Shown here in pieces: positions 1 through 64,000 of a stretch of DNA of 64,000 nucleotides (positions within the stretch are counted from its first letter, which is position 1; every line of letters begins with the position of its first letter). The notes beneath the pieces were generated by a model, which had not been told where the DNA came from, searched no databases, and saw only the letters and a list, made by a program, of their open reading frames with translations. The stretch comes from Escherichia coli. Lineage in GTDB: Bacteria > Pseudomonadota > Gammaproteobacteria > Enterobacterales > Enterobacteriaceae. The stretch lies in assembly GCF_001677475.2 (NCBI RefSeq), contig NZ_CP015229.1; one strand, given 5' to 3'. Made by a program: the position numbers and the translations under genes.

Positions 1-283
1 TAAAAGCGTTGCCCAGTTCACGGGCATCCTGGGTACCTTTAACCGTAATACCTGTTTTATCTGACAAGCATTGATTAGTTGAACGATCGCAACGTTCAGC
101 ATGGCGAAACAAAACGACAACCGGGTGCTGCTGTGCCAGTCTGGCCAATGTTTTATTGTCGATACGTGGCAAACCATTGCTACTCCAGGCGGCATGAGTA
201 CCCAGTCCGGCAATTGCAGCGAGCGCCAGTAAAATGATGAAATATTTTTTTGACTTCAATGATGAGCGGCAAAAAGCTAACAC
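1..283 (-). CDS. ais: Lipid A / LPS core heptose(II)-phosphate phosphatase Ais (PmrG), N-terminal part only; gene runs off the window start
   Basis: Reverse-strand translation from a GTG at 283 gives [68 protein letters not shown]..., which I recognise as the Ais N-terminus; not in the ORF track because it is truncated. Divergent from arnB as in K-12. Confidence 0.8.
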
Positions 284-475
284 GTAAACTCCACCTATAG
301 ACAAGCGCAACCAGACAATTACCGTGAAATTGAGCGACATTTCTGGCAATAATTAGCAGTTGGTGTAATATTAAAAATCCTACGATGTCGGCAAAATGCC
401 TCAAATTTTTGCCAAATGCAAAGCCTAAATAAGAAAAAATATAAAAATTTCAATATTTACGTCTAATATTAGTTT

Positions 476-492
476 CTTAAGGTTAAGTTAAT
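476..492 (+). promoter_or_regulatory. Candidate PmrA (BasR) box in the arnB promoter: CTTAAG-N5-GTTAAT direct repeat
   Basis: cttaaggttaagttaat lies about 80-95 bp upstream of the arnB start; it matches the PmrA half-site direct-repeat pattern (YTTAAK-N5-YTTAAK) known for the arn/pbgP promoter. Position and orientation inferred. Confidence 0.5.
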
Positions 493-572
493 ATTCTATC
501 CTTAAAATTTCGCTCCAAATGGCAAAATATACACAACACTCTTTATAGAAAATATAAGTGGACAGGTATTCA

Positions 573-1730
573 ATGGCGGAAGGAAAAGCAATGTCAGAAT
601 TTTTGCCTTTTTCGCGACCAGCAATGGGCGTGGAGGAACTCGCTGCAGTTAAAGAGGTTCTCGAATCCGGTTGGATCACAACCGGTCCGAAGAATCAGGC
701 GCTTGAACAAGCCTTTTGCCAGTTGACGGGAAATCAGCATGCCATCGCGGTCAGTTCAGCCACCGCCGGAATGCATATCACGCTAATGGCGTTGGAAATT
801 GGCAAGAGCGATGAAGTGATTACGCCTTCCCTGACCTGGGTTTCAACCCTCAATATGATTTCCTTGTTGGGTGCAACGCCGGTAATGGTGGATGTCGACC
901 GCGATACGCTGATGGTCACGCCTGAAGCTATCGAGTCAGCCATTACGCCACGCACTAAAGCCATCATTCCGGTGCATTATGCCGGTGCGCCAGCAGATAT
1001 TGACGCCATTCGCGCCATTGGCGAACGTTACGGCATCGCAGTTATCGAAGATGCAGCCCATGCCGTCGGTACGTATTACAAAGGGCGACATATTGGCGCA
1101 AAAGGTACCGCTATTTTTTCGTTTCACGCCATCAAAAATATTACCTGTGCGGAAGGTGGCCTGATTGTTACTGATAATGAAAATCTTGCCCGCCAGCTAC
1201 GGATGCTGAAATTTCACGGTCTGGGTGTCGATGCCTATGACAGACAAACCTGGGGCCGTGCACCGCAGGCTGAAGTCTTAACGCCGGGCTATAAGTACAA
1301 TCTGACCGATATTAACGCCGCGATTGCCCTGACACAGTTAGTCAAATTAGAGCACCTCAACACCCGTCGGCGCGAAATTGCCCTGCAATACCAGCAAGCA
1401 CTGGCAGCTCTCCCCTTTCAGCCATTAAGCCTTCCCGCCTGGCCGCACGTTCACGCCTGGCATCTGTTTATTATTCGTGTCGATGAACAACGTTGTGGTA
1501 TCAGTCGCGATGCGTTGATGGAAGCGTTAAAAGAAAGAGGCATTGGTACCGGGTTACATTTCCGCGCCGCTCACACACAAAAATATTATCGCGAGCGTTG
1601 TCCCACGCTGTCGTTACCGAATACCGAATGGAATAGCGAACGCATCTGTTCGTTGCCGCTGTTCCCGGATATGACTACCGCCGATGCCGACCGCGTCATC
1701 ACAGCCCTTCAGCAACTCGCAGGACAATAA
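573..1730 (+). CDS. arnB: UDP-4-amino-4-deoxy-L-arabinose--oxoglutarate aminotransferase ArnB
   Basis: Track ORF 558..1730; protein [34 protein letters not shown]... matches ArnB. Start set to ATG 573 (385 aa); ATG 591 (MSEF...) has a better Shine-Dalgarno and is an alternative. Confidence 0.92.
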
Positions 1731-2701
<971 letters not shown>

Positions 2702-2702
<1 letters not shown>

Positions 2703-4684
2703 TGAAAACCGTCGTTTTTGCCTACCACGATATGGGATGCCTCGGTATTGAAGCCCTGCTGTCTGCCGGTTACGAAATTAGCGCCATTTTTACCCATACC
2801 GATAATCCCGGTGAAAAAGCCTTTTATGGTTCGGTGGCTCGTCTGGCGGCGGAAAGAGGCATTCCGGTTTATGCGCCGGATAACGTTAATCACCCGCTGT
2901 GGGTGGAACGTATTGCCCAACTCTCACCAGAGGTGATTTTCTCTTTTTATTATCGCCATCTTATTTGCGACGAGATTTTGCAGCTCGCTCCCGCAGGTGC
3001 ATTTAATCTGCATGGTTCGCTGTTACCAAAATATCGTGGTCGCGCGCCGCTGAACTGGGTGCTGGTGAACGGTGAAACGGAAACTGGCGTTACATTGCAC
3101 CGAATGGTGAAACGTGCCGATGCCGGGGCCATTGTGGCGCAACTGCGCATTGCCATTGCGCCAGACGATATCGCTATTACGCTGCATCATAAATTGTGCC
3201 ATGCCGCGCGCCAGCTACTGGAACAGACATTACCCGCCATTAAACACGGTAATATTCTGGAAATCGCCCAGCGCGAAAACGAAGCCACCTGTTTTGGTCG
3301 CAGAACGCCGGATGACAGTTTCCTCGAATGGCATAAGCCGGCATCTGTACTGCACAACATGGTGCGTGCCGTTGCCGATCCGTGGCCGGGTGCCTTCAGC
3401 TATGTTGGCAATCAGAAATTCACCGTCTGGTCGTCGCGTGTTCATCCTCATACCAGCAAAGCACAGCCGGGGAGCGTGATTTCTGTAGCGCCACTGCTGA
3501 TTGCCTGTGGCGATGGCGCGCTGGAAATCGTCACCGGACAGGCGGGCGACGGCATTACTATGCAGGGCTCGCAATTAGCGCAGACGCTGGGCCTGGTGCA
3601 AGGTTCACGCTTGAATAGCCAGCCTGTCTGCACCGCCCGACGCCGTACCCGGGTACTCATCCTCGGGGTGAATGGCTTTATTGGCAACCATCTGACAGAA
3701 CGCCTGCTGCGCGAAGATCATTATGAAGTTTACGGTCTGGATATCGGCAGCGATGCGATAAGCCGTTTTCTGAATCATCCGCATTTTCACTTTGTCGAAG
3801 GCGATATCAGTATTCATTCCGAATGGATTGAGTATCACGTCAAAAAATGTGATGTCGTCTTGCCGCTGGTGGCGATAGCCACGCCGATTGAATATACCCG
3901 CAACCCACTGCGCGTATTTGAACTCGATTTTGAAGAGAATCTGCGCATTATCCGCTACTGCGTGAAGTACCGTAAGCGAATCATCTTCCCATCAACTTCA
4001 GAAGTTTATGGGATGTGTAGCGATAAATACTTCGATGAGGACCATTCTAATTTAATCGTCGGCCCGGTGAATAAACCACGCTGGATTTATTCGGTGTCAA
4101 AACAATTACTTGATCGGGTTATCTGGGCCTATGGCGAAAAAGAGGGTTTACAGTTCACCCTCTTCCGCCCGTTTAACTGGATGGGACCACGACTGGATAA
4201 CCTTAATGCGGCACGAATCGGCAGCTCCCGCGCTATTACGCAACTCATTCTCAATCTGGTAGAAGGTTCACCGATTAAGCTGATTGATGGCGGAAAACAA
4301 AAACGCTGCTTTACTGATATTCGCGATGGTATCGAGGCGTTATACCGCATTATCGAAAATGCGGGAAATCGCTGCGACGGCGAAATTATCAACATTGGCA
4401 ATCCTGATAACGAAGCGAGCATTGAGGAACTGGGCGAGATGCTGCTGGCGAGCTTCGAAAAACATCCGCTGCGCCATCACTTCCCACCGTTTGCGGGCTT
4501 TCGCGTTGTCGAAAGTAGCAGCTACTACGGCAAAGGATATCAGGACGTAGAGCATCGTAAACCGAGCATCCGCAATGCCCGCCGCTGCCTGGACTGGGAA
4601 CCCCAAATTGATATGCAGGAAACCATCGACGAAACGCTGGATTTCTTCCTGCGCACCGTTGATCTTACGGATAAACCATCATGA
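2702..4684 (+). CDS. arnA: Bifunctional UDP-glucuronate decarboxylase / UDP-Ara4N formyltransferase ArnA
   Basis: 660-aa ORF with an N-terminal formyltransferase region ([10 protein letters not shown]) and a C-terminal NAD-dependent dehydrogenase region ([12 protein letters not shown]); start overlaps the arnC stop. Confidence 0.95.
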
Positions 4685-5571
4685 CCAAAGTAGGCTTACG
4701 CATTGATGTCGATACCTTTCGTGGCACCCGTGAAGGCGTGCCGCGTCTGCTGGAAATCTTGAGTAAGCATAATATTCAGGCCAGCATTTTTTTCAGCGTC
4801 GGCCCGGACAATATGGGCCGCCATCTCTGGCGACTGGTGAAGCCACAGTTTTTGTGGAAGATGCTGCGCTCAAACGCGGCATCGCTTTATGGCTGGGATA
4901 TTTTACTGGCAGGTACGGCCTGGCCGGGTAAAGAGATTGGTCATGCCAATGCCGATATCATTCGTGAAGCAGCTAAACATCACGAAGTCGGCCTGCACGC
5001 CTGGGATCACCATGCCTGGCAAGCCCATAGCGGTAACTGGGATCGGCAAACATTGGTCGACGATATTGCACGCGGCCTTCGCACTCTGGAAGAGATTATC
5101 GGTCAACCGGTAACCTGTTCTGCCGCTGCGGGCTGGCGTGCCGACCAGCAGGTGATCGAAGCAAAAGAAGCGTTCCATTTGCGCTACAACAGCGATTGTC
5201 GTGGGGCCATGCCGTTTCGGCCACTGCTCGAATCAGGAAACCCTGGCACTGCGCAAATTCCGGTGACCTTACCCACCTGGGATGAAGTGATTGGTCGGGA
5301 TGTGAAAGCAGAAGATTTTAACGGTTGGTTACTCAACCGCATCCTGCGAGATAAAGGCACGCCGGTTTATACCATTCATGCCGAAGTTGAAGGCTGCGCT
5401 TATCAGCATAATTTTGTGGATCTCCTGAAACGCGCAGCCCAGGAAGGCGTGACATTTTGCCCTTTAAGCGAACTGTTATCAGGGACGTTGCCGCTCGGAC
5501 AAGTTGTTCGCGGAAATATTGCCGGACGTGAAGGCTGGCTGGGTTGCCAACAAATTGCGGGTAGTCGCTGA
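4681..5571 (+). CDS. arnD: 4-deoxy-4-formamido-L-arabinose-phosphoundecaprenol deformylase ArnD
   Basis: 296-aa ORF overlapping the arnA stop by 4 nt; matches ArnD in length and operon position. Confidence 0.93.
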
Positions 5572-7223
5572 TGAAATCGGTACGTTACCTTATCGGCCTC
5601 TTCGCGTTTATTGCCTGCTATTACCTGTTACCGATCAGCACGCGTCTGCTATGGCAACCCGATGAAACGCGTTATGCGGAAATCAGTCGGGAAATGCTGG
5701 CATCCGGCGACTGGATTGTGCCCCATCTGTTAGGGCTACGTTATTTTGAAAAACCCATTGCCGGATACTGGATTAACAGCATTGGGCAATGGCTATTTGG
5801 CGCGAATAACTTTGGTGTGCGGGCAGGCGTTATCTTTGCGACCCTGTTAACTGCCGCGCTGGTGACCTGGTTTACTCTGCGCTTATGGCGCGATAAACGT
5901 CTGGCTCTACTCGCCGCAGTGATTTATCTCTCATTGTTTATTGTCTATGCCATCGGCACTTATGCCGTGCTCGATCCGTTTATTGCATTCTGGCTGGTGG
6001 CGGGAATGTGCAGCTTCTGGCTGGCAATGCAGGCACAGACGTGGAAAGGCAAAAGCGCGGGATTTTTACTGCTGGGAATCACTTGCGGCATGGGGGTGAT
6101 GACCAAAGGTTTTCTCGCCCTTGCCGTGCCGGTATTAAGCGTGCTTCCATGGGTTGCATCGCAAAAACGCTGGAAAGATCTCTTTATTTACGGCTGGCTG
6201 GCGGTTATCAGTTGCGTACTGACGGTTCTCCCCTGGGGACTGGCGATAGCGCAGCGGGAGCCTGACTTCTGGCACTATTTTTTCTGGGTTGAGCATATTC
6301 AACGCTTTGCAATGGATGATGCTCAGCATAGAGCTCCGTTCTGGTACTACTTGCCGGTCATCATTGCCGGTAGCCTGCCGTGGCTGGGATTACTCCCCGG
6401 AGCACTGTACGCAGGCTGGAAAAACCGCAAGCATTCCGCAACCGTCTATTTGTTGAGCTGGACGATAATGCCGCTGCTGTTTTTCTCCGTCGCTAAAGGC
6501 AAATTGCCCACCTATATTCTTTCCTGCTTTGCACCTCTGGCAATGCTGATGGCGCATTACGCTTTGCTGGCAGCAAAAAATAATCCTCTGGCGCTGCGGA
6601 TTAATGGCTGGATTAACATCGCTTTTGGTGTCACTGGCATTATTGCCACATTTGTGGTCTCCCCATGGGGACCAATGAACACGCCAGTGTGGCAAACCTT
6701 CGAGAGCTATAAAGTCTTTTGTGCCTGGTCGATTTTTTCGCTATGGGCATTTTTCGGCTGGTACACCTTAACAAACGTCGAAAAGACCTGGTCTTTTGCC
6801 GCGCTTTGCCCGCTGGGGCTGGCGTTGCTGGTAGGATTTTCAATTCCTGACAGAGTCATGGAAGGAAAACATCCGCAATTTTTTGTCGAGATGACACAAG
6901 AATCACTTCAGCCAAGCCGCTATATTCTTACTGATAGCGTCGGTGTTGCCGCAGGTCTGGCATGGAGCCTGCAACGCGATGACATCATCATGTATCGCCA
7001 GACAGGTGAGTTGAAATACGGCCTTAATTATCCGGATGCGAAAGGGAGATTTGTCAGCGGTGATGAGTTCGCAAACTGGCTTAATCAACATCGTCAGGAG
7101 GGGATTATTACACTCGTGCTTTCGGTTGACCGCGATGAAGATATCAACAGTCTCGCCATTCCGCCCGCAGATGCCATCGATCGTCAGGAGCGTCTGGTGC
7201 TGATTCAGTATCGGCCCAAATGA
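5571..7223 (+). CDS. arnT: Undecaprenyl phosphate-alpha-4-amino-4-deoxy-L-arabinose arabinosyl transferase ArnT
   Basis: 550-aa polytopic membrane protein; start overlaps the arnD stop; matches ArnT. Confidence 0.95.
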
Positions 7224-7555
7224 TCTGGCTAACATTAGTCTTTGCCAGCTTGCTTAGCGTTGCCGGGCAGTTGTGTCAGAAACAAGCAACCTGCTTTGTG
7301 GCGATAAACAAACGGCGCAAACATATCGTGCTGTGGCTGGGACTGGCGCTGGCTTGTCTTGGTCTTGCCATGGTGCTCTGGCTGCTGGTCTTGCAGAACG
7401 TACCGGTAGGCATTGCCTACCCGATGTTAAGTCTGAATTTTGTCTGGGTGACGCTGGCTGCAGTAAAACTGTGGCACGAGCCGGTATCACTGCGTCACTG
7501 GTGTGGGGTGGCATTCATTATTGGCGGCATTGTGATCCTCGGGAGTACGGTGTAA
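7220..7555 (+). CDS. arnE: Undecaprenyl-phosphate-Ara4N flippase subunit ArnE
   Basis: 111-aa small membrane protein overlapping the arnT stop by 4 nt. Confidence 0.9.
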
Positions 7556-7941
7556 TGGGCCTGATGTGGGGATTATTCAGCGTCATTATTGCCTCAGCTG
7601 CGCAATTAAGCCTGGGTTATGCGGCGAGTCATCTACCGCCGATGACGCACTTATGGGATTTTATCGCGGCGCTGTTAGCTTTTGGCCTGGATGCCCGGAT
7701 ACTGTTACTCGGGCTGCTGGGTTATCTGCTTTCCGTTTTTTGTTGGTATAAAACGCTACATAAACTTGCGTTAAGCAAAGCCTATGCCTTGCTCAGTATG
7801 AGCTATGTGCTGGTATGGATTGCATCAATGATACTTCCCGGCTGGGAAGGAACTTTTTCGCTGAAGGCACTACTGGGAGTTGCTTGTATTATGAGCGGGT
7901 TGATGTTGATTTTCCTGCCCACGACAAAACAACGTTACTGA
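7555..7941 (+). CDS. arnF: Undecaprenyl-phosphate-Ara4N flippase subunit ArnF
   Basis: The 3' part of track ORF 7273..7941 matches ArnF ([29 protein letters not shown]..., 128 aa); the ATG at 7555 shares a base with the arnE TAA. The upstream 5' extension of the track ORF is an out-of-frame artefact overlapping arnE. Confidence 0.88.
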
Positions 7942-8201
7942 GTTTTCCCTGCCGCTGTACACTGCCGTTCCCACTCATCGGGGCTATAACTGCTTGCCGA
8001 GAGGACTTTAACCGTATGCAGCTTTTCACGATTAATACAGTAAAGGGCATTCTGCAAAGGCGAGAGTAAATCCCCCACTTTCACGGCGAAGTCACTCTTC
8101 ACTTCGGCGATCATTTTTATCGCGCCGCCAGCATCGCAGAGCATAAGTACATGTCTGTTATCTTGTTTATTGCAGCACGATTTTTTGACCAGCCATTCCA
8201 T
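7935..8201 (-). CDS. pmrD: Signal transduction connector protein PmrD
   Basis: Track ORF 7935..8231 (98 aa); the known 88-aa PmrD begins [34 protein letters not shown]..., so the start is trimmed to 8201. Its 3' end overlaps the arnF 3' end convergently. Confidence 0.88.
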
Positions 8202-8310
8202 TGCATTATCCTGTTTGCTAAGAGTTTTCACATCAATTTACAGATTAACAGATAAACTCTTTATCAACGGCAATGGAATGGCAGAAATGAGAAGTGAAAC
8301 GGATGGTTAA

Positions 8311-9666
8311 TTATTGCTGGCGTTGCACCCACTCTTTTAGCGCCTGACGTGAAATTTTAATACCACCGTTTTTCAGTTCAGGTGGAAGCGTCAGCCAACG
8401 CACCGGTTGTTGAAAACGGGCCAGCTTATCTTTCACCCATTCGCCAAGATCAACGGTTTGCTGGTCATACTCCACCACCGCTACCGGTCGATGACCAAAC
8501 TCCTTGTCGGCAACGGGAACGATAAACACCTGCAAAACCGCAGGATGTGCAGCAATAACGCGCTCGACTTCTTCTGGCTGAATGCCTTCGCCACCACTGA
8601 AGAACAGATTGTCTAAACGTCCGACAATGGTCAGCTTGCCATTATGCATCTCACCGCGATCGCGCGTGGCGTACCAGCCTTCGTCATTAACCAGTGGAAC
8701 CAGTTGCCCGTTACGCCAGTAACCTTCTGCCATGCTGGCAGCCCGCAGCCACACTTCGTCGTTTACGATTTTCACTTCCCGACCCGGCAGCGGCGAACCG
8801 ACGTCTGCCAGACCGTCGGCTTCTTTCGCACACACCGTGGAGGCAAACTCGGTCAGACCATAGCCGCAAAAGCAACGAATCCCCTGCTCGCGCGCCTGTT
8901 CCGTCAACTCGACCGGAATTGCCGCACCGCCAAGTAACACCGCTTTCAGGGAAACGGAACTGCGGTTAACCAGCAAACGCCAGAGTTGTGTTGGCACCAG
9001 TGAAGCGTGAGTACAGCCTGCCAGCATTTGCTCCAATGGCTGTTTATCACGTACCGTCATCCGCGCACCAGCGTATAACCAGCGCCACATAATTCCCTGA
9101 CCGGAGACGTGAAACAGCGGTAAAGAGAGCAACCAGTCATCGTGCTCGCCAAACGGTATCAGCGATAACACACCTTGCGCACTGGCAAGATGGGCCTGAT
9201 AAGTATGAACAGCGGCTTTCGGCAAACCGGTAGAGCCGGAGGTCAACGTCATTGAGCACAGACGCGTCGGCTGCCACGCAGCGGCATGTGCGCCTTCAAC
9301 CAGCTGAATGTGCAGCGACGTTAACGCCGGAAACGTGTTTTCCCCATCCGGCACCAGCGCAAATTGCAGCGTCAGATTGGGCAGCAATTCTTCAAGCAAC
9401 GGTTGCGGCAGCTGAGGGTTCACGGGCAACACCCGCGCCCCGCATTGCAGTAACGCCAGCCAGGCGAGCAGCGTTTGCGGCGTATTCCACGCCCGCAACA
9501 TCACGCCGCTGCCCTCAACCACACCCTGCGCCGCAAAGCCGGAGGCTAATTCATCGACGCGAGCACAAAGCTCGCGCCAGTTGAGTTGCTCGTCATTAAG
9601 ACGTAAGGCGATGGCTTCTCCCCGCACTTGCCGCCAGTGACGCCACGGCCAGTCAGAGAAGATCAT
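8311..9666 (-). CDS. menE: o-succinylbenzoate--CoA ligase MenE
   Basis: 451-aa ORF with an adenylate-forming enzyme motif (TSGSTGLPK); last gene of the men cluster. Confidence 0.93.
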
Positions 9667-10625
9667 AACAACCGCTCCAGTGCATCAACTTCCACGACAG
9701 GCAGCGTGCTACCCGGCCAGCGACGTACCTGCTGCGCCTGCATCAGATCCAGCGTGTCCAGCCCTGGAATGGTGTCCGGCGTTAACCAGGCGGCAATCCG
9801 CGCCAGTTGCGTTAAGCCTAAGCTCGATTCAATGGAAGAACTGATCACCGCCGTCAGCCCCACCGCGTGCGCCGCCTGTACCTGCTCGCGTACTTTTTCC
9901 AGACTGCCCGTGAGCGTGGGTTTGATAACTACCGCGCGCACGCCCTCTTCAGCCACAAAGGCAAAATCCGGCTCGCGCAGGCTTTCATCCCAGGCAATGG
10001 CAATGCCGGTTTCACGGGCAAACGCTCGCGAATCATCGCGGGTTTTGCACGGCTCTTCGAGAAACGCGATGCGGTCGCGATAATCCGGGTTAACGTATTT
10101 GGCAAACTGCTGACCTTTCAGCGGTGTCCAGGCGCGATTTGCGTCAAGACGCAAATGCAGATCCGGAATTGCCTCCAGCAACAGATTCACCACCATGCCG
10201 TCGCGCACCGCTTCGTACAATCCCACTTTGACCTTCGCCACTTTCTCGCCAGGCATATCGGCAAGTTTGAGGATCAGATCGTCCGGATCGCCATTACACA
10301 GTGGTGCCGTACGGTAATTGGCCGCCTGCGGGAGCGTATCTGCCAGCTCCGCCAATGCACAGCTTACGCCAAAGGCGACGGAAGGCAGCTGCGGTAATTC
10401 GCAATCGCCTGCCAGCCAGTTATTTACCCAGGCAAGCAGCACACTTTGCGCCTCTTCCCAGGTTTCCTGACTGAAGCCCGGCAGTGGGGAGATCTCCCCC
10501 CACCCTTCGCGCTCGCCTTCACGCAGGCAAACATACAGCCCGTCGCGGGTTTTTAACCGCCTGTCGCGCAGAACCACCCCCGCGTCCATGGGGATCTGCC
10601 AGCGGTATACCTGCGCGCTACGCAT
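9663..10625 (-). CDS. menC: o-succinylbenzoate synthase MenC
   Basis: 320-aa enolase-superfamily ORF; its stop overlaps the menE start by 4 nt. Confidence 0.93.
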
Positions 10626-11482
10626 TACGGATTCCGTTTAAATTTGCTGAAATCAGGCTGACGTTTCTGGTTGAAGGCGTTGCGACCTTCCTGACCTTCT
10701 TCCGTCATGTAGAACAGCATGGTGGCGTTGCCCGCCAGCTCCTGCAGACCTGCCTGACCGTCACAGTCGGCGTTCAGTGCAGCTTTCAGGCAGCGCAGCG
10801 CCATCGGGCTGTTTTGCAGCATTTCGCGGCACCAACGGACGGTTTCTTTTTCCAGATCCGCCAGCGGTACCACGGTGTTCACAAGGCCCATATCCAGCGC
10901 CTGTTTTGCGTCGTACTGACGGCACAGGAACCAGATTTCACGCGCTTTTTTCTGTCCGACGATGCGAGCCATGTAGGAAGCGCCCCAGCCGCCGTCGAAG
11001 GAACCGACTTTCGGGCCAGTCTGACCGAAGATGGCATTATCTGCCGCGATAGTCAGGTCGCACATCATGTGCAGAACGTGACCGCCGCCGATGGAGTAGC
11101 CAGCCACCATCGCGACAACCGGTTTCGGACAGGTACGGATCTGACGCTGGAAGTCCAGCACGTTCAGGTGATGTACGCCGGAATCATCTTTATAGCCGCC
11201 GTAATCACCACGCACTTTCTGGTCACCACCGGAGCAGAACGCTTTATCGCCTGCGCCAGTCAGAATGATCACCCCGACATTATCGTCATAACGCGCATCT
11301 GCCAGTGCCTGGATCATCTCTTTTACCGTCAGAGGACGGAAGGCATTGCGCACCTGCGGACGATTAATGGTGATTTTTGCGATACCGTCGGTGGATTTTT
11401 CATAACGAATGTCCTCAAAGCCTTCGGAGCAGTCGTGCCATTCAACCGGTGCGTAAAGCATTGCTTCATCAGGATAAATCAT
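10625..11482 (-). CDS. menB: 1,4-dihydroxy-2-naphthoyl-CoA synthase MenB
   Basis: 285-aa crotonase-fold ORF ([48 protein letters not shown]...) matching MenB. Confidence 0.95.
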
Positions 11483-11496
11483 ATTGTGTCCTTTAG

Positions 11497-12255
11497 TCAG
11501 AAACGCAAGATCTGCGCCAGACTTGCGATTACGCCAGCGGGATTTTCCCGGTGCGCGTTATGTCCGGCGCGAGGAATGACATGGCAGTCGGCAGCCAGTT
11601 CCGTCGCCAGGGCGCGGAATTTGCTGTCACGTTCACCACATAAATAATAAAACGCAAATGTGCGGGCGCTAAGGTTAGCACGTAAATCAGGCTGAACGGC
11701 GAGAGAAGTCGCCTCCAGCATGGCGGCAAGGGTTGCGCCATTATTGTTGCTGCGCAGCGCCACCAGCTCCCGGCGTTGATCGTCATTGAGTGAGGCAAAA
11801 ACAGGCTGTTGATACCAGTCGGCAAATACCGCCGTTAACGGTTCTGTGAGAAAACGCTGCACCCATTGGCGATCGGAACGCTGACGTTCCGCACGTTGTT
11901 CAGCATTTTGCAGCCCCGGATGCCCGCCTTCGACAACAACCCCACAAAGCCCCGCCAGCCCCTGGCAAGCCGCCATCATCGCCACCCGTCCGCCAAGCGA
12001 GTACCCCACCAGCCAGAAGTCAAGGATGTTGTAACTAACCAAGGTTTTACGCAGTAAGTCGGTGACATCATCAAATCCATCGACGCTAATCGCCGCCGAA
12101 CCACCGTGACCTGGGAGATCAACATACAACCGTGAGTAGTCGGCAAACACCTCGCCCACTTCTTGCCATTCATGGCAATCGCCGGAAAAACCGTGCAAAA
12201 ACACCAGCCAGGGTAAACCTGGTTTACCGTGTTTTGCCTGCGCGTGCAGGATCAT
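11497..12255 (-). CDS. menH: 2-succinyl-6-hydroxy-2,4-cyclohexadiene-1-carboxylate synthase MenH
   Basis: 252-aa alpha/beta hydrolase (GYSLGGR motif) between menD and menB. Confidence 0.92.
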
Positions 12256-13922
12256 AAATGGCTTACCTGCGCCAGCAGTTGCTGGAGTGTTTGCGCACCA
12301 TCGGTGTCGTTAACCACCATTTCAATTACCGTGGTGGTCGGCGTGCGCCAGGCATCGGCAAGTGCAGTTTCAAGTTCCTGCCAGTTTTGCGGACGATGAT
12401 ATTTCAGCTCGAACATCGCGGCGGCGTGCTCAAAATGGACGTTTTGCGGCATCAGATAGAAACGCTCGCGCTCGTTTTTCGGCGTTGGCAACAGCGAGAA
12501 AATTTGCCCGCCGTTGTTGTTCACCACAATTAATACCAGCGGCGCGGAAACCTGACGTAATAACGCCAGCGCGTTGAGATCGTAAAGAGCTGAGAGATCG
12601 CCCACTATCGCCAGCGTCGGTTTGCCGCTTGCCCGCTGTACGCCTGCGGCGGTCGAAAGCAGTCCGTCGATACCGCTGGCCCCACGGTTGCTGTACACCG
12701 GGAAACCAGCCGGAAGTTGCGAAAGCGCATCTATCAAACGTACCACCAGGCTGTTGCCAACAAACAGTTGCCCCTGTTCAGGTAAATAGTCGCAGATGCG
12801 ATGCGCCAGTTGTGCTTCGCCAAACGCATCGCGACGGGCAATAACCGCCTGCATTGCCTGTTCCGCCAGGCGCGGAATTTCAACGCACCAGGGCTGGCGT
12901 TTTTCTGCCGGATGCTGCTCCAGCCAGTCGGCAATATTGGCAATTAAGCGACGTCCGCGATGGTGTGCCGGATCAAGTCGCCCTTCGATGTCATCAACAA
13001 TCCAGTACTCTTCCGGTTCACAGCTTGCCTGCCATTGCAGGAGCCGTTTGCCCGTCAGGCTGCTTCCCAGTTGCACCACAATTTGTGCCTGTTGCAGTTC
13101 GCTGGTCGCTTTGGCATTGCCTAACCAGAGATCGGCACACGGCAGCGGCTGTCCGGTTTGCGACAGCACGTCGCCAATCAGCGGCCAGCCAAGAGTTTGC
13201 GCCCACAGTGCAACTTTTTTGCCCTCTTCCGCACTCATGCGCCCGGCAACCACCACGCCGCGCTTTTGTCGCCAGAAGAACCAGTCGCGCTGTTTTTCAC
13301 TTTCCAGACGAGGCGCTTCACGCAGCCACGGTTTGTCGTCCTGCCACCAGTCGCCCAGCCGCTGTTGCCAGCTAAGCCCGGTGTCGTCCATTTCGCCATA
13401 CAGCGGTTCAGCAAACGGGCAGTTGATATGGACTCCACCAGCATGAAGCGTACCGAGAGCGTGGTCGATGGTAGAAACCAGCCAACGTGCGGGGATATCC
13501 TGGGTCGGGCGCGGCAGTGAAATACTATGCGTGGGGTGAGAGGCGAACATTCCCGGCTGACGAATCGCCTGATTCGCGCCGCAGTCAATTAGCTCCGGCG
13601 GGCGATCGGCGGTTAACAGGATCAGTTTTTCTCCGGTTAACCCGGCTTCAATCAGTGCAGGATAGAGATTTGCTACCGCCGTGCCGGAGGTCACAATCAC
13701 AGCCACCGGCTGCTTGCTGACTTTCGCCAGCCCCAGCGCCAGATGCCCCAGTCCACGCTCATCGAAATGGGTGTGGTGAATGAATGCGGAATTCTCCGCC
13801 GCCGCTAACGTTAACGGTGTAGAACGCGAGCCAGGGGCGATACAGATGTGTCTGACGCCGTGACGCGTTAATGCTTCCAGAATGACCGCCGCCCAGCGTC
13901 GGTTAAATGCGCTTACTGACAT
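12252..13922 (-). CDS. menD: SEPHCHC synthase MenD (thiamine-diphosphate dependent)
   Basis: Track ORF 12252..14273 is over-extended; the known 556-aa MenD begins [37 protein letters not shown]..., which puts the start at 13922. Confidence 0.92.
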
Positions 13923-14010
13923 GAGTTTGTCCGGTATCAATATTGCGGCTAAGTATAAGGAGCTACAAAAATAGATTATTGATATGAATCGGTAATGATG
14001 CGACTCATTA

Positions 14011-23857: not shown

Positions 23858-25699
23858 TCAACGCAGTACCATCAACAGTGCCAGCACCACGACCGCACCG
23901 ATGCTCATGGATGCCACATACCAGCGCAGATAACCGTTCTCGCTTAACAGCAGACCTTTACCTGCAAAGCGGGAAAGGACAGCCGGGATGTTCATCATTG
24001 AGTTCAGCGGATCGCGTTTCAGCAACCAGGCAATACCCAGGAACGACTTGACGAACACTTTGTCATACAGCCAGTCAAATCCCCAGGCGTTGTACCACCA
24101 GGTGCCCAGCAGACGGCCCGGCGCACTGTTGGCGATGGAAGTCACCAGAGTACGTTTACCCAGCCACAGCCAGGCTGCCAGCAGAATGCCGACCACCGCG
24201 ACCACGCCAGAGGTAATTTCCAGGGTCAACATGCTGCCGTGCGCCAGCTCCGTCGTTTGCGGGAGCACGCCCTGCAGCGGCGGTACAATCAGTGCGCCAA
24301 CGAAGGTGGAAAGGATCAGCAGCACAATCAGCGGCAGGCTGTGAGTTATCCCTTTCACGGCGTGAGCGTGAATTTGTTCTTTTCCGTGGAAGACGATGAA
24401 AATCATACGGAAGGTGTAAAGCGAGGTCATAAACGCACCGACCAGACCTGCCACCATCAGATTGATATGACCATTCGCCATCGCACCCGCGAGGATCTCA
24501 TCCTTACTGAAGAAGCCCGCAGTGACCAGCGGCAGTGCCGACAGTGCTGCGCCACCCACCAGGAAGCAGAGATAAACCAGCGGAATAGATTTACGCAGAC
24601 CGCCCATCTTGAAGATGTTCTGTTCGTGATGGCAGGCCAGAATGACGGAACCGGATGCCAGGAACAGCAGCGCTTTAAAGAACGCGTGAGTCATCAAGTG
24701 GAAAATCGCCGCATCCCATGCCTGCACGCCAAGCGCGAGGAACATGTAGCCAATCTGGCTCATGGTAGAGTAAGCGAGAACACGTTTGATATCAGTCTGT
24801 ACCAGCGCGGCAAAACCGGCCAGCAGCAGCGTAACCGCCCCGACAATGCCCACCAGATGCAGAACTTCCGGGGTCATCAGGAACAGGCCGTGGGTACGGG
24901 CGATCAGGTAGACACCTGCGGTTACCATCGTTGCGGCGTGGATCAGCGCGGAGACAGGCGTCGGGCCCGCCATCGCGTCGGCAAGCCATGTCTGCAACGG
25001 CAACTGCGCAGATTTACCGACCGCACCGCCCAGCAGCATCAGCGTCGCCCACATCAGCATGTTATTGCCGTCAGCAAAGTGCGCTGGTGCCAGTTCCACC
25101 ATTTCGCGGAAGTTCAGGGTGCCCAGTTCGTTGTAAAGAATGAACAGCGCGAAAGCGAGGAAGACGTCACCCACACGGGTCACGACGAACGCTTTCATTG
25201 CCGCTGCGCCATTCTTCGGATCGGTGTAATAGAAACCGATCAGCAGATAGGAGCACAGGCCCACGCCTTCCCAGCCGAGGTACATCAACAGCAGGTTATC
25301 GGCAAGCACCAGAACTACCATGCTGGCGATGAACAGGTTGGTGTAAGCGAAGAAGCGAGAGTAGCCCTCTTCACCGCGCATATACCAGGAGGCGTACATG
25401 TGAATAAGGAAACCCACACCAGTGACCACCGAGAGCATGGTCAGCGACAGGCCGTCCAGCACCAGGTTAAAACCGATGTTAAAGTCGCCTACCGACATCC
25501 ACGTCCACAGCGGCTGGCTATATGCCTGCTCACCGTTAGCGAAGAAGTCAACGCCGATAAAGGCGGTTACCAGCGCCGCCAGGCCCACAGAGCCAACGCC
25601 GACGATCGCTGAGACGTTTTCAGACCAGCGCCCACGGGAGAACGCCAGCAGGACGAAGCCAATCAATGGCAAAATAATGGTTAAGGCAAGCATGTTCAT
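23858..25699 (-). CDS. nuoL: NADH:quinone oxidoreductase subunit L
   Basis: 613-aa antiporter-like membrane subunit. Confidence 0.95.
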
Positions 25700-25998
25700 C
25701 CGCGCATCTCACTTACTGAATCGATGTTCAGGTTCTGGCGACGACGGTGAAGTTGCAGCAGCAGCGCAAGGCCGATACTTGCTTCTGCCGCCGCGAGGCT
25801 GATGGCGAGAATGTACATCACCTGACCGTCGGTCTGGCCCCAGTAGCTTCCGGCGACCACAAAGGCCAGCGCGGAGGCGTTAATCATGATTTCCAGACCA
25901 ATCAGCATAAACAGCAGATTGCGACGGATAACCAGACCGGTTAAGCCAAGAACGAATAAGATTGCCGCGAGGATCAGTCCATGTTGTAAGGGGATCAT
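25696..25998 (-). CDS. nuoK: NADH:quinone oxidoreductase subunit K
   Basis: 100-aa membrane subunit; 4-nt overlap with nuoL. Confidence 0.95.
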
Positions 25999-26549
25999 GC
26001 GTGCTCCTCCGTTTTTCTTTTCGCGCTGTCGTCTTTACGATTGCTCAGCACTTCACCCGCTCGCTCTTCACGACCAACGTGGAAGGCCACAACCAGACCC
26101 GCGAGCAGCAGCATAGAAGCCAGTTCCACCGCCAGTACGTAAGGCCCGAACAGCGTAATACCCACTGCTTTAGCACTGATTGGCGTACCGTCGATACCCT
26201 GATCGTTAACACCGAGAATGGCGTAAACAATCACCACCAGCATGATGGCCGACAAAATTGCCGGACCAATCCACACCTGCGGTTTCAGCCACTGGCGTTC
26301 CTGTTCAATTTCTGAACCGCCCAGGTTGAGCATCATCACCACGAACACGAACAGCACCATAATGGCACCCGCGTAGACGATAATTTCCAGCGCACCGGCG
26401 AAGTAAGCGCCCAGTGAGAAGAACACCCCAGAGATCGCCAGCAGCGAAATAATCAGGTACAGCAGTGCGTGTACCGGATTGGTATGGGTGATCACTCGCA
26501 AGGTCGCAAGTATGGCTATCAGGCCACAGATATAAAAAGCGAACTCCAT
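25995..26549 (-). CDS. nuoJ: NADH:quinone oxidoreductase subunit J
   Basis: 184-aa membrane subunit; 4-nt overlap with nuoK. Confidence 0.95.
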
Positions 26550-26560
26550 TGCCCCTCTCC

Positions 26561-27103
26561 TTACGGTAACAGGCTCTTGACGTCGATAGGCTTGGCTTCG
26601 TTCTCTGCTTCGCCCTTATCTTTGCCGTCGATTGCCATACCTGCCATCCGGTAGAAGTTATATTCCGGGTATTTGCCCGGACCGGAGATCAGCAGATCCT
26701 CTTTCTCGTAAACCAGATCCTGGCGCTTGTATTCCCCCATTTCGAAATCCGGGGTTAACTGAATCGCCGTGGTCGGACAGGCTTCTTCGCACAGACCACA
26801 GAAAATGCAGCGTGAGAAGTTGATGCGGAAAAATTCCGGATACCAGCGACCGTCTTTGGTTTCTGCTTTTTGCAGCGAGATACAGCCGACCGGGCAGGCT
26901 ACCGCGCAGAGGTTACAGGCTACGCAACGCTCTTCGCCGTCCGGATCGCGGGTCAGAACGATACGACCACGATAACGGGGCGGCAGATAGACCGGCTCTT
27001 CCGGGTACATTCGCGTTTCGCGTTTGGCGAACGCGTGCAGGCCGATCATCCAGATACTACGAACCTGGGTGCCGAAACCTACTAACAATTCTTTTAAGGT
27101 CAT
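26561..27103 (-). CDS. nuoI: NADH:quinone oxidoreductase subunit I (2x[4Fe-4S] ferredoxin-like)
   Basis: 180-aa ORF with two CxxCxxCxxxCP motifs. Confidence 0.95.
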
Positions 27104-27117
27104 GGTCTTATTGCCCC

Positions 27118-28095
27118 TTATTGCGCCTGCCAGAGAATGACAGCCGCCGTTACCAGCAAGTTGATCAGCGTCAGCGGCAGGCAGATTTTCCAGCCGAAGG
27201 ACATTACCTGGTCATAACGCGGACGCGGTAACGACGCACGAATCAAAATGAACATCATCATAAAGAACGCGGTTTTCAGCGCGAACCAGATGAATGGCGG
27301 TAACAACGGGCCTTGCCAGCCACCGAAGAACAGCGTCACCATCAGTGCAGAGATGGTCACAATCCCGATGTACTCACCCACGAAGAACAGACCGAACTTC
27401 ATGCCGGAATATTCAATGTGGTAACCATCCGCCAGTTCCTGCTCGGCTTCCGGCTGGTCAAACGGGTGACGGTGACACACCGCCACGCCCGCGATGGCAA
27501 AGGTAATAAAACCAAAGAATTGCGGGATGACGTTCCACACATGCGCCTGGCTGTTGACGATGTCGGTCATGTTGAATGAACCGGCCTGCGCCACCACGCC
27601 CATCAGGGAAAGCCCGAGGAACACTTCGTAGCTCAGAGTCTGCGCAGAAGCACGCATCGCCCCCAGCAACGAGTATTTGTTGTTACTTGACCAGCCCGCA
27701 AACAGCACCGCGTAGACCGCCAGACCGGCCATCATCAGGAAGAACAAAATCCCGATGTTCAGGTCGGCAACCACCCAACCTGGGCTGACTGGCACAATCG
27801 CAAAGGCCAGCAGCAGCGAGGTAAAGGCAATCATCGGTGCCAGGGTAAAGATGACGCGATCCGAGAATTTCGGGATCCAGTCTTCTTTGAAGAACATCTT
27901 GATCATGTCCGCGACCAGCTGGAGCGAACCGCCCCAGCCAACACGGTTAGGTCCGTAACGGTTCTGGAACAGACCCAGCAGGCGACGTTCGCCAAAGCTC
28001 ATGAATGCCCCACAGGTGACAACCACCAGCAGGATCACCACCGCTTTGAGGATGGTCAGCAGGATCTCAATCAGTTCCGGTGATATCCAACTCAT
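27118..28095 (-). CDS. nuoH: NADH:quinone oxidoreductase subunit H
   Basis: 325-aa membrane subunit. Confidence 0.95.
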
Positions 28096-30818
28096 TGTTG
28101 TGCCTCCTTGAGATCCTCAAGATGCGCGCCAGCCAGCACCGGAGCAATGCCGGACATACCCATCGGCAAGCCAACCTGCCCTGCCGTCAGCCCTTCGGCG
28201 ATTTCAACCGGCAGCGTGACCGTGTTGCCATCGTAGCTAAAGGAGACACGAGTGCCCGCGTTCACACCCAACTTCGCGGCATCCGCCGGGTTAAGTTTGA
28301 TGTACGGCTGTGGCATACGGCTCTGGAAAACCGGAGCACGCTGTGACAATTCATCGCTGCCAAACAGGTGGTAGTACGGCGCGATACGCCATTTCCCTGC
28401 CTGCGGCTGGAAGCGTGCCGGTACGCTGGTGAAGTAATCCAGACCATTTTCGCTGGTTTCAAACAGACGCACACCTGGATCGCCAAAGCGCAGTTTGCCG
28501 CCCACTTCGTCCTGGAATTTGTTCCACGCCTGCGGGGAGTTCCAGCCCGGTGCCCAGGCAAACGGCACTTGCGAACGGTGCGCGGTCGGCTGGTTGTTAC
28601 CTTCCATCGAGAAGGTGAACATGGTGTCAATATCCTGCGGCTGACGCGGCTCATGAACGCTGATATTGGCGCGCATGGCGGTACGACCGCTGTAACGGTG
28701 CGGTTCACGGGCCAATTTCTGCCCACGAATACGGAATGTCGCATCCGGCGCAGCATCTTTGATACCCGCCAGTTCGGGGATTTTCGCCACAACAGCGTCA
28801 ATCACATGGTCGAGCTGCGTCCAGTCCACTTCACGGCTCAGCAGGGTGCTGTGCAGCGAGTGCAGCCAGCGCCAGCTTTCCAGCATGACAGTTTTGCTGT
28901 CGTAATAAGCCGGATCGTAAACCTGGAAGAAACGTTGGGCGCGGCCTTCGTTGTTGATCACCGTACCGTCGCTTTCAGCAAAGCTGGCAGCAGAAAGTAC
29001 CAGATGGGCGTTTTCCATAATCGCTGTGCGTTGATGGTCAACCACCATCACCAGCGGCGCTTTAGCCAGCGCAGCATTCACGCGGGTAGCGGAAGCGTGA
29101 CGATGCAGATCGTTTTCCAGCACCACCACCGCGTCGGCGCGTCCGGTTTCCAGTTCGGTCAACGCTTCTTCAAGCGAACCGCCCCCCATAATGCCCAGCC
29201 CCATGCTGTTTACAGAGCGAGCAATCATGGTGATACCAACGTCAGCGCCGCGACCTTTCAGGGCTTTTGCGACGTTAGCCGCAGCCTGAATCACTTCAGC
29301 GCTACCGGCGTTTGTCCCGGAGATAATCAACGGTTTCTTCGCACCTGCCAGTGCCTGCACGATGACATCGATTTTGCTTTGCAGCTCAGGTTCGATACCG
29401 TCAACCGCTGGTGCGGAGTTGTCCAGCGCATGAGCGATGGCAAAACCTAAACGCGCCTGATCTTCAACCGGTGCGCGGTAAGTCCACGCCGCGATATCAT
29501 CCAGACGGGTGTCATCAACGTTGGTAACAAACAGCGGATGCTTCGCACGTTGGCCGATGTTGAGGATTGCCGCAATTTGCCAGTCAGCCACTTTCTGTGC
29601 TGCCGCCATTTCGCGCGCTTTACCTTTCACCGCCTGACGCACCGCCAGTGCGACACGAGCGCCAGTCTGAGTAACGTCTTCGCCCAGCACCAGTACCGCA
29701 TCGTAAGATTCGATTTCGCGCAGAGCCGGAGTATAAATGCCGCCTTCACGCAGCACTTTTAGTGCCAGTTGCAGACGTTCCTGCTCACCGTGAGCGATAC
29801 CGGTATAGAAGTTTTCTTCGCCCACCAGCTCACGCAGCGCAAAGTTGCTTTCCACGCTGGCACGCGGAGAACCAATACCGATCACTTTCTTCGACTGACG
29901 CAGAATATCTGCCGCGCCCTGCATTGCCTGTTCGGCGTTGAGGGTAATGAAATCATCGCCACGACGCTGTACTGGCTGACGCGGACGATCTTTCAGGTTG
30001 ACGTAGCCGTAACCGAAACGACCACGGTCGCAGAGGAAGTAGTGGTTTACTGTACCGTTGTAACGGTTTTCGATTCGACGCAGTTCGCCATAACGCTCGC
30101 CGGGGCTGATGTTACAGCCGATGGAACATTGCTGGCAGATGCTCGGCGCAAACTGCATATCCCATTTACGGTTGTAACGCTCGGAGTGCGTTTTGTCGGT
30201 GAATACGCCGGTCGGGCAAATTTCGACCAGGTTACCGGAAAATTCGCTTTCCAGCGTGCCGTCTTCCGGGCGACCGAAGTAGACGTTGTCGTGCGCACCG
30301 TAAACGCCCAGATCTGTACCGTCAGCGTAATCTTTGTAGTAACGCACGCAGCGGTAGCAGGCGATGCAGCGGTTCATTTCGTGAGAGATGAACGGCCCCA
30401 AATCCTGATTACGGTGGGTACGTTTGGTGAAACGGTAGCGACGGAAGCTGTGTCCGGTCATCACGGTCATATCCTGAAGATGACAGTTACCGCCTTCTTC
30501 ACATACCGGACAATCGTGCGGGTGGTTGGTCATTAACCACTCGACCACACTTTCACGGAACTGTTTCGCTTCTTCGTCGTCAATGGAAATAAAGGTGCCA
30601 TCGGAAGCCGGTGTCATACAGGACATCACCAGGCGACCACGCGTGTCTTCCGCGTTTTGGTATTGCTTCACCGCACACTGGCGGCAAGCACCGACGCTTC
30701 CCAGCGCCGGATGCCAGCAAAAGTAAGGAATATCAAGGCCCAGAGACAGACAAGCTTCCAGCAAGTTGTCCGCTCCGTTGACCTCGTATTCTTTGCCGTC
30801 TACATGAATTGTAGCCAT
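28092..30818 (-). CDS. nuoG: NADH:quinone oxidoreductase subunit G
   Basis: Track ORF is 910 aa from ATG 30824; the known protein begins [15 protein letters not shown]... (908 aa), and ATG 30818 is preceded by GGAAG. Multiple Fe-S cysteine clusters. Confidence 0.93.
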
Positions 30819-30870
30819 TAGCATGCTTCCAGTTTTCTCAGTCAGAGACTGAGCGTTAATCGAAATTCGG

Positions 30871-32208
30871 TTACCAGCGCTCTTTCAGCAGGTTCGGCTG
30901 AATCCCATTAATCAAATGGGTATTGCTGAACGGCTGTTTGATTCCCGCCTCAAATTCTTCGCGGAAATATTTGATGGCGCTCTGTAACGGCTCCACTGCA
31001 CCAGGTGCGTGGGCACAGAAAGTTTTACCCGGGCCTAAGAATCGACACAGTTGCTCAAGTGTTTCGATATCGCCCGGCTGACCTTCGCCACGCTCCAGCG
31101 CACGCAGAATTTTCACGCTCCACGGCAGACCGTCGCGGCACGGCGTACACCAGCCGCAGGACTCACGGGCGAAAAACTCTTCCAGGTTACGCACCAGCGA
31201 CACCATGTTGATCTCATGGTCAACCGCCATCGCCAGCGCCGTACCCAGACGGCTGCCCGCTTTACCGATGCTTTCGAATTCCATCGGCAGGTCAAGGTGC
31301 GCTTCGGTCAGGAAGTCGGTGCCCGCGCCGCCTGGCTGCCAGGCTTTGAATTTCAGACCGTCACGCATACCACCGGCGTAATCTTCGAGGATCTCGCGTG
31401 CGGTGGTGCCGAACGGCAGTTCCCACAGACCCGGATTTTTCACCCGACCGGAGAAGCCCATCAGCTTGGTGCCAGCATCTTTACTTTTCGAGATGTTCTT
31501 ATACCACTCCACGCCGTTAGCAAGGATTGCCGGAACGTTACACAGGGTTTCGACGTTGTTGACGCAGGTTGGTTTACCCCATGCGCCGGAGGTTGCCGGG
31601 AAGGGGGGCTTCGAGCGCGGGTTAGCGCGACGCCCTTCCAGGGAGTTGATTAACGCTGTTTCTTCCCCGCAGATGTAGCGCCCTGCCCCGGTATGGACGA
31701 ACAGTTCGAAGTCGAAACCTGTTCCCATAATGTTTTTGCCAAGTAGACCCGCTTCGGTGGCTTCGGCAATGGCACGGCGTAGATTCACTGCCGCTTCGAT
31801 ATATTCGCCGCGCAGGAAGATATAGCCACGGTAAGCTTTCAGCGCAAACGCGGAGATGAGCATGCCTTCCACCAGCAGGTGCGGCAGTTGCTCCATCAGC
31901 AGGCGGTCTTTATAGGTGCCCGGCTCCATTTCATCCGCGTTACACAGCAGGTAACGGATGTTCATGGATTCGTCTTTCGGCATCAGGCTCCACTTCAGAC
32001 CAGTCGAAAAGCCCGCGCCGCCGCGCCCTTTCAGACCAGCGTCTTTTACCTGATTAACGATTTCGTCCGGAGACAGCCCGGTCAGCGCCTTACGCGCGCC
32101 TTCGTAACCGTTTTTGCTGCGATATTCGTCCAGCCACACTGGCTGTTTGTCATCGCGCAGACGCCAGGTCAGCGGATGCGTTTCGGGAGTACGGATAATG
32201 TTTTTCAT
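30871..32208 (-). CDS. nuoF: NADH:quinone oxidoreductase subunit F (NADH/FMN binding)
   Basis: 445-aa ORF matching NuoF. Confidence 0.95.
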
Positions 32209-32705
32209 TTATACCGCTCCAGCAGTTCAGGGATCGCTTCCGGGGTCAGATGTGCGTGAGTATCCTCATCGATCATCATGTTTGGCCCTTTATCACAGTT
32301 CCCCAGGCAGCAAGTTGGCAGCAGCGTAAAGCGACCGTCAAATGTCGTTTGTCCTGGTTTGATGTTCAGCTTTTTCTCGAGCGCCGCCTGAATACCCTGG
32401 TAACCGTTGATATGACAGACCACGCTGTCGCAATAACGGATCACATGGCGGCCTACTGGCTGACGGAAGATCTGGCTATAAAACGTTGCCACGCCTTCGA
32501 CATCGCTCGCCGGAATACCCAGCACATCGGCGATCGCGTGGATCGCGCCATCCGGCACCCAGCCACGCTGCTTCTGAACGATTTTCAGCGCTTCAATGGA
32601 CGCCGCACGCGGGTCTTCGTAGTGGTGCATCTCGTGCTCAATCGCTTCACGCTCTGCCGCACTCAGCTCAAAAGCCTCGGTTTGTGGTTGTTGATTATCG
32701 TGCAT
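32205..32705 (-). CDS. nuoE: NADH:quinone oxidoreductase subunit E ([2Fe-2S])
   Basis: 166-aa ORF; 4-nt overlap with nuoF. Confidence 0.95.
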
Positions 32706-32707
32706 AA

Positions 32708-34498
32708 TTAGCGGTCCACATCTGACATAACAAAATCGATACTGCCCAGATAAACAATCAGGTCAGACACCAGGCTGCCGCGGATCGCCGCCGGAATTTG
32801 CTGCAAATGCGCATAACTCGGCGTACGGATACGGGTGCGATAACTCATGGTGCTACCGTCGCTGGTCAGGTAGTAACTGTTGATCCCCTTGGTCGCCTCA
32901 ATCATCTGGAAAGATTCATTGGCTGGCATCACCGGCCCCCACGACACTTGCAGGAAGTGGGTGATCAGGGTTTCGATATGTTGCAGCGTGCGCTCTTTCG
33001 GCGGCGGCGTAGTCAGCGGATGATCCGCTTTGAACGGGCCTTCCGGCATGTTGTTGAGGCACTGCTCAAGAATGCGCAGACTCTGGCGCAGCTCTTCCAC
33101 TTTCAGCATTACGCGGGTGTAGCAGTCAGAAACACCACCACCCACCGGGATTTCAAAGTCGAAGTTTTCATAGCCAGAATACGGACGCGCCTTACGCACG
33201 TCGAAGTCGATCCCGGTGGCTCGCAGGCCCGCGCCAGTGGTGCCCCACTCCAGTGCCTCTTTCGCGCCATAGGCGGCAACGCCCTGGGAACGACCTTTCA
33301 GAATGGTATTTTGCAGCGCCGCTTTCTCGTAAGACGCCAGACGTTTCGGCATCCAGTCGAGGAACTCACGCAGCAGGCGATCCCAGCCGCGCGGCAGGTC
33401 GTGCGCTACGCCGCCAATACGGAACCACGCCGGGTGCATACGAAAACCCGTGATTGCTTCCACCAGATCGTAAATTTTCTGACGATCGGTAAAGGCGAAG
33501 AACACTGGCGTCATCGCGCCGACGTCCTGAATAAAGGTGGAGATATACAGCAGATGGCTGTTGATGCGGAACAGCTCAGAAAGCATTACGCGAATGACGT
33601 TAACGCGATCCGGCACGGTGATCCCGGCCAGTTTCTCTACAGCCAGCACGTAAGGCATTTCGTTAACGCAGCCGCCGAGGTATTCGATACGGTCGGTATA
33701 CGGAATGTAGCTATGCCAGGACTGGCGCTCGCCCATTTTCTCCGCACCACGGTGGTGGTAGCCGATGTCTGGTACGCAGTCGACAATCTCTTCGCCATCG
33801 AGCTGCAAAACGATACGGAAAGCACCGTGCGCCGACGGGTGGTTCGGACCGAGGTTGAGGAACATGAAGTCCTCGTTTTCGGTGCCGCGCTTCATCCCCC
33901 ACTCTTCCGGTTTGAAGGTCAGGGCTTCCATTTCCAGATCCTGTTTGGCTTTGGTCAGCTCAAACGGCGAGAATTCGGTAGCGCGCGCCGGGTAATCTTT
34001 ACGCAGCGGATGACCTTTCCAGGTTTGCGGCATCATGATGCGGCGCAAATTAGGATGACCGTCGAAAGTAATGCCAAACAGATCCCAGGTTTCACGCTCA
34101 TACCAGTTAGCGTTCGGGAACAGTTTGGTGAAGGTCGGTACGTGCAGGTCGTTTTCTGCCAGCGCCACCTTCAGCATGATGTCGCGGTTACGATCGATAG
34201 AAATCAGATGGTAGAAAACGGAAAAATCCGCGGCAGGTAACCCTTCGCGGTGTGTGCGCAGACGTTCGTCCATGCCGTGTAAGTCAAACAGCATGACGTA
34301 AGGTTTCGGCAGTTTCTTTAAGAAATCGCCAACTTCCAGTAATTGTTCACGCTTGATCCACACAACGGGAACCCCGGTGCGAGTCGCCTGAACAGTAAAG
34401 GCATCCGGCCCAAAACGGTTGCGCAGTTCGCCAATCACCGGATCATCAAGATGATCGCGGGTCTGCCAGGCGGGTTCTTGCGCGGTTAAGTCGGTCAT
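32708..34498 (-). CDS. nuoC: NADH:quinone oxidoreductase fused subunit C/D
   Basis: Track ORF is 600 aa from ATG 34510; the known product begins [30 protein letters not shown]... and ATG 34498 has a GGTGA Shine-Dalgarno, so 34498 is preferred (34510 possible). Confidence 0.92.
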
Positions 34499-34603
34499 AT
34501 TGTTCACCATTGCAAATGGTCCGTGGTGACTGTCGGCGCAGTAAGCTTCGCGAAATAGATTTAGGAATAAGCGAAGAAAAATCCCTTTGCCGACAGGCGC
34601 AAA

Positions 34604-35266
34604 TTAAATCTCGTCAGGTGTACGCAGGTTGGTTACGGCAATGCGTTCACCGCGCTTGCGTTCGCGCTCTGATTGCATATTGGCGCGATAAACGCCCTGA
34701 TCGCCAACCACCCAGGAGAGCGGACGACGTTCTTTGCCGATAGATTCCTGCAACAGCATCAGTGCCTGCATGTACGCTTCAGGACGCGGCGGGCAGCCCG
34801 GGATATACACATCAACCGGGATGAATTTATCGACGCCCTGCACAACGGAATAAATATCGTACATACCACCAGAGTTGGCACAGGCACCCATTGAGATAAC
34901 CCATTTTGGTTCCAGCATCTGGTCATACAGACGCTGAATAACCGGTGCCATTTTGGTAAAGCAGGTTCCTGCAACCACCATCAGGTCAGCCTGACGCGGC
35001 GAAGCACGCAATACTTCTGCGCCAAAACGCGCCACGTCATGCACCGCGGTAAACGAAGTCACCATCTCAACGTAACAGCAGGAAAGACCGAAGTTATACG
35101 GCCAAATTGAGTTTTTACGACCCCAGTTAACCATGTCATTGAGCTTGCCCATAAACACGTTTTTGTTAACTTCTTGCTCCAGAGGGTCGGTTACGATCTC
35201 CTGCTTTTGCAGGGGGTAACGGTCGTTCTCACCGTTGGGATCTATGCGGGTGAGCGTATAATCCAT
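34604..35266 (-). CDS. nuoB: NADH:quinone oxidoreductase subunit B
   Basis: 220-aa ORF matching NuoB. Confidence 0.95.
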
Positions 35267-35281
35267 CTTAATGCCTCGCGG

Positions 35282-35725
35282 TTAGCGTTGACGATTAGCG
35301 ATACTGTTCGTTTCCGGGTTCATACGCTCGCGGCGTGAACGCGCGGGCGTCCAGTCCAGCGCGCCAATACGCACCAGATAAACCAGACCTGCCAGTAACA
35401 CAAAAATAAAAATTGCAGCTTCCACAAAGCCTACCCAGCCGCTTTCGCGGATAGAGGTTGACCATGCGAACAGATACAGTGCTTCAACGTCGAAGATAAC
35501 GAAGAACATGGCCACCAGATAAAACTTGGCGGACAGGCGTAAGCGGGCGGAGCCGACCGAGTCGATACCGGATTCAAACGGCACGTTTTTCGACCTCGCG
35601 CGTGCGCGACCGCCTAAAAACCAACCGCCTACCAGCATCAGGCAACACAGGCCAATGGCAACGATAAGAAAGATAGCGAATGCCCAGTGATGAGCGATGA
35701 CTTCAGTGGATGTTGACATACTCAT
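35282..35725 (-). CDS. nuoA: NADH:quinone oxidoreductase subunit A
   Basis: 147-aa membrane ORF; first gene of the nuo operon. Confidence 0.95.
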
Positions 35726-36355
35726 TGCTTACTCATCAAAAGTAGCGCCAGATTCACTGCTCTTCACGGCAGATGGACGCCACATCGATTCATGGGGAGG
35801 AATAAAAAAAACCTTACAATCACTGTAGAAATTCTTTTATACAGCTAATTGATGTGGTCTTTTACTCCTTTCTATAACCTTTTGTCAACTTTAACAAAAG
35901 TTTCTTCACATTAGTTTACATAATATCAACACCATTAGCATTTAATGCCCTTTCACCCCAGATCCTTGACGACTCCAGGATAATTAGATGTTGTTGAATC
36001 GTGTCCGTTGTGAAGCAATGGAAAAAATACGGGTCTATTTTGACAGGAATTTGTGTCGATTCCTCCCCCCAAAAGAGAGTATTTTCTTGATCTGTGACAC
36101 GCTTTTGTCATTCCATAACAAAAACGCAGCAACAAATTTACGTATTTTTTAACATCATTGTAGCAGGTGATTTTTTTCAGGCGATTATTTGTGCGTTCGG
36201 GACGTGAATCTCTGGCGATTGAAAAATGAACAGTTTTGTGCGTTCTGCACGATACGAGGAAGGCTTTTTACTAAAAAAAAAGCCGCTGGGGTTTAAAATC
36301 CCGCCAGCGGCTCGTTTTTACACTATTGTTCCAGGAATTATCTATCGTCCGTCGA
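35726..36355 (-). promoter_or_regulatory. nuo operon promoter / upstream regulatory region
   Basis: 630-bp AT-rich non-coding stretch between the lrhA stop and the nuoA start; by established knowledge the nuo promoters and several regulator sites are here. Individual sites not resolved by eye. Confidence 0.55.
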
Positions 36356-37297
<942 letters not shown>

Positions 37298-37728
37298 TTA
37301 TCACTTACTGGCGGCTCATACTGAGCTGGTTAATGCTGTGCACACACAAACAAGCAATTCCATTTGTAATGTGCCTCCCTGGCAGTTTCATCCGGAACCC
37401 GGACGAAAGTAAAAATGCATATGAGTTGCACTAAAAAAGCGACTCACATTGTTCCGTTATAATGCCTGAAGTAGATCACAGAATATATCTTCAGGGATCG
37501 CATATCTATTAAGTTACTCACTCTTTTCTATTTATGACATGCGCGTGTTTGTATAAATGTAAATGTGAGTCCTTGTTCCACTCTCGTGCAGCATCGCTGG
37601 TCATACGCGAACACGTACAAACAGCAATGGTGAGGCGGCATCAAGAGCAGGGATCCGTCATTTATCCAAGCATTTTACCCCAAAAACCTTTTATTTATAA
37701 GGGTCATTGCGAATTATCTGATGCAAAG

Positions 37729-37756
37729 TTATGTTATGTTATGTTATGTTATGTTA
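37729..37756. repeat. Pentanucleotide microsatellite (ATGTT)x5 in the lrhA-alaA intergenic region
   Basis: Read directly from the sequence: agtt atgtt atgtt atgtt atgtt atgtt agg. Confidence 0.9.
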
Positions 37757-38228
37757 GGCAAAGTAATCTCCTATTATTAATAAGCACAACAAAACCTTTT
37801 TGAATATTAAATAATAATTAATTAGCACCATCCTCATTCATTAATACTGCTTAACAATAGTTTCACACCTTCCCCCCATTGCGACACCTCGGAAATCATC
37901 ACGCTGTTAAACTCTCCGTAATGAGTAAATATCATCATCGCGATTCATTAGTGAATTCTTAAACGAGGCATTTTCACACAATTATCTCACAGATAAAAAA
38001 ACCACACTTACAATAAATAATCAGAATAATTCACTATATAACATTACTTATTAAGCATATACACCTCATTATTTTACCATTATTAAGTTATTAACAGCAC
38101 AATCGAGCCTTCCCCTCTGGCAAAATCTTATTCTGCAGACCTTCAAAACACCGTCCTGGGGGAGTACATTGTTCTAAGCTGACTTCCACGGCAGGGAGTG
38201 GCGATAACAGCAAAAAAGGTCAAGATTC

Positions 38229-39446
38229 ATGTCCCCCATTGAAAAATCCAGCAAATTAGAGAATGTCTGTTATGACATCCGTGGTCCGGTGCTGAAAGAA
38301 GCAAAACGCCTGGAAGAAGAAGGTAACAAGGTACTGAAACTGAACATCGGCAACCCAGCCCCGTTCGGTTTTGACGCGCCAGATGAAATCCTCGTTGACG
38401 TGATACGCAACCTGCCTACCGCTCAAGGGTATTGCGATTCCAAAGGTCTTTACTCCGCGCGTAAAGCCATCATGCAGCACTACCAGGCTCGTGGCATGCG
38501 TGATGTTACCGTGGAAGATATTTACATCGGCAATGGTGTATCGGAGCTTATCGTTCAGGCAATGCAGGCATTGCTGAACAGCGGGGACGAAATGTTGGTT
38601 CCTGCACCAGATTACCCACTATGGACCGCGGCGGTTTCGCTTTCCAGCGGTAAAGCGGTGCATTATCTTTGCGATGAATCCTCTGACTGGTTCCCGGACC
38701 TCGATGATATTCGCGCTAAAATTACGCCTCGTACGCGTGGAATCGTTATTATCAACCCAAATAACCCAACCGGCGCGGTATATTCCAAAGAGCTTTTAAT
38801 GGAGATTGTGGAGATTGCACGTCAGCATAATCTCATTATCTTCGCCGATGAAATTTATGACAAAATTCTCTACGACGACGCTGAGCATCACTCAATTGCG
38901 CCGCTGGCACCTGACCTGCTGACCATTACCTTTAACGGACTGTCGAAAACGTACCGCGTTGCAGGCTTCCGTCAGGGGTGGATGGTGTTGAACGGGCCGA
39001 AAAAACACGCCAAAGGCTACATCGAAGGTCTGGAAATGCTGGCTTCAATGCGCCTGTGTGCTAACGTTCCTGCGCAACACGCCATTCAGACCGCGCTGGG
39101 TGGTTATCAGAGCATCAGTGAATTTATTACCCCTGGCGGTCGTCTTTATGAGCAGCGTAACCGCGCGTGGGAATTGATCAACGATATTCCGGGCGTTTCC
39201 TGCGTGAAACCTCGTGGTGCGCTGTATATGTTCCCGAAAATCGACGCCAAACGCTTTAACATTCACGACGATCAGAAAATGGTGCTGGATTTCCTGTTGC
39301 AGGAAAAAGTTCTGTTGGTGCAAGGGACGGCATTCAACTGGCCGTGGCCGGATCACTTCCGCATTGTCACGCTACCGCGTGTCGATGATATCGAGCTGTC
39401 TTTGAGCAAGTTCGCGCGTTTCCTTTCTGGTTATCATCAGCTGTAA
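38229..39446 (+). CDS. alaA: Glutamate-pyruvate aminotransferase AlaA (PLP-dependent)
   Basis: 405-aa ORF MSPIEKSSKLENVCYDIRGPVLKEAKRLEEEGNKVLKLNIGNPAPFGF... matching AlaA (YfbQ). Confidence 0.94.
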   Translation: MSPIEKSSKLENVCYDIRGPVLKEAKRLEEEGNKVLKLNIGNPAPFGFDAPDEILVDVIRNLPTAQGYCDSKGLYSARKAIMQHYQARGMRDVTVEDIYIGNGVSELIVQAMQALLNSGDEMLVPAPDYPLWTAAVSLSSGKAVHYLCDESSDWFPDLDDIRAKITPRTRGIVIINPNNPTGAVYSKELLMEIVEIARQHNLIIFADEIYDKILYDDAEHHSIAPLAPDLLTITFNGLSKTYRVAGFRQGWMVLNGPKKHAKGYIEGLEMLASMRLCANVPAQHAIQTALGGYQSISEFITPGGRLYEQRNRAWELINDIPGVSCVKPRGALYMFPKIDAKRFNIHDDQKMVLDFLLQEKVLLVQGTAFNWPWPDHFRIVTLPRVDDIELSLSKFARFLSGYHQL

Positions 39447-39529
39447 TCTTAATTTCACTGCCGGAGATTGCATCCGGCAGTGTTATCCCGCCACAATGAC
39501 CTGATGATGTCATCATACGTAAGGTCACT

Positions 39530-40129
39530 ATGAAACAGAGCCATTTTTTTGCCCATCTCTCCCGCCTGAAACTCATTAACCGCTGGCCGCTAATGCGCAA
39601 CGTGCGGACGGAAAATGTGTCCGAACACAGTTTGCAAGTAGCGATGGTCGCCCATGCGCTGGCAGCTATCAAAAATCGTAAATTTGGCGGTAATGTCAAC
39701 GCCGAACGTATCGCTTTACTGGCGATGTACCACGATGCTTCAGAAGTGCTCACCGGCGATCTCCCTACTCCGGTGAAATACTTCAATTCGCAAATCGCTC
39801 AGGAATACAAGGCTATTGAAAAAATCGCTCAGCAAAAACTGGTCGATATGGTTCCGGAAGAGCTGCGGGATATCTTTGCGCCGTTAATTGACGAGCATGC
39901 ATATAGCGATGAAGAAAAATCGCTGGTGAAACAGGCAGATGCACTGTGTGCATATCTGAAATGTCTGGAAGAACTCGCGGCCGGAAATAATGAATTCTTG
40001 CTGGCAAAAACGCGACTGGAAGCGACGCTTGAAGCGCGTCGCAGCCAGGAGATGGACTACTTCATGGAAGTATTTGTTCCCAGCTTCCATCTTTCGCTCG
40101 ATGAGATTAGCCAGGATTCACCGCTGTAA
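39530..40129 (+). CDS. yfbR: HD-domain 5'-deoxynucleotidase YfbR
   Basis: 199-aa [48 protein letters not shown]... matching YfbR. Confidence 0.93.
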
Positions 40130-40141
40130 GCAGCTGGAGTC

Positions 40142-40181
40142 TGCGTCGCATCAGGCAATAAGCGCCGGATGCGACATCAGG
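40142..40181. repeat. REP (repetitive extragenic palindromic) element between yfbR and yfbS
   Basis: tgcgtcgcatcaggcaataagcgccggatgcgacatcaggc shows the gcatcagg/ccggatgcg motifs of E. coli REP units in inverted arrangement. Confidence 0.7.
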
Positions 40182-40187
40182 CTCTTG

Positions 40188-42020
40188 TCAAAACGGAAAC
40201 AGCATCGGGATCATCACCACACAAACTGCCATCACGATAATGGTGAACGGTACCCCCAACTTCACAAAGTCACTGAAGCTGTAATTTCCCGGACCTAAAA
40301 CCAGTGTATTAACAGGTGAAGAAACCGGTGTCATAAAGGCGGCAGATGCTGCCATCGCCACGACCATCGCGAATGGATAAGGCGACACACCCATCGTTTT
40401 GGCAGCAGCCAGCGCAATCGGAGCCATCAACACCGCCGTCGCGGTATTAGAGATAAATAGCCCAATAACCGCCGACAAGACAAACAAACACCCCAGCATC
40501 ATATGTGGCCCATAACCGCCGCCAATGTCCATCAGCCCTTTCACCGCCAGCGCGACACCTCCCGTTTTCTGTAATGCCACAGCAAACGGCATCATCCCAA
40601 CGATCAAAATAATGCTCGGCCAGTGAATGGATTTATAGGCGCTTTCAGCATCTATACAGCGGAATTTCCCCATCAGCAGGCAGGCGATGATAGCGGCAAC
40701 AGGATTAGGAATTTCATCTGTCAGCATTAACGCCACCATTAGCACCAGACAGAAAATGGCATGGGGTGCCTGGCTGTGCGCGGGCGATGCTTCACTCACC
40801 TCTTCCGGTAAGTTCAGCGCTACGAAGTCGCGGCCCTGTTTGGCCAGCATACCGATCAGTTTCCAGTTACCAACAACCAGGATGATATCGCCCAGCAGCA
40901 GAGGCTCATCCGCCAGCGAACCTTCCAGCGCCACGCCATTGCGCTTTAGCCCCACCACATTCAGTCCGTAGCGGGTACGAAAACCAATTTCGCGCACCGA
41001 TTTACCAATAAGTTCTGACTCAGGAATTAATGAAATCTCTGCCATGCCCACATCAAGGGCCTGGTCAGAAAAATACTCGCCGCGCAGTACCATCGGCTCC
41101 AGCAATTGCTCACTACAAAATTGCCGGAGATCGACATCAGCCGCAGACATATCAATAAGCAAAACGTCACGCGCGCGAAATTCAGAAACCCCATTAACGT
41201 TCACGATAACGCGACGAAAACGCCGCCAGCGTTCAACACCGATGACGTTAGCGCCATAACGCTCACGTAATTTGAGATCGTCCAGCCGTTGACCAATCAT
41301 TGGCGATCCGGGGCGAATAGCCAGACGTCGCGCACGCCCGGTCAGTCGATATTCACGGATAAGATCGCGAAAGGTTCGACGCGTCCAGCCTTCGCGCTGC
41401 GGGGTCTGGGTATCCCCTTTCAGCATGAAACGCATCACTAACATATACAAAATACCCAGCACCAGCACGACCAGGCCAATAGGTGTTACGCTAAAGAAAC
41501 TGAAGCCGTGATAGCCTTCACGCAGCAATTCACTGTTGACTACCAGGTTCGGCGGCGTCGCCACCAGCGTCATCATGCCGCTAATCAGCCCGGCAAAACT
41601 TAACGGCATCATCAGACGCGACGGCGAAGTTTGCATACGCATGGCAACGCTTAACACCACGGGAATAAAGATAGCGACAACGCCGGTTGAACTCATAAAC
41701 GCGCCAAGCCCCGCAACGGTCAGCATCAACAAAACCAACATTTTGATTTCACTGTTGCCCGCCACTTTGACCAGCCATGTTCCCATTACGGTGGCAACAC
41801 CGGTACGGACCAAACCATCGCCAATAATAAACAAGGCGGCAATCAGGACAACGTTAGGATCAGAAAAGCCGGAAAATACTTCGGGGACCGTCAGCGTTCC
41901 GCTTAATGCAAACGCGACAATAACAAACAAAGCGACCGCATCCATACGCACTCTGCCCGTCGCAAACAAGACGATGGCAACGGCCAGTAATGAAAGAACC
42001 CAAATCAATTCACCGTTCAC
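40188..42020 (-). CDS. yfbS: Putative anion/dicarboxylate-family transporter YfbS (two TrkA-C domains)
   Basis: 610-aa ORF with hydrophobic N- and C-terminal halves and a central soluble region; matches YfbS in length. Confidence 0.88.
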
Positions 42021-42063
42021 AACTTATCCTTGTTAATTGAGGGGGATGGACTTGATTCTGCCA

Positions 42064-42088
42064 TAAAAAAGCCCCGACGAGACGGGGC
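42064..42088 (-). terminator. Rho-independent terminator downstream of yfbT
   Basis: Minus-strand reading agccccgtctcgtcggggct followed by TTTTTT. Confidence 0.7.
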
Positions 42089-42107
42089 TAAATCATGATC
42101 AGGTGTT

Positions 42108-42758
42108 TCACTGAATAATAACATCGCCATTTGGCTGTTTGGTCACAGTAATTTGCTCCAGACTGTGGAGGACCAAATCGACCTCATTCAGGCGCGGGGT
42201 ATCTGCCGGAGCGTTAACCGCAATGACATGGCAACCCGCCGCCAGGCCAGAAAGCACGCCAGCGGGAGCATCTTCCACCACCACACACTCCTGCGGCGCA
42301 AGCCCCAGCAGCTGCGCGCCTAACAGATACGCATCAGGTTCTGGTTTTCCGCGCTTCACTCGCTCAGCGGTCACAAACACCTCTGGCGCGGGAAGCCCCG
42401 CTATTTTATGGCGCGCTCGCGCTACCGGCATGGAGCCAGAAGTCACAATGGCCCACGGAATACCTGCTTTATTCAAATGATTGAGTAAGGCGATTGCCCC
42501 GGGAAGCGCGGTAATACCCTCGGTTTCCGTGGCCTCGATTTGCTCCAGACGCGTAAACTCGGCGGCAATATCAGCCTCGGATTTGCCCGCCATAAAATGG
42601 CGCAGAGAGGTGATCGCCTGTTTACCGTGAATGAAAGCCAGCACCTCTTCCGGCGCTAACCCATGACGTCTGGCCCAGTTGCTCCACGCCCGCTCTACCG
42701 CAGGCAGGGAATCCACCAGCGTTCCATCAAGATCAAACAGAAAACCTTTGCACCGCAC
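42108..42758 (-). CDS. yfbT: HAD-superfamily hexitol/sugar phosphatase YfbT (HxpA)
   Basis: 216-aa ORF with the HAD motif FDLDGTL near the N-terminus. Confidence 0.9.
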   Translation of the reverse strand: MRCKGFLFDLDGTLVDSLPAVERAWSNWARRHGLAPEEVLAFIHGKQAITSLRHFMAGKSEADIAAEFTRLEQIEATETEGITALPGAIALLNHLNKAGIPWAIVTSGSMPVARARHKIAGLPAPEVFVTAERVKRGKPEPDAYLLGAQLLGLAPQECVVVEDAPAGVLSGLAAGCHVIAVNAPADTPRLNEVDLVLHSLEQITVTKQPNGDVIIQ

Positions 42759-42768
42759 GCGGGCCTCC

Positions 42769-43344
<576 letters not shown>

Positions 43345-43800
43345 TTACAAATCATCAAGGAAAGTTTTATCCAGTTGTTTGAAGGCACGCTTAAGCGTGT
43401 CAGCTAATGCCTGGTAATCAGGCTTGCCTTCAACGGGTGCCAACACCTGTCCAGACTCCTGCAATTTACCGCGAACTTCATAAAACCAGTTGAGGATAGC
43501 AGGGGGTAATGGCGTTACAGAACGCTTGCCCAGCCACCACAATCCCTGCATGGGTAAACTTAAGGCGAACAGCGCTGTGGCAACTGCTGGCCCAAGCTGA
43601 CCGCCCAGGGCAATCTGCCAGCAGAGAGTAAATACGGCGATCGGCGGCATAAAACGGATCGCATAACGCGTCATCTTGATAACGCGATTTTCGACAAAGA
43701 CCGGGGCAAGGCGTTTTTCCAGCGGCCACGTCTTTGAGTAATGCTGTCCCCGGCGAAACAAGCTAAAAAAATTAACAGAACGATTATCCGGCGTTGACAT
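43345..43800 (-). CDS. yfbV: UPF0208 inner membrane protein YfbV
   Basis: 151-aa ORF with two hydrophobic segments; divergent from ackA as in K-12. Confidence 0.9.
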
Positions 43801-44137
43801 GCTTCACCTCAACTTCACATATAAAGATTCAAAAATTTGTGCAAATTCACAACTCAGCGGGACAACGTTCAAAACATTTTGTCTTCCATACCCACTATCA
43901 GGTATCCTTTAGCAGCCTGAAGGCCTAAGTAGTACATATTCATTGAGTCGTCAAATTCATATACATTATGCCATTGGCTGAAAATTACGCAAAATGGCAT
44001 AGACTCAAGATATTTCTTCCATCATGCAAAAAAAATTTGCAGTGCATGATGTTAATCATAAATGTCGGTGTCATCATGCGCTACGCTCTATGGCTCCCTG
44101 ACGTTTTTTTAGCCACGTATCAATTATAGGTACTTCC

Positions 44138-45340
44138 ATGTCGAGTAAGTTAGTACTGGTTCTGAACTGCGGTAGTTCTTCACTGAAATTTGCCATCATC
44201 GATGCAGTAAATGGTGAAGAGTACCTTTCTGGTTTAGCCGAATGTTTCCACCTGCCCGAAGCACGTATCAAATGGAAAATGGACGGCAATAAACAGGAAG
44301 CGGCTTTAGGTGCAGGCGCCGCTCACAGCGAAGCGCTCAACTTTATCGTTAATACTATTCTGGCACAAAAACCAGAACTGTCTGCGCAGCTGACTGCTAT
44401 CGGTCACCGTATCGTACACGGCGGCGAAAAGTATACCAGCTCCGTAGTGATCGATGAGTCTGTTATTCAGGGTATCAAAGATGCAGCTTCTTTTGCACCG
44501 CTGCACAACCCGGCTCACCTGATCGGTATCGAAGAAGCTCTGAAATCTTTCCCACAGCTGAAAGACAAAAACGTTGCTGTATTTGACACCGCGTTCCACC
44601 AGACTATGCCGGAAGAGTCTTACCTCTACGCCCTGCCGTACAACCTGTACAAAGAGCACGGCATCCGTCGTTACGGCGCGCACGGCACCAGCCACTTCTA
44701 TGTAACCCAGGAAGCGGCAAAAATGCTGAACAAACCGGTAGAAGAACTGAACATCATCACCTGCCACCTGGGCAACGGTGGTTCCGTTTCTGCTATCCGC
44801 AACGGTAAATGCGTTGACACCTCTATGGGCCTGACCCCGCTGGAAGGTCTGGTCATGGGTACCCGTTCTGGTGATATCGATCCGGCGATCATCTTCCACC
44901 TGCACGACACCCTGGGCATGAGCGTTGACGCAATCAACAAACTGCTGACCAAAGAGTCTGGCCTGCTGGGTCTGACCGAAGTGACCAGCGACTGCCGCTA
45001 TGTTGAAGACAACTACGCGACGAAAGAAGACGCGAAGCGCGCAATGGACGTTTACTGCCACCGCCTGGCGAAATACATCGGTGCCTACACTGCGCTGATG
45101 GATGGTCGTCTGGACGCTGTTGTATTCACCGGTGGTATCGGTGAAAATGCCGCGATGGTTCGTGAACTGTCTCTGGGCAAACTGGGCGTGCTGGGCTTTG
45201 AAGTTGATCATGAACGCAACCTGGCTGCACGTTTCGGCAAATCTGGTTTCATCAACAAAGAAGGTACCCGTCCTGCGGTGGTTATCCCAACCAACGAAGA
45301 ACTGGTTATCGCGCAAGACGCGAGCCGCCTGACTGCCTGA
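44138..45340 (+). CDS. ackA: Acetate kinase
   Basis: 400-aa [53 protein letters not shown]... matching AckA. Confidence 0.96.
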
Positions 45341-45414
45341 TTTCACACCGCCAGCTCAGCTGGCGGTGCTGTTTTGTAACCCGCCAAATCGGCGGTAACG
45401 AAAGAGGATAAACC

Positions 45415-47559
45415 GTGTCCCGTATTATTATGCTGATCCCTACCGGAACCAGCGTCGGTCTGACCAGCGTCAGCCTTGGCGTGATCCGTGCAATGGAACG
45501 CAAAGGCGTTCGTCTGAGCGTTTTCAAACCTATCGCTCAGCCGCGTACCGGTGGCGATGCGCCCGATCAGACTACGACTATCGTGCGTGCGAACTCTTCC
45601 ACCACGACGGCCGCTGAACCGCTGAAAATGAGCTACGTTGAAGGTCTGCTTTCCAGCAATCAGAAAGATGTGCTGATGGAAGAGATCGTCGCAAACTACC
45701 ACGCTAACACCAAAGACGCTGAAGTCGTTCTGGTTGAAGGTCTGGTCCCGACACGTAAGCACCAGTTTGCCCAGTCTCTGAACTACGAAATCGCTAAAAC
45801 GCTGAATGCGGAAATCGTCTTCGTTATGTCTCAGGGCACTGACACCCCGGAACAGCTGAAAGAGCGTATCGAACTGACCCGCAACAGCTTCGGCGGTGCC
45901 AAAAACACCAACATCACCGGCGTTATCGTTAACAAACTGAATGCACCGGTTGATGAACAGGGTCGTACTCGCCCGGATCTGTCCGAGATTTTCGACGACT
46001 CTTCCAAAGCTAAAGTAAACAATGTTGATCCGGCGAAGCTGCAAGAATCCAGCCCGCTGCCGGTTCTCGGCGCTGTGCCGTGGAGCTTTGACCTGATCGC
46101 GACTCGTGCGATCGATATGGCTCGCCACCTGAATGCGACCATCATCAACGAAGGCGACATCAATACTCGCCGCGTTAAATCCGTCACTTTCTGCGCACGC
46201 AGCATTCCGCACATGCTGGAGCACTTCCGTGCCGGTTCTCTGCTGGTGACTTCCGCAGACCGCCCTGACGTGCTGGTTGCCGCTTGCCTGGCTGCCATGA
46301 ACGGCGTAGAAATCGCTGCCCTGCTGCTGACTGGCGGCTACGAAATGGACGCGCGCATTTCTAAACTGTGCGAACGTGCTTTCGCTACCGGCCTGCCGGT
46401 ATTTATGGTGAACACCAATACCTGGCAGACTTCTCTGAGCCTGCAGAGCTTCAACCTGGAAGTTCCGGTTGACGATCACGAGCGTATCGAGAAAGTTCAG
46501 GAATACGTTGCTAACTACATCAACGCTGACTGGATCGATTCTCTGACTGCCACTTCTGAGCGCAGCCGTCGTCTGTCTCCGCCAGCGTTCCGTTATCAGC
46601 TGACTGAACTTGCGCGCAAAGCGGGCAAACGTATTGTTCTGCCGGAAGGTGACGAACCGCGTACCGTTAAAGCAGCCGCTATCTGTGCTGAACGTGGTAT
46701 CGCAACTTGCGTACTGCTGGGTAATCCGGCAGAGATCAACCGTGTTGCAGCGTCTCAGGGTGTAGAACTGGGTGCAGGCATTGAAATCGTTGATCCAGAA
46801 GTGGTTCGCGAAAGCTATGTTGGTCGTCTGGTCGAACTGCGTAAGAACAAAGGCATGACCGAAACCGTTGCCCGCGAACAGCTGGAAGATAACGTGGTTC
46901 TCGGTACGCTGATGCTGGAACAGGACGAAGTTGATGGTCTGGTTTCCGGTGCTGTTCACACCACCGCAAACACCATCCGTCCGCCGCTGCAGCTGATCAA
47001 AACGGCTCCGGGCAGCTCCCTGGTATCTTCCGTGTTCTTCATGCTGCTGCCAGAACAGGTTTACGTTTACGGTGACTGTGCGATCAACCCGGATCCGACC
47101 GCAGAACAGCTGGCAGAAATCGCGATTCAGTCCGCTGATTCCGCTGCGGCCTTCGGTATCGAACCGCGCGTTGCTATGCTCTCCTACTCCACCGGGACTT
47201 CTGGTGCTGGTAGCGACGTAGAAAAAGTTCGCGAAGCAACTCGTCTGGCGCAGGAAAAACGTCCTGACCTGATGATCGACGGTCCGCTGCAGTACGACGC
47301 TGCGGTAATGGCTGACGTTGCGAAATCCAAAGCGCCGAACTCTCCGGTTGCAGGTCGCGCTACCGTGTTCATCTTCCCGGATCTGAACACCGGTAACACC
47401 ACCTACAAAGCGGTACAGCGTTCTGCCGACCTGATCTCCATCGGGCCGATGCTGCAGGGTATGCGCAAGCCGGTTAACGACCTGTCCCGTGGCGCACTGG
47501 TTGACGATATCGTCTACACCATCGCGCTGACTGCGATTCAGTCTGCACAGCAGCAGTAA
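45415..47559 (+). CDS. pta: Phosphate acetyltransferase
   Basis: 714-aa ORF (start read as GTG) [42 protein letters not shown]... matching Pta. Confidence 0.96.
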
Positions 47560-47599
47560 TCTCGTCATCATCCGCAGCTTTGCGCTGCGGATATCGGAA

Positions 47600-47628
47600 C
47601 CGGAAATAGTGACTATTTCCGGTTTTTT
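47600..47628 (+). terminator. Rho-independent terminator of the ackA-pta operon
   Basis: ccggaaatagtgactatttccgg followed by TTTTTT; a smaller hairpin (ccgcagc-tttgc-gctgcgg) lies just upstream at 47572..47590. Confidence 0.8.
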
Positions 47629-47748
47629 ATTCTCTTAATTTGCATTAATCCTTTCTGATTATCTTGCTTAACTGCGCTGCATCAATGAATTGCGCCATCT
47701 CACTTTGCATACTTACCACTTTGTTTTGTGCAAGGGAATATTTGCGCT

Positions 47749-49269
47749 ATGTCCGCAATCACTGAATCCAAACCAACCAGAAGATGGGCAATGCCCGATA
47801 CGTTGGTGATTATCTTTTTTGTTGCTATTTTAACCAGCCTTGCCACCTGGGTAGTTCCGGTGGGGATGTTTGACAGTCAGGAAGTGCAGTATCAGGTTGA
47901 TGGTCAAACAAAAACTCGCAAAGTCGTAGATCCACACTCTTTTCGCATTCTGACTAACGAAGCAGGCGAACCTGAGTATCACCGCGTACAGCTGTTTACG
48001 ACGGGCGATGAACGCCCGGGCCTGATGAACTTCCCGTTTGAAGGGTTAACCTCAGGATCGAAATACGGGACAGCCGTTGGCATCATCATGTTTATGCTGG
48101 TGATTGGCGGCGCGTTTGGCATTGTGATGCGTACAGGAACCATTGATAACGGTATCCTGGCGCTTATTCGCCATACCCGCGGGAATGAAATTCTCTTTAT
48201 TCCTGCGCTGTTTATTCTGTTTTCACTTGGCGGCGCGGTATTTGGTATGGGAGAAGAGGCCGTCGCCTTTGCCATTATCATCGCACCGCTAATGGTCCGG
48301 CTGGGCTATGACAGTATTACCACCGTCCTGGTGACTTATATTGCCACGCAAATCGGTTTTGCCAGTTCGTGGATGAACCCGTTTTGTGTGGTTGTTGCTC
48401 AGGGGATTGCCGGCGTTCCGGTGCTTTCTGGCTCCGGGTTGCGCATCGTGGTGTGGGTTATCGCCACTCTGATTGGCTTGATCTTTACCATGGTGTACGC
48501 CTCACGAGTGAAAAAGAATCCTCTTCTGTCACGCGTGCATGAGTCCGACCGCTTCTTTCGTGAAAAGCAGGCGGATGTTGAACAACGTCCGTTTACCTTT
48601 GGTGACTGGCTGGTATTGATTGTCCTGACCGCCGTAATGGTCTGGGTGATTTGGGGCGTGATCGTTAATGCCTGGTTTATTCCAGAAATTGCCAGCCAGT
48701 TCTTCACCATGGGTCTGGTGATTGGCATCATCGGCGTTGTTTTCCGCCTTAACGGCATGACGGTTAATACCATGGCTTCATCCTTTACCGAAGGGGCGCG
48801 AATGATGATCGCCCCTGCCCTGCTGGTGGGTTTCGCCAAAGGGATTTTGCTGCTGGTCGGTAATGGTGAAGCGGGTGAGGCCAGCGTGTTAAATACCATC
48901 CTCAACAGCATTGCCAATGCCATTAGCGGTCTGGACAATGCGGTCGCGGCCTGGTTTATGTTGCTCTTCCAGGCAGTATTTAATTTCTTCGTGACGTCCG
49001 GTTCTGGTCAGGCGGCGTTAACCATGCCGTTACTGGCACCGCTTGGCGATCTGGTCGGTGTTAACCGTCAGGTTACCGTGCTGGCGTTCCAGTTTGGTGA
49101 TGGCTTCAGCCACATCATTTACCCAACCTCAGCTTCGTTAATGGCGACGCTCGGTGTGTGCCGGGTGGACTTCCGTAACTGGCTGAAGGTGGGCGCGACC
49201 CTGCTTGGACTGCTGTTTATTATGTCCAGCGTCGTAGTGATCGGCGCTCAGTTGATGGGCTACCACTAA
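47749..49269 (+). CDS. yfcC: Putative C4-dicarboxylate-anaerobic-carrier-like inner membrane transporter YfcC
   Basis: Track ORF 513 aa; the known 506-aa protein begins MSAITESKPTRRWAMPDTLVIIFFVAIL... at 47749. Confidence 0.9.
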   Translation: MSAITESKPTRRWAMPDTLVIIFFVAILTSLATWVVPVGMFDSQEVQYQVDGQTKTRKVVDPHSFRILTNEAGEPEYHRVQLFTTGDERPGLMNFPFEGLTSGSKYGTAVGIIMFMLVIGGAFGIVMRTGTIDNGILALIRHTRGNEILFIPALFILFSLGGAVFGMGEEAVAFAIIIAPLMVRLGYDSITTVLVTYIATQIGFASSWMNPFCVVVAQGIAGVPVLSGSGLRIVVWVIATLIGLIFTMVYASRVKKNPLLSRVHESDRFFREKQADVEQRPFTFGDWLVLIVLTAVMVWVIWGVIVNAWFIPEIASQFFTMGLVIGIIGVVFRLNGMTVNTMASSFTEGARMMIAPALLVGFAKGILLLVGNGEAGEASVLNTILNSIANAISGLDNAVAAWFMLLFQAVFNFFVTSGSGQAALTMPLLAPLGDLVGVNRQVTVLAFQFGDGFSHIIYPTSASLMATLGVCRVDFRNWLKVGATLLGLLFIMSSVVVIGAQLMGYH

Positions 49270-49277
49270 AAATGTTA

Positions 49278-49303
49278 AGAGCCGCAATTGCGGCTCTTTT
49301 TTC
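49278..49303. terminator. Bidirectional hairpin terminator between convergent yfcC and yfcD
   Basis: agagccgcaattgcggctct followed by TTTTTT; the T-tract overlaps the yfcD stop codon. Confidence 0.7.
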
Positions 49304-49844
49304 ATTCTGCCGTTTCAGTCTCTACGGCTTCATTTTTGGCATTGCGCTTCATCCACAACGCCAGCGCTTTCAGCGAGTCTGGAGTGAACTCATCGCAGCG
49401 TGCGGTGATTTCTTCCGGCGTCAGCCAGCAAACTTCACTGACTTCATCTTCCTGTAGGGCGAAGGGACCGTGAGAGACGCAGCTGAACAATGCGCCCCAG
49501 ACACGGCAATTTTTATCTTCGAAATAGAACTGCCCGTGCTCGGCAAAGGGGACACCGGCAATGCCCAACTCTTCTTCCGCTTCGCGGCGCGCGGATTCCA
49601 GCAGTTGCTCATCGGCCTGGACTACACCGCCTGCGGTCGCATCTAACATGCCGGGTAAAAAGTCTTTTGTCTCGGTACGACGCTGGACCAGAATTTTGCC
49701 CATGCCATCATGCACGACGATGTAAGTTGCACGATGACGCAGACACTGTGCCCGCATTTGTTCCCGGCTGGCTTGTGCAATGACTTCATTCTCTTCATTG
49801 ACAATATCCACCCATTCAGTACTTGCCAAACGACGCTGTTCCAT
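49302..49844 (-). CDS. yfcD: NUDIX hydrolase YfcD
   Basis: 180-aa ORF with a Nudix-box-like segment ([11 protein letters not shown]). Confidence 0.9.
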
Positions 49845-49901
49845 TATCAGGAAACCTTCTTTTTCTGGCGCTCTTACGGCGCATTTTGAGTTGTGGGTAA
49901 A

Positions 49902-50456
49902 TTACGGATTAATCGCGACCTGCGCAATGATACTTTGATCATTGAGTGCGATTACACTAAGTACGTCATTATCCAGCATGCCATAACTCGCCGGATGACC
50001 GCCTTTAGGAATACTCACCGAGCCGGGGTTGAAGTGGAAAATCTCCCCCCGCTGTTCTGCCACTGGCAGATGGGTATGACCGTACACCAGCACATCGTTC
50101 TGGTTTAAAGCAGGTAGATTTTCCGGGCCAAAAAGATGACCATGCGTCAAAAACAGACGTTGTTTTTCCAGTAATACCTGTTGCCACGGCGCGGTTATCG
50201 GGAAATGCAGCAGCATTTGATCCACTTCGCTGTCGCAGTTGCCGCGCACAGCGATAACCTTATGTGCCACTTCATTAAGCCGTTCAGCGACTTTGGCTGG
50301 CGCGTAACCCTCCGGTAAAGCATTACGCGGGCCGTGATTCAACACGTCGCCAAGGATCACCAGCCACTGGGCACCGCTTTGGGCAAACAACTCCAGAACA
50401 CGTTCCGTCGCCGGTAACGACCCATGAATGTCCGATGCAAACATCAGTTTCATCAC
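49902..50456 (-). CDS. yfcE: Mn-dependent phosphodiesterase YfcE (calcineurin-like)
   Basis: 184-aa ORF MMKLMFASDIHGS...GDVLNHGPRN...GHTH with metallophosphoesterase motifs. Confidence 0.9.
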   Translation of the reverse strand: MMKLMFASDIHGSLPATERVLELFAQSGAQWLVILGDVLNHGPRNALPEGYAPAKVAERLNEVAHKVIAVRGNCDSEVDQMLLHFPITAPWQQVLLEKQRLFLTHGHLFGPENLPALNQNDVLVYGHTHLPVAEQRGEIFHFNPGSVSIPKGGHPASYGMLDNDVLSVIALNDQSIIAQVAINP

Positions 50457-50459
50457 TCA

Positions 50460-51936
<1,477 letters not shown>

Positions 51937-51992
51937 CAGAAACAGGTTCTCGTGTATTATTTCATCCTAAGTAAAACAACGGAGAACCTGCA

Positions 51993-52355
51993 ATGGCACA
52001 ACCTGCCGCTATTATTCGTATAAAGAACCTTCGTTTACGTACGTTTATCGGAATTAAGGAAGAAGAAATTAACAACCGTCAGGATATTGTTATCAATGTG
52101 ACGATCCACTACCCCGCCGATAAAGCGCGCACTAGCGAAGATATCAACGATGCGCTGAATTATCGCACTGTAACGAAAAACATTATTCAGCATGTAGAGA
52201 ATAACCGTTTCTCTTTGCTGGAAAAATTAACTCAGGATGTGCTCGATATCGCACGTGAACATCACTGGGTGACGTATGCTGAAGTGGAGATCGATAAACT
52301 GCACGCGCTGCGCTACGCTGATTCGGTATCCATGACCTTAAGCTGGCAGCGTTAA
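51993..52355 (+). CDS. folX: Dihydroneopterin triphosphate 2'-epimerase FolX
   Basis: 120-aa [44 protein letters not shown]... matching FolX. Confidence 0.94.
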
Positions 52356-52375
52356 CCGCCATATCGGGAGGCTGC

Positions 52376-53269
52376 ATGAACATAGTGATCACCGGAGGGA
52401 CGGGATTAATTGGTCGCCATTTGATTCCACGTTTGCTGGAGCTGGGCCATCAAATCACGGTAGTGACGCGTAACCCGCAGAAAGCCAGTTCCGTTCTCGG
52501 CCCTCGGGTGACACTATGGCAAGGGCTTGCCGATCAAAGCAACCTCAACGGCGTTGATGCGGTAATCCACCTGGTCGGAGAACCGATTGCTGATAAACGC
52601 TGGACTCACGAGCAAAAAGAGCGTCTCTGCCAAAGCCGCTGGAATATCACGCAAAAACTGGTCGATTTGATTAATGCCAGCGACACGCCACCGTCGGTAC
52701 TCATTTCCGGCTCAGCAACGGGCTATTATGGCGACTTAGGTGAAGTGGTGGTTACCGAAGAGGAACCGCCGCATAACGAATTTACCCATAAACTCTGCGC
52801 CCGCTGGGAAGAAATTGCCTGCCGGGCGCAAAGTGACAAAACGCGAGTGTGCCTGCTGCGTACCGGCGTAGTGCTGGCACCGGATGGCGGTATTCTCCGT
52901 AAAATGCTGCCGCCGTTTCGTCTTGGCCTGGGCGGGCCGATTGGTTCCGGTCGGCAGTATCTGGCCTGGATTCATATCGATGATATGGTCAACGGCATTC
53001 TCTGGCTGCTCGATAACGAGCTGCGCGGGCCATTTAATATGGTTTCGCCCTACCCGATACGCAATGAACAATTTGCCCATGCGCTCGGTCATGCGCTGCA
53101 TCGCCCGGCCATTTTGCGCGTCCCCGCAACCGCCATTCGGCTGTTAATGGGCGAATCTTCAGTACTGGTATTAGGTGGACAACGCGCGCTGCCTAAACGG
53201 CTGGAAGAAGCGGGTTTTGCGTTTCGTTGGTACGATTTAGAAGAGGCGCTGGCGGATGTCGTTCGCTGA
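52376..53269 (+). CDS. yfcH: Epimerase-family NAD(P)-binding protein YfcH
   Basis: 297-aa ORF with a Rossmann motif ([12 protein letters not shown]). Confidence 0.92.
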
Positions 53270-53316
53270 TGTGGTTTACTGCAAACATCCGCCAGTTAAC
53301 TCCCGGTGTTACAGGG

Positions 53317-54219
53317 TTAGTGGCTTTGCGCGATAAGATCGTCTGGTGAAAGTCGGGTCACCATCATAACTAACTCTCGGTCTAAACCTCTATCCAGCAT
53401 CTCCTGAGCAATACGCAGGGCTTCTTCGCGTTTGCCCAGAATTAATCCATCATTCCGCCCTTCTTCACGTAATCTGTCAGCAATAGTCATCAGTTTCTCC
53501 TTTTCTTGTGGTGCGCGTTCCGCTATCTCACCAATAAATGCACGGAAACGCTGGGCATCTCCCGTTTGTAATACGTAATTAAACAGGGCTTTTAGCTGTC
53601 TGTCATTAGTGTTTCCTGTAACTAGCAGCGAAACAATTTGGTCGACTAATCCCAACAGATCGCGCTGACGAATATGTTTCTGAATTAGCTCCAACAGCGC
53701 CATTTTGCGGTGTTGCATAATCTCGTCATCCGGCACCACGGTAATATCCACCAGCGGAAAAGCCGATGAATAAATTTTGCGGGCAATCGCAGGCTCGGCA
53801 AATTCATCAAGCCAGCAGAGTGAATATGGATAAGGGCTTCTGCAGCCATGATAAAACAGCATCGGGATCACCAATGGAAGCTCTTTATAGCCCGCATCAA
53901 GATGGTTTTGCATTGCCGCAATGGAATAACGCATCATGCGAAAAGCCATTAATTCTTCCAGCTTGCTTTGGTGCTCTATCACTACATAAATATAACCCGC
54001 TCCCTCCTGCGTTTTCACAGACCACAAGAGGTCGGAATAATATTGCCGCAGGTCTTCATCAATAAAACTGTTTGGTTCCAGTTTAAGCGTCGTTAAATCA
54101 CACAGTTTGCGCAGCGGCGCGGGAAGATGAATATCAATAAAATCCCGCGCGGTGTCTGGATGGCGTAAAAAAGATTTAAATACCGCATCATGCGGCGTGG
54201 AAGTTGTCGATATTGTCAT
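53317..54219 (-). CDS. rpnB: Rpn-family recombination-promoting nuclease (putative transposase_31 / PD-(D/E)XK) RpnB
   Basis: 300-aa [36 protein letters not shown]...; the N-terminal region is typical of the YhgA/Rpn family; position between yfcH and hisP matches yfcI. Exact start uncertain. Confidence 0.82.
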
Positions 54220-54415
54220 GGCGTTCCGTCACCCCTCAAATTTAAGATGACGCGACAATAACCACGATTAACACCCAATGCAGCAGGCAGTTTTTATCTT
54301 TGGACAGCGAATTCAGAAGTATTTTTAGCGGACTGCAACTTTTACATTTCAGCGGAAGCTGACTCGCAAATTCCCCTTGAAAATACTCCGGCAGCGTTAG
54401 CCACCGGAGAGGAAA

Positions 54416-55189
54416 TTATTTCAGCGATCCCTTAAGGAACTGTTGCAGACGAGGGCTTTGCGGGTTGCCAAATAACTGCTCCGGCGCGCCCTCTTCTTCT
54501 ATTTTCCCCTGATGGAGGAAAATGACGTGAGTAGAAACATGGCGAGCAAAGCCCATTTCGTGAGTCACTACCACCATGGTTTTCCCCTCTTCTGCCAGTT
54601 GCTGCATAATACGCAACACTTCGCCTACCAGTTCAGGATCGAGCGCCGAGGTAGGTTCATCAAACAGTAAAACTTCCGGTTCCATCGCCAGCGCCCGCGC
54701 GATAGAAACACGCTGTTGCTGACCGCCGGAAAGATGCACCGGATATTTCCCCTGCGCACGTTCGTCTATCCCGACTTTCGCCAGATACTTCACCGCCCGC
54801 TCGCGCGCTTCTTGCTTGCTCAGGCCCAACACCTGAATCGGCGCTTCCATGACGTTTTCCAGCACCGTCATATGGCTCCAGAGATTGAAGTGCTGGAATA
54901 CCATCGTCAGGCGTGTGCGCAGTAAGCGCAGCTGATTTTTATCGGCGACTTTGAGTTGACCGTCTTTGTCGCGCACCAGATTGATCGTCTGGCCATTGAC
55001 CACGATCGATCCTTCACTCGGTTTTTCGAGGAAGTTAATGCAGCGCAGAAAGGTACTTTTCCCCGATCCCGACGATCCGATGATGCTTATGACATCTCCG
55101 GCATTCGCTTGCAGTGACACCCCTTTCAGCACTTCATGTTCGCCGTAGCGTTTGTGCAAATCGATAACGTTTAATTTATTCTCGGACAT
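54416..55189 (-). CDS. hisP: Histidine/lysine/arginine/ornithine ABC transporter ATP-binding protein
   Basis: 257-aa ORF with Walker A (GSSGSGKST) and the ABC signature LSGGQQQR. Confidence 0.96.
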
Positions 55190-55196
55190 CGTATTC

Positions 55197-55913
55197 TCAG
55201 TGCGTTGAAGAAGGTTTCACATGCTGCAACCAGCGTTTTTCCGCTCTGCGAAAGAGGCTGATCAGGACATAAGAGATGATTAAATAGAGCACCGCGGCAA
55301 TGCCGAAGGCGGTAAAAGGTTGATACGTGGCGGCGTTAATATCGCGGGCTATTTTCAGCAGATCCGGCACAGTGGCCGTAAACGCCAGCGCAGTAGAGTG
55401 CAGCATCAGGATCACTTCGTTGCTGTATGCCGGTAACGCAATACGCAGCGCAGAAGGCAAAATAATGCAGCGATACATTTTAAAGGTCGAGAAGCCATAG
55501 GCTCTGGCGGCTTCAATTTCTCCATGCGGCACTGAACGGATTGCCCCGGCAAAAATCTCGGTAGTGTAAGCGCAGGTGTTAAGCGTCAGCGCCAGCACGG
55601 TACAGTTCAGGCCACTGCGGAAAAAGGCGTTAAGGAACTCGGTTCCCTTAACAATCTCCAGCGTGTACATGCCGGAATAGAACACCAGCAACTGAACATA
55701 CAGCGGCGTACCGCGAAAAATATAGGTAAATAACCAGATTGGAAACTGGATGTATTTATTACTTGAGACGCGACCAATCGCCAGAAACAGCGCCAGGACT
55801 CCGCCTATCACTACCGACAAAATCAGCAGCCACAGGGTGATCGCCACACCAGTAAAGCGATAACCGTCGGTCCACAGCAGTGGTTTCCAGTATTCATGTA
55901 AGATTTCGATCAC
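55197..55913 (-). CDS. hisM: Histidine ABC transporter permease
   Basis: 238-aa membrane ORF in the his transport operon. Confidence 0.95.
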
Positions 55914-56596
55914 AGGTCAGCCCTCTTCACACCCACGGAGTAGCGGCGCTCAAGGAACAGCAGCACACCATTGGAAACGGTGGTGAAAACCAGGTAAATC
56001 ACGCCACAAACGATGGCGAAATAGAACGGTTCCCAGGTACTTTTGCCTGCCAGCTGCGTGGCTTTGACCACATCTTCCAGGCCAAGTAACGAAACCAGTG
56101 CGGTAGATTTAAGGATCACCTGCCAGTTGTTGCCAATGCCTGGCAGGGCGTAACGCATCATCGCCGGAAACATGATCCGCCGAAACACTTGCCCACGAGT
56201 AAAACCGAACGCCGTCGCCGCTTCTATATGTCCTTTCGGCACTGCCATAAAAGCACCACGGAACGTTTCGGTAAAATAAGCACCGTAGATAAAACCGAGA
56301 GTGATAATACCAGCGACCATCGGATCGATATCAATCTGCCCGACGCCCATCGCCTCCGTCACCGTGTTTAGCGCAATCTGCAAACCGTAGAAAATCAGCA
56401 GCATCAACACTAAGTCCGGCACGCCACGAATCAGCGTGGTGTACCCTTCGAAAATCAGCCCCGAAAGCCGATTTTGCGAGAGCTTACCGCCAGCGCCAAT
56501 TAAACCGATGATTACAGCGAGCACTACAGAGCTGATAGCCAGCTCCAGCGTGACGAGCGCACCCTGTAAAATAACACCTGAAAACCCATACAACAT
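55910..56596 (-). CDS. hisQ: Histidine ABC transporter permease
   Basis: 228-aa membrane ORF; 4-nt overlap with hisM. Confidence 0.95.
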   Translation of the reverse strand: MLYGFSGVILQGALVTLELAISSVVLAVIIGLIGAGGKLSQNRLSGLIFEGYTTLIRGVPDLVLMLLIFYGLQIALNTVTEAMGVGQIDIDPMVAGIITLGFIYGAYFTETFRGAFMAVPKGHIEAATAFGFTRGQVFRRIMFPAMMRYALPGIGNNWQVILKSTALVSLLGLEDVVKATQLAGKSTWEPFYFAIVCGVIYLVFTTVSNGVLLFLERRYSVGVKRADL

Positions 56597-56685
56597 GCTG
56601 CCTGTCCTGTCGTGTGTGGTGAATTCCCGCCTCTTGTCTCCCTCCGGTTACCCGAAGGGAGCGGGCTTTCTTTCACCGATGGCGA
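56597..56685 (-). other. Structured intercistronic element between hisJ and hisQ (nested inverted repeats)
   Basis: cccgc...ctccct-ccggttacccgaa-gggag-cgggc forms nested inverted repeats; by established knowledge the hisJ-hisQ junction carries an mRNA stem-loop affecting differential expression. Exact boundaries approximate. Confidence 0.6.
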
Positions 56686-57468
56686 TTAACCACCATAAAC
56701 ATCAAAATCGAAGTACTTTTTCGCTAATTTCTCGTAAGTACCGTCAGCGCGCATTTCGGCAAAGGCTTTGTTCAGTGCCTCGCGCAGTTCGTTATCTTCT
56801 TTACGCAGGCCCATGCCGGTCCCTACGCCAAACAGTTTTTCATCTTTAACAGACGGGCCACCGAATTTGTAATCTTTACCGACGGGTTGTTTGAGGAAAC
56901 CTTCACTGGCAGCGACCTCATCCTGGAACGCGGCATCAATACGTCCGGCAGTCAGGTCAGAATAAATGTTGTCCTGCCCCTGATAAGAAACGATTTCAAT
57001 GCCTTTTGGTGCCCAATGTTCGTTACCGAACGTCTCCTGGGTGGTGCCCTGCAATACGCCTACCCGTTTGCCTTTCAGCGACTCGACTGTCGGCTGAATA
57101 TCGGAATTTTTCGCCACCACCAGACGAGAATCGGCAGCGTACAGTTTGTCGGTGAAGGCTATTTCTTGCTGACGTTTTTCCGTAATGGAAAGCGATGACA
57201 TGATGGCGTCAATCTTCTTCGCTTTTAAGGACGGGATTAACGCATCCAGCGGGTTTTCGACAAACGTACATTGCGTATTGATGCGCTTGCACAACTCCTT
57301 CGCCAGATCGATATCGAAGCCAACCAGTTCGCCTTGTGAATTTTTTGATTCAAAGGGCGCATAGGTCGGGTCGGTACCGATGCGGATGTTTTGCGGAATC
57401 TCAGCAAATGCCGCAGTTGCGCTGGAGAAGGCCAGAACCAGAGAGAGCGATAGCACCAGTTTTTTCAT
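56686..57468 (-). CDS. hisJ: Histidine-binding periplasmic protein
   Basis: 260-aa ORF with signal peptide [22 protein letters not shown]...; matches HisJ. Confidence 0.96.
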
Positions 57469-57688
57469 AATGTCCTCAACTGACAGTCTTTTTATAGGGA
57501 ATATTTACAGGTTTGTTACACTTATCGTGCCATAAAATTGACCATCAAGGCAAAATATCCCGCCCCGTTAGATGTATTATTTTTCATTAAAAATGCTTAA
57601 GTATGCATTTCAATGCACCACGATAGTGCAACAAACCTGGCGTGCACCATGATGATCATTCCATCAGGTACAGCTTCCCAGCGACGTA

Positions 57689-58471
57689 TCAGTCACCGTA
57701 GACATTAAAGTCGAAATACTTTTTCGCCATCTTGTCGTAGGTGCCATCCTGACGCAGCTCGCCAAGCGCCTTATTAAACGCAGCCGTCAGTTCAGCATCA
57801 TCTTTACGTAGCCCTACACCGGTGCCGTCACCGAAGTATTTTTTGTCTTTCACTGATGAGCCAGCAAAGGCGAACTCTTTACCGGCGGGTTGCTTGAGGA
57901 ATCCTTCGCTGGCAGCAACCTCATCTTGTAACGCAGCATCCAGACGTCCTGCAGCCAGATCGGAATAGACCAAATCCTGGTTGGCATAGGCCACCACATC
58001 CACGCCTTTGCTACGCCAGGTCTCGTTAGCGTAAGCTTCCTGGGTTGATCCCTGCAGCACACCCACATGTTTACCTTTCAGTGAATCCAGCGTTGGCTGA
58101 ATCGGTGAACCTTTGGCAGCAATCAAACGAGAATCTGCGGCGTACAGCTTGTCGGAGAAAGCAATCTCCTGCTGACGTTTATCGGTAATGGAAAGCGACG
58201 AAATAATAGCGTCGATTTTTTTCGCTTTCAGTGAGGGAATCAGCGCGTCAAAGTCACTGGCAACCCAGGTACATTTCACCTGCATCCGTTTGCACATCTC
58301 GTTACCGAGATCGATATCAAAGCCAACAAAATCACCTTTAGCATCTTTCGACGAGAACGGCGCATAGGTGGTATCGGTTCCGATACGTACCGTCTCCGGT
58401 AGCGCCGCATAGCTGGAAGCCGCTGCGGAGAGACCGACTAACAAAGACAGAGCGAGAATCGACTTCTTCAT
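57689..58471 (-). CDS. argT: Lysine/arginine/ornithine-binding periplasmic protein
   Basis: 260-aa ORF with signal peptide [22 protein letters not shown]...; a paralogue of hisJ; matches ArgT. Confidence 0.96.
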
Positions 58472-58736
58472 ACATAACCCTCAAGTGAAAATGGCTTTTT
58501 TATGTTGTGTATTGTGTTGTGTGTTTGCAGGCTCTTTCATGCAGGTCTTATGCCATCTTGACGACAACAGTAACATTCAACGTTAAATATGTTAATAAGA
58601 CGTTGCATTATTGTCCTGAAGTTGAAGATAGCAGGTATAGCGGTTGAATCGCAGCGTTTCGATTGAATGGCAGAAACAAAATGTCGAGGATTTGATCGCG
58701 GTTGCAAAATTGCCCTGAAACAGGGCAACAGCGGAG

Positions 58737-59306
58737 TTATGCGCCCTGCCAGCGGGCAAAGAGATCTTCAGGAAGCGTTATGGCGAATTGATCGAGTACA
58801 CGGTTAACCGTCTGATTTATCACATCATCAAGGGACTGCGGGCGATGATAAAACGCCGGAACGGGAGGCATAATCACCGCACCGATTTCTGCCGCCTGAG
58901 TCATTAAACGCAGATGGCCTAAGTGCAATGGTGTTTCACGCACGCAGAGCACCAACGGGCGACGCTCTTTCAGCACCACATCTGCCGCACGGGTCAGTAA
59001 ACCATCGGTATAGCTATGGACAATGCCGGAAAGGGTTTTGATTGAACAGGGTAAAATCACCATCCCCAGCGTCTGGAAAGAACCGGAAGAGATGCTGGCG
59101 GCAATATCGCGCGCATCGTGCGTCACATCGGCTAAAGCCTGCACTTCGCGCAGGGAAAAATCCGTTTCGAGGGATAAGGTCTGGCGCGCCGCCTGGCTCA
59201 TCACCAGATGCGTTTCGATATCTGTGACATCGCGCAGAACCTGTAATAAGCGCACGCCATAAATCGCGCCGCTGGCACCGCTGATGCCTACAATGAGTCG
59301 TTTCAT
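58737..59306 (-). CDS. ubiX: Flavin prenyltransferase UbiX
   Basis: 189-aa ORF MKRLIVGISGASGAIYGVRLLQVLRD... matching UbiX. Confidence 0.95.
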   Translation of the reverse strand: MKRLIVGISGASGAIYGVRLLQVLRDVTDIETHLVMSQAARQTLSLETDFSLREVQALADVTHDARDIAASISSGSFQTLGMVILPCSIKTLSGIVHSYTDGLLTRAADVVLKERRPLVLCVRETPLHLGHLRLMTQAAEIGAVIMPPVPAFYHRPQSLDDVINQTVNRVLDQFAITLPEDLFARWQGA

Positions 59307-59400
59307 AAATAGTTGCCCTGTCAGACTTGCAGGCAGACTTTGCAGGATTTCGGCAGGAGTTGCAAGTCAGGGTGCCAGACCGGCACCCTGAGCGAAGGCA

Positions 59401-60918
59401 TCATCCTTCGTTATGCATTTCGAGATTTTCCACTTCGTTCTGACGTTGCACTGCTTTGGCGTCGTCATTACGTAAAGTATCGAGGAAATCGAGGTAGCCC
59501 TGATCAACATCTTTGGTGACGTAGACGCCGTTGAACACCGAGCATTCAAACTGCTGGATATCCGGGTTTTCAGCGCGAACGGCGTCGATCAGATCGTTCA
59601 GATCCTGGAAAATCAACCCGTCAGCACCGATGATCTGGCGAATTTCATCTACTTCGCGACCGTGAGCGATCAGTTCCGTAGCGCTCGGCATATCGATACC
59701 GTAAACGTTCGGGAAGCGAATTTCCGGTGCCGCAGAAGCGAGGTACACTTTCTTCGCTCCGGCTTCGCGTGCCATCTCGATAATCTGCTCAGAAGTGGTG
59801 CCACGGACGATGGAGTCGTCGACCAGCAGGACGTTTTTATCGCGGAACTCGGCGCGGTTGGCGTTCAGTTTACGGCGCACGGACTTACGACGCAGCTGCT
59901 GGCCCGGCATGATGAAGGTGCGGCCAACATAGCGGTTTTTAACGAAGCCCTGGCGGTACGGTTTGCCCAGAATACGAGCAATTTCCAGCGCGATATCACA
60001 CGAGGTTTCCGGGATCGGGATCACCACGTCGATATCCAGATCTTCCCATTCACGGGCAATTTTCTCGCCCAGTTTCGTGCCCATATTCACACGCGCGCTG
60101 TAAACGGAAATTTTGTCGATAAACGAGTCCGGACGGGCAAAGTATACATACTCAAACAGGCACGGATTGCTGACCGGATTGTCAGCACATTGACGGGTAA
60201 ACAACTGCCCTTCTTCAGTGATGTAAATCGCTTCGCCAGGCGCGACGTCACGCAGGAAATCAAAGCCTAGTGTATCGAGCGCAACGCTTTCGGAAGCGAC
60301 CATATATTCTGTGCGGTTCTCGTCAATATCACGTTTTCCCAGTACGAGCGGACGAATCCCGTTAGGATCGCGGAAAGCAACCATACCGTGGCCGATAATC
60401 ATCGCCACACAGGCATACGCGCCGCGGATTAAGCGGTTTGTAGCAGCGATGGCGGCGAAAATGTTGTCGGCTTCCAGCGGGTAGTGGCGGAAGTTGTCCA
60501 GTTCGCTGGCAAAGATATTAAGCAGAATTTCCGAGTCGGAAGTGGTGTTGATGTGGCGGCGTTTTTCTTCAAACAGTTTTTTACGCAACTCGTGAGCGTT
60601 GGTCAGATTGCCGTTGTGGGCAAGCGTAATGCCATACGGGGAGTTAACGTAAAACGGCTGCGCTTCAGAGGCGCTGGAGCTGCCAGCCGTAGGGTAACGC
60701 ACATGACCAATGCCCATATTGCCCTGCAAACGCTGCATATGGCGAGCTTCAAATACATCGCTCACCAGCCCGTTCGCTTTACGCAAACGGAAGCAGTTAT
60801 TGGCATCTATGGTGATGATGCCGGCGGCATCCTGACCGCGATGCTGAAGCACCGTTAAGGCATCATAAATCGACTGGTTAACCGGCATAACACCGGCGAT
60901 ACCGACAATACCGCACAT
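59401..60918 (-). CDS. purF: Amidophosphoribosyltransferase
   Basis: 505-aa ORF beginning MCGIVGIAG (N-terminal nucleophile Cys) matching PurF. Confidence 0.97.
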
Positions 60919-60954
60919 ACGTCTTTTTCCTCGTTAAGCCACATCTCAGAGCAC

Positions 60955-61443
60955 TTACGCTCTGGGCAAGAAACTTGACGAGCTTTGCAGATAATCAAAA
61001 AACCATCTGATGATAAAACTGAACTGCGGGATTAGCTGTGATTTGCTCCAGTCTTCGCTTTTCGACACCCCGGTAAAGGAGTCGAGAAAGAAGAGAATGG
61101 CGGCAACAATCAACACACCGCGCAACGCACCGAAACAGACGCCCAGCACCCGATCGGTGCCTGACAACCCCGTTTTCTCCACCAACTGGCCTATCACGAA
61201 GTTCACGATAGCACCAACAATCAGGGTAGCGATAAACAGTACCGCGATGGCAATCCCATTTCGAACCAGTTCGTCTTCAAAGCCCGTAAACCAGACTGAC
61301 AGGTAAGTGTAGTAATGACTGGCAACAAAGAAAGCACAACCCCATGTCACCAGCGATAACGCTTCACGAACAAAGCCGCGGATCAGGCTAACCAGAGAGG
61401 AAAAAGCAATCACCGCGATTATGGCGTAATCAATCCAGACCAT
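60955..61443 (-). CDS. cvpA: Colicin V production protein CvpA (inner membrane)
   Basis: 162-aa membrane ORF MVWIDYAIIAVIAFSSLVSLIRGFVREALSL...; first gene of the cvpA-purF-ubiX operon. Confidence 0.94.
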   Translation of the reverse strand: MVWIDYAIIAVIAFSSLVSLIRGFVREALSLVTWGCAFFVASHYYTYLSVWFTGFEDELVRNGIAIAVLFIATLIVGAIVNFVIGQLVEKTGLSGTDRVLGVCFGALRGVLIVAAILFFLDSFTGVSKSEDWSKSQLIPQFSFIIRWFFDYLQSSSSFLPRA

Positions 61444-61500
61444 ATGTGTCCCACGATTTTACGCCCTGTCATCCTGTTCGGGGCGCATTCTAACAGAAAA

Positions 61501-61516
61501 AGAAAACGTTTGCGTA
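61501..61516 (-). promoter_or_regulatory. PurR operator (PUR box) of the cvpA-purF operon
   Basis: Minus-strand sequence acgcaaacgttttct(t) matches the PurR box consensus ACGCAAACGTTTTCNT with the palindromic core AAACGTTT, about 60 bp upstream of the cvpA start. Confidence 0.8.
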
Positions 61517-61599
61517 GGGATTTCCTTCCCGCGCATCAATAAAAATGGCGCTGAAAAAATATTCAACGCCATCGACTTTTTATGCCTTTGCGGCATCGT

Positions 61600-61695
61600 G
61601 CAATGCGTGTCGGATGCGGCGTAAACGCCTTATCCGACCTACGGTTCTACCCCTGCGTAGGCCTGATAAGACGCGCCAGCATCGCATCAGGCAAG
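61600..61695. repeat. REP/BIME cluster between dedD and cvpA
   Basis: gtcggatgcggcgtaaacgccttatccgacctacg and gcctgataagacgcgccagcatcgcatcaggc are close matches to REP consensus units in opposite orientation. Confidence 0.8.
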
Positions 61696-61701
61696 ACCGT
61701 A

Positions 61702-62364
61702 TTAATTCGGCGTATAGCCCATTACCACGCCACTTAAGCCAGAAAGTTGCTTCAACTCACCCAGCGAACCTTTCAGCTTATCTTTCGAGGCATCCGGCCC
61801 AACCAGAATACGGGTAATTTTACCCTGCACTGGCGTGGATGGCGACGTATAAACCCGATAACCGGCACCGCGCAGCTTACCGACAATCTCATTCACTTTA
61901 TCGGCATTTTTCAGCGCACCCAGTTGCACAACATAGGCTTTACCCGTCGGTGCAGCTTTTTCTTCCACGACCGGCTTCGGTTCTGGCTTCGGCGCAGGTG
62001 GTGCTTCAACCTTTGGTTTAGGCGGCTCCACCGGTTTCGGCTTCGGTGGGGCGACCGGTGCAGGTTCCGGTTCAAACTCGGTGTTATTGGCTGCAATAGT
62101 GGCCGGATCGAGCGACGGTGCTGCGGCATCACCTGCCCGCACCTCTTCCGCTGCGCCTTCCGGCGGCTGCGTCGGCAACGCCTGGGTGGCGGCTGGCATC
62201 ATATCAGGCTCATCGCGATCGCCCGCTTTTGGAACCAGCGGGATAGCCGCAAACTCATCCTGATAATGTTTTTTCTGCCCGTCCAGAAGCCCTGGAAGTA
62301 CAATCACCCCCAGCGCCACCAGCACGATCGTGCCCACTAACCGATTCTGAAACTTACTTGCCAC
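61702..62364 (-). CDS. dedD: Cell division protein DedD (SPOR domain)
   Basis: Track ORF begins at a TTG (62382); the known 220-aa protein begins (M)ASKFQNRLVGTIVLVALGVIVLPG... from GTG 62364, which overlaps the folC 3' end by 11 nt. Pro/Lys-rich linker and C-terminal SPOR region. Confidence 0.9.
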   Translation of the reverse strand: MASKFQNRLVGTIVLVALGVIVLPGLLDGQKKHYQDEFAAIPLVPKAGDRDEPDMMPAATQALPTQPPEGAAEEVRAGDAAAPSLDPATIAANNTEFEPEPAPVAPPKPKPVEPPKPKVEAPPAPKPEPKPVVEEKAAPTGKAYVVQLGALKNADKVNEIVGKLRGAGYRVYTSPSTPVQGKITRILVGPDASKDKLKGSLGELKQLSGLSGVVMGYTPN

Positions 62365-63655
62365 CGCTTCTCCTCGCGTCAATCACTTCCATGACATGTG
62401 CGACCGTGTGGAAAGAACCACACACCAGCACGGTGTCTTCCGCTTTAGCGTCCGCCATTGCGGCATCCCATGCCTGCGCAACGCTATCAAATGATTTGCC
62501 GTTACCCAAATGCTCAAGCAGTTGTTCTGCCGTGGCACCGCGCGGCCCTTCCAGTGGCGCACAATACCAGTCATCAACCACGCTTTTCAACCAGGCCAGA
62601 GTTCCGGCAATATCTTTATCATGTAGCATACCGATAACCGCCAGCACGCGCCCGTTTTTCGGTAGCGCTTTCATACGCCCGGTGAGATATTCCGCCGCAT
62701 GTGGATTATGCGCGACATCAAAAATAACGCGAGGCGACTCGCTCACAATCTGGAAACGTCCCGGCAAAATTGCGCTGGCAATCCCGTCGCGAATGGCAGT
62801 TTCACTGACCTCCAGCCCGCTGGCACGCAGTGCCGCCAGCGCCGTTGCGGCATTCGGTTGTGGGACAAGCGGCAACGGCAGGTTTTCCAGCGTGCCGTGA
62901 GCATCGCTAAACGCCCAGTCATGATCGGTGACGGAATAGTTCCACTCAACGCCCCGACGTTGTAACAGTGCACCTTTTTCCTGCGCCACATCAGCAATGG
63001 TAGAAGGCATTTCCGGCTCACCGACAATTGCCGGTTTTTCGCTGCGAAAGATGCCTGCTTTCTCGCGACCAATGCTTTCGCGATCTGGCCCCAGCCAGTC
63101 AGTATGATCCAGCGCAATGCTGGTCACCACAGCCACATCAGCATCGACAATATTGGTGGCATCCAGACGACCACCCAGCCCCACTTCCAGAATTACCACA
63201 TCAAGTTGCGCCTGTTTAAACAGCCACAGAGCCGACAACGTGCCGTATTCAAAATAGGTCAGGGAAATATCACCGCGTGCCGATTCAATCTCAGCAAAAG
63301 AGGCGGTGTGAGCCGATTCAATCTCAGCAAAAGAGGCGGTGTGAGCCGATTCCGGCAATTCCTGGCCCTGCACACGAACGCGCTCGGTATAACGCACCAG
63401 ATGAGGCGAACTGTAGACGCCCACTTTGTACCCTGCCACCATCAGAATCGACTCCAGCGTACGGCAGGTGGTGCCTTTGCCATTCGTACCCGCAACGGTA
63501 AACACAAATGGCGCTGGTTTCAGAACGCCAAGACGCGCCGCGACCTGGCTCACGCGCTCAAGGCCGAGATCGATAGTTTTACTGTGCAGGTTTTCCAGAT
63601 AAGAAAGCCACGAAGCCAAAGGCGACGCGGCTTGAGGTGTGCGTTTGATAATCAT
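62354..63655 (-). CDS. folC: Dihydrofolate synthase / folylpolyglutamate synthase FolC, carrying an 11-aa in-frame tandem duplication
   Basis: 433-aa ORF MIIKRTPQAASPLASWLSYLENLHSKTIDLGLERV... matching FolC except for a duplicated SAHTASFAEIE block; K-12 FolC is 422 aa from memory. Confidence 0.93.
   Translation of the reverse strand: MIIKRTPQAASPLASWLSYLENLHSKTIDLGLERVSQVAARLGVLKPAPFVFTVAGTNGKGTTCRTLESILMVAGYKVGVYSSPHLVRYTERVRVQGQELPESAHTASFAEIESAHTASFAEIESARGDISLTYFEYGTLSALWLFKQAQLDVVILEVGLGGRLDATNIVDADVAVVTSIALDHTDWLGPDRESIGREKAGIFRSEKPAIVGEPEMPSTIADVAQEKGALLQRRGVEWNYSVTDHDWAFSDAHGTLENLPLPLVPQPNAATALAALRASGLEVSETAIRDGIASAILPGRFQIVSESPRVIFDVAHNPHAAEYLTGRMKALPKNGRVLAVIGMLHDKDIAGTLAWLKSVVDDWYCAPLEGPRGATAEQLLEHLGNGKSFDSVAQAWDAAMADAKAEDTVLVCGSFHTVAHVMEVIDARRSGGK
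63279..63344. repeat. Perfect 33-bp direct tandem duplication (2 copies) inside folC
   Basis: The unit gccgattcaatctcagcaaaagaggcggtgtga occurs twice back to back in the sequence; boundaries are approximate to within 1-2 nt because of flanking microhomology (gccgattc). Confidence 0.9.
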
Positions 63656-63684
63656 GGTATCCGCTGATTCATTACGGGGATAAT

Positions 63685-63716
63685 AGCAAAAGGGCAGAGC
63701 CAGTGGCCCTGCCCTT
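63685..63716 (-). terminator. Candidate stem-loop / terminator between accD and folC
   Basis: agggcag-agccagtggcc-ctgccct hairpin followed on the minus strand by TTTTGCTATTAT. Confidence 0.5.
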
Positions 63717-63725
63717 ATCAGTTAT

Positions 63726-64000: not shown

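Follow-up and report, generated by a model that had tools for sequence, protein, structure and literature searches.

Genes at the arnF-pmrD junction

The window analysed in this work, a stretch of 64,000 nt of Escherichia coli DNA (assembly GCF_001677475.2, contig NZ_CP015229.1), carries the arnBCADTEF genes for lipid A modification and polymyxin resistance on the plus strand and, facing the last of them, pmrD on the minus strand (Table 1). ArnF matched the NCBIfam equivalog model NF002816 with 138.8 bits (cut-off 99) and PmrD the model NF011994 with 174.3 bits (cut-off 96); homologues of PmrD carry the Pfam domain PF11183. The flanking neighbours of the two genes were recognized by profile matches as ArnE (210.9 bits against its NCBIfam model) and MenE. 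Names of the arn genes upstream of arnF were taken from the PGAP annotation of the near-identical strain N3, whose genome is the closest to the window. Adjacent arn genes overlap by 1–4 nt, except arnB and arnC, which are separated by a 3-nt gap; the list of open reading frames gives either 558 or 591 as the start of arnB. Elsewhere in N3, a gene of the ElaD/SseL deubiquitinase family (L017 14349–15571, corresponding to about 17400–18600 of the window) is annotated as a frameshifted pseudogene.

The box-like site upstream of arnB probably is a PmrA box, judged by its position and by the known arn/pbgP promoter, and is presumed to mark the PmrA-dependent start of transcription toward pmrD.

Table 1. 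Features of the arnF-pmrD region and other convergent gene pairs of the window (positions are those of the window).
Feature	Position	Strand	Description	Evidence
PmrA-box-like site	476..492	+	CTTAAGGTTAAGTTAAT; upstream of the arnB ORF; YTTAAK-N5-YTTAAK with 1 mismatch	
arnB	558..1730	+	arnBCADTEF gene upstream of arnF	
arnC	1734..2702	+	as above	
arnA	2702..4684	+	as above	
arnD	4681..5571	+	as above	
arnT	5571..7223	+	as above	
arnE	7220..7555	+	as above	
arnF	7555..7941	+	last arnBCADTEF gene, 128 aa, stop TGA 7939-7941	NCBIfam match, sequence, PGAP (4 genomes)
pmrD	7935..8201	-	88 aa from ATG 8201, stop TAA 7937-7935	NCBIfam match
Common bases TTACTGA	7935..7941	both	7 nt lying in the coding sequences of both arnF and pmrD	
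arn read-through RNA, first ~80 nt	7942..8019	+	antisense to the pmrD 3' end; C-rich, unstructured	
pmrD read-through RNA	7745..7856	-	antisense to arnF; two modest hairpins, neither with a proper U-tract	
Hairpins in pmrD read-through RNA	7834-7849 and 7767-7795	-	z -1.8 and -2.3	
Weak terminator-like hairpin	8084..8118	+	CGGCGAAGT...ACTTCGGCG then ATCATTTTT; inside pmrD, antisense strand	
pmrD promoter region	8202..8310	-	from pmrD to the menE stop; 34.9% GC	
nuoN/yfbM	20567-20634		other convergent pair	
yfbS/yfbR	40129-40188		other convergent pair	
yfcD/yfcC	49269-49302		other convergent pair	
rpnB/yfcH	53269-53317		other convergent pair	

On the plus strand arnF ends with ...CAA CGT TAC TGA, and on the minus strand pmrD ends with ...AAA ACT CAG TAA. 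The common bases TTACTGA encode Y128 and the stop of ArnF (together with the third base of the codon for R127) as well as Q88 and the stop of PmrD. The original prediction had the two stop codons overlapping by 7 nt. An overlap of this length does exist between the coding sequences, but base 7938 keeps the two stop codons apart. Each stop codon lies past that of the other gene, i.e. the pair is a convergent overlap of coding sequences. In ArnF the family model reaches residue 122 of 128, in PmrD residue 85 of 88, and the common bases therefore code only for non-conserved tails.

arnF and pmrD are real genes, arranged tail to tail on opposite strands. Gene callers sometimes err on genes as short as pmrD, but an artefact of annotation, in which a wrong stop or frame would feign the overlap, is effectively refuted: both proteins fit their equivalog models nearly end to end, the stop positions are read straight off the sequence, the lengths of 128 and 88 aa match PGAP in four genomes, gene calls on a Salmonella contig made by a method other than PGAP also give an overlap (6 nt), and a longer, GTG-started ORF of 98 aa in the pmrD frame alters the start, not the stop.

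Frequency and conservation of the overlap

Overlapping coding sequences were found in four of the 17 convergent pairs present in 164 kb of annotated N3 DNA, a small sample made up of 64 kb matching the window and two unrelated stretches of 50 kb. The pairs are arnF/pmrD (7 nt), mpaA/ycjG (26 nt), sapF and an SMI1-family gene (4 nt), and pdeR/ymiD (19 nt). Convergent coding-sequence overlaps are routine as a class, and as a member of this class arnF/pmrD is no more than expected by chance.

The locus was present in 5419 of 5426 complete E. coli genomes. PGAP annotated the same 7-nt overlap in four of four E. coli genomes (MC4100, N3, EC-129 and CFT073), all with an identical TTACTGA; Escherichia albertii also has a 7-nt overlap, which reads CTACTGA. 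The overlap measures 6 nt (TCATGA) in Salmonella (S. enterica, subsp. diarizonae), and in Citrobacter amalonaticus the two genes are separated by a gap of 3–9 nt. Pseudocitrobacter possesses a distant pmrD homologue which does not adjoin arn and is co-directional with its neighbours. Comparison across genera revealed indels at the junction and protein tails that vary in sequence and length (85–88 aa for PmrD, 125–128 aa for ArnF), so that there is little protein constraint on the common bases. As far as these alignments go, it is the missing spacer that is conserved across genera, not the exact overlap. Such a conserved tight junction would fit neutral compaction without selection for a terminator, and would equally fit selection for transcript overlap.

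Several lineages retain pmrD while arn is damaged or lost. In E. coli SCPM-O-B-8794 (L007 3250–3330), 22 codons of arnF are left, adjoining AT-rich DNA, and a 10-nt deletion has led to a 23-nt overlap. In Escherichia sp. MOD1-EC7003 (L006 3260–3540), arnF contains a premature TAG and its 5' part does not align. In Intestinirhabdus alba (L014 3000–4114), menE and pmrD are followed directly by an ais-like gene, and the arn operon is missing.

The arnE-arnF-pmrD-menE segment (window 7400–8400) was matched with at least 99% identity in only 2 of the 5419 E. coli genomes; most had 95–99% identity, and 1007 had 90–95%. For a core chromosomal kilobase this is a high degree of polymorphism, in keeping with the unusual variability of pmrD in E. 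coli.

Transcription termination at the junction

It had been predicted that transcription of either unit must read antisense into the other. This is indeed forced by the geometry of the genes: no mRNA can do without its own stop codon, and the arnF and pmrD transcripts therefore necessarily overlap by at least 7 nt. Since both stops lie inside the overlap, functional mRNAs cannot have their 3' ends before it on both strands.

Terminators near the junction were sought with a scanning tool, a permissive scan of our own, folding in comparison with shuffled sequence, and a search for inverted repeats. The prediction that there is no space for a terminator agreed with the outcome: a gap is missing, and neither scanning nor folding revealed a canonical intrinsic terminator at the junction. 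In particular, no bidirectional intrinsic terminator, i.e. a GC-rich hairpin with an A-run and a T-run, lies between the two stops. At each of the remaining four convergent junctions of the window, a gap of 32–66 nt holds a strong hairpin, with folding energies of -20 to -35 kcal/mol as opposed to -0.6 kcal/mol at the arnF/pmrD junction. The yfcD/yfcC pair, for example, has the same tail-to-tail geometry as arnF/pmrD but represents the type with both gap and hairpin, neither of which is found between arnF and pmrD. Within the yfcD/yfcC gap, a textbook bidirectional terminator is located at 49277–49298, with AAGAGCCGCAATTGCGGCTCTT between the A- and T-runs; the yfbS/yfbR gap holds a long hairpin, rich in GC and similar to a REP element.

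With neither terminator nor gap at the junction, each transcript must end inside the opposite gene. RNA of positions 7925–7990, which extends past the arnF stop, folded more weakly than its shuffled counterparts (z = +1.52). In the first read-through segment of arn, C amounts to 32.1% and G to 23.1%, and C exceeds G past both stops with ratios of 1.4 and 1.9 (1.92 at 7914–7837 on the pmrD side). This arn segment may serve as a loading region for Rho. The excess of C over G is compatible with Rho-dependent termination, but RNA antisense to genes commonly shows such a bias. In the region 7000–9000, no Rfam family reached its gathering score. The best candidate, pemK at 7825–7894 on the plus strand, stayed below this threshold (21.5 bits, with 34.8 required; E = 0.48); it overlaps the 7834–7849 hairpin inside arnF and most likely arose by chance. 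Neither pmrD nor arnF has an entry in the Term-seq tables of Adams 2021, and a literature search on 3' ends of these genes, Rho, RNase III and antisense RNA yielded nothing specific except the ExcludonFinder study described below.

The junction is probably an ordinary, ancestral and compact meeting of two convergent units with diffuse termination and a small regulatory effect. The units are the PmrA-activated arnBCADTEF operon and the single gene pmrD, activated by PhoP; the non-conserved C-terminal tails of ArnF and PmrD run together by 7 nt with no terminator hairpin in between. Each complete arn mRNA therefore holds some antisense to pmrD, and each complete pmrD mRNA some antisense to arnF. 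Past the stops the RNA is untranslated, C-rich and little structured, and transcription would most likely end diffusely within the opposite gene, by Rho and/or at weak hairpins and at no defined site. The overlap offers a physical route for polymerase collision or formation of an RNA duplex, and by default its effect would be expected to be small and secondary to control of the pmrD promoter by PhoP and, in some lineages, also by PmrA. Several points speak against this reading. Rho termination is deduced here from base composition, the retention of a tight junction across about three genera could mean selection for the overlap, and a second convergent overlap in the regulon, that of pmrR and basS, hints at a pattern that is not accidental.

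Another reading is that intrinsic terminators embedded in the coding sequences insulate both units, which would confine the overlap to a defined length of about 100–360 nt, short of the pmrD promoter. Transcripts of arn would then stop at 8084–8118, approximately 170 nt into pmrD, and those of pmrD inside arnF at 7834–7849 or 7767–7795. The hairpins concerned were detected by three methods, and the authors of ExcludonFinder report overlapping terminators predicted by TransTermHP at 146 of 165 E. coli convergent excludons (PMC12288877). A hint at a role of the 3' flank comes from cloning experiments in which BL21 fragments arnF-pmrD-menE-menC and arnT-arnE-arnF-pmrD conferred colistin resistance on TOP10, whereas the bare pmrD ORF, driven by a strong promoter, failed to do so, a difference left unexplained by the authors (PMC8004244). 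However, the stems are short (6–10 bp), the U-tracts are displaced or poor, and the energies lie just 1.7–2.3 standard deviations below those of shuffled sequence (z of -1.3 to -2.3 for the embedded candidates overall). Six terminator-like sites were counted in the region compared with 2.6 ± 1.7 expected, a modest excess, and all are inside coding sequence. The hairpin at 8084..8118 (-10.9 kcal/mol, z -1.74 relative to shuffled sequence) might stop polymerases reading through from arn but is probably incidental: its T-run (8113–8118) simply lies opposite the invariant KMIAE codons of PmrD, and its stem (8084–8109) is disrupted with no compensating change in E. albertii and in SCPM-O-B-8794 and missing from Salmonella. 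Likewise, the 7834–7849 hairpin is not kept in Salmonella, and compensatory changes were found for neither. As terminators the embedded hairpins were rejected on account of their weakness, their location in coding sequence and the lack of conservation of the two compared across species, and insulation of the two units by such elements is rather unlikely.

Antisense overlap and possible feedback on pmrD

Both the overlap of arnF and pmrD and the idea that their transcripts overlap are already known, the former being annotated by PGAP and the latter having been catalogued in 2025. ExcludonFinder (Sanmartin et al., NAR 2025, PMC12288877) lists arnF-pmrD among 165 convergent excludons of strain MG1655. 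At least half of the 58 MG1655 transcriptomes surveyed showed the pair, which was singled out as an excludon of two genes of the same pathway (PMC12288877). It thus is itself a member of the MG1655 set, with a short intergenic distance (negative here) and with both genes in one pathway. The criterion applied by ExcludonFinder is read coverage; pairs with overlapping coding sequences would pass it nearly automatically, and the listing probably says little about the extent of read-through. Evidence for the pair in that study is RNA-seq coverage, as distinct from reciprocal expression, RNase III dependence or a mutant, and capture of double-stranded RNA by p19 was uninformative for convergent pairs (PMC12288877).

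Interference between the arn operon and pmrD, as put forward in the original prediction, is a plausible hypothesis. In its full form it would amount to a functional excludon, or a feedback in cis: when PmrA is active, polymerases coming from arn would traverse pmrD, and PmrD would fall, by collision with or displacement of the polymerases transcribing pmrD and/or by pairing of arn and pmrD RNA followed by RNase III cleavage. This would constitute a second negative feedback loop, and the sole PmrA-dependent one where the pmrD promoter is without a PmrA box. The missing terminator between the two genes, the listing of this same-pathway pair as an excludon and the retention of a tight junction in Escherichia, Salmonella and Citrobacter argue for such a scheme, as does the parallel overlap of pmrR and basS in the PmrA regulon. 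Against it stand the coverage-based nature of the excludon call and the uninformative p19 validation. In addition, excludons are defined by mutually exclusive expression, whereas arnF and pmrD are co-induced in the connector pathway, in which PhoP induces pmrD and PmrD then promotes expression of arn. Untranslated antisense RNA is, moreover, a likely target of Rho, which would limit the reach of polymerases coming from arn. A search of the literature found no study that tests whether the PmrA regulon and pmrD interfere transcriptionally at this pair.

The upstream region of pmrD bears on the same question. In the window, K-12 and CFT073, the 120 nt preceding pmrD contain no PmrA-box-like site at up to two mismatches, and at the level of pattern matching the pmrD of the window has no promoter PmrA box of the Salmonella type, which lies ahead of the PhoP box. 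A PmrA-dependent effect on pmrD, if any, could therefore act here only via convergent transcription of arn. The promoter region in the window contains only a weak PhoP-box-like match (three mismatches). Box-like sites are present at about -102 to -118 of pmrD in Salmonella, Citrobacter, E. albertii and E. coli EC-129. Within E. coli the region next to the menE stop (window 8270–8321) is dimorphic, with a box-less and a box-like haplotype (compared at L003 2303–2422, L008 and L016 2880–3000). The type of EC-129 and E. albertii has ATTAAGAAATCATTAGT at the position occupied in Salmonella by ATTAATGTTAGGTTAAT. At an identity of at least 95%, approximately 4285 of 5426 genomes carry the box-less haplotype and approximately 1095 of 5426 the box-like one (about 80% versus 20%).

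In Salmonella, PmrA represses pmrD, which follows the same logic as the original prediction, i.e. the PmrA regulon damps its activator PmrD (Kato, Latifi and Groisman 2003, as cited in PMC2565834 and PMC3140997). The two citing papers present negative feedback of PmrA on pmrD as useful and attribute the repression to PmrA acting at the pmrD promoter. The mechanism described there differs from convergent transcription, and the Salmonella gene has the upstream box-like site that pmrD of the window lacks. Mutation of the PmrA site reportedly abolished the repression of pmrD in the work of Kato in 2003. Klebsiella is without both a PmrA box at pmrD and PmrA repression of pmrD (PMC2565834), and the feedback loop between PmrA and pmrD has been described as absent from E. 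coli (PMC3140997). The promoter-based explanation in Salmonella and the described absence of the loop in E. coli both weigh against interference at the junction. Counting in its favour are the usefulness of such feedback in Salmonella and the missing box-like site in the window, K-12 and CFT073, as opposed to the lineages that have one. Overall, functional interference of this kind seems unlikely. A bolder extension, in which read-through from arn would be a brake in cis that replaces promoter repression by PmrA in box-less lineages, so that the two haplotypes would be alternative ways of closing the loop and pmrR-basS a second example, is speculative and improbable.

Significance of the junction

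The PmrA/PmrB system contains a further tail-to-tail overlap, between the PmrA-activated pmrR and basS (pmrB). It is reported to span 25 bp and is also in the ExcludonFinder list (PMC12288877); it differs from arnF/pmrD in that it involves other genes, one of them a very small ORF, and its locus lies outside the window. Taken together, this overlap and the cloning result with the BL21 fragments hint weakly at a regulatory role of the junction.

Modification of lipid A and resistance to polymyxin and colistin are governed by PhoPQ and PmrAB, two systems that PmrD connects. An ordinary meeting of two convergent units remains the probable nature of the arnF-pmrD junction; on present evidence, the overlap is an everyday trait of compact bacterial genomes, and its value is that of a cheap hypothesis for specialists. 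If it were true that read-through from arn damps pmrD, it would represent a hidden feedback step, invisible to promoter reporters placed away from the native locus.

Follow-up and report, generated by a model that had tools for sequence, protein, structure and literature searches.

The spacer between the divergent lrhA and alaA genes of this Escherichia coli genome contains a real, non-random and recurrently length-variable pentanucleotide microsatellite, which lies 63 bp upstream of the inferred lrhA transcription start; a regulatory consequence of its length is plausible in light of the comparative evidence assembled below. Within the window, that is, the whole 64-kb stretch of DNA that was analysed, Tandem Repeats Finder delineates a period-5 tract at 37728-37756 (5.8 copies, 100% matches, score 58), and a direct read of these positions gives GTTATGTTATGTTATGTTATGTTATGTTA, with ATGTT repeated five times at 37731-37755. 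Both agree with the five perfect ATGTT units described in an earlier note on this DNA; the limits offered there (37729-37756) mark a genuine tract, with a left edge one base short of its full extent. When read on the lrhA sense strand, the tract is TAAC(ATAAC)5. The spacer itself is, as had been stated, AT-rich and 934 bp long, with a GC content of 37.7% versus 51.9% for the whole window, and its flanking genes are named lrhA and alaA by RefSeq annotation in the orthologous E. coli regions. The LrhA protein encoded in the window differs from that of K-12 at 2 residues. The features relevant to the argument are collected in Table 1.

Table 1. Features of the lrhA-alaA region, in window coordinates
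Feature	Position	Strand	Remarks
Perfect pentanucleotide microsatellite	37728..37756		Plus-strand (GTTAT)5+GTTA; -63 to -91 from inferred lrhA start
lrhA CDS	36356..37294	-	LysR-type regulator, 312 aa, intact
Inferred lrhA transcription start site	37665	-	An A; 371 nt counted back from ATG
lrhA -10 hexamer TAAAAT	37672..37677	-	Conserved in most enterobacterial lrhA loci compared
Weak -35-like hexamer TTATAA	37695..37700	-	17-bp spacer to -10
Candidate RcsB/RcsAB-like box TCAGATAATTCGCA	37708..37721	-	-56 to -43; conserved across genera
AT-rich upstream block	37757..37869	-	Conserved across genera (alignment, 16 species)
alaA CDS	38229..39446	+	405 aa, divergent neighbour

The pentamer tract is the sole perfect period-5 repeat of at least 3 copies in the 64-kb window. 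Repeats of at least 4 copies arose in none of 300 window simulations under an order-2 Markov model and in none of 5000 simulations with the composition of the spacer. As no simulation reached 4 copies, a chance origin of the tract is excluded, and its characterization as an unusual short tandem repeat is well founded.

The copy number of the repeat was surveyed by querying 5,426 complete E. coli genomes with synthetic alleles using BLAST and reading off the identity bands and matched lengths, with units counted as full units before the final GTTA. The overwhelmingly prevalent state is that of 2 units, which is found in ~5,170-5,200 genomes (~95%) including K-12. A single unit is present in ~120-140 genomes (~2.5%), among them some O157:H7, O55:H7 DEC5B, O103:H2 12009, O45:H2 and swine ETEC, and 3 units in ~60-77 genomes (~1.3%), many of which belong to ST131, while 4 units were recovered from 4 genomes, namely 2014C-3338, WP9-S17-ESBL-11, BCE049 and 98194. 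None of the 5,426 genomes has 0 units or at least 5 units, the 0- and 6-unit queries having split into two pieces and being informative solely on the absence of a full-length match. A variable-gap scan of metagenomes found 4 contigs, all four with 2 units. Outside the window, 5 units were encountered in one draft assembly, L106 (GCA_026697845.1), on an unrelated haplotype. The 5-unit allele of the window, with 3 extra units (+15 bp) over the common 2-unit state, is therefore the longest observed and stands at the extreme of the range. On the whole, the variability between strains that the earlier note had anticipated is confirmed, with whole-unit alleles from 1 to 5. The haplotype on which the window's allele resides is itself distinctive: the closest of the 5,426 complete genomes is 98.7% identical over the 16 kb tested (30000-46000), and at least 38 SNPs separate the window from other sequences in the 2.4 kb around lrhA (36356-38788), in a gene order that is E. 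coli-like.

An alignment of 42 sequences spanning lrhA, the spacer and 560 bp of alaA, which was clustered after masking the repeat, revealed that all alleles are perfect multiples of the 5-bp unit and that unit number varies between sequences separated by 0-1 SNP in the 2.4-kb flank in at least 8 clusters. These group K-12 (2 units) with strain 219 (1) and IAL7250 (3); L088 and L094 (2) with ECCTRSRTH03 (1); L098 (2) with A8 (3) and L106 (5); L107 (2) with O103:H2 12009 and UTAK-2 (both 1); O157:H7 PA11 (2) with 3-5-1 (1), along with O55:H7 RM12579 (2), DEC5B (1) and DEC5E (3); NR329 (3) with WP9-S17 (4); the ST131 genome 2017_APHA (3) with 98194 (4); and L085 (2) with BCE049 (4). Likewise, the ST131-type spacer, otherwise 100% identical, occurs with 3 units in at least 48 genomes and with 2 units in ~400, the latter figure being extrapolated from a synthetic 2-unit ST131 spacer that matched at 100% in the first five of 60 evenly spaced rows. 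Given that unit number differs where the flanks show 0-1 SNP in at least 8 haplotype groups, slippage must be recurrent, and the restriction to whole-unit alleles implies that slipped-strand mispairing outpaces point substitution in the flanks. The mechanism suggested by the earlier note, slipped-strand mispairing, is thus supported by both the whole-unit steps and the recurrent change on near-identical flanks. The overall rarity of variants shows that the process is much slower than at classical contingency loci. In L106 (tract region 8258-8298) the 5-unit allele arose independently, on a haplotype 1 SNP from 2- and 3-unit sequences; the lrhA gene of this assembly (8727-9644) carries a frameshift near its end that truncates LrhA to 305 aa.

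A 371-nt 5' UTR has been reported for the lrhA mRNA (PMC10578931), and such a long leader agrees with a transcript of ~1.5 kb (PMC4152368) and with the in vitro transcription of the spacer upstream of lrhA (PMC3141248). This published length places the 5' UTR at 37295-37665. The start site at ~37665, which derives from one published statement and the motif mapping of this analysis, lies 7 nt downstream of a conserved -10 hexamer. In a comparison set of 80 lrhA loci from other Enterobacteriaceae the arrangement CTTATAA-N17-TAA[A/G]AT is kept in most cases, and this conservation, taken together with its fit to the 371-nt 5' UTR, suggests that it represents the lrhA promoter. The -35-like TTATAA agrees with the TTGACA consensus at 3 of 6 positions, and this weakness accounts for the promoter having been missed by a consensus scan.

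Relative to the inferred start, the tract spans -63 to -91 in the window and -63 to -76 in K-12, so that copy number is not only variable but varies within about 100 bp of a promoter. The repeat is situated outside the segment between the -35 (37700-37695) and the -10 (37677-37672), as it begins only at 37728, and hence the change in promoter spacing envisaged by the earlier note does not apply to the core promoter. From its position at -63 to -91, the tract can alter only the distance and helical phase of upstream elements. An effect on DNA curvature, which had also been proposed, is unlikely on geometric rather than computed grounds, given that a 5-bp period corresponds to half a helical turn and successive bends would cancel. 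Between the tract and the -35 lies TCAGATAATTCGCA, whose counterpart in Salmonella and Kosakonia is TAAGATTATTCGTA; it appears to resemble the consensus of the RcsB/RcsAB box. Such a candidate box at 37708-37721 fits the control of lrhA that has been reported for the Rcs system.

On the far side of the tract, the AT-rich block contains conserved strings including TTAATAATA, TTAATTAATTATTATTTAATATT and GTGTGAAAnTATTGTTAAG, and might serve as a binding platform for H-NS, Lrp, OmpR or LrhA. As the tract stands between this block and the lrhA promoter, its length sets the distance between the two. In ~33 loci from at least 10 enterobacterial genera, 97-99 bp separate the TTATTT anchor of the block from CTTATAA, although the sequence between these anchors is poorly conserved. 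The distance amounts to 98 bp in K-12 versus 113 bp in the window, and it is the 2-unit state that gives a distance equal to that of the other enterobacterial genera. This constancy of the interval from the block to the -35 suggests that spacing is constrained in the lrhA promoter.

Several published observations bear on this upstream DNA. Transposon or IS insertions in the spacer lead to overexpression of lrhA, or of its homologue pigU in Serratia (PMC10810281), H-NS represses lrhA (PMC12968389), and Lrp directly activates it (bioRxiv 276808). ChIP-chip shows an OmpR signal between lrhA and alaA, at spacer-level resolution, in E. coli as well as in Salmonella (PMC3945435), and a binding motif for LrhA itself was derived in a 2026 NAR paper. 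IS5 and IS10 insertions in the spacer have been reported for laboratory strains, and we observed an IS1 in the same spacer of a natural isolate, H270 (E. coli U15A, NZ_CP035720.1 2559330-2561025). SNPs are abundant in the central 380 bp of the spacer and almost absent from the lrhA leader and from the 130 bp that adjoin alaA.

A single conserved ATAACA occupies the position of the tract in Citrobacter, Salmonella and Pseudescherichia, and the tandem form is found in Escherichia and, with 2 units, in one Citrobacter. The single element in related genera suggests that the microsatellite grew from a conserved promoter-upstream element. In the explanation that we favor, tandem duplication of an ATAACA-containing element just upstream of the lrhA promoter would have given rise to a slippage-prone microsatellite, which would now separate the AT-rich block from the core promoter and the RcsB-like box. 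Each added unit would shift the upstream block 5 bp away and turn it by approximately half a helical turn; in the window, with its +15 bp, the block would lie ~150 degrees out of phase and 5 nm farther off. The altered spacing and phase would change the action of upstream-bound factors, of which H-NS, Lrp, OmpR and LrhA are implicated by published work, with the level of lrhA being raised or lowered rather than switched on or off, and selection on spacing would keep alleles other than that of 2 units rare. That tract length tunes lrhA transcription through upstream control is, for this chain taken as a whole, a proposition that we regard as evenly poised. It is favored by the dephasing that +15 bp would entail, by the 97-99 bp spacing in at least 10 genera, and by the fact that upstream DNA affects lrhA. 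Speaking against it, there is no excess of the phase-preserving +10 bp alleles, and the allele spectrum fits stepwise mutation.

The latter points, together with the persistence of variants in large clones, make neutrality a serious rival. The polymorphism might reflect occasional slippage with unit number having no measurable effect on lrhA or alaA, and the 2-unit state might prevail as the ancestral one owing to the low mutation rate of a short tract, an account that we hold to be quite possible, though short of probable. Consistent with it, the frequencies are stepwise, with 1 and 3 units far commoner than 4 or 5, and variants persist in sizeable clones (3 units in at least 48 ST131-type genomes, 1 unit in many STEC). 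Furthermore, a spacing of 100-103 bp is found, and hence tolerated, in Silvania, Kosakonia, Phytobacter and Pseudescherichia. The length from which rapid mutation is seen in classical contingency repeats is well above 2.8 copies, and the rarity of variants may accordingly be due to a low mutation rate of the 2.8-copy tract and not to selection. No phenotype of the pentamer is reported in the literature searched. Within the same literature, the coverage of which is incomplete, we found neither a description of the pentamer nor its use as a typing marker; where the spacer comes up in work on Dam methylation, sigma-S profiling, the evolution of syntrophic co-cultures, isobutanol tolerance and the Std fimbriae of Salmonella, the repeat goes unmentioned. 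A purely neutral tract is harder to reconcile with the maintenance of the 97-99 bp spacing despite sequence turnover between the anchors, with its placement in the -60 to -90 zone that is typical for upstream activators and repressors, and with the known control of lrhA by upstream DNA (PMC10810281, PMC12968389, bioRxiv 276808).

A further, improbable alternative holds that the units act as half-sites for a regulator recognizing direct repeats with a period of ~10 bp, such as a response regulator of the OmpR family, with copy number altering the number of bound molecules. Operators of that family consist of tandem half-sites at a spacing of 10-11 bp. The core AACAT recurs every 5 bp in the tract, and the string xTAACATAAx appears to resemble OmpR half-sites such as GTTACATATT and GAAACATCTA. 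The conservation of a single ATAACA at this position in Citrobacter, Salmonella and Pseudescherichia and the OmpR ChIP signal in the E. coli and Salmonella spacers (PMC3945435) would be compatible with this; however, a short AT-rich match is likely to arise by chance similarity, the resolution of ChIP-chip is too coarse to put OmpR on the tract, and in the Enterobacter group ATAACA is replaced by TTATCA.

It is scarcely credible that the repeat controls alaA or serves as a classical on/off phase switch through -35/-10 spacing. The divergent genes do share one spacer, and a consensus scan picks up ATAACA within the tract as a -35-like match, with a GATAAT 18 bp away; yet unit number leaves this spacing untouched, the edge of the tract nearer to lrhA being fixed, and promoter-like sites number 2 versus 4.0 +/- 1.8 in shuffled sequence. 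Moreover, the lrhA -35/-10 pair lies downstream of the tract, and the conserved part on the alaA side is the last 130 bp before that gene. The ATG of alaA is 473 bp away from the tract, and the sole proposed alaA promoter ~250 bp. These distances also make alaA, which the earlier note had named as a possible target, an unlikely one. The sole alaA promoter proposed for K-12, TTAAGA-17-TATAAC, comes from a SELEX paper; the window (37990-38030) has TAAATA-17-TATAAC in its place, with two private SNPs in the putative -35.

Other readings of the tract were also considered and rejected. No Rfam family was detected in 36300-39500 at E <= 1, which leaves the tract without a match that would mark it as a structured RNA. 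As single-stranded DNA it folds more weakly than shuffled sequences on both strands (z +0.9 and +1.2), which disfavors a hairpin, cruciform or terminator. An 89-aa ORF running across the tract (37534-37803) changes frame with unit number and lacks conservation both in E. albertii and in L004, which, with an LrhA 95% identical, is the Escherichia locus of greatest divergence among those recovered; its product is absent from the record, and the ORF was accordingly judged spurious. The candidate promoter inside the tract is a weak 9/12 match, in a region with fewer promoter-like sites than shuffled sequence.

Two further tandem repeats of the window deserve mention. Within the lrhA coding sequence, an imperfect 9-bp repeat of two copies at 37194-37211 (GCGGCAGCT GCGGCAGCA) encodes the Ala29-34 run. 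One study describes a microsatellite within the coding part of lrhA as a hotspot of frequent mutation and the source of heritable hypermotile variants (PMC12456302); the Ala34_Val35insAlaAlaAla change in LrhA reported by another (PMC7817135) maps to this run. Like the pentamer, the Ala-run repeat resides in the same gene and changes by tandem-repeat slippage; in contrast to the pentamer, which as part of the promoter region would at most change expression, it alters or inactivates the protein. One might go further and regard lrhA as a rare contingency-like gene of E. coli with two slippage hotspots, the Ala run and the promoter pentamer, the latter acting as a heritable rheostat, although we consider this unlikely. 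Were it true, gains and losses of units would reset the level of LrhA, and along with it motility, type 1 fimbriae, RpoS and CRISPR-Cas activity, among otherwise identical clones, including within clones such as ST131 and O157:H7, and long alleles (5.8 copies) would be the more mutable. The second repeat is a perfect 33-bp tandem duplication of 2.2 copies at 63279-63352 in folC (62354-63655, minus strand). It is in-frame, with the 11-aa sequence AHTASFAEIES occurring twice in a FolC of 433 aa, and is found in none of 5,425 complete E. coli genomes, all of which span 298 bp versus 331 bp in the window; it thus represents a second private tandem expansion in the window.

The potential interest of the promoter pentamer stems from the fact that LrhA heads the hierarchy governing motility and fimbriae; LrhA also acts on RpoS, on virulence genes in enterohaemorrhagic E. 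coli and, as recent papers indicate, on CRISPR-Cas immunity. Unexplained differences in lrhA expression between strains have been noted in published work, and a length polymorphism 63 bp upstream of the inferred start is a candidate for part of this strain-to-strain variation. Major clones are divided by this polymorphism: ST131 has members with 2 units and members with 3, and O157:H7/O55:H7 ranges from 1 to 3. To our knowledge, regulatory variation by simple repeats is considered uncommon in E. coli. A demonstrated effect on expression would add usefully to repeat-based regulation in this species; if there is no effect, the tract would still be of minor use in typing and would illustrate the birth of a microsatellite out of a conserved promoter element.

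Comparison with known repeat systems helps to place the lrhA tract. With the VNTRs used for MLVA of E. coli it shares a copy number that is polymorphic among strains (alleles of 1 to 5 units), even within clones, but it differs from them in its few alleles and low diversity, 95% of genomes sharing one allele. The TA repeats of Haemophilus influenzae hifA/hifB and the homopolymers of Neisseria porA/opc cause on/off switching through the length of the -35/-10 spacer. The lrhA tract is likewise a simple repeat in promoter DNA whose length changes by slippage; however, it lies outside the -35/-10 spacer, which renders the spacer-length mechanism inapplicable. Contingency loci more generally are characterized by long tracts and high-frequency switching within a culture. 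The lrhA repeat conforms to this class in having a unit of 1-8 bp in a promoter (5 bp, at -63 to -91) and in its recurrent change between close isolates (at least 8 groups; 2 and 3 units in the ST131 type), but not in tract length, which is typically at least 6 tetra- or pentanucleotide units, the common allele having 2.8 copies and the 5.8 copies of the window being borderline. The TAAA tract of Neisseria meningitidis nadA is the textbook case of a promoter-upstream simple repeat that tunes expression, and such repeats offer the closest functional analogy to the lrhA tract. It too differs from the lrhA tract, along with the other contingency loci, in that the usual E. coli allele has 2.8 copies and variants make up ~4-5% of genomes. 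Nevertheless, both are short-unit repeats that stand on the upstream side of the -35 and separate the core promoter from a regulatory region farther up, and both vary in unit number between close strains by slippage; graded expression through altered spacing or phasing, rather than a frameshift, would be the expected outcome for lrhA as well.

Follow-up and report, generated by a model that had tools for sequence, protein, structure and literature searches.

Does the 742-codon open reading frame (ORF) that lies antisense to pta in Escherichia coli represent a gene, or is it only the shadow of the gene opposite? We addressed this question in a window of 64,000 nucleotides, by which we mean the whole stretch of DNA that was analysed, and took gene identities from the chromosome of E. 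coli strain ETEC1738, which is 99.7% identical and annotated in RefSeq. The gene order in the window is arnBCADTEF-pmrD-menECBHDF-elaBA-rbn-elaD-yfbLM-nuoN..A-lrhA-alaA-yfbR..V-ackA-pta-yfcC...purF-folC. Of 5,426 complete E. coli genomes, 5,425 contain a match to the ackA-pta-yfcC stretch, with an identity of up to 99.7%. Pta itself contains the Pfam domains PTA_PTB, AAA_26, and DRTGG, with a best E value of 2.7e-131 (PTA_PTB).

Antisense ORFs and their alignment with the sense genes

The anti-pta ORF occupies positions 45343..47571 of the minus strand, starts with ATG, and totals 2,229 nt. It covers the whole of pta (45415..47559, plus strand; 714 codons), extending 12 nt beyond the pta stop codon and 72 nt beyond the pta start. 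An earlier note on this DNA had reported this ORF together with five shorter ones, and the ORF list contains all six, with the lengths given there. Four of the shorter ORFs are on the plus strand: one of 480 codons at 32798..34240, opposite nuoCD (32708..34510, minus strand); one of 457 codons at 24239..25612, opposite nuoL (23858..25699, minus strand); one of 387 codons at 10484..11647, opposite menB (10625..11482, minus strand) and extending into the ends of menC and menH; and one of 360 codons at 28368..29450, opposite nuoG (28092..30818, minus strand). The fifth, of 346 codons, is on the minus strand at 44306..45346, opposite ackA (44138..45340, plus strand). Opposite nuoN and nuoG there are two further antisense ORFs, absent from the earlier note, of 329 and 255 aa, respectively.

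Every listed antisense ORF is codon-aligned with its sense gene, a relation known in the literature as frame -1. This is read directly from the coordinates: the lowest coordinates of pta and of the anti-pta ORF are both 1 mod 3, and the phases match in all other listed pairs. In a codon-aligned frame, antisense and sense codons pair one to one as reverse complements, so that an antisense TAA, TAG, or TGA can occur only opposite a sense TTA (Leu), CTA (Leu), or TCA (Ser), here called stop-complement codons. Across the window, the aligned antisense frame contains 2.36 stops per 100 codons, whereas each of the four remaining alternative frames contains 3.7 to 5.3. In the remaining two antisense frames of pta, the longest open runs are 168 and 86 codons.

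The antisense translations had been described in the earlier note as low-complexity and rich in Arg, His, and Gln. The compositional part of this description stands, with Arg, Gln, and Phe enriched about 2-fold and His enriched in most of the translations. The low complexity does not: the entropy of the anti-pta translation is 3.97 bits, compared with 4.06 bits for Pta, and low-entropy 12-mers account for 0.1% of it. Its composition is nevertheless skewed (Arg, Gln, Phe, Cys, and Asn about 2-fold up; Lys, Trp, Pro, and Met down), because it is a deterministic mirror of the codons that pta prefers, CTG becoming CAG, GAA becoming TTC, and CCG becoming CGG. Searches with the antisense translations gave zero matches at E <= 1 in Pfam, NCBIfam, and PDB. 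Rfam has no family in the anti-pta region; its sole match within the 64-kb window is the nuoG RNA cis-regulatory motif RF01748 at 30826-30868 (minus strand), in the nuoF-nuoG spacer, which scores 50.3 bits against a gathering score of 33.

Codon usage of pta and the probability of an open frame

By direct count, TTA, CTA, and TCA are entirely missing from the 65 Leu and 50 Ser codons of pta. Leu is encoded by CTG at 59 of the 65 positions, and Ser solely by TCT, TCC, and AGC. With no stop-complement codon in pta, the 742-codon ORF is inevitable and holds zero information beyond the codon usage of the sense gene. Also missing from pta are ATA, AGA, AGG, CGA, CGG, CAT, AGT, TCG, and TTG. Nine of the 12 missing rare codons are therefore irrelevant to antisense stops, indicating that the depletion in pta is a general avoidance of rare codons and not one specific to antisense stops.

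The CAI of pta, calculated with the weights of Sharp and Li 1987, is 0.656, the second highest of the 60 window genes scored, after ackA (0.66). Among these genes, the frequency of stop-complement codons declines with rising CAI (Spearman -0.50). At the other end of the scale is elaD (17376-18599, plus strand), which has the second-lowest CAI in the window (0.197). This gene is an intact 407-codon ORF here and a frameshifted pseudogene in the ETEC1738 annotation. The GC content is 0.40 to 0.45 in the surrounding stretch (16001-20000), compared with about 0.52 elsewhere; the low GC and low CAI suggest horizontally acquired DNA.

The listed sense genes other than pta contain 0 to 6 stop-complement codons each, often within the first 60 to 90 codons. 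TTA and TCA codons are found at positions 5, 15, 33, and 57 of ackA, and the anti-ackA ORF terminates where these rare 5' codons start. Similarly, the stop-complement codons of nuoCD are at positions 8, 57, 64, 77, and 91 (5' part of the gene, window 34240-34510), and those of nuoL at positions 6 and 30 (5' part, window 25610-25699). menB, with a CAI of 0.58, has no TTA, CTA, or TCA. The clustering of these codons at the 5' ends of the sense genes sets the end points of the shadow ORFs, and it fits what is known of the 5' ends of genes, where rare, AT-rich codons are enriched.

We compared the open anti-pta frame with several null models. A base-composition null with uniform codons gives it a probability of (61/64)^742 = 3e-16, and the window-average synonymous codon usage a probability of 5e-8. 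The probability is 0.039 with the high-expression usage of Sharp and Li and 0.066 with the pooled usage of pta orthologues. A gene-specific logistic null was fitted on the 59 window genes other than pta, with Leu and Ser left out of the CAI. It predicts about 5.0 stop-complement codons in pta, where 0 are observed; the nominal P of 0.006 loses significance once 60 tested genes and 2-fold overdispersion are allowed for. Despite this non-significance, the E. coli pta allele is at the low end for stop-complement codons. An alternative null, derived from the A-ending codons of other amino acid families, was rejected; it over-predicts badly (11 expected in pta) because highly expressed E. coli genes readily accept GCA and GTA. 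The anti-pta ORF is far from random sequence, yet it is unremarkable for a long, highly biased gene.

Two other genes had few stop-complement codons under the logistic model. nuoN (20634-22091) and nuoL (23858-25699) have CAI values of only about 0.40 to 0.45 and contain 3 to 4 stop-complement codons, compared with about 11 predicted. The nominal P values for this deficit are 0.004 for nuoN and 0.013 for nuoL, under a model that is 2-fold overdispersed.

Conservation of, and selection on, the antisense frame

Species-representative genomes were scanned for pta, yielding 80 Enterobacteriaceae loci with 90 to 99% protein identity. Among the 79 that could be used, 14 orthologues (18%) have a fully open antisense frame and the others an interrupted one; the median number of interruptions is 2. 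In E. albertii, the frame is broken by a CTA at codon 327, and in E. whittamii by a TCA at codon 256 and a TTA at codon 527. At the low end of the CAI range (0.39 to 0.43), three orthologues have 19 to 22 antisense stops each. Across all species, the stops are spread over 72 columns of the alignment. Of the 15 sequences with an open frame (the window and the 14 orthologues), 9 have an interrupted nearest relative, indicating that openness has been repeatedly gained and lost and is not inherited by clade. In the pooled orthologues, TCA makes up 3.4% of Ser codons and CTA 0.7% of Leu codons, compared with 3.3% and 0.6% in the Sharp and Li high-expression set, and TCA is roughly as common as the control codon TCG. 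One pta gene, encoding a protein 93% identical to E. coli Pta, is on a 280-kb contig of an assembly labelled Chryseobacterium sp. 18061 (CACSKA010000009.1); the contig fits Enterobacteriaceae, and the assembly is probably contaminated or mislabelled.

Within E. coli, we compared the window with 11 other strains, which differ from it at 8 to 44 residues of the antisense translation and at 1 to 6 of Pta. A mid-ORF stop is present in one of these strains, and the last 4 residues of the ORF are lost in one. The latter case, an antisense stop in CS5L, was rejected as a disruption, as it removes just these last 4 residues and is located in the ackA-pta spacer. This 74-nt spacer contains a terminator-like hairpin right after the ackA stop codon (45346-45368, plus strand), with 10 pairs (8 G-C) and then a T-run.

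Strain FHI_NMBU_11 has a synonymous CTA allele at pta codon 452 (46768..46770, plus strand), which is CTG in the window. This allele creates an antisense TAG and splits the anti-pta ORF into 267 and 474 aa. An allele-specific 61-mer search identified it in 14 of 5,371 E. coli genomes, the carriers being isolates of several serotypes from humans, pigs, cattle, sheep, and food. These natural strains argue that the anti-pta ORF is dispensable. Variation is also seen in the other antisense ORFs when the window is compared with ETEC1738. The anti-nuoCD and anti-nuoL ORFs have 20 and 21 antisense amino acid differences, respectively, with 0 on the sense side. The anti-nuoG ORF has 2 internal stops in ETEC1738, with 30 antisense and 2 sense amino acid differences, and the anti-nuoN ORF likewise has 2 internal stops there.

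For the selection tests, 77 orthologues were compared with the window pta. The per-site difference is 0.042 at sense codon position 1, 0.027 at position 2, and 0.318 at position 3; substitutions thus concentrate at antisense codon position 1. The dN/dS of pta is 0.06 in the sense frame and 2.46 in a naive antisense calculation. The dS of pta (0.59) is not below that of ackA (0.52), indicating that synonymous sites are without extra constraint. The earlier note had expected the antisense frame to be unconstrained, and both the dN/dS and the conservation check bear this out directly, with an antisense value of about 2.5 and a frame that is broken in 65 of the 79 orthologues.

We further estimated dNN/dNS and dSN/dSS with our own partition in the style of OLGenie, using as a control the gene yfcC, whose antisense frame is closed (13 stops). 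For pta, dNN/dNS is 0.67 (0.43 to 1.01) and dSN/dSS is 2.6. The control yfcC has a dNN/dNS of 0.65 (0.43 to 1.02), and ackA has one of 0.76. Purifying selection on the anti-pta ORF, as might be read from its dNN/dNS of 0.60 to 0.67, was rejected since the closed-frame control is equal. The match between yfcC and pta indicates that a dNN/dNS below 1 is a generic bias of the codon-aligned frame and not a coding signal; it arises because changes at the sense second position are more harmful than those at the first. For the detection of overlapping genes, a dNN/dNS below 1 (about 0.65) in a codon-aligned frame is thus unreadable as purifying selection without a control.

Competing explanations and known parallels

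We conclude, with a probability of about 95%, that the 742-codon ORF is a non-coding shadow of pta and a passive by-product of strong codon bias. Translational selection is an established cause of codon bias in E. coli, where it removes rare codons, and it is the likely remover of those missing from pta. As pta is highly expressed, such selection would have purged its rare codons; with no stop-complement codon left, the aligned antisense frame is open across the entire gene. The open frame then continues, plausibly by chance, through the 28 flanking codons outside pta ((61/64)^28, about 0.26). The identical mechanism very probably accounts for the shorter shadows opposite ackA, nuoCD, nuoL, nuoG, and menB, which end at the few rare codons of the sense genes. 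The anti-pta ORF most likely yields no protein. The earlier note had called these ORFs antisense shadows of highly expressed, codon-biased genes, and the frame relation, the CAI values, the broken orthologues and strains, and the dN/dS values all agree with that view.

Could the ORF instead be a young overlapping gene, present only in the E. coli lineage? In that case, transcription entering pta in antisense from the pta-yfcC spacer would allow a 742-aa protein to be made, with the ATG at 47571 as its start codon, comparable with what has been claimed for pop (opposite ompA in EHEC) and olg1/olg2 (Pseudomonas). The window, the E. coli species representative, and most of the strains sampled do have the ORF intact, and the stop-complement codons of pta are nominally below the CAI prediction (P = 0.006). 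Besides the ATG start, there is one sigma-70-like site in the pta-yfcC spacer (47685..47658, minus strand; TTGATG, 16 nt, GATAAT), directed antisense into pta. However, this is the only promoter-like site on the minus strand, compared with a shuffle expectation of 1.5, and it is therefore probably due to chance. There is no Shine-Dalgarno sequence in the 15 nt before the ATG. A terminator-like hairpin of pta (47596..47626, plus strand) lies upstream of the ATG as read on the minus strand, and a second hairpin directly abuts it. The searches of Pfam, NCBIfam, and PDB returned nothing, and 64% of the Arg codons in the anti-pta ORF are rare ones. The CAI of the ORF in its own frame (0.30, compared with a window median of 0.32) was dropped as evidence, as it discriminates neither way. 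Further, a recent origin has to contend with interruptions of the frame in E. albertii and E. whittamii, both sister species, with a segregating synonymous allele that splits the ORF in E. coli from varied hosts and serotypes, with an antisense protein that changes about 10 times faster than Pta within the species, and with a purifying signal no greater than that of yfcC. The main text of a survey of E. coli overlapping genes does not name pta, and we found no paper linking pta to an antisense gene, protein claim, or family. A young gene is, on this evidence, very improbable. Active translation, with the E. coli lineage having recently begun to make a de novo 742-aa antisense protein from this ORF, is an even fainter prospect. 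If true, this would be the longest overlapping gene reported in a bacterium, and the slight shortfall of stop-complement codons beyond expectation (nominal P = 0.006) would reflect selection for openness at an early stage.

Selection could also act against antisense stops without any coding function, for example by limiting the costs of spurious translation, and so keep the frame open with no functional product. Published genome-wide models give more long alternative-frame ORFs than codon usage alone predicts (PMC3454372), and the nominal deficits in pta, nuoL, and nuoN (P = 0.006, 0.013, and 0.004) point in the same direction, but these deficits are non-significant once multiple tests and the 2-fold overdispersion are taken into account. 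Such selection is also hard to reconcile with orthologue-pooled TCA and CTA at their high-expression frequencies, with TCA about as common as TCG, with the repeated gain and loss of the frame across the family, and with anti-nuoN and anti-nuoG ORFs that are already broken in another E. coli strain. We consider it highly unlikely. Pure chance, in which base composition would suffice to explain the long ORF, can be given next to no weight in view of the probabilities of 3e-16 and, with window-average usage, 5e-8; further, the excess of open sequence is confined to the codon-aligned frame.

A non-coding shadow of pta also has close precedents. Long frame -1 shadow ORFs opposite highly expressed bacterial genes have long been known (Merino et al. 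1994 and Silke 1997, as cited in Mir et al. 2012, PMC3454372). They share with the anti-pta ORF the codon-aligned frame, the lack of stops through avoidance of TTA, CTA, and TCA in the sense gene, and a length that tracks sense codon bias, and they differ from it in nothing substantive. They also lack independent homologues, and Pfam, NCBIfam, and PDB gave none for the anti-pta ORF. The length of the anti-pta ORF simply follows from that of pta (714 codons) together with its strong bias. Similarly, long antiparallel ORFs have been found to be generally without negative selection (bioRxiv 10.1101/724807). The same study re-analysed an ORF of more than 1,800 bp antisense to dnaK, formerly listed in Pfam (PF10712) as an NAD-specific glutamate dehydrogenase, and showed it to be without negative selection and without clade structure. 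Like the anti-pta ORF, it is a very long, phylogenetically scattered frame -1 ORF that spans a conserved, highly expressed gene, and it is unselected while the sense gene is strongly constrained. The dnaK ORF entered databases and the literature as a putative enzyme, whereas we found no such claim or family for the anti-pta ORF.

The comparison with experimentally supported antisense genes is different. Both pop, of 603 bp opposite ompA in EHEC (PMC7103648), and olg1 and olg2 of Pseudomonas aeruginosa, of 957 and 1,536 nt (PMC8850804), are, like the anti-pta ORF, long ORFs embedded antisense in an annotated gene. In the abstracts of these papers, the case for pop and olg1/olg2 is built on translation seen by ribosome profiling and on regulation or phenotype, and for olg1/olg2 also on evidence of purifying selection. 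The anti-pta ORF shows neither purifying selection nor conservation.

The anti-pta ORF is a real property of the sequence with an ordinary, already-known cause. Its value is that of a negative control, a worked example of a 2.2-kb stop-free frame without coding function. Length alone is insufficient to promote codon-aligned antisense ORFs of highly expressed genes to gene candidates.

Follow-up and report, generated by a model that had tools for sequence, protein, structure and literature searches.

What kind of gene lies between yfcH and the histidine transport operon in this Escherichia coli chromosome, a relic of transposition or something with a function of its own? A preliminary description of the window, by which we mean the whole 64,000-nucleotide stretch of DNA that was analysed, had called it rpnB (yfcI), a domesticated transposase-like nuclease gene of the Rpn/YhgA-like family. 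The name, the place and the family all hold. The encoded protein is 98% identical to K-12 RpnB (YfcI, b2305; WP_000156149.1), the locus is the same and PGAP gives the same name, and profile searches confirm the neighbors as yfcH on one side and hisP on the other, followed away from rpnB by hisM, hisQ and hisJ (Table 1). rpnB and hisP share the minus strand, with yfcH convergent on the plus strand. The protein covers the PF04754 (Transposase_31) profile from position 1 to 202 of 203 at E = 8.3e-91, with 303.5 bits where 21 would suffice, and the Rpn subfamily model TIGR01784 in NCBIfam gives 189 bits (cutoff 52.1). The RpnA equivalog NF007361 was not reached (465 bits of the 583 needed), as expected since the window protein is an RpnA paralogue and not RpnA itself. 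In a megablast search of 5,426 complete E. coli genomes, the locus was found at one place per genome (median), annotated as rpnB and always chromosomal (0 of 5,446 places on a plasmid), and about 87% of E. coli genomes keep it. The 12 kb around rpnB are at most 99.2% identical to any member of the E. coli genome set. The window gene is the already characterized rpnB, intact and in its usual place; its features agree with the published RpnL/RpnS toxin-antitoxin model, and its variation is of a kind already published. Its most informative feature, a nested gene, rpnB_S, together with the repeat that rpnB_S contains, was absent from the earlier reading.

Table 1. Features of rpnB and its surroundings in the window.
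Feature	Position	Strand	Details
yfcH	52376-53269	+	left neighbor; TIGR01777 361 bits against cutoff 207
Perfect 11-bp hairpin, 3´ end of yfcH	53249-53295	+	arms 53249-53259 and 53285-53295; overlaps yfcH end
Segment missing in about 670 E. coli genomes, remnant apart	53296-54309		remnant kept: 53743-53775
rpnB CDS (RpnB_L, 300 aa + stop)	53317-54219	-	uninterrupted ORF, ATG to TAA; PGAP orthologue name rpnB
rpnB_S (57 aa + stop; HTH_Rpn_C three-helix domain; antitoxin)	53317-53490	-	in-frame ATG at M244 (53490-53488)
Second variable tail patch	53359-53397	-	residues 275-287; window identical to K-12; EKGFDHEVILTL in O157:H7 and M-17
Hypervariable xxxG four-residue repeat block	53428-53469	-	residues 251-264; +12 nt relative to K-12 (REEG-AMQG-KH)
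Shine-Dalgarno AAGGAG (codons K240-E241)	53497-53502	-	six nt before ATG(M244)
Candidate internal promoter for rpnB_S transcript	53578-53606	-	ATGACA (53606-53601), 17 nt, TTTAAT (53583-53578)
Transposase_31/YhgA-like domain	53593-54198	-	residues 8-209; N-terminal part is the PD-(D/E)XK nuclease core
D165 of PDDE motif	53725-53727	-	identical in K-12 RpnA
Surviving rpnB interior remnant, codons ~149-159	53743-53775		29/33 match, collinear, same strand, E = 2e-7
R94	53938-53940	-	identical in K-12 RpnA
Catalytic motif D63 ... E82-H-Q84	53968-54033	-	matched to K-12 RpnA
D11	54187-54189	-	identical in K-12 RpnA
Terminator-like hairpin just past hisP stop	54386-54409	-	separates his operon from rpnB; kept in scar allele
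hisP	54416-55189	-	right neighbor; HisP equivalog 578 bits against cutoff 466

The N-terminal core of the protein has the PD-(D/E)XK fold, and its catalytic positions are intact. D11, D63, E82, Q84, R94 and D165 are all identical to their counterparts in K-12 RpnA (6/6), with which the alignment is gap-free to residue 252. The RpnA mutations D11A, D63A, E82A and Q84K each remove all phenotypes (PMC5350276), and Mg-dependent DNA endonuclease activity, toxicity and SOS induction have been documented for K-12 RpnA in vitro and K-12 RpnB in vivo (PMC5350276, PMC10400941). No support was found for the label "domesticated transposase-like": the Pfam name is historical, the core is that of a PD-(D/E)XK nuclease, and Rpn proteins have been argued not to be transposases (Zhong et al., 2023, PMC10400941). 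Strong purifying selection acts on the nuclease domain, where the window protein differs from K-12 RpnB at A74 (V in K-12), L87 (P in K-12) and I118 (L in K-12). The Leu of codon 87 (53959-53961) lies three residues past the catalytic Q84, at a position that is Pro in all other Escherichia alleles examined except that of E. marmotae, which has Ala. Since paralogues vary at residue 87, the Leu is probably a neutral change.

In K-12, translation also starts inside each of the five rpn genes, and the C-terminal tail produced in this way is a small protein, RpnS, that neutralizes the toxic full-length RpnL (Zhong et al., 2023, PMC10400941). For K-12 RpnB, the small protein was detected, and it blocked both the growth inhibition and the SOS induction that depend on RpnB_L (PMC10400941). 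We place the internal start of the window gene at M244 because the RpnA_S knock-out consists of mutations at K240, E241 and M244, and because the published RpnB_S stop mutant "D29" is D29 only when the K-12 sequence is numbered from M244 (PMC10400941). The signals at this position are strongly conserved. Across 8 paralogous lineages whose proteins are as little as 51% identical, GGAG and ATGAC do not vary, not even at the wobble positions of the Lys and Glu codons, and the complete AAGGAG is invariant in 10 sequences. The start of full-length rpnB has a weak ribosome-binding site (GGA).

The small protein has a known structural counterpart. The crystal structure of RpnA-S (PDB 7TH0) aligns to residues 244-299, with E = 0.087 by sequence, and Foldseek matches it to the tail of the predicted model with a probability of 1.00, a target TM-score of 0.75 and 37% identity. 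The family assignment HTH_Rpn_C (PF27070) is a precomputed annotation of homologues at 96-98% identity; with the local Pfam copy, no family was assigned to the tail of the window protein. The full-length AF2 model has a mean pLDDT of 63 and falls below 50 at residues 235-262, comprising the linker and first tail helix, and given this low confidence the model was not used to judge the effect of an extra repeat unit on the helix.

Among rpn paralogues, CTAATGACA-N15-TGTTTAATTA is the longest stretch of conserved nucleotides, and it has the geometry of sigma-70 -35 and -10 elements. It is kept in 7 of 8 paralogous lineages, rpnC being without it. Nowhere else in the gene are invariant third-codon positions so densely clustered, but the clustering is not significant by permutation (P = 0.15). 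Internal transcription start sites are reported for all rpn genes (PMC10400941), and ATGACA-17-TTTAAT may be the internal promoter known from dRNA-seq. A scan for consensus promoters gave no sensibly placed promoter for either transcript and missed this candidate. The spacer at 54220-54415 yielded no sigma-70-like promoter for full-length rpnB; a relaxed scan gave one site only, overlapping the start codon. An Rfam scan of 53100-54600 with E up to 1 had no match, and a 16-codon ORF on the plus strand starting at 54278 is without support as a gene.

We consider it very probable that the Escherichia rpnB orthologue is, as a whole, a two-in-one toxin-antitoxin gene. In this model, RpnB_L (300 aa) would be a Mg-dependent DNA endonuclease of little sequence specificity, with D63, E82 and Q84 as catalytic residues, and would damage the cell's own DNA when left unchecked. 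RpnB_S (57 aa) would be translated in frame from ATG(M244) behind the strong AAGGAG, probably on a shorter transcript of its own, and this three-helix domain, identical to the RpnB_L tail, would bind that tail and block the nuclease. The number of xxxG units in the first helix, three here and two in K-12, would set the specificity of pairing. The likely role would be abortive or limiting phage defense, with promotion of recombination as a by-product of DNA breakage. Toxicity, neutralization by RpnB_S and specificity by repeat number come from published K-12 work, the last for RpnC; to these the window adds the identity of the gene, its intact catalytic residues, the conserved internal start, the polymorphic repeat, a tail in which variation is concentrated, and the lack of transposon ends. 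A phage-defense role of chromosomal rpnB is an inference, phage protection having been published for plasmid RpnP2 only (PMC10400941). Because PADLOC 2.0.0 contains no Rpn model, the lack of a match in its scan carries no information and is no argument against a role in defense.

The nested antitoxin also changes what the locus should be called. To describe it as a gene type associated with horizontal DNA exchange is too simple when left at that, and because of the nested in-frame rpnB_S and the hypervariable four-residue repeat, we label it a toxin-antitoxin gene and candidate defense module. The main significance of the analysis is one of correct annotation, as a PD-(D/E)XK toxin nuclease with a nested rpnB_S rather than a transposase relic, and the second product (53317-53490) is left out by standard gene calls.

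The window allele and K-12 RpnB have in common the yfcH-rpnB-hisP locus, the nuclease residues, the internal ribosome-binding site, M244 and the final 36 tail residues. They differ in length only by 12 nt in the tail, where window residues 255-264 replace the A----MQGKH of K-12, giving three xxxG units instead of two and a protein of 300 aa instead of 296 aa. The indel block starts 11 residues past M244; the published specificity-setting four-residue repeat lies 8-20 residues after the internal Met, and its copy number sets RpnS-RpnL pairing (PMC10400941). Homologues carry from one to eight xxxG units, with protein lengths that step by 4 aa. The window-like 141-nt form is present in about 1,226 E. 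coli genomes and the K-12-like 129-nt form in about 3,500. In the DNA, the additional unit does not form a clean tandem duplication, so what looks like "repeat expansion" may instead be cassette replacement.

Amino acid variation is concentrated in the tail. Between the window and O157 alleles, we counted 15 nonsynonymous differences over ~123 tail sites versus 5 over ~566 sites of the nuclease domain (Fisher P = 2e-8), and pN/pS between tail classes is 0.35-0.73. The RNDG-LILG (+4) cassette is identical in the window and in E. marmotae, and at synonymous sites these two diverge less over the tail (0.19) than over the nuclease domain (0.37; P about 0.02-0.06). Given the shared cassette, the lower tail divergence, the lack of a tandem duplication and the independent assortment of the 275-287 patch, it is conceivable, if still doubtful, that the tail alleles are old, selectively maintained specificity classes rather than products of recent repeat slippage; thin evidence of this kind hints at either cassette exchange or long-lived allelic classes. 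The pattern would fit either a trans-species polymorphism or an exchange of cassettes between species and paralogues, driven by phage counter-defense. The RpnB_S of one class could then not protect against the RpnB_L of another, creating a small incompatibility upon recombination of the locus between strains.

Residues 257-287 (53359-53451) of the tail also resemble the 35-residue pentatricopeptide (PPR) consensus DGL..GK.EEAL....EM...G.....V. Designer PPR proteins were the top sequence matches in the PDB, with summed E values to 4e-11, yet each individual stretch had an i-Evalue above 80; the summed score is an artifact of a recurring helical-hairpin motif, and a PPR relationship was rejected. 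The likeness is probably a shared helical-hairpin pattern only.

How long has rpnB been at this site? E. marmotae carries it at the same hisP-yfcH position, and sequence comparison places it there since before the split between E. coli and E. marmotae. With the synonymous divergence of the nuclease domain, this shared site argues that rpnB is old and immobile. The 65-68% identical relatives in Salmonella, Citrobacter and Kluyvera occupy other loci, and the one in Salmonella sits at feoC-bioH, the rpnA position. Between yfcH and hisP, Salmonella has 51 bp and no gene, C. koseri and one further relative have a GNAT acetyltransferase gene, and Klebsiella has the acetyltransferase gene together with two unannotated ORFs of 84 and 188 aa. 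Across Enterobacteriaceae, this spacer is a replaceable slot. In the search for YfcH homologues, on which Escherichia species were merged in 90% clusters, E. albertii and E. fergusonii are not separated. A blastn and tblastx search of Escherichia spacers for a remnant of the GNAT acetyltransferase gave nothing significant. On the contigs compared, Salmonella has no folX between yfcG and yfcH, and C. koseri has no yfcG.

The genomes without rpnB, about 12% of E. coli, provide a second view of its history. About 680 of the 5,426 complete genomes match the flanks only by megablast, and a comparison of these flanks, which the preliminary description had proposed as a check, revealed a deletion scar with an rpnB remnant and no clean empty site. 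The scar consists of the left flank to 53295, a 33-nt remnant, 6 unassigned nt, and the right flank from 54310, and the left edge of the deletion is the last base of the hairpin at the yfcH end. In E. coli TUM2367, for example, L001:3061-3235 corresponds to window positions 53260-53295, 53743-53775 and 54310-54422. The rpnB-less genomes sampled have one common deletion scar with 21-33 nt of the gene interior kept; the same junction was found at a coverage of at least 80% in 670 of 5,426 genomes and, among the matches listed, the four that are full-length are 100% identical. A microhomology-mediated deletion is suggested by the likeness between the initial 12 nt of this remnant, which read AATATCCACCAG in the gene, and the sequence AACATCCGCCAG that closes the left flank. 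Because the scar retains a piece of the rpnB interior, absence of rpnB in E. coli is essentially one secondary deletion that spread, and not the state before insertion.

Other losses are of different kinds. In E. coli ECNB21-M121 (L008:2938-4894), IS903B splits rpnB near the start of the tail-coding region, and PGAP calls the orphan tail fragment an "ISNCY family transposase". The Shigella flexneri variants P0010 (284 aa) and P0018 (272 aa) have in-frame internal deletions, P0018 being without the stretch that contains the PDDE motif; rpnB in Shigella looks like a decaying gene. Deletion of rpnA-D leaves basal recombination unchanged (PMC5350276) and, together with the loss in about 12% of genomes and the decayed Shigella copies, this indicates that rpnB is dispensable. 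The tail-class frequencies, the single origin of the scar and the replaceable slot offer natural material for testing antitoxin specificity as well as the cost and benefit of the locus.

These observations bear on three other ways of explaining the gene. It is extremely improbable that rpnB came to lie between yfcH and hisP as an IS or as a transposase domesticated in recent times. Such an origin is what the Pfam title ("Putative transposase, YhgA-like") and one NCBIfam model ("ISNCY family transposase") imply, and the contents of the slot, which differ across genera, mean that the gene was acquired at some point. The GC content of rpnB (45-47%, against 50-55% in the flanks) could be read in the same way, and it fits an old foreign origin. 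However, a repeat search around the gene detected no terminal inverted repeats or target-site duplications, bearing out what had been claimed earlier; the repeat pairs that span rpnB are 15-22 nt long with a 72-80% match, lie inside the yfcH and hisP coding sequences, and are at chance level. The PD-(D/E)XK fold is not known in autonomous transposases (PMC10400941), and the shared site and divergence in E. marmotae speak for an old, immobile gene. The earlier statement that rpnB is not an active IS element stands up on three counts: it has no ends, it occupies one chromosomal place per genome and never a plasmid, and the "empty" site is a deletion scar rather than a pre-insertion site.

A second alternative, that the primary function is to promote RecA-independent recombination and so help to integrate incoming DNA, with the small protein only tuning the nuclease, seems to us decidedly unlikely. 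Overexpression of K-12 RpnB in a conjugal assay did increase RecA-independent recombination 19-fold (PMC5350276), an effect from which both the gene name and the framing of the preliminary description derive, but it requires overexpression accompanied by 98.7% killing (PMC5350276), and the rpnA-D deletion noted above had no basal effect. Hypervariability confined to the antitoxin/oligomerization helix fits an arms race better than housekeeping recombination. More serious, though on balance unlikely, is the possibility that rpnB is a selfish or neutral addiction module of no benefit to the host, kept by toxin-antitoxin logic and drift and heading for loss. The one deletion found in about 670 genomes, the IS903B interruption in one strain and the in-frame deletions of Shigella would all be expected under such a scenario, and no defense phenotype has been published for RpnB itself. 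Purifying selection on the nuclease domain, with every catalytic residue kept, speaks against it, as does the retention of the gene by the great majority of E. coli genomes and by E. marmotae, and the diversification of the tail suggests selection, not decay. A toxin-antitoxin gene with a likely role in defense remains the reading we prefer.

Apart from K-12 RpnB, the known systems close to the window RpnB include RpnA (YhgA), the biochemically characterized member of the family, which is 66% identical and has the same K240-E241-M244 internal start and three-helix tail. It differs in its locus, feoC-bioH, and in having one xxxG unit, and the K-12 RpnA_S and RpnB_S do not cross-neutralize (PMC10400941). 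Plasmid RpnP2 from ECOR13 protects against T-even phages (PMC10400941). By its published description (PMC10400941), RpnP2 belongs to the same family and has the same gene-within-gene layout of RpnL and RpnS; in contrast to chromosomal RpnB, for which no defense phenotype is known, it is plasmid-encoded and has a demonstrated one. The PD-(D/E)XK defense and restriction nucleases compared, namely HamA of Hachiman, Shedu SduA, McrC, MspJI and N.BspD6I, are 7-15% identical to RpnB and have other partners, and none is regulated by an intragenic antitoxin as RpnB is. The four-residue TAEL repeat of EcoR124I and EcoR124II offers an analogy, drawn by Zhong et al. (PMC10400941), in which the number of repeats in a helix changes specificity as it does in Rpn proteins. 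In the type I restriction specificity subunit, however, it is the spacing in DNA recognition that depends on the repeat, whereas the Rpn repeat sets toxin-antitoxin pairing.

A few homologues have unusual architectures. P0014, a single-member ENA metagenome protein, is RpnA-like over residues ~1-112, with one difference from K-12 RpnA in the first 112 positions, and RpnB from ~113. P0019, also a single-member ENA metagenome protein, joins the N-terminus of another paralogue to the RpnB(+4) tail. Both could be either true paralogue recombinants or assembly chimeras. In P0027, an E. coli protein of 361 aa annotated as "ISNCY family transposase", the tail is present as a tandem duplicate with the QKERLMTIAERLRQEGHQIGWQEG segment repeated, and this protein is probably a fusion with the downstream extra small-protein gene (RpnSs) of Zhong et al.

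Follow-up and report, generated by a model that had tools for sequence, protein, structure and literature searches.

The dedD start codon of Escherichia coli lies inside the 3' end of folC, behind a conserved Shine-Dalgarno sequence

Introduction

The gene pairs trpE-trpD and trpB-trpA are classical examples of translational coupling with ATGA or TAATG junctions. Classical coupled pairs are co-directional, share one mRNA and have the Shine-Dalgarno sequence of the downstream gene within the upstream coding region (PMC12548453), and the folC-dedD pair of Escherichia coli is similar to them in all of these features. In the classical pairs the stop and start codons are spaced by -4 or -1 nt and dependence of the downstream gene was demonstrated, whereas folC and dedD are spaced by -11 nt, a geometry reported to be less efficient (PMC12548453). 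According to the review of Brown and Wade (PMC12548453), coupling works best between -4 and +3 nt, falls faster with growing overlap than with growing spacing and is absent at -25. Huber et al. (PMC6728339) showed that four of five E. coli pairs with a 4-nt overlap were coupled while one was not, and that Shine-Dalgarno motifs aid re-initiation as well as de novo initiation.

The pairs secE-nusG and dnaT-dnaC resemble folC-dedD in another way. There, the Shine-Dalgarno sequence of the downstream gene is built from rare AGR arginine codons at the upstream gene's 3' terminus, and recoding of AGR to CGU is impossible unless the strength of the binding site is restored (Napolitano et al. 2016). 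In this study, the folC-dedD junction was analysed in a 64,000-nt stretch of E. coli DNA (contig NZ_CP015229.1), hereafter the window.

Results

Overlap of folC and dedD

Near the end of the window the minus strand carries the genes accD-folC-dedD-cvpA-purF in that order, which matches K-12. The folC coding sequence (62354..63655, minus strand) encodes 433 aa with Mur_ligase_M and Mur_ligase_C domains, and the dedD coding sequence (61702..62364, minus strand) encodes 220 aa. The stretch shared by the two genes, read directly from the sequence, is GTGGCAAGTAA, which is 11 nt long and covers 62354..62364 on the minus strand. The 3' end of folC reads AGG AGA AGC GGT GGC AAG TAA, while dedD reads GTG GCA AGT AAG TTT CAG AAT CGG from position 62364 and is translated as (M)ASKFQNRL, with its stop codon ending at 61702. 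The folC TAA (62354..62356) is located 8 nt downstream of the dedD GTG (62362..62364). A first inspection of the DNA, the sequence-only reading, had placed the dedD GTG 11 nt inside the folC 3' end, and this placement was correct. In the RefSeq annotations of both K-12 MG1655 (b2314 dedD, NP_416817.2; b2315 folC) and strain 33F4, dedD is 663 nt long and has an 11-nt overlap with folC. The overlap of the dedD start with the folC end is an already known, standard and experimentally confirmed annotation of E. coli.

The same reading held that the N-terminus ASKFQNRL could only be obtained from the GTG at 62364. The GTG is the real start, but the frame is open for 6 codons further upstream, to a TTG at 62380..62382 (minus strand) directly after an in-frame TGA, which gives an ORF of 226 aa. 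The GTG is thus not the sole formal route to that peptide.

DedD, a cell-division protein, consists of an N-terminal transmembrane segment, a Pro-rich linker and a C-terminal peptidoglycan-binding SPOR domain (Pfam PF05036, E = 2.7e-12, residues 141-214). The short N-terminus MASKFQNR is followed by the hydrophobic run LVGTIVLVALGVIVLPGLL, a putative single transmembrane segment as read from the sequence, and homologues down to 33% identity share this pattern. There were no amino-acid differences between the window DedD and that of K-12 (UniProt P09549), and the exact 220-aa sequence is named DEDD_ECOLI in the protein collection, where it occurs on at least 1,000 contigs. Among close relatives the length of DedD ranged from about 192 to 242 aa, as the Pro-rich linker has expanded or contracted.

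Experimental support for the start codon in K-12

The TRAINSPOTTER N-terminomics data of 2026 (PMC13245402, Table S1) place two N-terminal b2314 peptides at the GTG that the database gives as the start (NC_000913:2431682-2431684), namely MASKFQNR, residues 1-8, and ASKFQNR, residues 2-8. The b2314 row is flagged 'Ribo-RET, INRI' for initiation-profiling support, has elongation Ribo-seq support in addition, and gives no alternative or upstream start (PMC13245402). The 60-nt start context of dedD printed there for K-12 is identical to the window. Ribosome profiling and N-terminal proteomics of DedD, which the sequence-only reading had proposed as checks, are already published for K-12 and both point to the GTG; a downstream DedD start, the outcome that would have spoken against it, was not borne out, with peptides beginning at residue 1 or 2. 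The start codon and the N-terminus of DedD are established by these data. All start-site experiments come from K-12 and not from the window strain, with the junction and the DedD protein identical between both. The INRI-seq support for dedD is known indirectly, from the flag that the TRAINSPOTTER table carries (PMC13245402); a search for dedD in the available parts of the INRI-seq and kasugamycin translatome supplement texts did not find it.

Shine-Dalgarno sequence and recoding

The Shine-Dalgarno sequence of dedD, AGGAGA at 62369..62374 (minus strand), corresponds to the folC arginine codons AGG AGA, and its AGGAG core is separated from the GTG by a 5-nt spacer. The site has the form of canonical Shine-Dalgarno initiation, with a non-ATG start codon and a Shine-Dalgarno sequence 4-9 nt upstream, and its initiating ribosomes and protein N-terminus were mapped in K-12 at an identical junction. 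The duplex with the 3' end of 16S rRNA was calculated at -8.9 kcal/mol in the window; across the 81 Enterobacteriaceae sequences described below the energies ran from -5.7 to -9.4 kcal/mol, with -8.1 as the median. The window value was reached by only 2.2% of the 20-nt segments of folC, all of them at one other site.

The genetic need for this sequence was established in a recoding study (Napolitano et al. 2016, bioRxiv 10.1101/069385), in which the folC codons AGG AGA (nt 1249 and 1252) were identified as the dedD ribosome-binding site. Replacement of AGGAGA by CGUCGU, with a predicted loss of 99% of the ribosome-binding-site strength, was not tolerated, while the binding-site-preserving replacement CGG CGA worked (bioRxiv 10.1101/069385). 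As Shine-Dalgarno motifs promote re-initiation too (PMC6728339), the need for one is compatible with either de novo initiation or re-initiation.

Conservation within Enterobacteriaceae

A FolC scan gave a comparison set of 80 other Enterobacteriaceae species, or 81 sequences together with the window. The DedD N-terminus aligned from residue 1 at a GTG placed 11 nt before the folC end in all 80 other species. Neither the GTG and TAA nor the 11-nt geometry varied across the 81 sequences, while neighbouring synonymous sites did, and the pattern GTGGCNAGTAA was present in every one of them. The third base of the folC glycine codon GGT, which is four-fold degenerate and forms the middle base of the dedD GTG, was T in 81/81.

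The upstream purines were nearly as constant. The rare folC codon AGA was kept in 77 of the 81 sequences and was never CGN, the GGAG core was near-invariant, and the purine run RGGAGA was preserved although the FolC tail residues -6 (R/G) and -4 (S/T/I/N/A) varied. The last residue of FolC switched between K, E and Q, tracking the synonymous third base of DedD Ala2. Retention of AGA next to such a variable FolC tail indicates that the dedD start signals dominate selection there. Judged from these alignments, the arrangement of the folC/dedD junction exceeds what would be expected by chance.

The positions of the other possible start codons showed a different pattern. At the position of 62382, TTG was confined to Escherichia and to three species of Citrobacter and two of Kluyvera; the position was TAG in most Citrobacter (L008-L012 and others), Salmonella (L027) and Klebsiella/Raoultella, while most other genera had TGG there. 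Several downstream DedD valine codons are GTG in the window strain, and the in-frame codons 10, 14, 16 and 20 varied across species (GTT, GTC, GTA, GCG, ACA, ATT).

Within E. coli, the 71-nt junction was at least 99% identical in 5,284 of 5,425 complete genomes. K-12 (b2315/b2314) and the window strain have the same locus, 11-nt overlap, 60-nt sequence and DedD protein; they differ by approximately 1.8% of bases across purF-folC, mostly synonymously, and by an extra in-frame 33-bp duplication in folC of the window strain, far from the junction.

Distant relatives

The N-terminus M-x-x-x-F-Q-N-R-L-V-G was found at the same position in DedD homologues down to 33% identity. Eight distant loci kept the order accD/folC/dedD/cvpA/purF, except that L085 has a pseudouridine-synthase gene rather than accD upstream of folC. 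The folC/dedD spacing in these loci was -11 (three loci), -8, +3, +8, +8 and +63 nt. The three with -11 have DedD homologues of 36-57% identity, one of them at only 36%. Several of the distant loci had in-frame stops 6-21 nt upstream of the dedD start. Their dedD start codons were ATG, GTG or TTG, with GTG or TTG in 5/8, and with GTG in all 80 other Enterobacteriaceae a weak non-ATG start seems to be a persistent trait of dedD. Overall, the close juxtaposition of folC and dedD is old, and the exact overlap is one among several workable geometries.

Transcript, RNA structure and translation levels

The two co-directional ORFs follow each other without intergenic space. In the K-12 data of Burkhardt et al. 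(PMC5318159), folC had an mRNA level of 159.5, a ribosome density of 145.4, a translation efficiency of 0.912 and a Shine-Dalgarno score of -1.7. The corresponding values for dedD were 154.4, 61.8, 0.401 and -7.8, and those for accD were 853, 751, 0.881 and -4.98 (PMC5318159). The mRNA of folC and dedD is equal in K-12, which indicates one transcript, and the ribosome density of dedD is approximately 0.43 of that of folC (PMC5318159).

Promoter-like matches in the folC-dedD region numbered 2, against 1.7 expected in shuffled sequence. An internal dedD promoter in folC, for which there was one 9/12 consensus match at 62590..62561, was rejected on the shuffled-sequence counts and the equal mRNA levels. 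A consensus scan found a terminator-like hairpin in the accD-folC spacer (63690..63716, minus strand), with a 12-bp stem and 8 GC pairs, 35 nt upstream of the folC ATG. The drop in mRNA from accD to folC in K-12 (853 to 159, about 5-fold) is consistent with this hairpin and suggests that folC-dedD expression depends for the most part on accD transcription that is attenuated or reads through.

Downstream of dedD, the same scan gave a pattern match for a second terminator-like hairpin (61544..61573, minus strand), in which a 12-bp stem is followed by the T-run TTTATTGATG; this is the probable 3' end of the folC-dedD transcript. The spacer between dedD and cvpA has further features of its own. 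Palindromic units are located just downstream of the dedD stop at 61590..61700, one containing GTCGGATGCGGCGTAAACGCCTTATCCGACCTAC and a second, inverted, containing GGCCTGATAAGACGCGCCAGCATCGCATCAGGC; we take them to resemble REP/BIME elements. The sequence GAAAACGTTTGCGT near 61497..61512, upstream of cvpA, is presumably PurR-box-like.

The fold of the 136-nt junction RNA was no more stable than that of shuffled sequence (z = 0.10), and a 31-species consensus fold had neither a helix over the Shine-Dalgarno bases nor compensatory pairs. The Shine-Dalgarno bases had a predicted unpaired probability of 0.61 and the start codon one of 0.86, compared to 0.39 for the surrounding context. In vivo, the DMS Gini index of dedD from -20 to +40 was low (0.275), which indicates little structure (PMC5318159).

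The folC duplication and divergence of the window strain

The folC gene of the window contains a perfect 33-bp tandem duplication at 63279..63352 (minus strand; 2.2 copies, 100% match). It is in frame and adds 11 aa (ESAHTASFAEI twice), so that FolC has 433 aa instead of 422. FolC aligned end to end with PDB 1W78 (E. coli FolC) except for the 11-aa insertion after residue 108. None of the 5,424 matching complete RefSeq E. coli genomes spanned the duplication in one piece. NCBI does list the exact 433-aa FolC for E. coli (ANO90106.1 and further accessions; 14 contigs), which suggests either a rare natural allele or an assembly feature that recurs.

Positions 57000..64000 of the window were approximately 1.8% diverged from K-12. 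The best match to a 2.4-kb folC-dedD query among 5,426 complete E. coli genomes, L001, was still approximately 1.4% diverged (57 mismatches in 4.1 kb). This divergence is unusually high for E. coli. As it consists of ordinary synonymous polymorphisms, the segment is probably from a divergent natural lineage or recombinant. A synthetic recoded genome was rejected, since the synonymous changes are scattered and ordinary and no systematic codon swaps were found.

Discussion

The sequence-only reading took the overlap to imply translational coupling of dedD to folC. Such coupling is plausible but not established, as an overlap alone proves no coupling. The account that we favour with good confidence is Shine-Dalgarno-driven initiation at the GTG of the folC-dedD mRNA, able to work without folC translation and with re-initiation as an option. 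dedD would be the second cistron of the folC-dedD message, with translation beginning at the GTG (62364..62362). The strong Shine-Dalgarno sequence in the last folC codons (AGGAG, 5-nt spacer) would direct this start, and initiation would be of the ordinary Shine-Dalgarno-dependent kind at a weak GTG codon. The site would be usable without folC translation and would yield approximately 40% of the folC ribosome density. Ribosomes ending at the folC TAA, 8 nt past the GTG, may add some re-initiation that would not be required. Partial coupling of dedD to folC is therefore a possibility within this account, in which the balance between de novo initiation and re-initiation at dedD is inferred.

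In the cell-free INRI-seq assay each template carried the first 153 nt of an ORF, preceded by only 30 nt of upstream sequence (PMC9825163). The INRI flag of dedD, on a template that lacks the folC start, thus implies that ribosomes can be recruited to the dedD start region even when folC is not translated from its own start codon. Since the 30-nt leader includes an AUG that is in frame with folC, a short upstream ORF might still have been translated in that assay. No published premature-stop test of the dependence of dedD on folC translation was found in the literature.

Strict coupling by termination-reinitiation, in which ribosomes at the folC TAA would back up 8 nt and restart at the GTG so that DedD scales with FolC, is the strongest of the alternatives and is nonetheless unlikely. 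It would fit the overlap on one mRNA with equal abundance and the -11 geometry that is invariant in the 80 other species and recurs in the three more distant homologues. The coupling of four of the five 4-nt-overlap pairs and the help of Shine-Dalgarno motifs in re-initiation (PMC6728339) are also in line with it, and the weak dedD GTG could gain from delivered ribosomes. However, the -11 spacing, near to the published optimum, is outside it and in the reported declining range towards -25, where there is no coupling (PMC12548453). The dedD start was flagged on the cell-free template without a folC start, its Shine-Dalgarno sequence is strong and predicted to be accessible with no conserved occluding structure, and the ribosome density ratio of 0.43 also counts against strict coupling. 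In addition, relatives with gaps of +3, +8 and +63 nt share the same DedD N-terminus, which shows that the overlap is not needed for function.

A more elaborate proposal is that the exact -11 geometry, with its GTG, strong Shine-Dalgarno sequence and folC stop 8 nt further on, is a selected device that sets the DedD:FolC synthesis ratio through occlusion by terminating ribosomes and re-initiation. We regard this as improbable, clearly more so than strict coupling. If true, it would tie the capacity for septal peptidoglycan synthesis to the expression of a folate-pathway enzyme.

Coupling by RNA unfolding, in which a hairpin would hide the dedD Shine-Dalgarno sequence and GTG until opened by ribosomes translating folC, has very little likelihood. 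The 48-nt segment from -30 to +15 did fold at -7.2 kcal/mol, which is somewhat more stable than the reported median of -5.1 kcal/mol for annotated E. coli starts. Against this stand the 136-nt fold that equals shuffled sequence, the 31-species consensus with neither a Shine-Dalgarno helix nor compensatory changes, the high predicted unpaired probabilities and the low in vivo DMS Gini index. A structure sequestering the dedD ribosome-binding site was rejected on the fold, the consensus and the accessibility. A true DedD start elsewhere, at the upstream TTG 62382 to which the frame is open (226 aa) or at one of the downstream GTG codons 10, 14, 16 and 20, is the least probable of all and was rejected on the poor conservation of these codons and on the K-12 peptides, and a downstream start would also truncate the transmembrane segment, which together with adjacent residues was reported to be important for DedD function (PMC7642682).

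Beyond correct annotation, the dedD/folC overlap matters little, and it cautions against reading coupling from overlap alone. It has practical weight for genome recoding, where the change of the AGR codons at folC-dedD failed. Finally, folC-dedD illustrates cleanly how the start signal of one gene can be embedded in the 3' end of its neighbour, and the dedD Shine-Dalgarno sequence and start codon have more influence on the folC tail than the function of the FolC protein has.

Follow-up and report, generated by a model that had tools for sequence, protein, structure and literature searches.

An in-frame 33-bp tandem duplication in folC of one Escherichia coli clone repeats most of a conserved helix

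Results

The window analyzed here, a 64,000-nucleotide stretch of Escherichia coli DNA (GCF_001677475.2, NZ_CP015229.1), carries the arn, men, nuo, lrhA, alaA, ackA-pta, purF, folC, and accD genes and is collinear with E. coli from position 1 to 64000. Near its end, at 62354-63655 on the minus strand, lies folC, a coding sequence of 433 codons plus a stop that specifies the bifunctional dihydrofolate synthase/folylpolyglutamate synthase and is flanked upstream by accD and downstream by dedD, cvpA, and purF, the arrangement seen in other E. coli. Within this gene, Tandem Repeats Finder (TRF) detected an array at 63279-63352 with a period of 33, 2.2 copies, 100% matches, 0 indels, and a score of 148. 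As given by TRF and the direct sequence, and read on the plus strand, the unit is GCCGATTCAATCTCAGCAAAAGAGGCGGTGTGA. In the phase used by TRF and by an earlier sequence-only reading of this DNA, the first copy spans 63279-63311 and the second, identical copy spans 63312-63344; TRF and the raw sequence place the two head to tail and directly adjoining, with no sequence between them. They are followed at 63345-63352 by an 8-bp microhomology, GCCGATTC, which corresponds to the first 8 bases of a third unit and also opens each of the copies (63279-63286 and 63312-63319). In the protein phase, the duplication appears as codons 103-113 (SAHTASFAEIE; 63317-63349, minus strand) followed by the same 11 residues at codons 114-124 (63284-63316, minus strand). 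The sequence-only reading had described a perfect, in-frame 33-bp tandem duplication in folC, and TRF, the direct sequence, and the list of open reading frames all agree with it.

The probability of 41 consecutive matches at one lag is about 2e-25 per position, and the expectation for such an array over the window and 500 lags is about 7e-18; thus, the folC array is not a chance match. One other tandem repeat scoring 50 or more was found in the 64-kb window, a pentanucleotide run. As separate observations on repeat length, a GTTAT microsatellite in the lrhA-alaA intergenic region (37728-37756) has five full units in the window and two in strain PI7, constituting a second slippage-type length difference in the window, and an 87-bp dedD-cvpA intergenic stretch is present in GCA_002226635.1 (L128 5020-5288) as four tandem copies at a spacing of about 91 bp and in the window (61608-61694) as one copy.

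By every sequence test applied, the predicted 433-amino-acid product belongs to the FolC family (Mur-ligase superfamily). The open reading frame scored 849.9 bits on the NCBIfam equivalog NF008101 (cutoff, 360), with the match falling into two stretches broken exactly at the duplication, and the product scored 382 bits on TIGR01499 (cutoff, 162.65). Its best PDB match in a phmmer search was E. coli FolC (1W78/1W7K; E = 3e-276), which is 422 amino acids long and contains a single SAHTASFAEIE copy. The sequence-only reading had taken the reference to be 422 residues long and had named alignment to reference FolC as a check, and it was right on the length as well as on the copy number. Compared with 1W78, the window protein has one 11-residue insertion and the substitutions L37Q, A73V, and N275T. 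The 433-residue form keeps the P-loop GTNGKG along with every other residue that is invariant in the FolC family; in a 145-sequence family alignment, G56, T57, N58, K60, P84, F135, E136, E157, D165, H184, and K199 (433-residue numbering) fill invariant columns.

Comparison with folC from other E. coli genomes, also proposed in the sequence-only reading, set the window allele apart, as the duplication was found in 0 of 5,425 complete genomes of E. coli in RefSeq. When a 271-bp stretch spanning the site was used as the query, 5,425 of 5,426 such genomes were matched, and the best-ranked matches all fell into two pieces and were short of one unit. With a 20-kb query, the matched span of the record was shorter than the query by exactly 33 bp. 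When folC was collapsed to a single copy and used as the query, at least 80% of the gene was covered in 5,425 of 5,425 genomes, and the best matches listed aligned as one piece of 1,269 nt. A pattern specific to the junction had 0 matches in the GTDB representatives (one genome for each of 100,044 species) and 0 matches in 241 million metagenome records. The literature search returned no paper describing a tandem folC duplication in E. coli; the 433-residue protein had already been deposited, annotated as FolC.

FolC haplotypes were sought in a public protein collection by exact look-up of hypothesized protein sequences. The contig counts obtained from it refer to the matches listed (24 blocks per look-up), and its "similar places" are grouped by neighboring proteins without regard to DNA identity. 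The window allele, which combines the duplication with Val73, was present on at least 14 contigs, the duplication with Ala73 on at least 8, and the single-copy form with Ala73 on at least 24. Exact look-up in the same collection returned no single-copy form with Val73 (the collapsed window allele), no three-copy form, and no K-12 allele bearing the duplication. Codon 73 is GTG (Val) in the window (63437-63439, minus strand) and GCG (Ala) in the intermediate haplotype, which has the duplication, as well as in the single-copy sister. The two haplotypes with the duplication are identical by descent; they share the identical duplication, with 1 mismatch in 3,302 bp, and A73V is the sole difference between them. 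Ala occupies position 73 in 78 of 144 family sequences, with Val outside the six commonest residues. Among the single-copy alleles on record, A73V was found in none.

Accessions with the exact 433-residue protein include ANO90106.1, EFI6950691.1, EKA1086287.1, and ELW6972691.1. The first of these is encoded on a 5,498,453-bp chromosome and belongs to the same accession series as nuoF (ANO90074) and truA (ANO90109), and over 4,647 bp the independent assembly GCA_016118665.1 matches the window with 100% identity. Over 21.3 kb, the single-copy, Ala73 sister GCA_019141475.1 differs from a duplication genome by the duplication and four SNPs, namely, usg E170D, one synonymous change in usg, folC A73V, and N65H in an epimerase. 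The truA allele of the clone occurs on at least 49 contigs and its nuoF allele on at least 45, and about 22 of the roughly 50 sampled contigs of the clone carry the duplication; the duplication clade of at least 22 contigs stands beside a single-copy sister group of about 22 to 29. The folC duplication is real and inherited, with support from several independent samples, and has a single origin in one rare E. coli clone, in which the order of events was single copy, then duplication, then A73V on the duplication background.

Across the duplication site, the sister GCA_019141475.1 reads CGCGT-GCCGATTC-25 nt-GCCGATTC-CGGCAA, and strain RX24, an unrelated E. coli, has the same two GCCGATTC repeats, 33 bp apart, around the unit. 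The substrate for such a duplication is therefore not confined to this clone. The sequence-only reading had suggested replication slippage at this microhomology, and the repeats that bracket the unit in both single-copy genomes support it: the duplication is the exact product expected of slipped mispairing between the two 8-bp repeats. Tandem duplications with 5 to 8 bp of microhomology at their ends have been described as a class of mutation (PMC8639346). Judged on sequence, the folC change qualifies as a microhomology-mediated tandem duplication (MTD); the slippage step itself is what we infer. At codons 104 and 110, synonymous variants peculiar to the lineage are found in both copies, and therefore the duplication post-dates these variants. 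The event had also been called recent, which holds insofar as it is younger than the lineage's own synonymous changes, but it dates back far enough for a clade to have inherited it and for A73V to have followed. The junction gives rise to neither a promoter-like nor a terminator-like site.

In an AlphaFold2 model of the collapsed allele, residues 102-116 form a helix (pLDDT 98), of which the duplicated unit makes up 11 of 15 residues. The duplication thus lies in a conserved alpha-helix and not in a surface loop, which the sequence-only reading had considered its probable site. Conservation lies on one face of this helix, with D102 in 109 of 144 sequences, F109 in 130, I or V at position 112 in 141, and R116 in 134. 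The segment from S83-P-H85 to T122-x-F-E125, which contains it, is 43 residues long in 119 of 119 Enterobacterales/Orbales species representatives and 54 residues long in the window FolC. The R92-F124 spacing is 31 residues in 127 of 144 more distant FolC representatives, and the few longer sequences have their extra residues after the helix, beside R116, and none within it.

The AlphaFold2 model of the 433-residue form has an overall pLDDT of 95.3 and a helix at 109-127, and its confidence falls only in the block 101-110 (69, versus 98 in the collapsed control). Foldseek aligned this predicted structure to 1W78 with a TM score of 0.97 and an rmsd of 1.3 Å, and the two-domain FPGS fold is kept in the prediction. 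The family alignment puts the conserved F109 and R116 on the second copy, as F120 and R127, and, taken together with the model, this indicates that the second copy most likely sits at the native helix position. The first copy is modelled as a lower-confidence coil (100-108) and a 4-residue N-terminal extension of the helix. Eleven residues correspond to about three helical turns, and the hydrophobic stripe, being roughly in phase after the repeat, may help tolerance. The helix end lies 6 to 8 residues ahead of the invariant F124/E125, the former of which reportedly stacks on the substrate pterin in E. coli FolC. The pocket side of the helix is unchanged in the AlphaFold2 model; AlphaFold2 is poor at predicting the cost of insertions.

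Discussion

We consider it probable that the window carries a genuine, vertically inherited folC allele that arose by slippage a single time, keeps the fold and a working enzyme, and is tolerated as a near-neutral change. folC is essential in E. coli, and this essentiality, together with the intact allele in at least 22 contigs, suggests that the activity of the 433-residue form is retained. The expectation in the sequence-only reading that the insertion must be tolerated agrees with the inheritance of the allele, and near-neutrality of the duplication is what we infer from the evidence weighed below. The duplication reveals no new system or mechanism and is probably best described as an unusual, tolerated folC allele of one clone.

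A series of steps can be proposed for its origin and accommodation. Replication slippage between the two 8-bp GCCGATTC repeats, 33 bp apart, would have produced the tandem duplication once, in one clone, and would thereby have repeated residues 103-113, which belong to helix 102-116 of the N-terminal ATPase domain. The native position would be taken by one copy, most likely the second, which would keep the F109/I112/R116 contacts as well as the link to the T122-x-F124-E125 substrate-pocket motif, and the other would be extruded at the helix N terminus, part of it as a short extension of the helix and part as a flexible stretch. Enough activity would remain in the enzyme for growth, and the allele would have persisted in a sub-clade in which A73V then appeared, making the window the derived form.

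Short perfect tandem repeats are a known site of assembler errors, and the sequence-only reading had raised the possibility of an assembly or sequencing artefact, which would mean that the genome is truly single copy. However, the same 66-bp structure is found in at least 22 contigs from different samples, the carriers include a finished 5.5-Mb chromosome, a third-party assembly, and drafts from several samples, and a 33-bp unit lies well inside one short read and requires no guessing by assemblers. In addition, two haplotypes that differ at codon 73 share the identical duplication. The independent samples and the intermediate haplotype both speak against an artefact, which we regard as extremely improbable. 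Only marginally more credible, and still very unlikely, is early pseudogenization, in which FolC function would have been lost or badly impaired and the strains would obtain reduced folates or end products in another way. The insertion does break a conserved, length-invariant helix, and destabilization would be compatible with the AlphaFold2 model, but the frame is intact, all of the invariant catalytic residues are kept, and the contigs, numbering at least 22, show no further disabling change, the sole later one being a conservative Ala-to-Val substitution. The isolates are evidently culturable, and E. coli has no folate uptake, which, along with the essentiality of folC, argues further against impairment.

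More can be said for selection, acting either on the duplication itself (e.g., through sulfonamide/trimethoprim exposure, polyglutamate chain length, or feedback inhibition) or on A73V as compensation for a mildly deleterious duplication. Both derived folC changes alter the protein and followed one another on one background, and the duplicated helix ends close ahead of the invariant F124/E125. Since the helix sequence is conserved and the length of the segment is invariant in all 119 species representatives, complete neutrality would be somewhat surprising, and A73V, rare in the family and present solely on the duplication background, would likewise be in keeping with an initial cost to fitness and its subsequent compensation. 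Tandem repeats such as this one usually collapse with ease, and the lack of any recorded Val73 revertant with one copy could mean that the duplication is favored; the absence of a Val73 single-copy protein from the collection is itself weak evidence against frequent successful reversion. Precedents for adaptive changes of this type are the ftsI duplications (PMC6970295) and the pneumococcal folP insertions (PMC3886935). Unlike in ftsI and folP, however, there is a single origin and no convergence across 5,425 complete genomes, 119 species representatives, and the metagenome scan, and the duplication clade is no larger than its single-copy sister group. One of the four SNPs in 21.3 kb falls in folC, which does not amount to an excess, given that at least one would fall there with a probability of about 0.22, and the AlphaFold2 model leaves the pocket side of the helix as it was. 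Moreover, FolC is not known to be directly targeted by sulfonamides or trimethoprim in E. coli. That the change in folC is adaptive or was compensated is possible but unsupported, and we judge it unlikely. Rather less likely again is a specific form of it, in which the non-neutral duplication changes FolC substrate handling and shifts antifolate susceptibility or folate homeostasis and A73V is a selected second-site adjustment. Substrate handling would here include, for example, the use of dihydropteroate versus tetrahydrofolate, polyglutamate chain length, or inhibition by accumulated dihydrofolate. The effect on polyglutamylation or antifolate susceptibility put forward in the sequence-only reading is speculation.

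The near-neutral, inherited allele that we favor can be set against several known cases. It shares with E. coli FolC (1W78, 1W7K; NF008101) the gene, the accD-folC-dedD locus, the invariant residues, the P-loop, and the predicted fold (TM, 0.97), and it differs from 1W78 in having 433 rather than 422 residues, with 11 residues of helix 102-116 present twice. With the MTDs of Dan et al. 2021 (PMC8639346) it has in common that the copies adjoin head to tail, without a spacer, and that the ancestral unit was bounded by a short direct repeat, of 8 bp in folC compared with 5 to 8 bp in the MTDs. MTDs have also been found fixed in natural isolates, whereas those with reversible phenotypes in a screen were frameshifting, subclonal, and rapidly reverting (PMC8639346). 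In contrast to the latter, the folC duplication is in frame, affects an essential gene, and is stable in a clade, with no revertant on record.

The 12-nt duplications in ftsI, encoding PBP3 (YRIN, YRIK, YRIP, and YTIP), resemble the folC case as short in-frame tandem duplications in an essential E. coli enzyme with a secondary substitution in the same gene, which in folC is A73V. The ftsI duplications carry fixed secondary substitutions that are thought to offset cost or add resistance; furthermore, they lie beside the drug-binding site, arose several times, have a demonstrated MIC effect, and reached many lineages through recombination under selection by beta-lactams (PMC6970295). The folC duplication, unlike these, is 33 nt long, has a single origin, and occurs in one clone only. 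Insertions of 3 to 6 bp in folP, the dihydropteroate synthase gene of pneumococci, give sulfamethoxazole resistance; these add 1 or 2 residues to the sulfonamide-binding loop of the direct target and are recurrent, proven resistance determinants (PMC3886935). They have in common with folC a tolerated, repeat-type, in-frame insertion in an enzyme of the folate pathway, but FolC is the next enzyme in that pathway and not the sulfonamide target, and a whole helix segment is repeated in it. Neither the recurrence nor the spread among lineages that marks resistance-type duplications was found for folC in complete genomes, GTDB, the metagenomes, or as a duplication on a K-12-type allele.

The folC allele provides a natural case in which an essential, highly conserved enzyme takes up a duplication of most of an alpha-helix with a buried face, and for which near-identical genomes preserve each stage, from the ancestor through the duplication to the substitution that followed. 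Because the three forms exist in such genomes, simple allele swaps would be possible for examining insertion tolerance, compensation, and FolC function or antifolate response. Should the duplication be non-neutral after all, the three haplotypes would constitute a ready-made evolutionary series of helix-duplication uptake. The allele can also be used as a clone-specific marker, and it illustrates that a change in the length of an essential gene is not necessarily an assembly error.

Several observations concern the wider window and its relatives. The window is 1.4 to 2.7% diverged from the nearest of the 5,425 complete RefSeq E. coli genomes, with best RefSeq identities of 98.1%, 98.5%, and 98.6% for three segments and 97.4% for folC, and the clone appears to be without a close relative among finished RefSeq genomes. 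E. albertii and two divergent GTDB "E. coli" representatives match the window less closely (87 to 95%) than E. coli itself does. The two representatives, SCPM-O-B-8794 and E69, are labelled Escherichia coli in GTDB, have about 91 to 92% identity to the window in the folC region, and are much further from it than any complete RefSeq E. coli genome is; they are probably mislabelled or a separate Escherichia species. Within folC, 18 of the 34 nucleotide differences between the window and RX24 fall in codons 125-166 (63170-63290), all of them synonymous, which suggests a mosaic (recombined) segment inside the gene. Elsewhere in the window, the sole Rfam match above the gathering score was the nuoG RNA motif RF01748 (50.3 bits; 30826-30868, minus strand), which sits at the 5' end of nuoG, at the nuoF-nuoG junction, as expected for E. 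coli.
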